Of a stretch of 64,000 bases of DNA, positions 1 to 64,000 are shown piece after piece. The position numbers were made by a program, and so were the translations under genes. Source of the DNA: Magallana gigas (taxonomy: Eukaryota); contig NC_088854.1 in assembly GCF_963853765.1 (NCBI RefSeq), forward strand, positions 8,432,001-8,496,000, in the 5' to 3' direction. The notes beneath the pieces are model-generated. The model did no database searches. It saw only the letters and a program-made list of their open reading frames with translations, and had not been told where the DNA came from. Position 1 is the first letter of the stretch, and each line of letters begins with the position of its first letter.

Positions 1-340
1 GTCCTCGCGCAAAAGAAAATTTTCTTATATTTGTTGCATAATGGTATGCCACACATATATACATGTGCATCAGATACATTGTATATCCAGTCTGGCGAGC
101 ACCTGTCCTTGTTCGCCTGGTCAGCTGGAGATGTCTATCTCTCAGTTCTCTTTGTTCCTGTAGATGTATCTGCTGATCAACCTTTACATACAGCCGACCT
201 GTGCAATGTCTTCCGTTCTCTACACGTGACGTCGATTACTGTCAAAAGAAGACCTCCAACTCCAGGAAGGGCTTAACAGGAAACAACGATCTATCGCAAA
301 AAACAATGCCATAGGTCCGGTGGCAAGCTGCTGTGTATTG

Positions 341-2121
341 ATGGAGGAGGACTTTGTCACCAAACTGCTCCGGAACTCGGGAAATTCCGCTCCGGACCAA
401 CAAAATCGAGGAGCGTCCGGAAACACTTCTGCTACTGGCCCTTATCAGAACCTGAGAGTTCCGGAAGTGTCAGGATTGTGGGATTCGACCATCGACCTCT
501 CACGGAGTCATGATGCAACGACTACAAAAACCGCTCAGGTTTGTTCACTTGTTATCTTTAAACACCATTATACAAATCAAAGATATTGATAGAAGTGAGT
601 AAAATTAATTATAAAAGTTGAATGTAGCTTTAAACAGATGCTCAATTACAAATGGTACTCGTACTGAAAAATGCATCTTATCGATGCAATTACAGAGTTG
701 CAAAGAGTTTCGAAGTTAGCAATGCTAGTAAGCATTAGTGCCGTCAAAAGAACGAACACAGAATTATCTTCACTTGAAGTTCTGCTTCAGAAGAATGTGT
801 TTGAATTGCTTGTTTACTAGTCTATATCAAATTAAATAAATTGAATTTTAAAAGAACTAATTGTTAAGATTTTATCAAACAAGCAATGAGCAAAAAACGT
901 TGAAGAAACCGTCGGTTTTTTATGATATAGAGTTAATCTAGTATAGGTCGTGCAGTTTTCTGCACCGAAGACCCCATGCTGTATTGGGAGGATGTGTCCA
1001 GATTGCTCCAAACGTCAAGTTTAACGGCGTCTATGTGGAAGTTTAAGGTGATTGACATCGTTTGACATTGCTTATATACAGAACTTGGCCTTTGAGGATC
1101 AATATTACAGACTTGTAGACTTCTTCTGATCTGACGATGATCAATGTGGTACATGTAATTGATATTACATATGTGGCACGCGGCTTAATGAAGGCATCTC
1201 AACACAACTCTGCGCCCCTGAAAGCATGCACATGCTGCTATACAGTTCATCATTACTTGTTTCAGGAGAAGGAGAGGAAAATCAAACCTTTTACAAAACA
1301 TAAAACATTTGCTTGTTTTTATAGACCTACACTTTCAGGTTTTTTCCCAAAATATAAATGTTCTCTGTCGATTTACTGTTCATGTTTTTTTGCTATAGTT
1401 TGGAAAACCAATGAAAATTATAAGAGAAATTTCATTATTTATATACTAGAAACAAAAAACCATGAGATCATTTGTTTTGAACATTTATTATTTAAAATAA
1501 TAATGATGGTTTTGCAGAATTGCAAAACCGTGTAATGTGAACCGATATTGCTTGCAGAGGTGATTGTATATATTACGGGTTAATGTTCGTGTTAACGGGA
1601 CGTTGGCAACAGGTGGCAACAATCAGTATAAACAACAACAAAAATCGGCAACTTGGTTTGCACCAAAACGTTATATGGTTAAATATGGTTGTTTTCTCTT
1701 GGAGGTGGTATATTATCCTTTCCTATTTCTTGAATAAGATCTATGCTCGTATCTTGGTACTCTATAAACTTTTAGAAAATCAATTACCATAAGGGGTGCT
1801 GCAATGTGTTTGTACAACCCACCTCTCGACGTTTTGAAATTACATTTAGTTTACTTCTAGAAAATTAGAGTATTTTCTTAACCGACACTTGAGGAGCACT
1901 GAGTACTTTTGATCTTTTACTTGTTGAGAGTACCACACGTACACATGGGTCACTAAATTCCAAGCAGTCCATGACCACTAGATCTTTATTGTATGTTTCA
2001 GCCCCGCTGGATGGAGGATACAGAGTATGCTGTGATGGCCTACAGTATCTACGGCTGTATTCTCTTGGTTCTCGCTTGTGTTGTAACAGCACTTCTGGTC
2101 GTGTATGGAAATATGAGATAG
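341..2121 (+). CDS. Small tail-anchored membrane protein, paralog A (~105 aa, unknown family); coding exons 341-538 and 2002-2121
   Basis: Exon 1 MEEDFVTKLLRNS...KTAQ ends at CAG|GTTTGT (phase 0). The acceptor TGTTTCAG| at 2001 opens PRWMEDTEYAVMAYSIYGCILLVLACVVTALLVVYGNMR* (a hydrophobic C-terminal helix). Both exons align with the exons of paralog B at 3183-6078. The second exon is in a different frame from the supplied 1971..2339 ORF. Confidence 0.72.
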
Positions 2122-3182
2122 GCTGCAAAACGCGTGTTTTCTCCATAAAACGGTTTGACACAACCCAGGTGCCAGAGAACTTCCTTGTCACGTGGAAAAG
2201 ACTAAAGCAAAATAACCTACCTCCTCTGAAGAATGAAACAATCACGTTATATACCAATGTCATATATATATATTTGTACATGTATACATATATACTTATT
2301 ATTTTGAGTACAATAAATGTTTTCAAAAACGAAATGTAGTTGATGTCAAATATTGGTCTCGATGGGTTTCTTGGTGGATAAAGAATAGATGGTTTACACT
2401 CTGCGCTAATCAAAGAGGTACAAAACAAGACACGAAATGCTAAAACTGTTTAATCTACGATACAGAAGAGTTCCTGATTGTCAGAAACAAACGAACATTG
2501 AATTTAAAGAAGGTCTTAATGAGAAAATGTTATAAAGTGTTTGCCGGCGGTCTCTCCAAGACTTGTGGACAAAGCGAGGCGGACTATGGCCAGTTTTACG
2601 GTATTTGGGCTGTAAACGAAAATACCACTGGGATAGGAAATTAAACTTTGAAATTATCATTTCCTTGGAGCACAGCCAGGGCATAAACAACAAATATAAA
2701 CCAAGAATAAAGATGCAAATAATTCATTGATTTTGGCAGGCAGTTAAAAATCGTTTGTACGAAGCTCGGGCGGCCGTCTTAATTCCACTGATTCCCCCGA
2801 AAATCTCCCTGTCTTAGTGATTACACAGGGGTTAGATCCATCACGGATAAGCGGTAAGTATATCATATATTTGTACAGCTCTTGTGTGTATTGATCCATT
2901 GACAATTGCAGTTGCTTATGATTATTGAATATGTCAACAGTGAAACCAGTTTACTTATTGGGATAGTCCAAGTCCGGATGACAAACCAGCGGAAAGATGG
3001 AAGTTTATGTTTTCTACCACCCAGGAGCAAATTAGTAAAGATTAAATAGAGAATCACTATAATACCGCAACCATCGCTCGTATATTCTAAGAATTCTGTA
3101 AACGTTGAGTTTGACTTCAGTCCCCGATTGTGGTTGGATTTTAAGGTGAACATGTATAGTGCCCATTAGATTAGGCTGTACA

Positions 3183-6078
3183 ATGGAATCTAATGGTGAG
3201 GTCCCGGAAGAAGACTTTATAGCGACACTTCTGAAACAATCGTCTGGAGTGTCACATGTCAACAAGGCGTATTCCACGACACCGACAGGAACTTCCGGTC
3301 CCCCGGATCTTGTCAGAAATTGCCACCACCAAGTTAGACACAATGGTCACCACCACGGAGGTAACCACGTGACGATATTGGCCCCCAAGGACAATGCCAG
3401 CCCCCACGCTAGTCACTCAAGTCTGACGGTGAGTAGCTTTCAGTTTTCCATGACTTGTGAGATGCAACGTTTCTTTACGGTATGAAATGTACCTAGTGTA
3501 TGATTTTATAATGTATTGATTTAAGGTGGCTCTATACACCACTTTTTGATGACGCAGTACGCAAAAAAGTAAATCTGGAAGCATGCAATCCCGGTACTGG
3601 CTGATTTAAACTGAGGCGAATTGTATGGGGACCGCTCTTTTGAAAAAATTGTTAAATGAATAGGTTTAATTTGATAATTTAAAAATTCATTACTTACAAG
3701 TAATGTGGTACGTGACACCTTCACGTTGTTTGGTATTTTTATCAAAATAAACAATAAAATCAACTATAATAATTTCTTTCCCATCATCGATATGTTACAC
3801 CGTAGCGCAGTGGGTTAACGGGTTCACTACAAATCTGTAGGTCATGAGTTCGATCTCCGTTGAGAACAATTTTTTAAGACATTTTTTAACTGTACAAGAT
3901 TTTCTAAAACGTATGTTTTAGTTAAAAACTGTGAGAGAAAATTCTAAACCGGTGAAAATATTTCAATTATAATACACTTTAATGCACATTAATATCGACA
4001 CCTTAAGGGTATGGGGGTTGCTTTGAATTTCTCTCAGGTTGGGATATATAAATCCTATTAGCCAAGTCAATTTTCCCCTTTATTCATATGACTTAGTTTT
4101 GCATTTAAGCGAATATATTCATTTATACATGCCTATAATGAAATATGTATGTATTTATCATTCCAACATTATATTTAGGAAATTTTCTTCAACCCAAAAA
4201 TGAAAAGTCCCCAAGGTGTTTGGGCCTTGGGACTTAGGAACGATAACCCTTATCTGAGGAACTTTCATACTAAATAAAATTTAAAATATTTTTTTTATTT
4301 ATTTGCAATGATTTTCATTCAATTTTTTATGTCACATTTATTAAAGTACATTTTCTTAAAACATCAAGCAACTTTTTCAGATGATTTGTCAATAGAGTAA
4401 GAAAATATGAAAAATTATGTTTTGGGGAAATACTAAAAAAAATTGCAATAATAACATTTTTGAATGTTAAGAAGTGTTATATATTTTTTTATGTGTCCGA
4501 AGGCAATATCCATCATATGATAAAAAAATTCTCTCAATTTGTTAATAGCTGTCTTTTTAAAAAATATTTTACAAAAACACAAAAAAACATTAAAAAATTC
4601 TTTAAAAATACATATAGTATCCCTATCATCATTTTAATATTTGATAAGTATATGTTTTGTGATCTTCTATTGATAATTGGAATAAACTGTGGGTGTATAG
4701 AGCCACCTTAATAATTTTATGTAACTTTTGTTTATCATTATCTTAAACGATATCTCACCAAGATATCCCCCACTCATATAACATTGTTCGATCGGTTCAT
4801 GTTCTTTAATTAGGAGAGATGTAACAGGTAATTATCTGCGATAGTCACTTTTGCTGCTTTTGTGCGGATTGAAAATTCCTTGTGTTGGGGGGGGGGGGGG
4901 GGGGGGTTAGTTTGGGTTAACCGAGCCTCCAGCTATCTTCGGCTTCAGGTGGGTGTGTCTTCTAGTGTAAACACATCTTAGTTGATGTTGGGATAAAAGA
5001 TGATAATTGAAAACAGAGTTGGAGGCATAAGAGAATGGACTTTCGAACCGAATACACATGTACATTGTACTTGTATAATTACCTTCAGGATATATTTTAT
5101 CCCGTAAAAATGAAATTATTCATTCATTCATTTTTTGTCAAAGTAAAACGTTGGCTGTTGTCTAAGAACAATTTTCTTGACTCTATATAACCATTAATGT
5201 ACATGTACATGTATAGTAATCAATCGACTTTCCTTTCTGTCAACAAACATGATTGGACACTCTAAATGCTTGTGTAATTTATATAAACGTTAATGGACCC
5301 ATTGGCAAATCCGAAAGGTCTTTAATAATTGTTTGGACATTTTTGTAAGCTTCGGAATTTATTCATTTTGCTAAAGATTCTGTAACATTTATTCAAAATT
5401 GTTAAAATATCCCGGAATCGAGAACGTGAGACAGACTATAGACATTTTCAACAGTTGCTAAAATTCACCGCCTCGCAAAAACACTTTTTAACAACACTTG
5501 CAATATATTAATAATATGGATATGAATGATCATAGTATATTTGCCGTTTCTTTAAATTATCATTATTATTACCATTTACAATTTTTACATTTTTTGGCTA
5601 AGTATTAATTGTGTGAGATTAATCAATATCAAGTAAGGAATAAAAAAATAGATTTCATAATACGCTGTACATGTATCCTTAGACAAACAGATGAAATTAC
5701 TAATACATGTAGAGTGTATCTATGTACCTTGGTTAAAGCATTGAGATTGATTGCTATACTTTCATTTTTATGTCTGTTCATATGTAACACTATAGATTCT
5801 CAATCAATATTTAATCTCAGATCAATGATAAGAACCTGCCCAAGACAATCCAAATTAGAATATCCACTCCAAGGGTCCTCGCAACAGTTATAACTCACAA
5901 TTAATGTTTCATCGACGGTTAAAAATAAATTTCTTAAGTGGTTCATAGTAATTTGTATTTCTTTCAGGATCCCTTGTTGGATGACAAAGTTTATTCAGCT
6001 CTAGCTTACGGCATGTACGGTCTACTATTGTTTATCCTTACCATGGTAACGACAATTTGCTTGATTGTATTCACGTGA
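3183..6078 (+). CDS. Small tail-anchored membrane protein, paralog B (~118 aa, unknown family); coding exons 3183-3428 and 5968-6078; probable non-coding exon ending 2853
   Basis: Exon MESNGEVPEEDFIATLLKQ...SHSSLT ends at ACG|GTGAGT (phase 0). The acceptor TTTCTTTCAG| at 5967 opens DPLLDDKVYSALAYGMYGLLLFILTMVTTICLIVFT*. There is an upstream donor GCG|GTAAGT at 2853/2854 and AG acceptors just before the ATG. AATAAA occurs at 6177 and 6510. Confidence 0.75.
3525..4707. mobile_element. Non-autonomous DNA transposon, Kolobok-like (TTAA TSD, 16-bp TIRs), 1183 bp
   Basis: TTAA(3521-3524)-GGTGGCTCTATACACC(3525-3540) ... GGTGTATAGAGCCACC(4692-4707)-TTAA(4708-4711). No transposase ORF. TTAA TSD with purine-purine termini is the Kolobok signature, whereas piggyBac termini start CC. 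Confidence 0.8.
3700..4004. mobile_element. Degenerate ~300-bp MITE with a tRNA-derived core, nested in the 3525-4707 element
   Basis: It shares blocks with the copies at 34390 and 63274: a TIR-like start (TAATGTGGTACGTGACACC), AAATAAACAATAAAATCAA, and CACATTAAT near the end. It has a Pol III A-box-like TAGCGCAGTGG (3803-3813) and a B-box-like GAGTTCGATCTC (3846-3857). Confidence 0.6.
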
Positions 6079-6625
6079 ATTACCCCGTTTTCTCATTACA
6101 AAATCATCAACATGAGGAAATTAATTTCATGGCATCGTGATATTTCCTTTAACTCCTTACTCAGATCACGAAGAAAAATAAATCGGATTTTCCAATTCTA
6201 CACGCAATGGCAAAAGTCATTGTACCATCGATTCGGGATCAATGACAGCATACCTAGTGCAAAAGAAACTCTGGACAACCTTTACAAATCTGCAGAAACC
6301 GCCTGTCTTGGCGGAAAAAACATCCAAAGATATGTTCCCTAATTCTATTCAAAGGTACAACAATGCGGTGTAATGTGCTATACTGGAATGAGAAATGCTG
6401 GATCTGAATAGGTTTACTTAAACGGGTTTTTTGCTGGAACTTTTAAGTGAAAGACTGCTTAGAAACTGTCAGAAACGGTCCTTTAAACAATGCTTTATTT
6501 TTATTTGTTAATAAAGAAATATTTTACTTGATTTGTTTTGTTTGAAATTTAAGTAAGATCAATGTCTTCCTTTTTAAATTAACATATGATAGGAAACCAG
6601 TCAGTCACTTTATAATGTATCTGTA

Positions 6626-9600
6626 TTAATCGTCGACGTCCGAGGTTTCTTCTTCCGCTTGATCCTCGCCAAACTCGGCATCAAATTCCTTATCAGCAAG
6701 CGCAGCTTTAAATGCCGATTCCTCTTCCGGTGAAGGGTCATCAGCCTCGGTGATTTCCGGTCCACTAGGGAATTCTTCCATAACATCCGGTGGGATTTCA
6801 GGTTCGAAAGCTCCACCTAGATTCTTTTGCCCCCAGCCAATGTATAACGATGTAAAGTATCTACAGAAGAATTTTGATTACTTTACTATGATATCACGTA
6901 CTATATTAGAACGCCATGAAAGATGTTTGACATAATCATGTGTTCAGTACGTCTAATACAAGTGTCGATTTTTCACAGAACTGACCTCCCTCTCTCGGCC
7001 CCAAACGTCCACGAACCTGGCCATGTGTTGGACTGAAGCATTGCTACAGCAAACTCCGGCACTAGTCGCGAGGAAATACGCGGAATCCAGGCAGGCGAAT
7101 CATGTACAGCTTAAATAATGAAGGAAAAATCTTACAAACCAAACACATATACATGATCTTAAGATCTAAAAAAAAATCACAAACAAAAGTACGTTGGTCT
7201 TCCGAGACAGGTGTTAGCAATGGCGGTCCAACTTCCGGCTCTGGTTCATCCGGTTCATTTCGTTCCTCCTCATCAGAATCCTCCTCACCACCTTCACCGG
7301 ACTTTCCTTCCATTGGGTTAAACCACGTGTTTCTACCCTACAGGTATATAGACATTACATTATATACTTTTTCTATTCCATAAATAGTTCAAGGGGAGGG
7401 GAAGGTGGGTCGTAACATACCTGTGGTAAGACGGACTGCATGTGGTGGCACCAGGTCTGTCCTGTAGGGTCACAGAGGTCACGCAGGGGCATTCCCTCAA
7501 ATTCCTGGTCTATGATACAAGTGTTCCTACCGTTTGATCCTGAAACATATTTGTAGGTACGGCACTTAACGTTAATATTTTACACTTATATATTGTAAAT
7601 AGTAGCTGCAAAACTGTTTCTCTTCATGAACAGTCGGGTGGACAAAGCGTATAGCTACAGTACAACTCTCTATAAATTTGAATTTACATGCTATATACAT
7701 GTAATTTGAAATCAATACATTGGTACACTTGTAAAACAACTTGTGTCTTAAATTGGAAATTCGCCACTCACAGCAAGATTGTTAAAAAATATCTGAACCT
7801 GATTCTTCTGCATCTTCCTCTTCTTCATTGTCGTCAAACCGGAAATAGCCTATTGGTGATACCGTTGTGGCTGCGCTAATACGTGCAATTTGCGCACGCA
7901 ATAAGTTCTTTTCCAGACCGGGAAATGGAGGATGACTCACAATCTGTTTTATTAAGAAAAACGTTAATACCTTAATTTGTTTGCAAATTCATCAATATCA
8001 AACAAAAAAATCAGAGAGTGGCGGAGCGATTATTTGAGCATGTTTCAGAAATCCAAGGAGTCTTACGTGTTCACCAAGGTCCCCAGTAAAGAACCGCCTG
8101 ATCTTGCGGGCCGCGACGATCTGCGCAGGATTTATGTGTGGAAGTCTTATCCAGGGTAATCCAGCTGAAACCATTGAAATCAAATATTGTTCAGAGCTTT
8201 AGAATAGTAAAACATTATATTCAAAATGAAACAAATCACGCCTGGAGACAAGCCTTAGATCTGCAAACCCATGAGGCACGGAATGATAATTATTCCTTTA
8301 AAATATATGTTGGAATAGAGTTGCAACATTGCTGTAAATTGAAATGACAAATTGTACACTACAGCCAAATACAGTTGAACCTAATAATGAGAAAGGAAAA
8401 AACCCAATAAATATGAGTAAATGCGCATATACCTTTTATTTTTTAATTGTACTTTGATATGCGTAAGAAATGTCAGCTTTGAGTTTTGCTGTGATCTTAT
8501 AATGCATGTATCAAGAATGTATCGTTATCTATGCAGCAATCATTAAAATGTTATTTTCTTTCATACAGAATTGAAGGATGGTGATGAGAATGTGATTTGA
8601 TAGATTTCTTTTTGATAATACTTACGTTCATTGCAGACAAAGTACACATGCTTGTTCAGTCCGGTTCCCATACTTTCGCAAGGAATTCTGGGAGGTGGTT
8701 TATAAAACGGTTTAATTTCATCTGTGACTGTCGTCGATTCATCTAAAAAACGGCCATACACAGCAAAGTCAGACATCGATACCATATATATTTATAGTAT
8801 TAAATGGCGTCTTTGGTAATTACATATGGTTCTATACCTAGTATGCTTGTATGACATCTCTTCATTGAATATGAATTGGCGTCTACGGTTACCGGAACTA
8901 TATCTTGCATATATTTTTTCACTTGATTTTAAAAAGCTATTGGCAGTTAATTGTGAATGTAATGTCTACCACAGTAAAATACTCAGTTTGTTGCAGTTTT
9001 CTGATTGATGAAGACATCAAACTCCAGAATGACGTCATTCGATTTCATTGAGATTGATGTTCAAGAACGCGAGTATAGCGATGATGAAAACCGACAAAAC
9101 GTGTGGTAAAGTAAATCATTCATCAAGTGCCAAGAAAAAAAAAACCCGCATGCCTTTTGTTTTGTTAAATCTTCCTAGCACGTATATTATACAATCAATA
9201 CATATAAACAAAGCTTTCAGATGGCTTATCTTCTTGTTCGAACGTATTGCGTGAGAACATCTTGCAAAAATAAACGTTACCAAAACAATTCTAGCATATT
9301 TATATACGGTCATACATACCATCAAAAATCATGCTATCCTCAATCTTGAAATCATCAAAAAAATAATTGAATTAAAACATGTTTTGTGTGTCAATGGAAG
9401 AATTTTGGATACATTCCCTAATGTCTAATTCAATTTTAATAACAGTCTCCCCCTACTTCAATCTCAGCATTCATTAACATGTTCATTAAAATCAGTTAAG
9501 ATTTGAAGGCGGGTGTTGCAAAGAGATTTATCTCTCTATTTGTAAACAATATTTTATTTACACTACTATGACCGTGATGCTGTAATTTCTTTAAAATTTT

Positions 9601-11101
9601 GTTGATCCTTTAAAATGCTGAATTCTATTGATAAATCGCATGATTTATTACGATTAATGTACAAAAGTGTTCAAGTATGACTTTTCAGTTAAAAAAGGGT
9701 AAGATCCAAGAGCCAGAACAATGTTAATTTCTTTTGATTAGGTACAACATAATGCAACCTTGAATGTTCATTAAATATAAGGTTAATTTGAAACTAGAAT
9801 CAATTTTTTCGTCGAGTGAAATGCGAAAATTGCGTGTCCTTTAGATGCTTAAATAGTTAAGTTGCAAGGGCATGTAAGAATTGTAGTGCACTACCTAGAT
9901 CTAAAGGGTAGAACGAAAATCCTCGCTGTGATGTACATCAACAATGGAGATTTACCTTGTCGTTCGATGACTTATCTTCGTCGCCCTCGTCATCACTCAG
10001 ATCGCTCTCATACTCGCCATCTTTAAATTCCGCCTCCACCACATAATAGTTTTTCCGGGTACCTAAAATTTTCCCCCAGAACCTCAGAGTTTCAATCGGC
10101 CATTTTTCCACCAGTTCTCGCATGGCGGTAGTAATCCGAATAAATTCCTCCCTCGGCAGCCCGACTCCGGCCTGTTCAAAGAAGAGGGCCTGCTTCATCA
10201 GGTTTGGTATCAGTCTATAAATGTCCTCCTCATCCTCGTCAGGTAAATCTGGGAAAGTGTCACACTACAGTCATTATATATAGGAAGACTAAGAACATAC
10301 GGTATGCTATATCTTTTGTTCCATGCAAATGCTACTCACCAAAACTTTCGTTGGGTATAAATTTTGGGTCACCGCAAGCGGTCTGAAAAATGTAAGTATT
10401 TCATTTGTAAGAATTTGTTCAGTTTCAAAGAATAGGGTGTTTCGCATTAGTAAATTATAACAGTTTAAATTCTTTTTCTTCAAAGCTCCGCAATGTTACC
10501 TTCATCATTTGCCATTGCGCATGAGCTAGAACCTCGGATGGCGTTCTTCCTGGGTTGTCTTTGATGAATGGTTCTTTATAAGTAAACTTTTCGCGCTTGA
10601 AATCTTTACTTTCATCTTCTAATTTGTTCAGGGCATCATCGGACTTTTCTACGAGGATCTTAGTTAGAAGTGTGCTCAAGTGGTTGTACCTGCATCAAAT
10701 AAGCAAAATTGTAATAGTGCGTTCAGGTAGAGAAGATGTATGCTGAGCATTCCTAGCGTCAAATAATAGCAATATCTTTAATTATCTTGTATGAAAGGTA
10801 AAGGTTTTGTTGTTGTCAAAAATATGATTTAAGAGCACTGTCTAACAGAGTGTCGAACCGTTTGTTGAACGTTGTTTCATGTATACTTGAACACTTACAA
10901 GTTCTGGCCATCAACTTCGCTCCCCTCTCGCATTAGAAATAACTTAGCGTTGACACATCGTTGCTCCTCGGGAGGTAATTCTCGGAATCCCTCTTCCTCA
11001 TTGTCGTCGTACCTTTGGGACTGGTTAGACTGATCTTCGCTGACGCTGTCGTCGTGCGGCACGGTGCTCCGTCCTCGCACCTTTCTCGACTCTCCCTTCA
11101 T
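6626..11101 (-). CDS. RSPH4A: Radial spoke head protein 4/6 homolog (~578 aa). Exons: 11101-10899, 10689-10500, 10382-10340, 10248-9956, 9344-9320, 8742-8626, 8164-8067, 7943-7799, 7539-7421, 7337-7193, 7109-6986, 6860-6626
   Basis: The spliced translation contains RSPH4A/6A motifs: [97 protein letters not shown] and [17 protein letters not shown]. All introns are GT-AG and phases are consistent (1737 nt total). A probable 5'UTR exon ends at 12337 (GCAAG|GTAAGA). The invertebrate gene is likely co-orthologous to RSPH4A and RSPH6A. Confidence 0.93.
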
Positions 11102-11370
11102 CTTCTAGATTAAAAATACATCAATTGGCATTAACGTTCTTTCTTTAAACTCAAAACTGTATGCAATCGTTTATAACGTTTTTTCGAAGTGAAAATTATG
11201 AATCCTACACTTGAAAGATTTCAATTTTTTTTCTTTAGTATTTCTGTAACATTTCATTGCTTCTTTAATTTCATTGTGCTTTATTATTATTCAACGGACT
11301 GGTACAACAGAGTCTCTTCAGTTCATGTGCACTGGCTTTGGTCACCAACAGCGGTAAATTTCTCAATATG

Positions 11371-11465
11371 TGCATCTTCGCTAGCCAAGGGTTTACGATC
11401 CACTCTGCTCCTCTACAACGTAGAGGAGCAGAGTGGATCGTAAACCCTTGGCTAGCGAAGATGCA
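11371..11465. mobile_element. 95-bp perfect foldback insertion (46-bp arms, 3-nt loop) with a 5-bp direct flank ATATG
   Basis: 11371-11416 is the exact reverse complement of 11420-11465, with loop AAC. The termini are TG...CA, and ATATG lies at 11366-11370 and 11466-11470. Confidence 0.8.
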
Positions 11466-14400
11466 ATATGTGTATAATTACAAATATTCTAGAATCTAGA
11501 GTGACAACAACAACAATTGATGATTGAACAATAAGCAGTTTCCCGTGTACATCGTTTTGTAAATTTTTTATTTCATTCTTGCTCTTTTTTCTTTAAAAGA
11601 TTTGACAACCTTTGCAACATAGCTTCGTCCAATAAACGTTCAAATCATAACATTTTTTTTGTTAACTGGTTGCAGTGTGTAACTGTGTGTACTAGAGTAC
11701 ATGCTTAATAATGATTTATTGGTATGACCAACATAAAAATACATTATTTTGTTTTGGTATCAATATCATTTTTATACCATGGACCGTAAGGTAATGTATA
11801 TTTGACACAGCGATGTGAGTAAAGTCCTCACTGACACAAACAAAACATTGCCAATAACCACATATGAGCGTGTTCATTTGTCGGGGATCATTTTTACAGC
11901 TATATATTCTTTATCAAGACCCAGATATTGCGTCCTTGCCATAGATCGATGTAATTATATACGATACTGTAGTGATAATCTTCCTCTCTGGAGCCGGCGA
12001 TATTGAACACAGCGGCGAGTCCGCTCCATCATTGTGTCGCTTTGTATTGTTTAACTTATTGTTATTGCAAATATCGTACTAGTACTAGTGACAGTGGTTT
12101 CGACACTGTGTCGTTTTTATGGTGAATGTATGAGTTTCTACTTCAATAAGAAATAGAGAATAGTATATTGAAATAGATTGGCTGGCTTTGAAATTATGGG
12201 TGTTTTGCTTAAAATCGCAACACTTTCAGACAAGAGAAAATAGATTGAATAAAATAAATAAATAGAAAATAAGTAATTTAATAAAATGGGCACTATATGT
12301 TCGCATATTATTTTCTCCAGAAATAGTTTTTCTTACCTTGCAAACGTCGAGTCTGGTAACTGAGGCACAAATCAAACATTTATTCTTAATCGTTGATTAC
12401 ATTGAAAACGAGGGACTAGAAACTTAACAACCAGATAACGTATCGAAGCCGATTCGGGGCGGCAACATTTCATGAAGGGGTAAATTGTTATTTTTATGTG
12501 AAAGTTTGAATTTGGAGAGATTTTTGGATGAAAATTACGATAAATACCTGTTAGCTGCAAAAGCCTGCACGCGCAAATAACAGATAATTAAATGAAAAGA
12601 ATAGTAAGCAAATAGATTTAAAACAAAAAAACAAAAAAAAAACCACCCAAAACAAAATCAATACTAAAAAACCACTCAACAAAAGGCCGAAAGGAAAGAT
12701 GGCTCAACAATGAATTACGTCCAACTCTGATCAAAGTAGCTAAAACTGTTATCTAATACAATTCAATATAAACATACATGTAATACTACCGATGGTGACA
12801 TTTTCTCACTTATGGGTACACTAGCTTTGATTTGAACTTGAAACCTCTTTAAACCATTCTGCAGCTTTTTACTTTCACAAATTTGAAGATGGGTGGAAAA
12901 GGCGTGTAAAATGCACATACACGGTCGGACAAGCTACTGAAAAATTAAAATATCAATAAATCTGATGTTTTGTTTAAAAATCATTTAAAACAATATACAT
13001 CTACATATCATTGATTTTTAACCTATAAACATTTTCAATACTTGGAATATGTTGACTCAAACAGGCGTATACGTATCAAAACCTGCAAATACTGTCATTT
13101 TTTAGAACTTCAAGGCATTTTCTTTTATAGAGTGGGTCTGTGCTCCATATTTTTCTCATTGTCTAAATAAGGTCTATTGGAAAACAAACCGATTTCAATC
13201 AACAAAAACGTGGAGAGATGACCCACTATACATTATAATCATCATTATCATTTTGTATTCCAACAATTGAACGTTTTTGAAAAATAGTACAAGTCCGTAA
13301 ATTCGTGGTAAAAGTCACACATAATATTTAAACATCCTACTTTGTAGTGTCTGAAATAAGCTAACCTTATAAACCTAGGGTTTTTATGTTATGGGTTCGA
13401 TACCGCAAAAATTTCTGGCAATATTTTTTTCTTCTTAAATTATCTTTGGTTAAATATATTAAAAACTGAATACCCATGTATGTAGTTAGAAATTGTGCTT
13501 TTGCAAACTTGTATTATTATACATGTATATTGAATATATTTAATTGGGAAAAAATAAATTTTAAATTGTATTTCACTTACTACTAAACCGAATGGGCATT
13601 TGCGCCATCTTATTCCCCCATCTTCTTCACAAATTTTAGATTTTGCTTTATTCACAGTTTTTTTTTATCCATATTTCAATGATATTTAATTTAATCCCTC
13701 TTGCTACCGTTTTTAACGAATTATTGCTTCCCTTTTTTCTTTTAGAATAATTCGCATATATACCCCCCCCCACCCCCCACCCCCTTAATTTTGATCTTTC
13801 TTGGTCGCATATAGCTCTTCTAAATATATTCATTTGAGCACAGTTTGGAGAAAAAAAATCATAATAGAAATAATTTTTCCGAAAATGTTAGATATCCTTA
13901 AGGCTTAGTTTTGATTTCATAATAAATAATGTACATCATAGAGAAACGGTGCACTGGCTTAAATGTCAGAACTTTTCCCCTAGTCTCATGTGAATGTGAA
14001 ATATAATGAAATATCTGTAATAAAAACAATACTTCTGTTATTGCATATATTATATTGGGCCCTGCCTATTATTGCAATTGCGATTGTGCCAACAAAATAT
14101 TTGTATTATTTGTATTACGATTTGAATGAACTTATTATGAATGAAATAATTTAAATAATAAATTCTGTAATGCACATTAGACACAAAAAATATAACATGA
14201 TCGAAACACTCCCCCGCAACCTTCTATCCGTGGCTTTTTGAACGAATTTGATATTTTACTTGCACATTTCAGACGTTTTCTCGGCGGTATTTCGTCAGAT
14301 ATTTCGGACTACCTCTAAACCCCACCCCCGAAAAAAAGGACGTAAAAAAAAGAGCCCGGAAAATATGGTTCGATTTTGATTTTAGCGTCTTGAAAATAAC

Positions 14401-14927
14401 ATCCGATATTATTCGGAGGATCTATTTCATCGTGGCGAAATCTTGTGTCAGTTGTGAAAGCTTTTAAGTTATAATTGCTCAATCATAACCATTGAAAAAT
14501 TAATAAATATTGTTTCCCATTTTACAAAGTAATTGGACTTTGAGTTATATCTATTTAAAGTGATGACGACAATATCTCAGCGAACGGAATTTACGACAGA
14601 ACCTGCTCACCCCCTCACCGACTTTATTGAAACAGTCCTCTCGTGATATACTGGCCTTATGTCAGATCGATCTACTGTAGCCACCAAGTATGTAGTAGTT
14701 TTAAGAGGTTGGGGGAATTTAAAGTTGGGAAATTGCAATATTAAAGATTTTAAATAGATGTATTTTTAATAAGCAAAACTGAAAAATGACCGCTATCTTA
14801 CTGCATAATTGATATACTGATAACGTGCACGTAGTCCACTAGTCGGTGCATCATGCATAAAATGAAGTGTGATATGACATAGTTTTAAGTAATTTGTAAT
14901 TGCAGCTGGATTTTCTGAAGGAAAAGT

Positions 14928-17900
14928 ATGGCGGCAAATTCAGTAGATGGGCGAAACGTGCAAGTGGATGTCCGAGAGCTCTTCAACTTATTAGAGTCAA
15001 ATCAGCTGAAGACTGTGGATGAAATCACAGAGGAAATTCAGCAGCATCTTAGTGCTGGTGGGTGCATTCACCAGCTCTTTTATAATCTATGAACTGTGTA
15101 ATGTCTGGCAGAATTATGAAAGAAGTTGTCGGTCTGGCTGTGTTCAAGTAACTAACTTAATAGATTGACAAATAAAAGGATTAACTATACACTGTTAATG
15201 AGATTCCCTTGCATAAATTTCATAAAAATGATATTTGAAATTCAGCATTCAGGGTTATTTTCACCCTTCTACATCTTCGATTGGTTTCACTCCATCTTTA
15301 ATTTGCCCAGACACAGTTGTGTTGAAAAGAAACAATATGAAATATTTTAATTCACCCAGTGTTTAATTTGCCATTGACAACAAGGGCAAAAGGGGTAAAA
15401 ATAAAACGGGGGCAAATATTTTCCCGTGTACAGTACCTAGTACTAGTAGTTAAATTATTTATACCTAGTTGGGTGTCTTTAAAAAAAACTTTGACCATCC
15501 CCGACAAAATTCATGGGTACTGGGCAGCTGTATCCACTGTTGTTTCAAACATTAGGGATATATCATATTATATTTATTTTCATAACGTCGTCTTAAGATT
15601 GTAGATAATTATGCTGTGAAATTCCTGTCAATAAATGAATGATAAATGTTTTTGGCAGTTAAGGAAGCTTGGCTGATCAACAGTCTGGTGGACTACTTCT
15701 ACATAGCCCAGACCGATCGTGTGATTGACATCCTTACCTCTGTCAGGGAGCCACATGACAAGGTGTGCAAAATCAACCAAGCAATTTCATTCTTTTAACA
15801 TGTAGCAAAGAGAACCAGACACATTGCTTTTATAAGAAATAATTTCTTTCATTTTACTTCGTTATTGCTAATGATGCAGAGTTGTCTTTGGTAGAATTTT
15901 AAAAAATCATTTTCTTTCTACAAGTATAAAATGTGCAGATTAATATTTCCTTGCCACATTTCTAAGATTTGATTCAATCATGCCTTGAATATTTCAGCAT
16001 TTGGTTGAAAAATTAGCCGAGGGGATAAAGAACGACAAGCACCAGTTGTTGGCAATGAAACTTCTTCTCCATGTTGTGTGCAAACAACCTATGTGGGTCC
16101 ATAAACTGATCAAACCACCAATATTTCCAGCCCTGATCAAATGTTTGAAGGTCAGGAGACTTGCACTTATCATCAAAATATTTCACAATAGGATAATGAC
16201 AATAGCAAAATTGATAAATTGATAGCATTTTATGAGTGATTTTGATTTCATACCCATCTTTCTTTTATTTTGCTGTGATTTTACATGTATATAAATGTGA
16301 CGGTCAGACTGGATTGAAAACTGGTACCAGATAGTTCAGTTGCTTGAGCACCTGACTAAAAATTTAGGGGGCATGAGTTTAAATCCTGTTCTGGTCTGAC
16401 ATTATTTCTCCCATCGCATTACCGGTACATATGTATTCATATTGGATTTTAGTTAGATATATTTTGAGATACCACCTGAAAGGCAAGATTTAAGGGTGTG
16501 TTCAAAACAAGAAACTTTGATAAAGTTGTAAACTGTAGAGCTTTATAAAATTACCCCCTTATTTTAGAAATTTAGAAATATGTATTTAAAACCTTACTTT
16601 ACTGGTTTAAAGATGGAAAAATTTGTCAGTTTGAGAAAAAAGCCTTCACCGATTTGGTTGGATGTTGCAAGTAAAATAAACCTCTAGTTTAAGATATTAC
16701 ATTACATGTATTTGTTTACAGACAGACACTGACATTCCGCTTCTGATGACGGGCGTCATGGTCATCACCATCCTACTTCCTGCCATCCCGTCTCTCGTTG
16801 GAAAATACCTCCCTGATATTTTTGACATTTTTGGTCATCTGGTTAGCTTCAATATCAGGAAGCCAAGTAAGTTTCATTAATTTGGCAGTTTAAAGCACTA
16901 TATTCATTCAAGCCCTGTATTTTGGTATGTTTGTACTTGATGGATATGGATATTTTACTCCTGGCTTTTGGTGCAGACAAATTGCACCATGGGAATGATT
17001 TACAATTACCTAATTAGCTTTTATACTGTGCAATTGTTCATTCTTGTAACGAACTGTCTGAATCTTTGAAATCTGAATTCTTAAGCACTGGAAATGATAT
17101 TGCTGTATTAACAATACATATTACATGTATGTATCACCTATGCATGGGTTGTTTTGTTTGTTTTTTAAATAATTTGATGTATTACAATAGGTTCTCCCAA
17201 AGAGGGTAAATATGGTGTGTATGGTTTTCATAATAGCATGTTTCCATTGGGTATATGGAAAGCTTTCTTGAATAACATTCCTTTATTTCAAATTTACATG
17301 TGCATCCTTTGTTGGTACCGGTAATTACAAGAAATGAATTGGGATCCGTTAATATAAAGTTTGTTTTGAATGAAGGATACAGCAATTTTATAAACATAGT
17401 GAAATTTTTTGAAGTTCCTGGCAGCAGTCTTAGAGCTATTTTATCAATAATATAGAGTTTTGGTATGATGCAAATACATGTAATTATTTATGTTATGCAT
17501 GAAAACCGTGTAGAATTGATAATGTCCTCAATGAAATCTAATTTCTGTTTCACAACTACCTAAAGTTCATGGTCTTGTTAAATTTGCTCTTGCGGTTTCT
17601 TATTATAACATATATTATTGTGTTGCATCATACATGTTGTAATTTTCTTGTAGAAGCGTTGTGTTGTAAAAAATGTAGTAATAGAATTCAATTAATATTA
17701 TTAAAACTATATTAGAATTTAAATAAAATTGTAGATTTGGGGAATAAATGAGAGTTTGTGGCTTGTGTTTATGCATAACAAATGAAGAGCCGTCAGCCAA
17801 CCATATTTGTATGATGATAATTCACTCTGTGTTAGATGAACTTGAATACTGGTATATTGAAGTTTTATTTATTATAATAAACAAAGAATGTATCTATGGG

Positions 17901-20900
17901 TGGGTGGGGGTAGAATCAATGAAAGGATTCACTGTGTATGGCCTTCTAGTTGCCTGCTTCTCACTGCTCTGTGTGTGTGTGTGTGTTCATCTGTGTGTAA
18001 CTGGTAGTGTAGAATCAACAGATGTGCTAAAAGTAGGTCAGCAGATTTACTGGTACCTGTATATGCTTTATATGCAATAAACCTTCAGCTGAATAGTAAA
18101 AGACAATAAATATCCAACCTCATCTTGTGATACATGTATTGTTTTGATTTGAAAATGTTTTTGTTTACTGCTTGTTTCAGTTAAGATAAGCACAACTTAT
18201 TAACTAAGTTTTAGTTAATGATTCTGTTGTTTGTCTGTATGTCAATTACGTGAATTGGAATGTGAATTTTGTTATTGATTATGTTGATTGATTGATTTTT
18301 GTATTTTTATAATATATGGTAATCATGTTTACAAATAAGTAAGATACCCATAATCCGGATCTTTTACAAGTGGCATAGATACATGTACTTGTAGTTGGAA
18401 GTTTGTAGAAATATTGTCTATTTTTAATGATGATGATGATGATGATGACAGATTTATGAAATAACAATCTGTATTATACATGTACATGTATATGAAGTAT
18501 AATATTTGGAATTTAAATTTTGTGAGGTATGATTGCTACAACTACTATATATTGTAATATTGCAATTCAAATTCAAATTCAAATTCAAATTCAACCACTA
18601 TTTGAACAGATTATTAAATTAGATTGTCATGGAAAAAAGTAAAAGTTTGCATCATGGATTAAATGTTGCAAGACCAGTGTTGGGTAGTTGAAATTATCAG
18701 AACTTGTGATGGCTTAACTTTCCTGGATTTCATGGCTTCAGTCATACAGCATAAAACATGGCACTAGTTGACTTTCGAATGTGGTTGTAAAGTCAGATTT
18801 ACACTTTAATAAGTATCAAAATTACAAGTTAGTCTCTTCAAGATAATGGCCAATATCTGGCTTTCTTGAGATTCTAGATATATATATATGACTGGTTTTT
18901 TTTTTACAGGCAATGCCCCGGACATTTTCCTTTTACATCTACAAGTGGCTCTGTATGGTCTGTTTCATCGCCTCTATGGAATGTTCCCCTACACCTTCCT
19001 TACTTACCTCAGGCATCACTACTCCAAAAAAGATAATGCGGCAGCTTACGAAGAATCCATTAAAGTATGTTAATTTTAATCCTAGGGTGCCTGTTACATA
19101 AATTTTAAGGTACACACTGGACTTTATTAGCATTCTGTGACATTTAACCACTGTGTGCCACAGATAAGCTATAAATGACTGCACCTATATCTGTTTCACA
19201 TGTATTTCTTTTTGTCTTCCAGCCAATGCTTGAGAGGGTAAGGCTTCATCCCCATCTCATCAGTGAAACAAGAGAGAAGGAAATGGATGGTAAAAGGTAA
19301 TAGCAAGTAGTCATTTGACTCTACAGCTTTTGATACACCTGTCTGTTTTCTGGGTTTGTTATATGGTATGATTTTTTGTTTTGTAGGTGGAAGTCTCTTG
19401 AGGACCATGACGTGATTGTTCTATGTGCTAAAATGTCCATTGACCAGATAGAAGGGACTTGGGAGGAGATGTCTTGTCCAGTCGTCTCTTCCTCCTACAG
19501 GTCTATCATGTCGGTGGAGGGAGGGCGGAAAACATCCACCAGTGGTATGTCTGGAGTTCTCAAGAATCTTGCTTACCATTTATTATAATCCTTTCTATAA
19601 CTGTCCTGATCAAGGATTATCGATAAACATGTATCTGAAGTTTATGGTTTGAAATATTCTGAAATAGTCCTATAAATGGAAATCTTGTAAATTTGTTATG
19701 TTACTTGACAGGGCATCATTTTCAGATCACTACAGAGAAACATACAGATTTTAAAAACAGTGTTTTGTTTCTCTGTAATGATGACTACTAAGATAATCTG
19801 TATATTATTTAAATCAAATATCCTGATTGTGTGGTTCCCTAGATCCTTGATAATACATATTTATTAAGTACTTGTTGTAGTGTCCATTTGTTTTGTAGAT
19901 GGGAAGAAATCAAGAAGCTCAATCTCCTCACCCCCACAGCTGAGCCCCCCAGTTATCTCCCAGGACCTGATCTCCTACTGGAGCCCCTCCCTGTCTGTAG
20001 GTCTGTCCACCCCTCCCTCCTCCCAGAGAACCACCCCCGCCACCAGTGTATTAGAGAACAGCCTTGCCAGCCTACATCAAGCCATACCAGGTACAAGGTT
20101 TATCTAGAGCAATTATATTTTCTGTTATATGTAATTCTGAAAACTCGAATGACAAGTGAATTTATTTGGTATAATGTAAATATTCCTGTATTAATTTGAA
20201 AGGAACCAGTGCTAACACCTCCACAACTGCTACTCCAAGAGCCACGCCCCCTATCACTTCAGAGGACGACAAGGTACTGCAGTCTTCAAATCTATATGTT
20301 AAGTATTTCATTAATGATTTTGATGGCTTACATTACTTAACTGTATAGGAGAGCTGATATTTTACTCACTTGTAGAACAAAGGGAGACTGAAAACTTACA
20401 GAGAAATGCATGTCAAGAAGCTGAGTCTGTCCAATAAATCCCTCCCAGGGTCAGCTGATGGTAAATCAGGCTCCTCCAGTGTCCCTCCCTCACCCCTGAG
20501 GGCAGAGTTTACTACAGAGCCCCCAAGAGGAATCTTTAAATCACTCCCTGTGAAGCAGGCCGCCAGAGAGTTGCAGTTTGATCCGGGATCAAGAAGGAGA
20601 AGTCTGGGCACGCCTGATCTGTCGTCTGAGAACTTCCATGACAGCTCCCTGACAGGGGAGGGGTCGTTGAGGGACGTGGAGGGGGAGAAGTCGCAGGTAG
20701 ACCTCATGGAGTCATATTCTAGAGATGCCATAATCAAGATTCAGACTGCTGAAGAGGGTAAGAAATTTTAAATCATAGGGAATTTCATCATGCTAATTCC
20801 AGAATGGCAGACAAAATCTTTGGAGTTATCACCATGAGCTTGAATTGTATTAGGAAATACTTTTGATTTTGACAATGTATTTAAAGATAAAAGCAAACTT

Positions 20901-23900
20901 TTCTTACACCTTTTATTGATGAAAAATATTTGTGTTATATTGCAGTAGATACAGAGGATCAAGAAGTTTCAGACATCACTAAGAATCCAGTTCCTCCCCA
21001 GTTCCAGACTGCAGAGTCTGTTGCTAAGTTCATGAGGAGTGTAAACCGTATCAGATTCAACAGTATGTCAAATGAAGTAGAGTCCTTTCTTGCCCAGGAA
21101 AAATTTTGTAGCAAGAGAAATTCCAGGTCTTGTCCTAACTTGGATAAAATGGCTGTTGCTGAGGAAGAAGCAGAAGATCAGATGTCGCGATCAGTCTCGA
21201 CCACGTTTAAACAGTCATCAGTGGTCAACTTGCCAAAGGTCGGTGGCATTAAAGACTCAGAACGAACTTCTACCCCTAACACCGAGGCTGATACCACCAA
21301 GGCCACCAATGTGACCATAAACCTGACATCCAATGTAGTCAACAACATCGCGTGCCAGAAAGTGGATGCTGGGAGCGGTGAGAGGGAGAGGGACATAATC
21401 AGCCTGTTAAGGTCAGTCCTGGTCCCAACCAAAGTGGCTGTGTGTCAGAGGTGCAGTGCTCAGTGTTTAACCAATGAATCTCCAAACAAGTCAGGTAAGA
21501 TTATCTATGAAAACATTATGGTCCTTTACTAGTGATTAAATGTTCTTAGTATTTACAGTTTATTCATTTATTGTATGTTTTTTGTAATTCAAGAACTGCC
21601 AATCCCGGTGTTTGAGACTTTTTCACCCCCAGAGCTACTAGACAGGCACCTACAGATGGGTGGAGAAATTCATGCCAAACAGCTCAGCAAGATTCCCCTC
21701 ACAAACCAGGACTCCATCAACTGGACACACTTTGGAGGTAGAATGGGAAATCGTGAGCAAACAGCTAACCTGAATTTTCATTGTTTGGACAGAATTAAAT
21801 AATAGGGAAGATTTTCATTGACTGATTCACTGTAGGCATGCCACCAGCTGATGAAGTGAACATTTTGCGAGGTCAGATTTTCATGATGAAGAACCAGATT
21901 CTCTATGAACGGAACAAGAGAGAACTTCATGCCAAGCGGAATCGACGTCTGCTCCGAAAGATCACTACAGCAAATGCATTAGAGGAACAAACCAAAGCTC
22001 AGGTGAAACTTTTAAACCAATTTTTTACTGGATGCAATTTTTTTAAATCCATGGTCGGTGTTTTTGTACGAAGTTTGAATCTCTCGAATCAGAATCAAAT
22101 TAACAATGATGTTCAGTGTATATGACACGGCTTTGCTTCTGTCATTATAAACTGTATATTTTCAATCAATGTATATAGCTGCCAGCAGATCTGTTAGATT
22201 TATTCCTCAGCGAAACCTAATGAACAACAGGAAACATTTGTAGAATCATAGTGAATTGTTAAAATAAAATTCATGTTATTTTCTTGACATTCATTATTCC
22301 AATGAACTGACTTGAAATGAAAAAGATCATTAACGACAAAATCATGGTTGTTTATATTTCATCCTAAGGATTTTTCTTTTTTCAGGCTGAGCAGATTCAA
22401 CTGATGAACACAGAGATCCAGAACCTGACGCTGTCAATGAAGATTCTACAGGAGGAAAACCGGCGGCTGAGGCAGACCAATGAAAGCAACGAGTACGAGA
22501 CGCAGGTCAAACTCAGGTAGGAGGTTATACTGGGGCAGTACGAGACAAAGGTCAATTCAGGTAGGAGGTTATAATTAGACAGTACGAGACGCAGATCAAA
22601 CTCAGATAGGAGGTTATACTGGGGCAGTACGAGACAAAGGTCAATTCAGGTAGGAGGTTATAATTAGACAGTACGAGACACAGGTCAAACTCAGGTAGGA
22701 GGTTTTTCTGGGGCAGTACGAGACAAAGGTCAAACTCGGGAAGGTGTTTATACTGGTACGGTAGCTGTTTGACTTAAAAGTAATTCTGTACAAACAGCAG
22801 CAAGCACCTGTTAAATGTTGGGTTTTATATTACCTGCAAATGTGTTTGATATACTGGTAATGTACATGTAAGTCATTTTAAAATATGAGCCGTTCTAAAA
22901 AAAGCCAGTTGCACTTGGTGGATTGGGGAATTGTATAAGTACAATGTACATTACATGTACATTTATCTCCTTGCTTAACCTCTTTATTAATGTTGGTTTA
23001 CTTACTAGTCTGATTAAAATGCTTTTGGTCAGAACTGTTTAGTGTCATTCACATTTACAGGAAATAAGTATTAAAATGTAATTGAGGATTACCATATTTA
23101 CATTATTAACATATTTTAGGTCCTGCCTAAATGAGCTCGATGAACTGCGATCAGCCAAGACAGAGATGAACACACTCTTAATTAGACAGAGGGAGGATCA
23201 GGATGCCCTCAAAGCTGTAAGTCCATCTCAGGTGGTTCTGAAATGCCAACAGATTAACATGTTTTACTACATGTACGTGTATACCAGTGTTAGCCGAGTG
23301 AAGTGACATAGTCACCATGAAGTAGCTCAACTTTTATAATAAACTTTTGGGGGGAGATTCATGGAGGAATTTAGATCTTTATGCTTTGTCATTTTGTTCA
23401 ATAATTATCTGACATTATTTTACATGTAAATAAGCCATGTAGTTTGGTCAAATTTCTAGTCACCAATTTTAGGTATATTCACTACTGTTAGTATTCAGTG
23501 AATTCCTGTGTGTGTGGTCATAATGCATGTACACATTTCTTTGAATTTGCTGTAGCCTTTATGTTACAATTTTCTTTTGTCTGTCATTTGATTTCATTTT
23601 GACTGTATGCCAACATGGTGATGTCAATAAACCATTGAATTGAATTGAATTAAATTTAATCTTTGTAGAAGCTTCAGAACAAAGAGGCCGAGTTGTTTAA
23701 GGAGCAGAGAATAAACCAACATCTCAAAGAACAGGTCCAGATGACACAGAGGCTGAAGGAACAGGTAAAAAATTCACCTGGATTTACTGTAGATTCCTTT
23801 TTTTACGCGAGATCTTCATTATGCGTTTCTATCAATTTGCATCAAATCGCTAGAATATAAAATCGTGAACACCAAATTTTTATCATAATTCCTAATAGTT

Positions 23901-26900
23901 TACATCTGTACGAAAAAGTAAATCGAGATTTTAAAATCTGCAAGATGTGCTTCTCGCAATGTTACGCGGATATTAATTCCTTGCATTTAATTAGGAATTC
24001 ACAGTACCCTCAATGTTGAGCAAATTCAAAAGTTCTTACAGCCACTTACCATAGATTCCCCTCATTCATCAGAAACCTACTGTCAATCTTTTTGTACAAT
24101 TAAGGCACAAAGGTGCAGTGTATGTTAATAATGGTCTTATATTTAAAAAAAAAATGGATTTAAATATACCTCCTCATTTGCTAGTGTTTGAACTGTGTAA
24201 GAATTGGAACTGGTTTATGTTGACCTTGACCTTTGATCTGTGATCCAGGTTCTGCAGCTTCACAAGGAGCTTCTATTGATGGGAGAACTTCAGGGTAAAT
24301 ACGAAACCAAGCTCCACGTCATCCGCAACAGCCATCATTCCAAGCCAGAGCAAGAGAATATGATTGCCACCCTGAGGGCAGAGAACAAAGGTAACCCTTT
24401 TGCCCTATAGTATATATGACATGTATCTTAAGGAATTTAATCAATATTAATCACATGCTACACTGTATGTAAATGACTGCTAATGAACTTAATCAATTCA
24501 ACAGATAATTAAATGTACATTGAATAAAGAACAAATATTGAATATTATGCTTATTTTATGCACATGGAATTTTAGCACTAAAAGAAAAGATGAAGACAAA
24601 TACATTGAATCTGGATGGATTTGGGAAGAAACTTCAGGACATGGAGGAACACTTACAGAATAAGGTAGTAAACCAGATGATCATATCTATTCTACACCTG
24701 TCTGTAATTTATGTACCTGTACTTTACTCAGAGTTAAATTACATTTGCAGCAATTGACTATTGAAGAGTTACAAAGGCAACTTCATTATGCCAAAGTCTG
24801 CCATGAGGATGAAATCAAAGTATGTAAACATAAACTATATTTAGTTTAGTAAGATTTCTCAAGGATAAAACTATGCTATAATTGATTTGAATATGATGAA
24901 GGGGACCTTGCATTTAACAATTGAGCATTTGTTCATATAGACATTTGTTACTATGTGTAAGCCTTCGGGTACTTGGTTAAGTATGACTATTAATTTTGTA
25001 GGCCGTGGAGGACAAGTACAACAGTGTGTGCAGCATCAACCAGAGACTGGAGGCTCACGTCATGTCCCTGTACGGACAGATCGACCAGATGGAGCGGCCA
25101 AGACAGGCCAAAGGTAAAACAGCACGGTCACGTTATACATGTAATGGGCTTCACTTTACACATGTTATATACATCAGAGGGGTCCTGTAACACATGTAAT
25201 AAATCGGAGGGATTTTGTAACACAAGTATTGTAGTATATCAGAGGGATCATTTAATGAAGTACATCAGAGGGATCATGTAATACATTTAATGTAGTACAT
25301 CAAAGGGATCATGTAACACATAATGTATTACATCAGAGGGATCATGTAACACATATAATATAGTACATCAGAGGGATCATGTAACACATTTAATGTAGTA
25401 CATGTAACTTAATAACTCGGAGGGGTCACATCAGAGGGATCATGTAACACATATACTGTAGTACATCAGAAGGATCATGTAAAACATACAATGTAGTACA
25501 TCAGAGGGATCATGTAGTACAAGTAATGTAGTACATCAGAGGGATCATGTAACACATATAATGTAGTACATCAGAGGAATCATGTAACACATTTAATGTA
25601 ATACATGTAACTTAATAACTCAGAGGAGCCACATGAAAAAACATAATGTAGTACATCAGAGGGGTAATGTTACACATGTAAAGTAATAATTCAGTTGGTT
25701 CACATAACACATGAAATGTAGTGCATCAGAGGGGTAATGTAACACATGTTATGTAATCCTTAAGTGCGGCCACATAATGCATGTAATGTAGTACATCAGA
25801 AAGGTCACTAAACACATGAAATTTGTACACCAGAGGGGTCATGTAGTACATGTTATGCAATATTAAAGGATTCACACAACACATGTAATTTTGTATATTA
25901 TAGGGGGTTATGAATCATATGTAATATAATCAATCAGAAGGGTCTCGCAACACTTAATGTAACACATGAATGTAGTACATAGGAGGAGTCATGTCACACA
26001 TGTAGTATAGTACATCAGAGAGGTCACATGATATATGTAATGTATTATAGCAGAGGGGTTATGTAACACATATAATGTAATACATCAGAGGGGTCATGTA
26101 ATACACATAATGTAATACATCAGAGGGTCATTTTGTACATGTAATGTTTTCTGTAAGATGGGTAATGTTATACATGTAATTTATGGTATACCATCAGAGA
26201 TGTCATAGAATACCGTAATGTGGTCTGTCGGAGGTACCACAAAAACATGTGATGTCATTTTTTGTAATGTGTTTAACAGAGTTTTATGTTGCACATGTTA
26301 TGTGGTGACTTTAAGGAGTCATATTGTCCTTTATTGGTGTTATCTCACAACTCTTAAAGCAGACCAAAGTTACACAAAAAAAATCCTAAAAGGTCTTGTT
26401 TTAATATTATTTGATATAAAGATGATTTTAGATGGAGATATTAAAGATGTGATGCTAAATCTAATTTTGTGTCACAGACATAATTGTATTCCATGATCAT
26501 GTTACTTTTCAAAAGTTTGAAATGTATGTTGAATTTGAGGCATTAGTATGACAACTTTGTTTCTCTTAGCAGAATAATGCATATCAGGGGTGTGTAAGTT
26601 TTCATGGCATGAAACAAGAACTGAAAAATCTGCTTTATTTCATCCTCTTTTCTTTTTTCAAATTCTACAATATTTTTTTTATTATCAAAAGCATGCAATT
26701 TTCAGCAAGTTCATGTATGCACATAGAATTGGATAGTGAAAATACTCCTTGTATGAACAAGGACAGGACTTTGTCTTTAAGATCCCTGGTATTGGAACAC
26801 GGTACATAAAGCTTATATTGTTTATAAGATGGAGAATAATGAGCATTCCCTGACTGTATAATAATTTATATGGCCTACATAAGCTTAATCAGATCTTACT

Positions 26901-27655
26901 AAAAGATAAATGCACACCTGCATTGTGATCCTCCTACCTTTACCTGTCTACCTGCCTTCTGCATGCTCTTCTACATACAGTAGATGAACCAGACAATTTG
27001 AAATTGTGGCACTTCATGAATTCAGCTCTCAATTTTTTGCATTTTGAAACCAAATTTTATTAAATACCAGGCATTAATTTTTCTTATTGTCATGCCTTTA
27101 GGAAAACTAATTAAACATGTTTTGCTATTAAAAAGTATGAGATTCTGGCAAGGTTTATGACAAAAATATATTGTAATATTCAATTTTCTTTATAAATACA
27201 TAATGTATAATGTATGTTTAAGTTATTTATGATTATAAAAGAATGTAACTGAATGAATTTTAACTGCAGCATCCAAACGCCTGCCTTCACCTGAATCAAA
27301 AGACAATGGTGCCAGAGAGAGGACAGGGTCATTTCCCAGAATGCCTCCCAATACTAAGCCACCTCTGACCAAGATGAGCAGTGTCCCTATAGGGTGTGGG
27401 CTAGCGGGATCTACTCCCACCACAGGAAAGACGGAGCCTGAACCATCTTTATCTCATCAGAAGGAGAAAGGGAAGGTCAAATCGGACGTGACAAGAACGG
27501 TGACCAGTGGACGTGTGGTCGTGGATCAGTCAGAAGACACAGTCTCCATCTCCTCCGTAGAATCTGGTGTGTCTGTGTCACGCCGGGGGAATACCCTTTA
27601 CAGTGATGGAGAGGAACACTCTCAGTCCTCTAAAGACAGTGGCTATATCAAGTGA
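14928..27655 (+). CDS. TSC1: Hamartin (tuberous sclerosis 1). Exons: 14928-15057, 15659-15762, 15998-16150, 16722-16866, 18910-19064, 19223-19296, 19387-19544, 19899-20090, 20203-20273, 20376-20757, 20946-21494, 21594-21737, 21836-22002, 22386-22516, 23120-23216, 23669-23764, 24249-24390, 24576-24664, 24751-24819, 25002-25113, 27270-27655; non-coding exon ending 14687
   Basis: Hamartin motifs: LVDYF...LTSVREPHDK, QPMWVHKL, LIKCLK, DIFDIFGHL, ALYGLFHRLYGMFP, PMLERVRLHP, HDVIVLCAKMSID and PPADEV..LRGQI...QILYERNKRELHAKRNRRLLRK, followed by a long coiled-coil region. Exon phases are consistent with GT-AG boundaries. Confidence 0.96.
15243..15433. mobile_element. Degenerate Tc1/mariner-type MITE in TSC1 intron 1
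   Basis: The right end AAATATTTTCCCGTGTACAG is followed by TA. The left end CAGCATTCAGGGTTATTTTC is a decayed inverted counterpart. Confidence 0.45.
16296..16423 (+). mobile_element. Degenerate tRNA-derived SINE-like fragment
   Basis: A-box-like TAGTTCAGTTGC (16332) and B-box-like GAGTTTAAATCC (16375) at tRNA-like spacing. No intact cloverleaf is evident. Confidence 0.5.
18564..18594. repeat. (AATTCA)n microsatellite
   Basis: Run of about five AAATTC units seen directly. Confidence 0.85.
22492..22760 (+). repeat. 45/44-bp alternating tandem repeat (6 units) spanning a TSC1 exon/intron junction
   Basis: Units start with AGTACGAGAC at 22492, 22537, 22581, 22626, 22670 and 22715. Unit 1 includes the exon end and the donor CAG|GTAGGA at 22516/22517. 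Confidence 0.92.
23787..24004. mobile_element. 218-bp Tc1/mariner-type MITE (TA TSD)
   Basis: TA-CTGTAGATTCC ... GGAATTCACAG-TA: near-perfect short TIRs flanked by TA. Confidence 0.7.
25125..26330. repeat. Degenerate ~35-bp minisatellite in the last TSC1 intron
   Basis: Repeated GTACATCAGAGGGATCATGTAACACATATAATGTA variants, most homogeneous at about 25255-25600 and decaying outward. Confidence 0.9.
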
Positions 27656-28249
27656 CCAGTCTTCTACAGGTTGACAGGTTCTTATTAAAGGTGTTTTGGT
27701 TTAATTTAGCCAGTTGATATCTTCTGTATCATTATAAGTACCTGAGCCAGTATTAAATAAAAGAACCTTTTTCATCAAGGGCCATTTTAAACTAGGAGTA
27801 GATGAACTTTTGTTGATGTTATTTTACCATGTTGTCACTTCTTAGCATTCAGATATTAACCAGGATATGCATCTCAAATGTGAATACACATAACTGAGTG
27901 GTATATTTGTAATGTGTTAATGTATGGATATATAGTTTTGCTTGGTGTTTGGCAAACTGGCATTTAAAAAAAATATTTTTTTTAAATTGCATTATTAACT
28001 TATTGATTTATTTTGAATGTTATAAATTGTACCCGTTAAGAAGAAAGACTCCATTTATAATAAATGGATATATAAGATACCGGTACTATATGTAGCTTAG
28101 ATGGAGTTTAATTTAATTCTGAGCTATAATAATCTAGTCAGCTGGAATTGTTGTCTTTTCAAGCCACGCATGAAATTTGTCGGACTGTATGTACTTGATG
28201 TGTGTAATTTAATAAATGCATTTATAAATATGTATGCTGGGTTTTAGTT

Positions 28250-28339
28250 TTTTAGCTCACCTGAGCTATTCTGATCACATTTTGTCTGTCGTCCGTCTGT
28301 CCTTAAACTTTTCACATTTTCAACATCTTCTCAAGAACT

Positions 28340-28371
<32 letters not shown>

Positions 28372-30681
28372 TCATCCTTAGGCAAAGGGGATTCAAAGTT
28401 GTGAAAATTAAGGGCCACACCCGTTTTCAAGGGGAGATAATTAGAAATTAATGAAAAATTTCGAGAAATTTTCAAAAATCTTCTTCTCAAGAACCAGAAA
28501 GCCAGGAAAACTGAAACTTGTGTGGAAGCATCCTCAGGTAGTGTGGATTCAAAGTTGTGAAATTCATGACCCCCGGGGGTAGGGTGGGGCCACAATGGGG
28601 GGGTCGAAGTTTTACATAGGAATATATAGAGTAAATCTTTAAAAATCTTCTTCTCAGAAACTAAACAGCCAGGAAAGCTGAAACTTGTGTGGAAGCATCC
28701 TCAGGTAGTGTAGATTCAAAGTTGTGAAAATCATGACCCCCGGGGGTAGGGTGGGGCCACAATGGGGGGTCGAAGTTTTACATAGGAATTTATAGAGTAA
28801 ATCTTTAAAAATCTTCTTCTCAGAAACTAAACAGCCAGGAAAGCTGAAACTTGTGTGGAAGCATCCTCAGGTAGTGTAGATTCAAAGTTGTGAAATCATG
28901 ACCCCCGGGGGTAGGGTGGGCCCACAATGGGGGGGTCGAAGTTTTACATAGGAATATATAGAGTAAATCTTTAAAAATCTTCTTCTCAGAAACTAAACAG
29001 CCAGGAAAGCTGAAACTTGTGTGGAAGCATCCTCAGGTAGTGTAGATTCAAAGTTGTGAAAATCATGACCCCTGGTGGTAGGGTGGGGCCACAATGGGGG
29101 GGGGGGTCGAAGTTTTACATAGGAAAATATAGAGTAAATCTTTAAAAATCATCTTCTCAAAAACTAATCAGCCAGGAAAGCTGAAACTTGTGTGGAAGCA
29201 TCCTCAGGTAGTGTAGATTCAAAGTTGTGAATCATGATCCCTGGGGGTAGGGTGAGGCCACATTGGGGGGGGGGGGGTGTTAAAATTTTACATAGAAATA
29301 TATAGAGTAAATCTTTAAAAATCTTCTTCTCAGAAACTATTCAGCCAGAAAAGTTGAAACTTTTGTGGAAGCATCCTCAGGCAGTGTAGATTCAAAGTTG
29401 TGAAAATCATGATCCCTGGGGGTAGGGTGGGGCACAATGGGGGGGGGGGGGGTTGAAGTTTTACATAGGAATTTATAGAGTAAATATTTAAAAATCTTCT
29501 TCTCAGAAACTAAACAGCCAGGAAAGCTGAAACTTGTGTGGAAGTATCCTCAGGTAGTGTAGATTCAAAGTTGTGAAAATCATGATCCCTGGGGGTAGGG
29601 TGAGGCCACATTGGGGGGGGGGGTGTTAAAGTTTTACATAGGAATGTATAGAGCAAATCTTTAAAAATCTTCTTCTTAGAAACGGATCAGCAAGATGATT
29701 CTTTATAATTGTTAAGACTTTGGCTCCAGGACAATTTTTCGGCCTCACAAGAAGGTTCAGAGTTTGATGCAGCTAAATATCCCATATATAAACAATTGAA
29801 AAGGATCTTTTTGAAAACTGCAATACTCAACATGTGATATGACTATAAAATTGAGGCAGGCAGCTATTTCTTCATTAAAATCTTTTTGTATTTCTGTATT
29901 GAGTTATTGCCCTTGATTTATTGATTCTTGATTATTTTAATTAATGCATCCACTGTTAACCAATTATTGTGATGATTATTTTTATACAATAATAAATATT
30001 CAATGTATATAAGTTGTTCTGCATAAGTAGTTTTGGGTTAGGCCGGAGTAGTTTGTTTATTTTTGATTTCCAATTTTTAGATACTATGATTTATTTTAGG
30101 CCGGCACATATATAGGGACAGTGTCTCTTGCAATACCATGTGCAACTGTATGGGGTCAAACTTGAACAGATACGGATAGACTGAGTGTGTGGACACCCCT
30201 GCTCTATCTAATCTTTGTGTTTTCTAACCTATGATACAGAGTGTGCGCTCATTCCTGCCCTGTATAGCATTGATACAAGTGTGTGGTCATTCTTGCTTGT
30301 GGTGGTTGTGGCGGAACACTAGTAAATGGTCATCTCTGCTGGTGTTCTGGCCTTTCTAGCGCAAGTGTGCGGCACTCCCTGCTTGCGTTGTGTTGAGCTG
30401 TTGGCGCAAGTGTGCGGTCATTCCTGCTTGCGTTAACGATAGTACCTGTTGAGTTGCGTAGGTGTGCGGACATCCCTGCCTGTGTAACGTTGAGTCCCTA
30501 TACATGTGCAGGAGCGGTAACTAAAGTCTGCTCTTGTAAATATTGGCAGCAATCAGGTCTATCCGAGTTCCAAGGGGGAAAAATGGATTTTATTTATACA
30601 GGATCTACATGTATTATTGTACATTGTCCAGGTTGTTTGTATTATGACTCCATTAAGCTGACTTTATCATACCTATTGTTC

Positions 30682-30717
<36 letters not shown>
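28250..30717 (+). mobile_element. Non-autonomous Helentron/HINE-like element carrying a satellite array
   Basis: The 5' end is TTTTTAGCTCACCTGAG followed by a (GTCC/GTCT) microsatellite. The subterminal inverted repeat GCTCACCTGAG (28255-28265) pairs with CTCAGGTGAGC (30682-30692). A 3' palindrome GGCCCATGGGCC (30698-30709) is followed by TCTTGTTT. This is the known architecture of oyster Helentron-associated elements. Confidence 0.85.
28478..29680 (+). repeat. Cg170-like ~167-bp satellite array (7 full units plus a partial)
   Basis: Units start ATCTTC at 28478, 28645, 28811, 28977, 29148, 29321, 29494 and 29667. Spacings are 166-173 bp, and the length variation comes from an expanding G-run. 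Confidence 0.9.
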
Positions 30718-30779
30718 CTAAATGTGTTGTCTTTATTTCAATCTCCCAAACACGTGCTTCTGTAAACGAAATATTCCCA

Positions 30780-31250
30780 TTATTAGGGCCCTGCTCTGTT
30801 GGCGACCTACAGTGATCATGTCTGCCAAGATCACTTGTTCACAACATATCTTCTCTTCCCTTTGCCCAATCTGGGTCATGCTTCACCCACATAGTGCCTT
30901 TAGGTAAAGGGTGCACTGTGACCTTGAACAAAGTTTCTAGGTCAAAGGTTAAGGTGGTAGAAGAATCGTGAAAAATCCTTGTCCAGATCATTATATTCCC
31001 TCCCTCGGGTCCATTCTGGCTCATACTTCAACCACAGAGTGCCTTTGGTCATATGGTGTGCAAATGACGTTGAGGTCTAGGTTGTATCAGACCACACAAA
31101 AAATCTATGTTGAGAGCATATATACCCATACTCTCCTCTTAGCCCGATTTTGTTCATACTTCAAATAAACTAGCTGAGCTATTTGATAAAGGTTGTGAAC
31201 CAAGTTTCAAAGTAAAAAAATGTCATAGCAGATCTTTATAAAATCCAGTT
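30780..31250. repeat. Probable fragment of another Helentron-type interspersed repeat
   Basis: Starts TTATTAGGGCCCTGCTCTG and contains recurring GACCTTGA / AGGTCAAAGGT / CATACTTCA motifs, which resemble repeat cores of such elements. The ends were not resolved. Confidence 0.4.
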
Positions 31251-32679
31251 GACAACCATAAATTACTTCCCAGTGGCTTTATCTTGCTAGGATTAAACAA
31301 CGAGGGATGTACAATGAACATGCATTAAATTCTAAACGGCAAGGGAAAAATGTTTTTGCTATCCGTTAAGGTCAAAGCAAAACCTGATGAAATACATTTC
31401 ATTCAAATGTTAGCTATATAAGCAGGGCCTTTTGAGATGGTCACCTCTCATTGATGTCTAGTTTTTATATGCAAATGACCAACTCACAATCAAAGATTAT
31501 ATGTAATTTTATCAAGTTCTTTTGCAGTTGTTTGTGATTATAACTATCTGTGATCAGAGGTTATTTGCTCCTTACATAAATGTATGTCACATGTGTATAG
31601 CACTAGGTTTACTTTAGGACATAAGCAAAACCTTGTAAATTAGATGTAGTCAGATAGTCCAGGAGGTAGTTTACAGTTTTCCAAGGAATGTGACAATTTT
31701 AGAGCATATGGTACATCTTAATTCTAATAAGGTTTTTCTGTGAGTCTGAGCTGTTGATAGCACTTTTAAGAGCTTGAAAAAACTGGGGGTCTGAAAAATG
31801 CTTCGATGCCCAAGTTGATTATAGGGCAAGGGAAACCATACGTGGGCTTGAGCAATAAAAAAAAATACTGAAAGGGATACAAAGTAACATACATACAAAG
31901 CATACAAAGCCCTACCAGTACTACAGCAGAAGCTTGTCAGACTTTGTGGTAAAAAAAATTGCAGTTATCCTGATTTAGCTTAAACCAGAAAAAAGCTGTC
32001 AATGTGACAGCAAACCTGGTTTTCTTTTGTGTGAACAGTATCCATAATCCATTTGTCAACCCTGAATTGATAAACACAACCTATCCAGAGAAACAGGGTA
32101 CCTGTGCTCTATATGCAATATTTTATCCAGATATGATTAAGTACAACAGTTGGTATTTTTTTTCTTCATAAATTATCAAAATCTAGTAAGTAATATGCAC
32201 ATTTCTGGTATATGTACATTGATCTGCAAAACAACAACTTCCTATCTTGAAAACTGTAGGAGTTATCCATACAATAGGAGTACCCTTTTGGCATCCTGCC
32301 CACATTTTCACCATTTCAATAACCGAATTTTCCTTTTGAAAACACATTTAAAAACACTGCTCCAAAATATTGGCAAACCGTTGATATCGTAAAGGATAAC
32401 AAGAAATGTTTAAATTAAGAACAAATTTACACAATCTTGCTTACTAGATAATCTTCATAAACATATTTTAAATGTTTTACGAGCCTTGATTGCGTTAAGA
32501 AATATTTACGAAAGTAAGAATTTCTAGATAACAACTTTTAATTAATCACATTTGTGTAATTATGGGGTGTATTATTCCATAACGAGAGAGCAAATTCTGT
32601 CAGCATGAAGAATTAAAAACCAAATAAAGTATTGAATTAAATAAAAAGCCTTTATTTACAATACAATCACTTTATCTTT

Positions 32680-35600
32680 TCAAATTTTGGTGTTTTCTCT
32701 TTCTTCTTTAAGTTTTTCCTTTCTCTCTTCTTGCTTAGCTTGTGAGTATTTCTTAATAATGTTATATGGAAGTAGCTCTGGGTTTAGGATTTTGAATGGA
32801 ACGTCTGTCTTTTCCTCTTCCTCTGTTTTGTTCAGCAAGGATCTGTAATATTCCATATCGTAACCTCTAAAGGTCAGAGGCCCTTCCATGAACCCTAGGA
32901 AGAAACAGTTTCAAAATTATTTGCAATTAACTTCTTTTAAAAGTTAACATTAAAGCACCATTGATGCATAATATGGACAAGTTTTTTTAGTCTTTCCTAT
33001 CTGGCACTGTTTGAAGGTGTAGCTTATTATAACATTGAACACTAGGAATAAACCATTCTGTTCATGTGGATTTAGTAAAATTTGTCATTTTAAGGGTATG
33101 TAATTAAGAGACCATGGTTAACCAATAAAAACTTATGTTATTCTGTTTCACTGAGTGAAATTTGGAGCTCAATCTAGATTAATAAGATCACAATGGTCAG
33201 AGATTGACCAAATTAACCTTGAATATTGCATCAAATCACAGTTTACCAACATGTTAATATTTCTGGTGTACATTTATAGAATCAAAATGATCCATTCCTA
33301 GTTTGATCATGTCACATATTACACATTTTAAATGTACATGTACATGTTTTGATGGATATTACTAGTCCTATCAAAATTCACTCCGTTATATTTCCTCAAT
33401 GTCAAACTTTTCACTTTCTCACTTAAAATAAATTTTGGGAGATTTGTCACAACAGATTTCGTAATTGAAAAATTGAGAAAGTCCAAAATAAAATTGATCG
33501 CAACAGACTGGGTAATAAGATAGTTGAGACGAAAAATTCTTATCCACATTAACACCAAAAGTGTCCACAACATGATAAATAACAGCACAACTGCTCATCT
33601 TGCATACTAACCTTCCTCAATTGCCCTTTCTGTCGCTCGAACCAGGTTTCTCTGCTGTTTATTACAAACTCCAGTTTTCATGTTGTCAGCTACATGAACT
33701 GTGTTGGTATCTAGGAACTGCTTTAGAAGCTCAATGTGCTGTAAGCAGAAATGGGTACATGCACTTATAGAAATGTTAAATTTTTATCAAGTACACTTTT
33801 ATTATCAATTGCTCTGTTGCCCTATTCCGCGTTTTAACCTTTACATATGATTTGTGCAATTTCATGGACCACAACACTTTGCATAAAAAGCAGGAGTAAT
33901 TTCAAAATATTTGTACATATGCTACTACAATTTACTTTTAAAATATGAATAAACAAAATGAAGATATATGATTACCCTGTGGTCCACAACAAAGTAGATA
34001 TCTCGGCATACTGGACAAGGGTTGTTGGTCAAGAAAACTCCTTTATGCTGCAAGAAATGAATGTCAAAAAAGTTTGATATCAATATAAAAGATGATGAAG
34101 AAAAACGAAAATAAAATTCTGGAACTCTCAGCAATCAAATAATCCAAATTTGTAAGAGATGTCATGGTTCGATCCCTGTAATAACCTGAACTTTGATCCA
34201 AGTTGTTCTTTATGGTTTTGGTTCTGTTCTTCTGGGTTGCTATTCGAGGTGACTTCATTAACTTTTATAACATTTACAAAACAAAACACATCTGGGACAT
34301 TTACTTGGTAGATGGGTAGTTATAAAGTTGATATAGTGGAGGTATTAAAAATTGAAAAAAATCAGCCTTTCCTTTTTTACATCACTTAAGGTGGTATGGG
34401 ACACCTCCTTACTGTGACGTACTTTCGATCGAAATAAACAATAAAATCAAGCATAATTTGATAAACTTCTTATTTCCGGAAATTATCATCGAACATCGTA
34501 GCATTTTTATTAATTTTAATCTTTTCAAAATTTTTCTTAACATTTTTTTGGGTAAAATTTTGCAAACTTTGAAAATTCTAAATCAGTTTAAGTATTTTGA
34601 TTATAATGTACTTTAATCCACATTAATACTGGCAGGTGTCCCATACCACCTCTTGAAGAACTGAGCCATATATTTAAATTTATGCTGTTTCTCATTGTCT
34701 TACATCAAATTAAAGATATCCAAATCACATCATATATAATTTTATGTCAATTAACAAGCATTTTTTTTTTGGTTCGTTGGTCAGTCATATTTAAAAACCT
34801 ATGTTGTCGAGAGGAGATGGGGAAGTGCTTGTTTTGGAAAAGACTTGCTACATGCCATCACCCAGGGTCAGAATAATTCTACCTTATTGTTCATGAAATG
34901 TCGTACTCATTACAGCCCCGAGTGTCTAGTCATTTGATAAATACATGCATCTATACACATGTTCTACTATTTGAATCTATTTTTGACAAAAGTAGATTTT
35001 TTTATCTTCATTATTTTCAATAAATGTTCTATGCAGTATTGTAGGGGCGTGATATTTACTTTAAATGTTTGCAGTATTCTAGCCATTTGTAGGGGTATGA
35101 TACTTACTTTACAAGAATAGCGGGGCTTTGGCATGATGTTTCCTCTGTAGTTCCTCCTGTATCTCATCCAAACTTTGTCTGTGCCATAAGCTTTCCTGTA
35201 TGCTATAAGAAAAATGAGAAACAAATAAATCCCTTTATTGGTTCTTGCATTCTGAAGATGAGGCCAGCAGAGAGACAGAAAGGTGAAAAAACAGTTTTCA
35301 CATGCCTGCACTAGAGAAATACTCCATGCTCTGCTCTAGCGTGACATTAGGTGTTTTCTTCCTCTTATATTCAATTCCTCCATAGACACTTGGCAATTCA
35401 TCTGATTTCTTTTCATCTTCTTCATCTTGCCTCCATTTTAGTCTCATAGATCTATTGCATGATACCCCTAGCTACAAATAAAACACTTCATTACACCAAG
35501 GCTGACAGTGCAATATATACAATAAAATATGTTCAAATCCAGTGACAAACTAAATCTATTCAGCAAATGTCTTGTACTCTATGGATGATAATGTGGTTAT

Positions 35601-38040
35601 TCTTTACACATATTAAGTCGTTCATAGAATTATTTATTCAATACTTTGTTGAACTTCTTTTTTTATTGAAATATGGAACAATAATATTTCTTCTAATCAT
35701 TGTTTGGTTTTGCATTAAAGTTTTTTCTAAATAAACAAAGTTTTATATATACTTTTTTTTGAAATGATAGTTTAATTCTTATATCTGTTAACATCATTGC
35801 TGGTACAAGCTTCCGTAGTTTTCATCGTCTTCCAAAGATCCAAAATAAACACAATTTCTGCATTCATTTTCAAATTTCTCTTGCATGGTCAAGTTGAGTC
35901 AACTCATTGAACACAAACTCTATATTATGTGGTTTTTAGGCAGTAAAAGCAAACTGTCAATGGAAAATTCACAATCAATGCAAGACAGCTCATGATTTCC
36001 AAGAATTCAAAACCGTCTTATATTCGTTTGCAGCAGTGAATGACTCAAGTTTAAGGCCATGAAGATCAGTTGTATAAAGTACTTAACTTTAGTACCACAT
36101 TGCATTTCTCATGCAAGTATTTTTATTTATAAGTGGGATTTTTCTCATTTATTTTGCACACATCGAGAAAATTCCGAATTTGCAGGAGTTTCTTTTTTTT
36201 TTTTTTACTGAAAAGAGGAATAGTTCCCGTTTAGCGTAATCATTCCTCAACAGGTTGGGTACAGTTACCCTATTGAGGAATGTTTACGCTAAACAGGAAC
36301 TATTCCCCGTTTAAGTAATTAAAAAACTCCCGCAAATGCAGAATTTTCTCGATGTATGCCAAATAAATCAAAATCCCACTTAAAATCGCATGAGAAATGC
36401 AATATGGTGCAAAAGTACTTTATACAACTGACCTTCGTGGCCTAAAACTTTAGTCCTCTACTGCTGCAAACGAATATAAGACAATTTTGAAGACTTGGAA
36501 ATTGTGGGTATTTTTGCCTTGATCGTGAATTTTCCATTAATAGTTTACTTTCTCTGCCTAAAAATCCCAAAGTTTCAGAGTTTGTGTTCAATCACTTGAC
36601 ACAACTTGACCATGCAAAAGAAATTTACAAATAAATGCAAAAATTGTTGTTTATTTGGGATTAAATATTTTGATCTCGGGAAGACCATGAAAACTACAGA
36701 AGCTTGTACTAGCAATGATTTGAACACATATCGTAAAGTTGAACTATCATTTTATAAAAAGTGATATAAAACTATGTTTATTTAAAAAGCTTCAATCTAA
36801 AACCAAACAATGATTATAAGAAATTATTGTTCCATATTTAAAAAAATATGAACAAAATATTGAAAGAATAATTCTATGTGCGACTTAACATGTGTACAGA
36901 ATAAGGTGGCATGGGAGTTTTTTTTATACATTTCATTGTAGCCAGCGGAACTCTGTAACTAGTCTAGAGTTTCCTCAGTTCCCATTCATCACAAATACCT
37001 TTAATTCACTCTTTATAAGGCCAATTACCAATTTCTGAAGAAAATAAATAGTCAAAACCTGTAAAATTTTCTACATTCTGGTTTTCATGAGATTTTGACC
37101 CTTTCATATTTTGCTAATTTTTCATGATTTTTCAGATTTTTAGACCTCCCACAGCCAATTCCCTGCAAAGGGCTGACCTTCCGTTTCGTGTGCATGTTGC
37201 ACCATCACATGTCAGAAACTTCCCGGTGTATAGTTTACAATGTCCCATCCACCTACTTTTCGTGTAATTTACCCTCCAATCTGTAACTTGCAAAGTCACT
37301 GTGTAAAGTCAACACAACAGTCATAGCCGCAGATTTTGCATTTTACTTCTGATTCTCATGTACCTAACATATGGGGCCTACATATTGAATAAGAGACATC
37401 CCTCTAACTAATGATAATCATTAAAAATCATTTCATGAATTTTAGCATCACTCATTTTCATAAGCCTTCAAGTACTGCAATTCTCAATTTTACAAAAATA
37501 TTGACGGGTACTTTATCCGAAACTGTCCCTTGCTACCTAACCAAATTATGATCCATAGAGGCTACCGTAAGAAATTTGATAAATAGATTTTGTTTGTTAC
37601 TGAATTTCAATGAAACGCAGCTGTGAATATGAGAGTTTGAAGCATACACATAGTAAGTGGGTCCTTGTTGATAATAACATGTAAAAATATTCTTGCACTT
37701 ATTGTTCAGGTTAAAGAAAACAAGACGTGAGTGTAAAAACAGGTCAAAATTCCGCATTTGCTGGAATGTTTTTATTACTGAAACGGGGAATAGTTCCCGT
37801 TTAGCGTAAACATTCCTCAATATGATAAATGTGCCCAACCTGCTCAGTGTTCAATAGGGTATTGTGTCCAACCTGTTATGGTCAGATGGCTATGGGTATG
37901 GCTACTGTGCCAAAATCAATCTAGTAACACATGCTCCCGTCATTGTAAAGACCATAATAAATACTTTGCTCAAATACACTTACCAATTTAGCATCCAGTG
38001 ACAACAACTGAGAGCACGCTTTCTGAAAAACCTTCAACAT
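32680..38040 (-). CDS. MRPS18B: 28S mitochondrial ribosomal protein S18b (~243 aa). Exons: 38040-37984, 35471-35306, 35202-35108, 34047-33976, 33738-33612, 32894-32680
   Basis: The spliced translation includes YFSSAAYRKAYGTDKVWMRYRRNYRG, NNPCPVCRD, ELLKQFL and TGVCNKQQRNL, matching the mS40/MRPS18B pattern (YG..VW..YRRN.KG; NPCPICRD; TGVC.KQ). The N-terminus MLKVFQKACSQLLSL looks like a mitochondrial presequence. Phases are consistent (732 nt). A minus-strand AATAAA lies at 32651-32656. Confidence 0.9.
34390..34650. mobile_element. 261-bp Kolobok-like MITE in an MRPS18B intron
   Basis: Perfect 16-bp TIRs GGTGGTATGGGACACC (34390-34405) and GGTGTCCCATACCACC (34635-34650). TTAA lies on the left only. 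The interior is homologous to 63274-63588 but lacks the tRNA-like core. Confidence 0.8.
35597..36904. mobile_element. ~1.3-kb foldback element (two ~650-bp imperfect inverted arms, ~20-nt spacer) in MRPS18B intron 1
   Basis: Matching inverted blocks, for example CATCATTGCTGGTACAAGCTTCCGTAG (~35793) vs CTACAGAAGCTTGTACTAGCAATGAT (~36691), and CATTCCTCAA (36241-36250) vs TTGAGGAATG (36273-36282). The arms extend out to TTATTCT...AGAATAA. Confidence 0.85.
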
Positions 38041-38499
38041 GTTTTACTTTCACTTTGACATTGTCATCTCGATCTTGAGAACGCTTAGACGAGTCAACTC
38101 TGAAGAAGGGGAAGTTATATGTATTTTACCCATTCTTATTGAATAGAACCATCCGTTGTGGAAAAGTGTTGCTGAATGCAAAATAAGAGTATTCACAAAA
38201 TATCTTTTTATCATTTTTCAATTTGAGTATTTATCACAAGAATGCTAAAAGCATTGAAGATTAAAATTTCTACTTGTTTTAATTGCAAATTATATATGTC
38301 AATTACCTAATTTTGTGCAAAAAAAATTGAGAACCGGAGGGAAATGTTAAGAATCCGGATAGTGGGTGACAGTTTCCAGAAAATAAACATGTTTATTTGA
38401 ATTATCAAAAATAGCTACATGCGTTTTGATATTACTTTGATTTATTTTGAATGCACCTTGAAGCTAATTTTTTTGTTTAAAAGATTTTTTGTGTCTTTG

Positions 38500-52118: not shown

Positions 52119-53186
52119 TTATTGACATTTACACAAGCTGAGGATATCGGCACGAAACTTCATGTCAAAATACCCGTATATGATTGGGTTAATCACGTGA
52201 TTAATGACGTAGAATCTCTGCAAGATGAAGAAGACAATCATCTCAGCAGCTGAGATGTTGTACCAGAGTTCCGGCGAAAGTTTGCTTATAATAAGAAAAA
52301 TACACGTCGGCGTATAGGAGATTAAATAACACACAATAATGGCGAAGAACATCATGTTAAAGTTAATTTTGCTTTCTTTGAATGTCCGCGACCTGGAAAA
52401 GTCTTTAGTGCTGCTTTGACTGGGTTTGTTGTCAGACAGGGAGTCAAACTGGAGGGAGGGAAGGTCGACACTCTGCCGCTGGCGAGCCTTCCGGAGCTTG
52501 TTGTGGCGGTAGATGACGACTCCGATCGGAATGTAGAGGAAACCCACAGTCAGAATGTTAATTATCATGAGAATAAAGATGATGTAGTAGTATATCGCCT
52601 CGTAGGTAGGGTAGTTCCCTGCCCCCGTGAAACACGTCAACCCTGTGACGTTCTCCCCCTCAAACACTCCCTCCACTCTCATGTTCCCAGAAAACAGCAA
52701 AACCGGAGCTGAATACAAGATAGAAAATCCTACAATTATTCCCAGACATAGCTTTCTTTTGCTCTCGTTCATTTGCTTCCCGAGTGGTTTGCAGATCTTT
52801 AGATACCTCTGAACGGCTATGGCTATCAGCAGCAAGGCCGAGAGGCCCGAAGTCGCCGTCATGGTGTATAACATCCCCTTACAGAGTCCGGACGATGGAA
52901 AATCCACGAAGTACATGGACTCGAACACGTAAAAAACGGAAGCCACGGTGCTTGCAAGGAGATCGAAAACGGCTAAGATGGGTATAAAGTAGCGGTCATC
53001 CCGACTTGCCTTCATCCGTAAAATGTACACAAGAAGCACTAAAATGTTCCCTACCAGTCCAACGAAGCAAACAATTGCCTGGAATACAACCGTGGGTAAA
53101 AGTTTGTCGGCATAGTCAGAGTTCCACCGCAGAGTGAGGTTATTGGTTTCATCCATTTTGTATTCCAATATTGAAATATTGTTCAT
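52119..53186 (-). CDS. Intronless orphan class A (rhodopsin-like) GPCR, 355 aa (may start at the second Met, 53156)
   Basis: Seven hydrophobic segments: GN in TM1 (GLVGNILV), LAVFDLL in TM2, C..AVQRYLKIC in TM3 (DRY variant), P in TM4, ECL2 Cys, ISYTP in TM6 and NPIIY in TM7. There are N-terminal NxS/T sites. The ligand cannot be assigned from the sequence. Confidence 0.92.
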   Translation of the reverse strand: MNNISILEYKMDETNNLTLRWNSDYADKLLPTVVFQAIVCFVGLVGNILVLLVYILRMKASRDDRYFIPILAVFDLLASTVASVFYVFESMYFVDFPSSGLCKGMLYTMTATSGLSALLLIAIAVQRYLKICKPLGKQMNESKRKLCLGIIVGFSILYSAPVLLFSGNMRVEGVFEGENVTGLTCFTGAGNYPTYEAIYYYIIFILMIINILTVGFLYIPIGVVIYRHNKLRKARQRQSVDLPSLQFDSLSDNKPSQSSTKDFSRSRTFKESKINFNMMFFAIIVCYLISYTPTCIFLIISKLSPELWYNISAAEMIVFFILQRFYVINHVINPIIYGYFDMKFRADILSLCKCQ

Positions 53187-54560
53187 TTACGAAAAACTAA
53201 AAAAATTATATTTCGTTAATATGTTTCCATCTGTTTTGGAATTTCCGGATAAGAATGTGGAGCTCTACATCTTACAAGACAATCCAAATACCCTTGGGTC
53301 TTTAATACCAGGGTATATCACAGCTAAGTACCTCCATCAGAGCCTTTGTCCTCCTTCTGTGTAAGACCTGCAATTGGAACAGAAAGTTTTATCTTCTATT
53401 GCCCTACTTAGTTTGCCATTATTCGATTTCACTGTGTTGGTTTTGTATATTTTCATTGTTGAACCACGAAGCGTGAAAACTTCGGAGACCCTTAAGTGTT
53501 TAAACTGTGAGCTACTTGTCGGATGTAGAGATTACGAGGTTCCATGGGGCCTCAATTGAATGAACCTATGACGGACTCGCGGATACACTGCTTACATTCC
53601 TTCAGCCAGTCATCACTTTCTCACCAGCTTTATTGTCTACAACTCTGATATTTCCTACTGGTTCGAAAACTTTATAATAAACTTTATAAACTAAGTAAAA
53701 TATGCAGGGATTACCAACTGTTATTAAATGACATTATAGCTGTCATAAAATGACTTTTATACAAACTAACACGACCGTGGCCTCTGTATATTCCTCTGGC
53801 GTTGGACAAGTGAGGATGTTAAAATATTTAAGATATTATGTAAGGGCATTGTTTTCTTTACCTTAATAATTATATGATATGACTAATCTTTAGCTTTGAA
53901 AGTAACATAAGGCCAGCGTATAATGATAACGAACTAACTTAGGAGTGTACCTGTATTTGTAGATCAAAGTTAAGTACAATCCAAACGACATAAAACAGTC
54001 AATTTGAATGTACTTATTCAACTGTAGATGTGGACAGCAAAATATCACTCCCACATACCATGATAATAAATAAAATTAGTTACCTTTGATCCGGTGTATT
54101 TTTCCAAAATGTGAATTAAAACATTTTTGAGTCTTGGTTTGTAATACGTACAAGTCAGCTAACACCCAAATATAAAATAGACTTACCATAATGTGCATAT
54201 TGTGTTGATCAAACAATTATACCAACATTGTATAACAAGATGCGGGACATTACATGTAACTCTCCAGATGATGCACACGTTATATCAATATTTGAATCAT
54301 ATACCTTCATTTATCAAATGTTATATCGAAATGTGAGAAATATGAACACGATCCTTCATGCATGATTAATATAATTAATCAACTTGTACATGTTTAATTA
54401 AACATGTGTAGTATGATTTTTAAGATTTGTAAATTCAAAATGCTTTTAAACTATATATTGTACCATACATATATATGGAACCACGTGACTCTCCCGTATC
54501 TCAGGCCGCCGTCCCGCTTATGTGATGATTAAAAGCATATCACGTAACAGACCGCTCCCT

Positions 54561-54564
<4 letters not shown>

Positions 54565-54605
<41 letters not shown>

Positions 54606-54606
54606 C
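54565..54606. repeat. (GA)n microsatellite
   Basis: About 20 GA units seen directly. Confidence 0.95.
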
Positions 54607-54714
54607 ATGCATTTCGAAATTCAGAATCTAATGAGCATTACTTAAATTATTAAGAATAAACTTGCACAATATCACATTCCACGCGTTGAGACCAATTTAA
54701 AAATATATAATGCG

Positions 54715-55375
54715 TCAGAACGACGGCAGAACCGACATGCAAAATTCTTATAGCATGTTTTAGACACACGTGCAAATTGTCTTCAACATGTGTCAGACCG
54801 ACATGCGATATCTCTATATCATAGTCGTATTGTATTGTTTATTAGTCAACAGCTGTACAGCTCATAGACATATACAATTAATATACACATGTTATAATAC
54901 ATATACTGGTCACTTGAAAAAAGGCAAGTTTATACATGAAGTTTTCTGATTACAAAAGCATTTTTAATATATTTACCTAAATTGCACAAATCCTTTACAT
55001 TTTGTGTTGACAATAATAATATAATAAAACTTCTTAAGGAATAGTCAGACCGACGGGCAAAATTTCTATATCACTAAATGATATCCAGCGCAAGCACGGG
55101 AATTAACACTTCACGCATCAATATGACACAACGCTTAAAATAATGAACCATATTTCTTTGTTCATTATTGTACATGCTTTGTCCTAATTTTTTTCTTAAT
55201 ATTGCTTTCTATGTTCAGACAGACGTGCAAAATCTCTCAATCATGTTTCAAAACGACGTCAAAAAATTCTATATCGATGATAGATCGTCGTGCAAAATCT
55301 ACTGCTGAATATATCGTGTGTAATCGACGTGCAAAACTTCTACATCACATGTCAAACAGACGTGCAAAATATCTC
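54715..55375. repeat. Decayed ~33-bp minisatellite with core (C/A)GACGTGCAAAA
   Basis: Core variants at about 55223, 55256, 55288, 55327 and 55360, with further dispersed copies near 54715-54800 and 55045. Confidence 0.6.
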
Positions 55376-57515
55376 TTTACGAGGGATACTACTCGCATAT
55401 TGAAAAATGATAGTTAATAAAATATAAAGCAAATAATCAAATATAAAAATAAAGACAAGATCTGCAATTCACAAAAAATGAAAAATAAATGTGTATGATA
55501 AAAAGGAAAAAGGAACAAGAAAGACAAGTTCCTTCTGATAAATAATTACGTAGTTACGAGAACATAAGCCTTCATATTATTATGAGATAATCATATCGAG
55601 AAAGAATCTCGTCAAAGTCCAAATATTTAAAATAAAATCGTTTTAAAAAATAATTCAATTTAGATATTTCATGATAAAAAGTTAAAGCAATGATCAACAT
55701 AATTTTCTTGTTTTTCCGTTTTATTTTTGGGAGTTGATTTTAATCAACTCTCCTATGCAGTCACTCTGGCAAACCGAAAGTGAAACAGTGTTTGGACCTA
55801 AGCACAAATCATCACCGCTGACAAGTCTTAGTTCTTGAATATAATAGAAAAATTCGATGTAATGTATGCTGAAGCATTGTTTTTCAAGGAAACTTATCCA
55901 TAAACACTTTGAAAATAGTAAGATTTTATATAATACGAACAATTTAGATATTTATGTAGTCTCATGTATTCCTACGCCAGAGTTTAATATAGTCTCGTTC
56001 AACCAAAAGCTCGGCTGTCTCCGTAAATATCCGACAAACAGAGAGGTTCTGAGCATCTGGTTGAACGAGACGTGAGTTCAATATCAATAGTGCTTGGATC
56101 CATACAATTTTTAGAATTGTTTCGATTACTAATACATAGTTTGAAATCTATCTTTAAATATTGCTCAACATGATTCATATGGGGTTTCTCTAAATTCTTG
56201 TCTGAAAAGTATAATTAATATTCATACTATAAAAAAGTGCGTAATTTAAATACAGACTAGAAACTTATTACCACGCAAGATAAGTTGATTTTAAAATAAA
56301 TGATAATCGATAAAATCAACTCCCGTCAGTACTTCAGTACTTTGATTTTTCTATCTACGCTAGTCTACTTAAGCTTGTGTTCGGTTCCGTTATTTCAAAG
56401 GAAACTTGTCAGAGGACTTCGACTTAAGGCAGTCGAGATTTTTTACTTATATTACTTGTATCAGTCTTACCCAACCAGGTTTTTTGTCCACCATACAATT
56501 GTGTGCTGTCCTATACATGTATGATATTCGATATGTGTTTGCTATACGCTTGGCATAAGCTAGAATAATCATCATCTTCTACAAACTACCAAAAAAGGTC
56601 TAGAAAAGGGCGTTGCATTTTAGGTACATTTCTGATAAAAAAAAATTAAAATTCCTCTTGTTAAATGAAAGTTTAACGTCTCCAATGGCGAGTGGATACT
56701 ATGACAAAGACCCTCGGTGCTTACTACCAGAATTGTGTATTGTTATACACACCCATCTGAGGGGTTTCTAACAAACGCCCATCTCCACTGTTGGGTCATT
56801 GGAACAACAACTCTATACCTTCACACATAAAATTCATTCAATTCCATGAGTTGGGTATTTTTGGATTTTTTTTATATCAGACATTATGAATGGGCATTGG
56901 AAACAATGTCACATATATACAAACTTTTGAACAACACATTGTTATGTTGTATAGTCACTTTTCAGCGAATGAATGACAAATACTAAAGGGTCACTCAGAT
57001 AAAGGGAGAAATAATGCATGTTATTTTTTTATTTATGAATCATCAATAGCACATCTCTCAGCAACAATAGACTTAAAACATATATCACAGATTTCAGTGG
57101 AATACTTCAAATAAATAAACAGATGTCAAGTGCATATTCAATAAATCTGTATAAAAAATACACTGAAATAGTGATCTCAATACAATACAATACTGACTGA
57201 ACTTAAATATAATAAAACTTTCCTTAAAGTAAAGGGCATATTTCAAAGATCTGTACTAAAACTGTTGACAGTACAAATTTATACAATGTATAGTCATTAC
57301 AAATTCATCAACAAAACTATGACCAGCAGTATTCATCCATATCAACAGTAACAAAAACAGTTTATTCAGCAGTTGGCAGTAAATAAACCACAGACACAAG
57401 GGTACATGATCACTGATGTGTAGAAAGTACCTACTTCACCATATAAACATTTATATTCTGTTCTTACATTTAAATGTCATTTAAAGAATTATGGAATCAC
57501 TATAAACATTTAGAG

Positions 57516-60500
57516 TTATTTGCCCTTCTTTGATTTTCCGGATTTGGAGCTGGCTTTAGAAGCCTGGGACTCTGGTCTCTTTTTCTCCTCCTTTTTTTCC
57601 GGAGATTTATCTTTTGCCCCGGACTCATCCCTGGGGGTAGTTGGGGTGGCAGGGACCTTAGCTGGGGTCTTGTCTCCAGCAGTGGAATCCTCATCTTGCT
57701 TCTCTAGTTTAGCCAATCGTTTTTCTAGTTCGCGGATTTTCTCGTTGGCCTCTGCAAGATCAGACTCGGCCATAGCAGCTCTATCCTCTGCTGCCTGTGC
57801 TCTCTGTTCTGTGCCTCTGCGAAAATTCACAACAATCCAAGAATTGTACACAAAATCAAACTACTCTACACTCATTATGTGAGCTATACATATATATTTG
57901 GTTAAAGTAATTAATTTTATTTTCAAATCGCCTCACATCAAGTCAGATACTGCCTTATTGATAAATTTTATTGTCTTTGAAAGGGGGAATAAATGAATTT
58001 TATGTTGGGACATGTATAGGAAAAATGAGTATTTCCCCTTTGCAAATCTTGCAATAGATGTGAGAATTTTTTAAGCTTTGGTTCCATTTTTTCAGCTAAA
58101 GTTGATTACCAACAAGTTTCTGACTTCTATTTTACATTCTGTACTTACAGTAGCTGGTTCTGTAGGCTCTCAACAGCTGCTAGAGCTTCATAAGACTTCT
58201 GTGTATTGGGAGCATCAGGAATAAAGGTGGAGGATGCAGTGGGCTGAAATCAGGGGGGATAACAGGAATAATCTCATAACCTCAGCAAATGGTTTAATAA
58301 TGAACAGAGAGAGAGAAAGAGAGAGAGAGAGAAAGAGAGAGAGAGATTTACCTTTGTTTCAACTGAATTAAGATTTTTCATATGAGTGTTTTCATCAAAG
58401 CCAATCACTTCAAGTTTCTCTTTACTTGTTTCTTTTTCCTGTAAGAAAAAAAATGACCATGATATGCCAGTATACACTAAGATATAAAGAACAAGGAGGT
58501 ATCATGTATACATGTATCGATATCAAGCTTGACCTTTGAACGAACCTTAGGTGGCACCGACTCAGGAGCTGGTTGTTTCTGCTCCTCTCCCTCTGTGGCT
58601 TCCCTGACTGGTGGTACCTCTTCCTCTGCTTTTTCTGTTTGATCAACTTGAGCTGAGTCTGATGGTGGAACTTCAGTTTTCTGACAGAAGAATGATCATA
58701 TGTGTGATATTGATGTCTATTTTTGTTCTTTTCACTTATGAGCTCTTTTCGCAACAATAATTTGAAATACATGTTAACTATAATCTTAAATCTCTACTCA
58801 TGTTATTTTTGTAATCCAAAGGTGCTTTAGAAGAAAAATCTGAATTTGGATTCCTAGGGAAATTTCTCGATAAAAGGTGGGTGGTGGTGGTGATGTTGCT
58901 TACCTGCTCTGACCCTGGGGCTGAGGGCTGGAGTTTCTCTTTGTCGTGGAATGTGACCATTGGTTTTTCTGGGACCGGCTTTTTAGTGGGCTCATCCCCT
59001 GACACAACGGTAGGGAACAGTGTCTCGACAGGGTCCCCCAACAGGTGGCAGGTCAGAAGCTTGGCCGTGTGGATCCAATCTAGACACTCAGACTACAGCA
59101 GTAATAGTAACATATATCAATAAGCCCACTTTTATCCTTCTCTTTAACTAATTAGCATGATAAGTTAACAAATTTGAAACAAGCTTTTATATGCATTACT
59201 GGTAAATTTTAAAGTATATTAGCATTTACTTTTATTAGTAGCATGTAGGAAGCATTGCAAATTGGATTAAAACATAGGTAATCACAGATTACAAAGCTCA
59301 CCGAGACGAGACATCACCCTTATGAGACTTCACCTTTTTGAGACCACCTTTATCATATTAAATGAAAATCATACTTTATGATCTTGGATTTTCATGGATT
59401 CTGTTTTGACACAATATCGTATATCATCTGTTAAAAAATTGTATGATAATCATATGTTCATATGTTAATCAATACAATAATGTAAAATTAAATATTGCAT
59501 CCTATCATATTTACAACATATATCATATAATACAAAAGAATACCATAATAAACAATAATGATGAGATATGATATTGTAGCGTATGATATGACATTGTATT
59601 GTGTTATACGCTATTGTATTTGATCAAATAATACAATATCATAATATATAAAACAATATAGTATTATATTACAATATCATATTACATAATACATCATAAC
59701 ATTGAAATATATGATATTATATTGTATAATATAGTATGATATTGTACGATACTGTATCATTTTGGATACATAATATGATATTGTATCATATGATACAATA
59801 TTATTTGAAACAACATTGTATCATATCAAATGATACAATATTCTGTGATAAAGTAAAATATTATATAATACAATATAATATTTTACATATTGTATCATAT
59901 GATACAATAATATATTTTACAATATCATACAATACAATTTCATGTGATGTGATAATATATCATATTGTAAACCAATATCATATTATACAATATCGTATGA
60001 TACGATATTATATAATATAACAGTATCATATTATACAATTTCATATGATATAATTCTATATTACAGAAACTAATATCATATTATACAAAAACATATGATA
60101 CAATATTATAGAATATACAATATAGTATTATAGGATACAATATTATATTTTGCAATATCTTATGTAATAGTATCATGTGATTAAATAATAAATTAATAAT
60201 ACAATATAATATTATACAATATTGTATCATAATATACAATACTATACATAACGATATCATGATACAATATCATAATAAAAATATTTTAAAAAATTATACA
60301 ATATCATATCGTATCATATAACTTTTTATAATATTACATATGATATTATATTGTATCATATTAAACAATATTGTTTCATACTATACAATTCTATATAATA
60401 GGAATCATGTTATATCATTTATCAACAAACACATCTATCTATCGAGCAGGTTTGAATGAGGTAGGAGATTTCTTTAGCATCCTTGATAATGGAGATCAGG

Positions 60501-63500
60501 CTCTGCATCTGAAGCAACCTCTGCATTTCATTTATAATACAGTTAAATCAACTATGCAAGCTATCATCTATAAAACATGTGACCTGTTCCAAAAAAACTA
60601 AACCTTATCCATCATCCGAAACCTATGGCTCAGATTCAGCATTCAAGCCTGTCAGGTGCATCAGTATACATAAGACGCATCTCCATGAAAGTTTGGTGAA
60701 GTTCAGACCAGTAATAATGAAGATATCATCATCAGAGGGCACTAGCAATTAAAACCTTAAGCTGCTCCAGCATCCGCAACCTATGGCTCAGATTCAACAT
60801 CCATGCCTGTCAGGTGCATCTGTATCATAAGACACACCATCCATTCAAGTTTGGTGAAGTTAGGACCTGTAATAACTAAGATATATTTTTTAGCATCCTT
60901 GATAATGGAGATCAAGCTCTGCATCTGAAGCTTCCTCTGTGATTCATTCATACTACAGTTTAATCAACTATGCAAGTTTGAAAAAATACTATTATCTATT
61001 AAACATGTGACTTGTTCCAAAAAACTTAACAATATCGAGTATCTGAAACCTATGGCTCAGACTCAGCATTCAAGCCTGTCAGGTGCATCAGTATCATAAG
61101 ACGCACCATCCATGGAAGTGTGGTGAAGTTAGGACAAGTAATAACTAAGATATAATCATCAGAGGGCACCTGTTTCAAAAACTTTAACCAGCTCTAAAAA
61201 CCTTAACCTCCTTCAGCATCCGAAACGTATGGCTCAGATTCAGCATTCAAGCCTGTCTGGTGCATCAGTATCATAAGACGCACCATCCATGGAAGTCTGG
61301 TGAAGATAGGACAAGTAGTTACTAAGATATAATCATCAGAGGGCACCTGCAACAAAAACTTTAACCAGCTCTAAAAACCTTAACCTCCTCCAGCATCCGA
61401 AACATATAGCTCAGATTCAGCACCCAAGCCTGCCTGGTGCATCAGTATTATAAGACACACCATCCATGCAAGTTTGGTGAAGTACAGACCTGCAGTAACT
61501 TAGATATTGCTATCAAAGGGCACCTGCAACATAAACTTTAACCAGCTCCAAAAACCTTAACCTCCTCCAGCATCCGAAACCTATAGCTCAGATTCAGCAC
61601 TCAAGCCTGTCTGGTGCATCAGTATCATAAGACACACCATCCATGCAAGTTTGGTGAAGTACGGACCTGCAGTAACTTAGATATTGCTATCAAAGGGCAC
61701 CTGCAACAAAAACTTTAACCTGGTCCAACAACCTTAACCTCCTCCAGCATCTGAAATTTAGGACTCAGATTCAGCATCCAAGTCTTTCAAGTCCATAAGT
61801 AGGTCCAGATGCATCATCCATGCAAGTTTGGTGAAGATAGGACAAGTAATAGCTTAGATACAGGACCTGCAACAAAAACTTTAACCAGGTCCGGACGCCG
61901 ACGCCGACGCCACCGCCGACGCCGGGGGTATAGCATAAGCTCCCCCTGACTTCGTCTCGGTGAGCTAAAAATGAACACTGCTAAGACAAAAGAAAATTAA
62001 TCTTTGGTTTCTCAGGCAAAAATTTCAAAATGCAGCAGAGAATTTTAAACTATCTATTCAAAAGATCTTTTTCCAGACAATCAATTCATGTTGTTGTTCA
62101 ACAGCTGAGAAGAGTAATCTACCTTGAGTCGCTGGAGGTCCCTCAGTTCATGCTCTGCGTTGTCCTCCATGTTGTCGCGTCGAGCCTGCGTGTTGTCCAT
62201 CACAACTCCACTACAACAGCTGTAAACAACACACAAAATCCATCAAAAATAGGATAGGGGATCATTCTGTACAAAATCTTATTGGTTTTACTTGATAAAA
62301 ATTGTTGAATTTCTAACTATAGATTGATTTGTATACTACATGTACATGTACTTCATTTCTCACCAAACAAAGCAAACTAATTAAACTTATTTTAAAGTTG
62401 TGGGGAAAATGTATAGCTTATGGCAGTCTTGGCAGACCCTTCAATTTTGTTGCTTTGAAAGCTCTAAACTGTAAAGGATGATCATTCAATGACATGAAGT
62501 AAACAGGGGATATGTTAGAGAATGAAATGGTTACCTGTCAGACTCCAAGACATCTCTGATGTATTCCTCTAGTGATCTTAGATCACTGATCCCAAATAAG
62601 ATATCACTAGAGTTTCTGATTGAGACAGACAGAACAAAAAGACAAAGGAAGAGAGAAAGTAAGACAGAGGGAAGAAAAAGAGACAGAAACTTCTATTTCT
62701 GAATAATGTTCATTATGTAGACAGTTAGGAAAATGTGTGATTAAATAAATCAGCTACATGAGAGAACATTGAAACTGCTGAGATGATAAGATGAAAAACG
62801 TGGTCAAATCATGTTAAATCTGAGATGAACTTGTCTGATGCGTGTTTTAAAATTAAAACAAAGTTTTATGATGTTCAGACTTACAGAGCTACATAGTTTG
62901 TGAATTGCTGGAGTTGTTCGAACAGCATCTTGACATTGGAGTGTAGCTGTCCCAGGGTCAGGCTGTTAAGAAGGACCATATCCGCAGCCTCCTTGGAGTT
63001 GCCCTCGTGATCCGGGGCCAGTCTCAGCAGCATCTGTACCATCCACTGGACCATCTGGGAGTGGAGCGTCGACACCTGAACAAAGACAACAACAGTCAGG
63101 ATTGTCAGTCATGGCAGGATACAATCAATAAATAGTCACCTTGACCACCTAAAAGTAAATTGCCTACCCCTACACAAAGTCAACGGTCAAGTATCTTATA
63201 TTAAAAAAATTACAATTATAACTTTTTAAAAATTTCCAATCTGCTATTAGATAAGTTTTGGGTGTTTGTTTAAGGTGGTATGGGACACCCCCATATTGTG
63301 ATGTACTTCCTATGCAAATAAACAATAAAATCAAGGATAAGATTATGGTGTTTTCTTTCCCAAAATTGTGACCTAACAGCATAGTGCTATGGGTTAGAGT
63401 GTTAACTATGAATCTGTAAGTCATGAGTTCAAATCTCACTGGGGCTTTTACTATTATTATTTCCTTTCCAAAAATTTGTAAAACATAGCTTTTGGTCAAA

Positions 63501-63759
63501 TATATTGTAAAATTTTAAAATTCTAAGCCAGTTATTCATTATCAAGTACTTTTATCCACATTAATTTCAACAAGTGTCCTGTACCACCTTACATAAAATG
63601 CTGAATCCCTGCAAATAGCTTGATCTGACTTTAAGATATTCTTGCTGAGTAAAACATTTATCTACCTGTTCCACTAGCCTGCCATCTTCACTGTCAATAG
63701 CATTACTGGCTGTAGTGGCCCACTTCTGGACCTTCCTTACTGTGTCCATGACATCAATC
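57516..63759 (-). CDS. AXDND1: Axonemal dynein light chain domain-containing protein 1-like, 3' part (5' exons lie beyond the window). Exons: 63759-63666, 63075-62885, 62615-62535, 62219-62123, 59092-58904, 58680-58546, 58438-58352, 58243-58149, 57816-57516
   Basis: The exons are phase-consistent. The C-terminus VIGFDENTHMKNL ... QKSYEALAAVESLQNQLLGTEQRAQAAEDR resembles my recollection of the vertebrate AXDND1 C-terminal region (FIGEDENVHSKPL ... QKYLEAMAVIEHMQEKLLEVENRARQAEEK). The diagnostic N-terminal domain is outside the window. Confidence 0.75.
59430..60400. repeat. Extremely AT-rich degenerate minisatellite (ATACAAT/ATCATAT-type)
   Basis: Low-complexity repetition of GATACAATAT / ATATCATAT variants. 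Confidence 0.85.
60600..61890. repeat. 177-bp satellite array inside the Helentron-like element
   Basis: The anchor TAT(G/A)GCTCAG and its variants fall at 61051, 61228, 61405, 61582 and 61759 (exact 177-bp period). More diverged units lie at 60624 and 60782. Confidence 0.9.
63274..63588. mobile_element. 315-bp Kolobok-like MITE with a tRNA-derived core, in an AXDND1 intron
   Basis: TTAA-GGTGGTATGGGACACC ... AGTGTCCTGTACCACC-TTAC. A-box-like TAGTGCTATGG at 63382 and B-box-like GAGTTCAAATCTC at 63425. Confidence 0.8.
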
Positions 63760-64000
63760 CTATAGGTCAAGGTCATATGATGAATTTTGACATTTATGAT
63801 GCAAACAATCTATGCTTATACATGTTATAGTTATTTTTGTTCAGCATCAATGAATTGTGAATTAATTTCTGTTACAATAAATTTTAAAAGTATTATATGT
63901 ATGTACTATTTGCAAGTTGTAAAGAATGAAAGCAGGTTTATTGATTCTTGATTAGTCAAGACAGAAAAGTGAGATCAAAGCCACACAGTAGTGAAGATTA

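What the first reader, a model, noticed from the sequence alone, without database searches (positions are those of the whole stretch)
341..6078. Hidden tandem pair of paralogous tail-anchored microproteins with a conserved EEDFxxxLL N-terminal motif
Seen in the sequence: two adjacent genes share the same architecture (ATG exon, phase-0 intron, short last exon). The last exons align without gaps: PRWMEDTEYAVMAYSIYGCILLVLACVVTALLVVYG vs DPLLDDKVYSALAYGMYGLLLFILTMVTTICLIVFT (D..Y...AY..YG, then ~18 hydrophobic residues, then a stop 0-3 residues later). The first exons share EEDFVTKLLRNS / EEDFIATLLKQS, with synonymous differences (GAG GAG GAC TTT vs GAA GAA GAC TTT), while the middles diverge into low-complexity Ser/Gly/His-rich linkers. 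The ORF track misses both last exons. Established knowledge: no signal peptide plus a C-terminal TM helix is the tail-anchored topology (GET/EMC or mitochondrial insertion). Inference: this is a small, possibly undescribed family of organelle-anchored adaptors in which an acidic amphipathic N-terminal motif recruits a partner. I do not recognise the family.
Basis: partly seen in the sequence, partly recalled or inferred. Interest (0 to 1): 0.78.

Follow-up and report, generated by a model that had tools for sequence, protein, structure and literature searches.

The report
Oyster-only pair of tail-anchored small proteins
Two neighbouring Pacific-oyster genes really do encode small, related, evolutionarily constrained proteins with a shared N-terminal EEDFxxxLL helix and a membrane anchor at the very C-terminus. 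They belong to no described family, are found only in oysters, and their function is unknown.

Summary
Both gene models are real. Intron-less transcript contigs from three studies carry the joint 538^2002, and contigs from two studies carry 3428^5968.

The two proteins (105 and 118 aa) are paralogs: BLASTP E=5e-10, and their last exons are reciprocal best hits in the 564-Mb genome, which has no third copy. The tandem pair, its exon structure and a flanking radial-spoke gene are conserved in Saccostrea echinata. The tandem order is also seen in a Crassostrea virginica-like contig. dN/dS is about 0.07-0.12.

AlphaFold2 gives the same layout for both: a short N-terminal helix over the motif, about 50-60 disordered residues, and one long C-terminal helix. 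The anchor is very hydrophobic and is followed by 0-5 residues, which fits tail-anchored insertion, more likely into the ER than into mitochondria.

Pfam, PDB and two very large protein searches found relatives only in oysters.

"Hidden" is only partly right. Gene 1 is already annotated as an uncharacterized protein (M. gigas LOC105327461, UniProt K1QE84), and gene 2's ortholog is annotated in S. echinata. The adaptor function remains an untested inference. Overall this is a sound but modest finding: a lineage-restricted orphan family within a known topological class.

The parts
198..538 (+). Gene 1 first exon: 5'UTR (transcript reaches at least ~198) and CDS 341-538 (66 codons)
   Evidence: X1 contig covers 281-534 with 83 further letters upstream; donor GT at 539.
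344..370 (+). Gene 1 N-terminal motif EEDFVTKLL (residues 2-10)
   Evidence: Invariant MEEDFV..LLRNS in four taxa. AF2 helix 4-14 at modest confidence (mean pLDDT 64 for residues 1-10, 54 for 11-20).
539..2001 (+). Gene 1 intron, phase 0, GT..AG
   Evidence: joint 538^2002 in contigs of X1, X2 and X3. Zero depth inside the intron.
2002..2330 (+). Gene 1 last exon: CDS 2002-2121 (juxtamembrane helix, TM helix, tail NMR, TAG) and 3'UTR. Transcript contigs reach 2259; the end near 2330 is inferred from AATAAA at 2313-2318.
   Evidence: TM 19-mer KD mean 2.91. AF2 helix 68-104, pLDDT 78-95.
2469..2765 (+). Conserved non-coding block over the gene-2 promoter and 5'UTR exon
   Evidence: blastn to S. 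echinata 75% over 318 nt, E 6e-52. Three-genus alignment with near-invariant runs. No Rfam hit and only a weak consensus fold.
2600..2853 (+). Gene 2 non-coding first exon (5' end not defined; at least from 2600)
   Evidence: X1 contig 2600-2852 and X3 contig 2676-2852, joined to 2940/2941.
2854..2940 (+). Gene 2 5'UTR intron (87 nt, GT..AG); its 3' half is conserved
   Evidence: joint in X1 and X3.
2941..3428 (+). Gene 2 second exon: 5'UTR with upstream ATGs (2978, 3151) and CDS 3183-3428 (82 codons)
3207..3233 (+). Gene 2 motif EEDFIATLL (residues 9-17)
   Evidence: PE(E)DFI.TLLKQS conserved in four taxa. AF2 helix 8-22 in the ortholog.
3429..5967 (+). Gene 2 coding intron, phase 0, GT..AG; holds a 1191-bp repeat element at 3521-4711
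   Evidence: joint 3428^5968 in X1 and X3; 20-nt perfect inverted ends.
5968..6479 (+). Gene 2 last exon: CDS 5968-6078 (juxtamembrane helix, TM helix, TGA straight after the helix) and 3'UTR to at least ~6479 (AATAAA at 6510-6515)
   Evidence: the X1 1254-nt contig runs 209 nt past 6270. KD mean 2.51. AF2 helix 88-117 in the ortholog.

Best explanation
These are two separately transcribed, protein-coding paralogs of the Pacific oyster (Magallana gigas). They form a two-member family that was found only in oysters.

Each protein has three parts:
- a short acidic amphipathic helix (EEDF[VI]xxLL[RK][NQ]S) at or near the N-terminus;
- a disordered linker of about 50-60 residues carrying paralog-specific short conserved motifs;
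- one long C-terminal helix, with a conserved juxtamembrane part (D..Y...AY..YG) running straight into a very hydrophobic transmembrane segment that ends 0-5 residues before the stop.

With no signal peptide, and with the anchor still inside the ribosome at termination, they must be inserted after translation as tail-anchored proteins with the N-terminus in the cytosol. The high anchor hydrophobicity and near-neutral tail make the ER, via the GET/TRC40 route, the most likely target.

Most likely they act as membrane-tethered adaptors or small regulatory subunits. The shared N-terminal helix would dock a common cytosolic partner. The sequence-conserved membrane helix would engage a membrane partner or self-associate. 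The different linkers would give the two paralogs different regulation.

Shown here: gene structure, transcription, paralogy, purifying selection and predicted architecture. Inferred: topology, target membrane and adaptor role.
For: **Transcription and splicing**
- Intron-less contigs carry joints 538^2002, 3428^5968 and 2853^2941, with no depth in unique intron sequence.

**Identity of the genome and gene 1**
- The M. gigas contig recorded for XP_065930914.1 has the same length as the window's contig, 61,469,542 bases.
- Gene 1 is LOC105327461 / K1QE84, annotated as uncharacterized.

**Paralogy**
- BLASTP E=5e-10.
- Reciprocal best genome hits and no third copy.

**Conservation across oysters**
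- The tandem pair, the two coding exons with a phase-0 intron, and the flanking radial-spoke gene are kept in S. echinata.
- Gene-1 last exon and gene-2 first coding exon lie 1.2 kb apart on a C. virginica-like contig.
- GT and CAG splice signals sit at the same positions in other taxa.
- Only exons, plus one non-coding block, align between genera.

**Selection**
- dN/dS is 0.088 and 0.122 against Saccostrea, and 0.07-0.10 per exon against the C. virginica type.

**Architecture**
- AF2 gives helix 4-14, disorder, helix 68-104 (pLDDT 78-95) for gene 1. For the gene-2 ortholog it gives helix 8-22, disorder, helix 88-117 (pLDDT 92-96).
- The anchor has KD mean 2.3-2.9, the tail is 0-5 residues with at most one basic residue, and there is no hydrophobic N-terminus.
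- The anchor sequence is almost unchanged among gene-1 orthologs. Ten positions are invariant across both paralogs.
- Each paralog has its own conserved linker motifs.
Against: - There is no experimental localisation, partner or phenotype, and no protein-level evidence.
- The three transcript runs are only guessed to be RNA by the index, although contigs that skip GT..AG introns can hardly be DNA.
- The one raw poly(A) RNA run, sampled at about 1 in 100, had no reads on the exons.
- The N-terminal helix has only modest model confidence: mean pLDDT 64 for gene-1 residues 1-10 and 73 for gene-2 ortholog residues 11-20.
- The motif matches no docking motif that I could test.
- Invariant anchor positions do not line up on one helix face significantly (permutation p about 0.08).
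- dS is saturated between genera, so dN/dS values are rough.
- Gene 2's leader carries several upstream ATGs, which may keep translation low.
Confidence: 0.6

Rival explanations
1. Mitochondrial (or peroxisomal) outer-membrane tail-anchored proteins, as the reader also proposed. The N-terminal motif would recruit a cytosolic factor to that organelle.
For: The tail-anchored layout is the same. Gene 1 has one basic residue in its tail: NMR in Magallana, GKN in Saccostrea.
Against: - Anchor hydrophobicity is high (KD mean 2.3-2.9).
- Gene 2 has no residue, or only uncharged ones, after the helix.
- From general knowledge of TA targeting, mitochondrial and peroxisomal anchors are less hydrophobic and are flanked by more basic residues. 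This rule is statistical, comes from yeast and mammals, and was not tested here.
Confidence: 0.15
2. The membrane helix is the working part. The proteins would be small transmembrane regulators of a pump, channel or other membrane complex, working like phospholamban/sarcolipin-type micropeptides. The cytosolic part would only tune that regulation.
For: - The anchor is unusually sequence-conserved for a mere anchor: YSIYGCILLVLACVVTALLVV is nearly identical in Magallana, the C. virginica type and Saccostrea.
- Y, G, L, L, T, L, V positions are invariant across paralogs.
- dN/dS of the last exon is 0.08-0.09.
- AF2 models one continuous helix of 30-37 residues.
Against: - No sequence similarity to any such family: Pfam scans returned only three or four sub-threshold chance matches, none to a regulin family.
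- The equally conserved N-terminal motif argues for a second, cytosolic function.
- Conserved positions are not significantly confined to one helix face.
Confidence: 0.2
3. Transcribed but not functionally translated loci, meaning lineage-specific non-coding RNAs with chance ORFs.
For: - No protein evidence exists.
- Gene 2's leader has upstream ATGs at 2713, 2978 and 3151.
- No spliced Magallana gene-2 protein was returned from the public collections.
Against: - dN/dS is about 0.1 with saturated dS in both genes and both coding exons.
- Frame, length, phase-0 intron position and stop position are kept across genera.
- The paralogs keep protein-level motifs while their codons differ.
Confidence: 0.04

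Closest known systems
Tail-anchored (TA) membrane proteins as a topological class (for example Sec61 beta, cytochrome b5, and SNAREs such as syntaxins)
   Same: No signal peptide, a single hydrophobic helix at the extreme C-terminus, the cytosolic part towards the N-terminus, and a very short luminal tail. Like syntaxins, gene 1 has a conserved peptide at the very N-terminus as well as the C-terminal anchor.
   Different: No sequence relation to any TA family in Pfam. There is no SNARE or other folded domain; everything between the two helices is predicted disordered. The class is a topology, not a homologous family.
Phospholamban / sarcolipin / regulin-type micropeptides
   Same: Small, single-pass, C-terminally anchored proteins whose membrane helix is itself strongly conserved. 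The genes are short and easily missed.
   Different: These oyster proteins are two to three times longer. They have a long disordered cytosolic part and a distinct N-terminal motif, and hmmscan returned no match to a regulin family. No link to a pump is known.
Consortin C-terminus (Pfam PF15281), the best Pfam near-hit
   Same: Weak match over the transmembrane stretch only (12-13.5 bits).
   Different: Far below the curated cut-off of 30 bits, seen for gene 1 only, and confined to hydrophobic residues. I treat it as compositional.
RefSeq/UniProt 'uncharacterized protein' entries: M. gigas LOC105327461 (K1QE84), C. angulata LOC128192965, C. virginica LOC111127073, S. echinata LOC133179138 and LOC133179137
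   Same: These are the same genes or their orthologs. The M. gigas entry matches the window's gene-1 translation in alignment A1.
   Different: The records carry no family, domain or function. The paralogy, the shared motif and the TA layout are not annotated. No paper in the searchable library mentions these identifiers.

Membership tests
Tail-anchored protein (topological class) | Single transmembrane helix within about 30 residues of the C-terminus | tested here: met
   Best 19-mers at residues 82-100 of 105 and 100-118 of 118; 5 and 0 residues follow. AF2 helices 68-104 and 88-117.
Tail-anchored protein (topological class) | No N-terminal signal peptide or other hydrophobic segment | tested here: met
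   The highest 9-residue KD mean in the first 30 residues is 0.13-0.87. The N-terminal part is acidic (net charge -3 to -6) and 46-52% S/T/G/P/N/Q/H. No dedicated signal-peptide predictor was available.
Tail-anchored protein (topological class) | Post-translational insertion (GET/TRC40, EMC or unassisted) with the N-terminus in the cytosol | not testable with these tools
   Follows from the position of the helix by established knowledge. It needs an in-vitro insertion assay.
Phospholamban/sarcolipin-type regulators | Sequence match to the family models | tested here: not met
   hmmscan against Pfam-A at E up to 10 returned no such family for exons or full-length proteins.
Sec61 beta / SNARE / BNIP3 and other Pfam TA families | Sequence match to the family models | tested here: not met
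   Only chance-level hits (T2SSF, Consortin_C, EMP24, ANAPC1), all far below their cut-offs. No significant PDB relative: the best E-values were 0.65 and 0.98.
Consortin C-terminus (PF15281) | Score at or above the gathering cut-off of 30 bits | tested here: not met
   13.5 and 12.1 bits, over the TM stretch only.
The oyster EEDFxxxLL / AYxxYG family proposed here | N-terminal EEDF[VI]xxLL motif, plus D..Y...AY..YG juxtamembrane motif and terminal TM helix encoded by a separate last exon after a phase-0 intron | tested here: met
   Both window genes and their orthologs in S. echinata. For the C. virginica type, a third taxon from one sequencing study, and a metagenome contig, only single exons are available.

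The most novel reading that the evidence does not exclude
The pair defines a new, oyster-born adaptor system. The EEDFxxxLL helix would be a previously undescribed docking motif that brings one cytosolic partner to the ER or endomembranes. The conserved membrane helix would let the two paralogs pair with each other or with a membrane complex, and the paralog-specific linkers (the WDSxxD block in gene 1; the NKAYSTTP, RxNGH and ASPHASHLSLT blocks in gene 2) would act as separate regulatory inputs.
Probability: 0.25. Interest if true: 0.5.

Novelty: new member of a known kind. Interest (0 to 1): 0.3.

Why it matters
The finding shows that a careful reading of raw sequence can recover small multi-exon genes that ORF-based tracks miss. 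It also links two records that databases hold only as unrelated "uncharacterized proteins" into one family with a clear two-module design.

If the motif and the anchor each have a partner, the pair would be a compact example of how a lineage-specific membrane adaptor arises and sub-functionalises after tandem duplication.

Without localisation, expression pattern or partners it remains one of many orphan families in molluscan genomes, so its present weight is modest.

Tried and rejected
- **Complex prediction** on the two last-exon peptides as a heterodimer: score 0.07, verdict "no answer". This is neither for nor against binding.
- **ESM Atlas feature searches**. Best scores were 0.79-0.82, which is chance level. 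Both paralogs touched the same unnamed-family arthropod cluster labelled "Plekhm3 protein", but no sequence is returned, so the lead could not be tested. The search restricted to named clusters gave nothing.
- **Pfam** and **PDB profile search**: only chance hits.
- **phmmer** of gene 1 against 1.84 billion representatives and a **word-indexed profile search** of both paralogs. Only oyster sequences scored, apart from two low-complexity or repeat hits (P0014, P0016) that I judged spurious.
- **Helix-face test** of invariant positions: p about 0.08, with a stronger peak at 140 degrees. I therefore do not claim a conserved helix face.
- **Raw poly(A) RNA run X21**: no reads on the exons at about 1% sampling. 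This is uninformative.
- **Rfam and RNAalifold** on the conserved 5' block: nothing convincing.
- **Upstream search**: 10 kb upstream of the window holds no further paralog and no sequence alignable to the S. echinata locus.
- **Motif comparison from memory**: I compared the motif with acidic dileucine, LIR, FFAT, the AP2 beta-appendage FxxFxxxR motif and the syntaxin N-peptide. None fits both paralogs. These comparisons are recollections, not tests.
- **Not attempted**: I did not type the spliced Magallana gene-2 protein into an exact-sequence look-up, because it has no reference. Its absence from annotation is therefore suggested, not shown.
- **Literature**: no paper mentions the gene identifiers or the run accessions. 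General searches gave nothing relevant.
- **Earlier findings of this scan**: nothing.

Full report
**1. What is in the sequence**

- Gene 1 starts at ATG 341. It has a 66-codon exon ending at 538 before GT, an acceptor CAG ending at 2001, and a 39-codon last exon with TAG at 2119-2121.
- Gene 2 starts at ATG 3183. It has an 82-codon exon ending at 3428 before GTGAGT, an acceptor CAG ending at 5967, and a 36-codon last exon with TGA at 6076-6078.
- Both introns are in phase 0.
- The shared motif is encoded with different codons: GAG GAG GAC TTT in gene 1 and GAA GAA GAC TTT in gene 2.

**2. Are the genes transcribed and spliced as proposed?**

Twenty public runs hold part of the stretch. Fourteen hold about a fifth of its words, which is roughly the share expected if only the exons are present.

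I laid three such runs from three studies, plus one raw RNA run.
- Contigs skip 538^2002 in X1, X2 and X3.
- Contigs skip 3428^5968 in X1 and X3.
- All skipped stretches have GT..AG ends, and there is no depth in unique intron sequence.
- The index only guesses that these runs are RNA. Contigs that lack the introns cannot come from genomic DNA, so I treat them as transcripts.

Gene 2 has a non-coding first exon (at least 2600-2853) joined to 2941 across an 87-nt GT..AG intron.
- The gene-2 contig in X1 is 1254 nt long and runs about 209 nt beyond 6270.
- Gene 1's mRNA reaches from at least ~198 to at least 2259, with AATAAA at 2313-2318.

The two genes are therefore separate short transcripts. 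Gene 1's polyadenylation signal lies about 280 bp before the first transcribed base seen for gene 2.

Two caveats apply. X2 alone shows an alternative joint 538^947, with only 26 letters on the shorter side. The raw poly(A) run, sampled at about 1 in 100, had no reads on the exons, which says little.

**3. Whose genes are they?**

A search with gene 1's first exon returned full-length 105-aa proteins from Crassostrea angulata and Saccostrea echinata.
- The cluster listing shows that the same protein is Magallana (Crassostrea) gigas XP_065930914.1 / LOC105327461 / UniProt K1QE84, annotated as uncharacterized.
- Its contig length of 61,469,542 equals that of the window's contig. The window is therefore M. 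gigas, and gene 1 is already annotated.
- C. virginica LOC111127073 is the orthologue. It is annotated with an upstream in-frame start.

For gene 2, the only full-length spliced protein returned is S. echinata LOC133179137 (P0020; P0006 is 96% identical to it).
- All Magallana and C. virginica-type entries for gene 2 are unspliced ORF calls that run into the intron.
- So "hidden" is wrong for gene 1. It may be right for gene 2 in Magallana.
- No paper in the library mentions any of these identifiers.

**4. Paralogy**
- Gene 1 against the gene-2 orthologue P0006 gives BLASTP E=5e-10, with 30% identity over the full length. The matches are concentrated in the motif and the last exon.
- In six-frame searches of the whole 564-Mb assembly, each last exon finds the other as its best non-self hit.
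- A profile of seven last exons finds these two (E 1e-23 and 1e-17) and nothing else below E about 1.
- The whole gene-2 orthologue finds no further locus.
- Ten kilobases upstream hold no extra copy.

The family has exactly two members in this genome.

**5. Conservation**

The S. echinata locus has the gene-1 orthologue, then the gene-2 orthologue on the same strand, then a radial-spoke gene on the opposite strand.
- The window shows the same order. The ORF at 6626-6781 on the minus strand weakly matches the C-terminal end of the Pfam Radial_spoke model (13.7 bits, below the 25.7-bit cut-off), and further exons of this gene align with the S. echinata locus.
- Exon sizes (67+38 and 82+36 codons) and the phase-0 intron are kept.

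Other taxa add to this.
- A C. virginica-like contig carries gene 1's last exon 1.2 kb upstream of gene 2's first coding exon.
- Both paralogs also occur in runs of one sequencing study from a third, unidentified taxon.
- A gene-1 last exon occurs on a metagenome contig.
- Splice signals sit at the same positions in all of these.

Between Magallana and Saccostrea only the exons and one non-coding block align at the DNA level.

Nei-Gojobori estimates give:
- dN/dS 0.088 (gene 1) and 0.122 (gene 2) against Saccostrea;
- 0.07-0.10 per exon against the C. virginica type;
- 0.2-0.33 for the first coding exons between Saccostrea and the third taxon.

dS is at or near saturation (0.9-3.4), so the ratios are rough. 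They are nevertheless clearly well below 1.

**6. Architecture**

AlphaFold2 with small family alignments gives the same picture for both paralogs.
- Gene 1: helix 4-14 (mean pLDDT 64 for residues 1-10), no confident structure for 15-67, then one helix 68-104 (pLDDT 78-95).
- Gene-2 orthologue: helix 8-22 (mean pLDDT 73 for residues 11-20), disorder, then helix 88-117 (pLDDT 92-96).

The conserved D..Y...AY..YG stretch is thus a cytosolic extension of the membrane helix.
- The most hydrophobic 19-mers have Kyte-Doolittle means of 2.3-2.9.
- They are followed by 0-5 residues with at most one basic residue.
- The first 30 residues contain no hydrophobic segment.
- The N-terminal parts are acidic and rich in S/T/G/P/N/Q/H.

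By established knowledge, a helix this close to the stop is still inside the ribosomal tunnel at termination. Insertion must therefore be post-translational, and the proteins are tail-anchored. High hydrophobicity and a nearly uncharged tail are the usual marks of ER-directed (GET/TRC40) clients rather than mitochondrial or peroxisomal ones. This rule comes from my own knowledge of yeast and mammalian work and is not tested here.

**7. What is conserved, and what that suggests**

Among gene-1 orthologues the invariant blocks are MEEDFV..LLRNS and PE.SG.W.S..D.

Among gene-2 orthologues they are PE(E)DFI.TLLKQS, SH.NKAY..TP, R.NGH and KD..ASP.ASH.SLT.
- The linkers are therefore not just low-complexity spacers. 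Each carries its own short conserved motifs.
- The His-rich run of the Magallana copy is a local expansion around the conserved R.NGH.

In the last exon, ten positions are invariant across both paralogs and all taxa (P, D, three Y, three L, T, V), with G nearly so. The gene-1 anchor is almost unchanged between genera. That is more sequence constraint than a passive anchor needs, so the helix probably contacts something specific.

I tested whether the invariant positions fall on one helix face and obtained p about 0.08. I do not claim a conserved face. A heterodimer prediction of the two last-exon peptides gave no verdict.

**8. Comparison with what is known**
- Pfam returns only sub-threshold, compositional matches: Consortin_C at 12-13.5 bits against a cut-off of 30, plus T2SSF, EMP24 and ANAPC1.
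- A PDB profile search returns nothing meaningful.
- phmmer of gene 1 against 1.84 billion representatives finds only oyster sequences, apart from two hits I judged to be repeat or low-complexity matches.
- The profile search of both paralogs finds only oyster sequences among 5874 candidates.
- Language-model look-alikes are at chance level.

The proteins therefore belong to the tail-anchored class by topology but to no described homologous family. Functionally, the nearest analogies are membrane-tethered adaptors with a terminal docking peptide, and small transmembrane regulators whose helix is the active part. Neither is a membership claim.

**9. Verdict**

- a third exon for gene 2;
- synteny across oyster genera;
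- purifying selection on both genes;
- exactly two copies in the genome.

- The genes, the paralogy and the tail-anchored layout stand.
- "Hidden" holds at most for gene 2 in Magallana.
- ER is more likely than mitochondria.
- The adaptor role is a reasonable but untested inference.
- The known range is oysters only.

This is a new, small, lineage-restricted family within a known kind of protein. It is interesting mainly as a clean example of a missed or unlinked small-gene pair.

Noticed in passing
window 2469-2765 and 2900-2940: A non-coding block over gene 2's promoter/5'UTR exon, plus the 3' half of the 87-nt leader intron, is better conserved between oyster genera than the coding exons. 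It is 75% identical over 318 nt to S. echinata (E 6e-52). It contains a near-invariant run around 2703-2745 with an octamer-like ATGCAAAT. There is no Rfam hit and only a weak consensus fold. The small uORF in it is not conserved as a peptide.
   Followed up: partly
window 3521-4711: A 1191-bp repeat element inside gene 2's coding intron has perfect 20-nt inverted ends that begin and end in TTAA (TTAAGGTGGCTCTATACACC ...). It has very high depth, with many loose ends at 3520 and 4711, in all four runs. It is therefore a multi-copy, probably non-autonomous DNA transposon. It holds a tRNA-like stretch near 3795-3860 that ARAGORN does not call as a tRNA.
   Followed up: partly
window 538 to 947: An alternative joint 538^947 (GT..AG) is seen in one run only (X2), with 26 letters on the shorter side. 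Read in frame, it would give a gene-1 isoform of 66+25 residues without the membrane helix.
   Followed up: no
window 6626-8744, minus strand: A radial-spoke-head gene (weak Pfam Radial_spoke match at its acidic C-terminal end, 13.7 bits) lies tail-to-tail with gene 2. Seven blocks at 6627-8744 align with the S. echinata locus, so synteny is conserved.
   Followed up: partly
window 52119-53186, minus strand: A single-exon 355-aa ORF is a rhodopsin-family GPCR (Pfam 7tm_1, E 9.4e-28).
   Followed up: partly
window 4887-4906: A run of 20 G lies inside gene 2's intron, just downstream of the repeat element.
   Followed up: no
window 3006-3133 and 3013: The contig of run X3 differs from the window at 16 listed positions in gene 2's 5'UTR and carries an 18-nt insertion after 3013. 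The contig of X1 matches the window at all but one of those positions. The leader therefore seems to have strongly divergent alleles or strains.
   Followed up: no
proteins P0046-P0048 (Logan calls over window 5938-6400): Some public gene calls read gene 2's TGA stop as W and continue for about 100 residues into the 3'UTR. This is a gene-caller code artefact, not a longer protein.
   Followed up: no
L035 4906-5292 (G000:C2:8426906-8427292), about 5 kb upstream of the window: A 129-aa ORF has an N-terminal hydrophobic leader and a Tyr/Gly/Pro/Ser-rich body. It looks like a secreted low-complexity (matrix-like) protein.
   Followed up: no
window 306-314: A two-codon upstream ORF (ATG CCA TAG) sits 27 nt before gene 1's start codon. 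The start itself has a weak -3 context (T) with G at +4.
   Followed up: no
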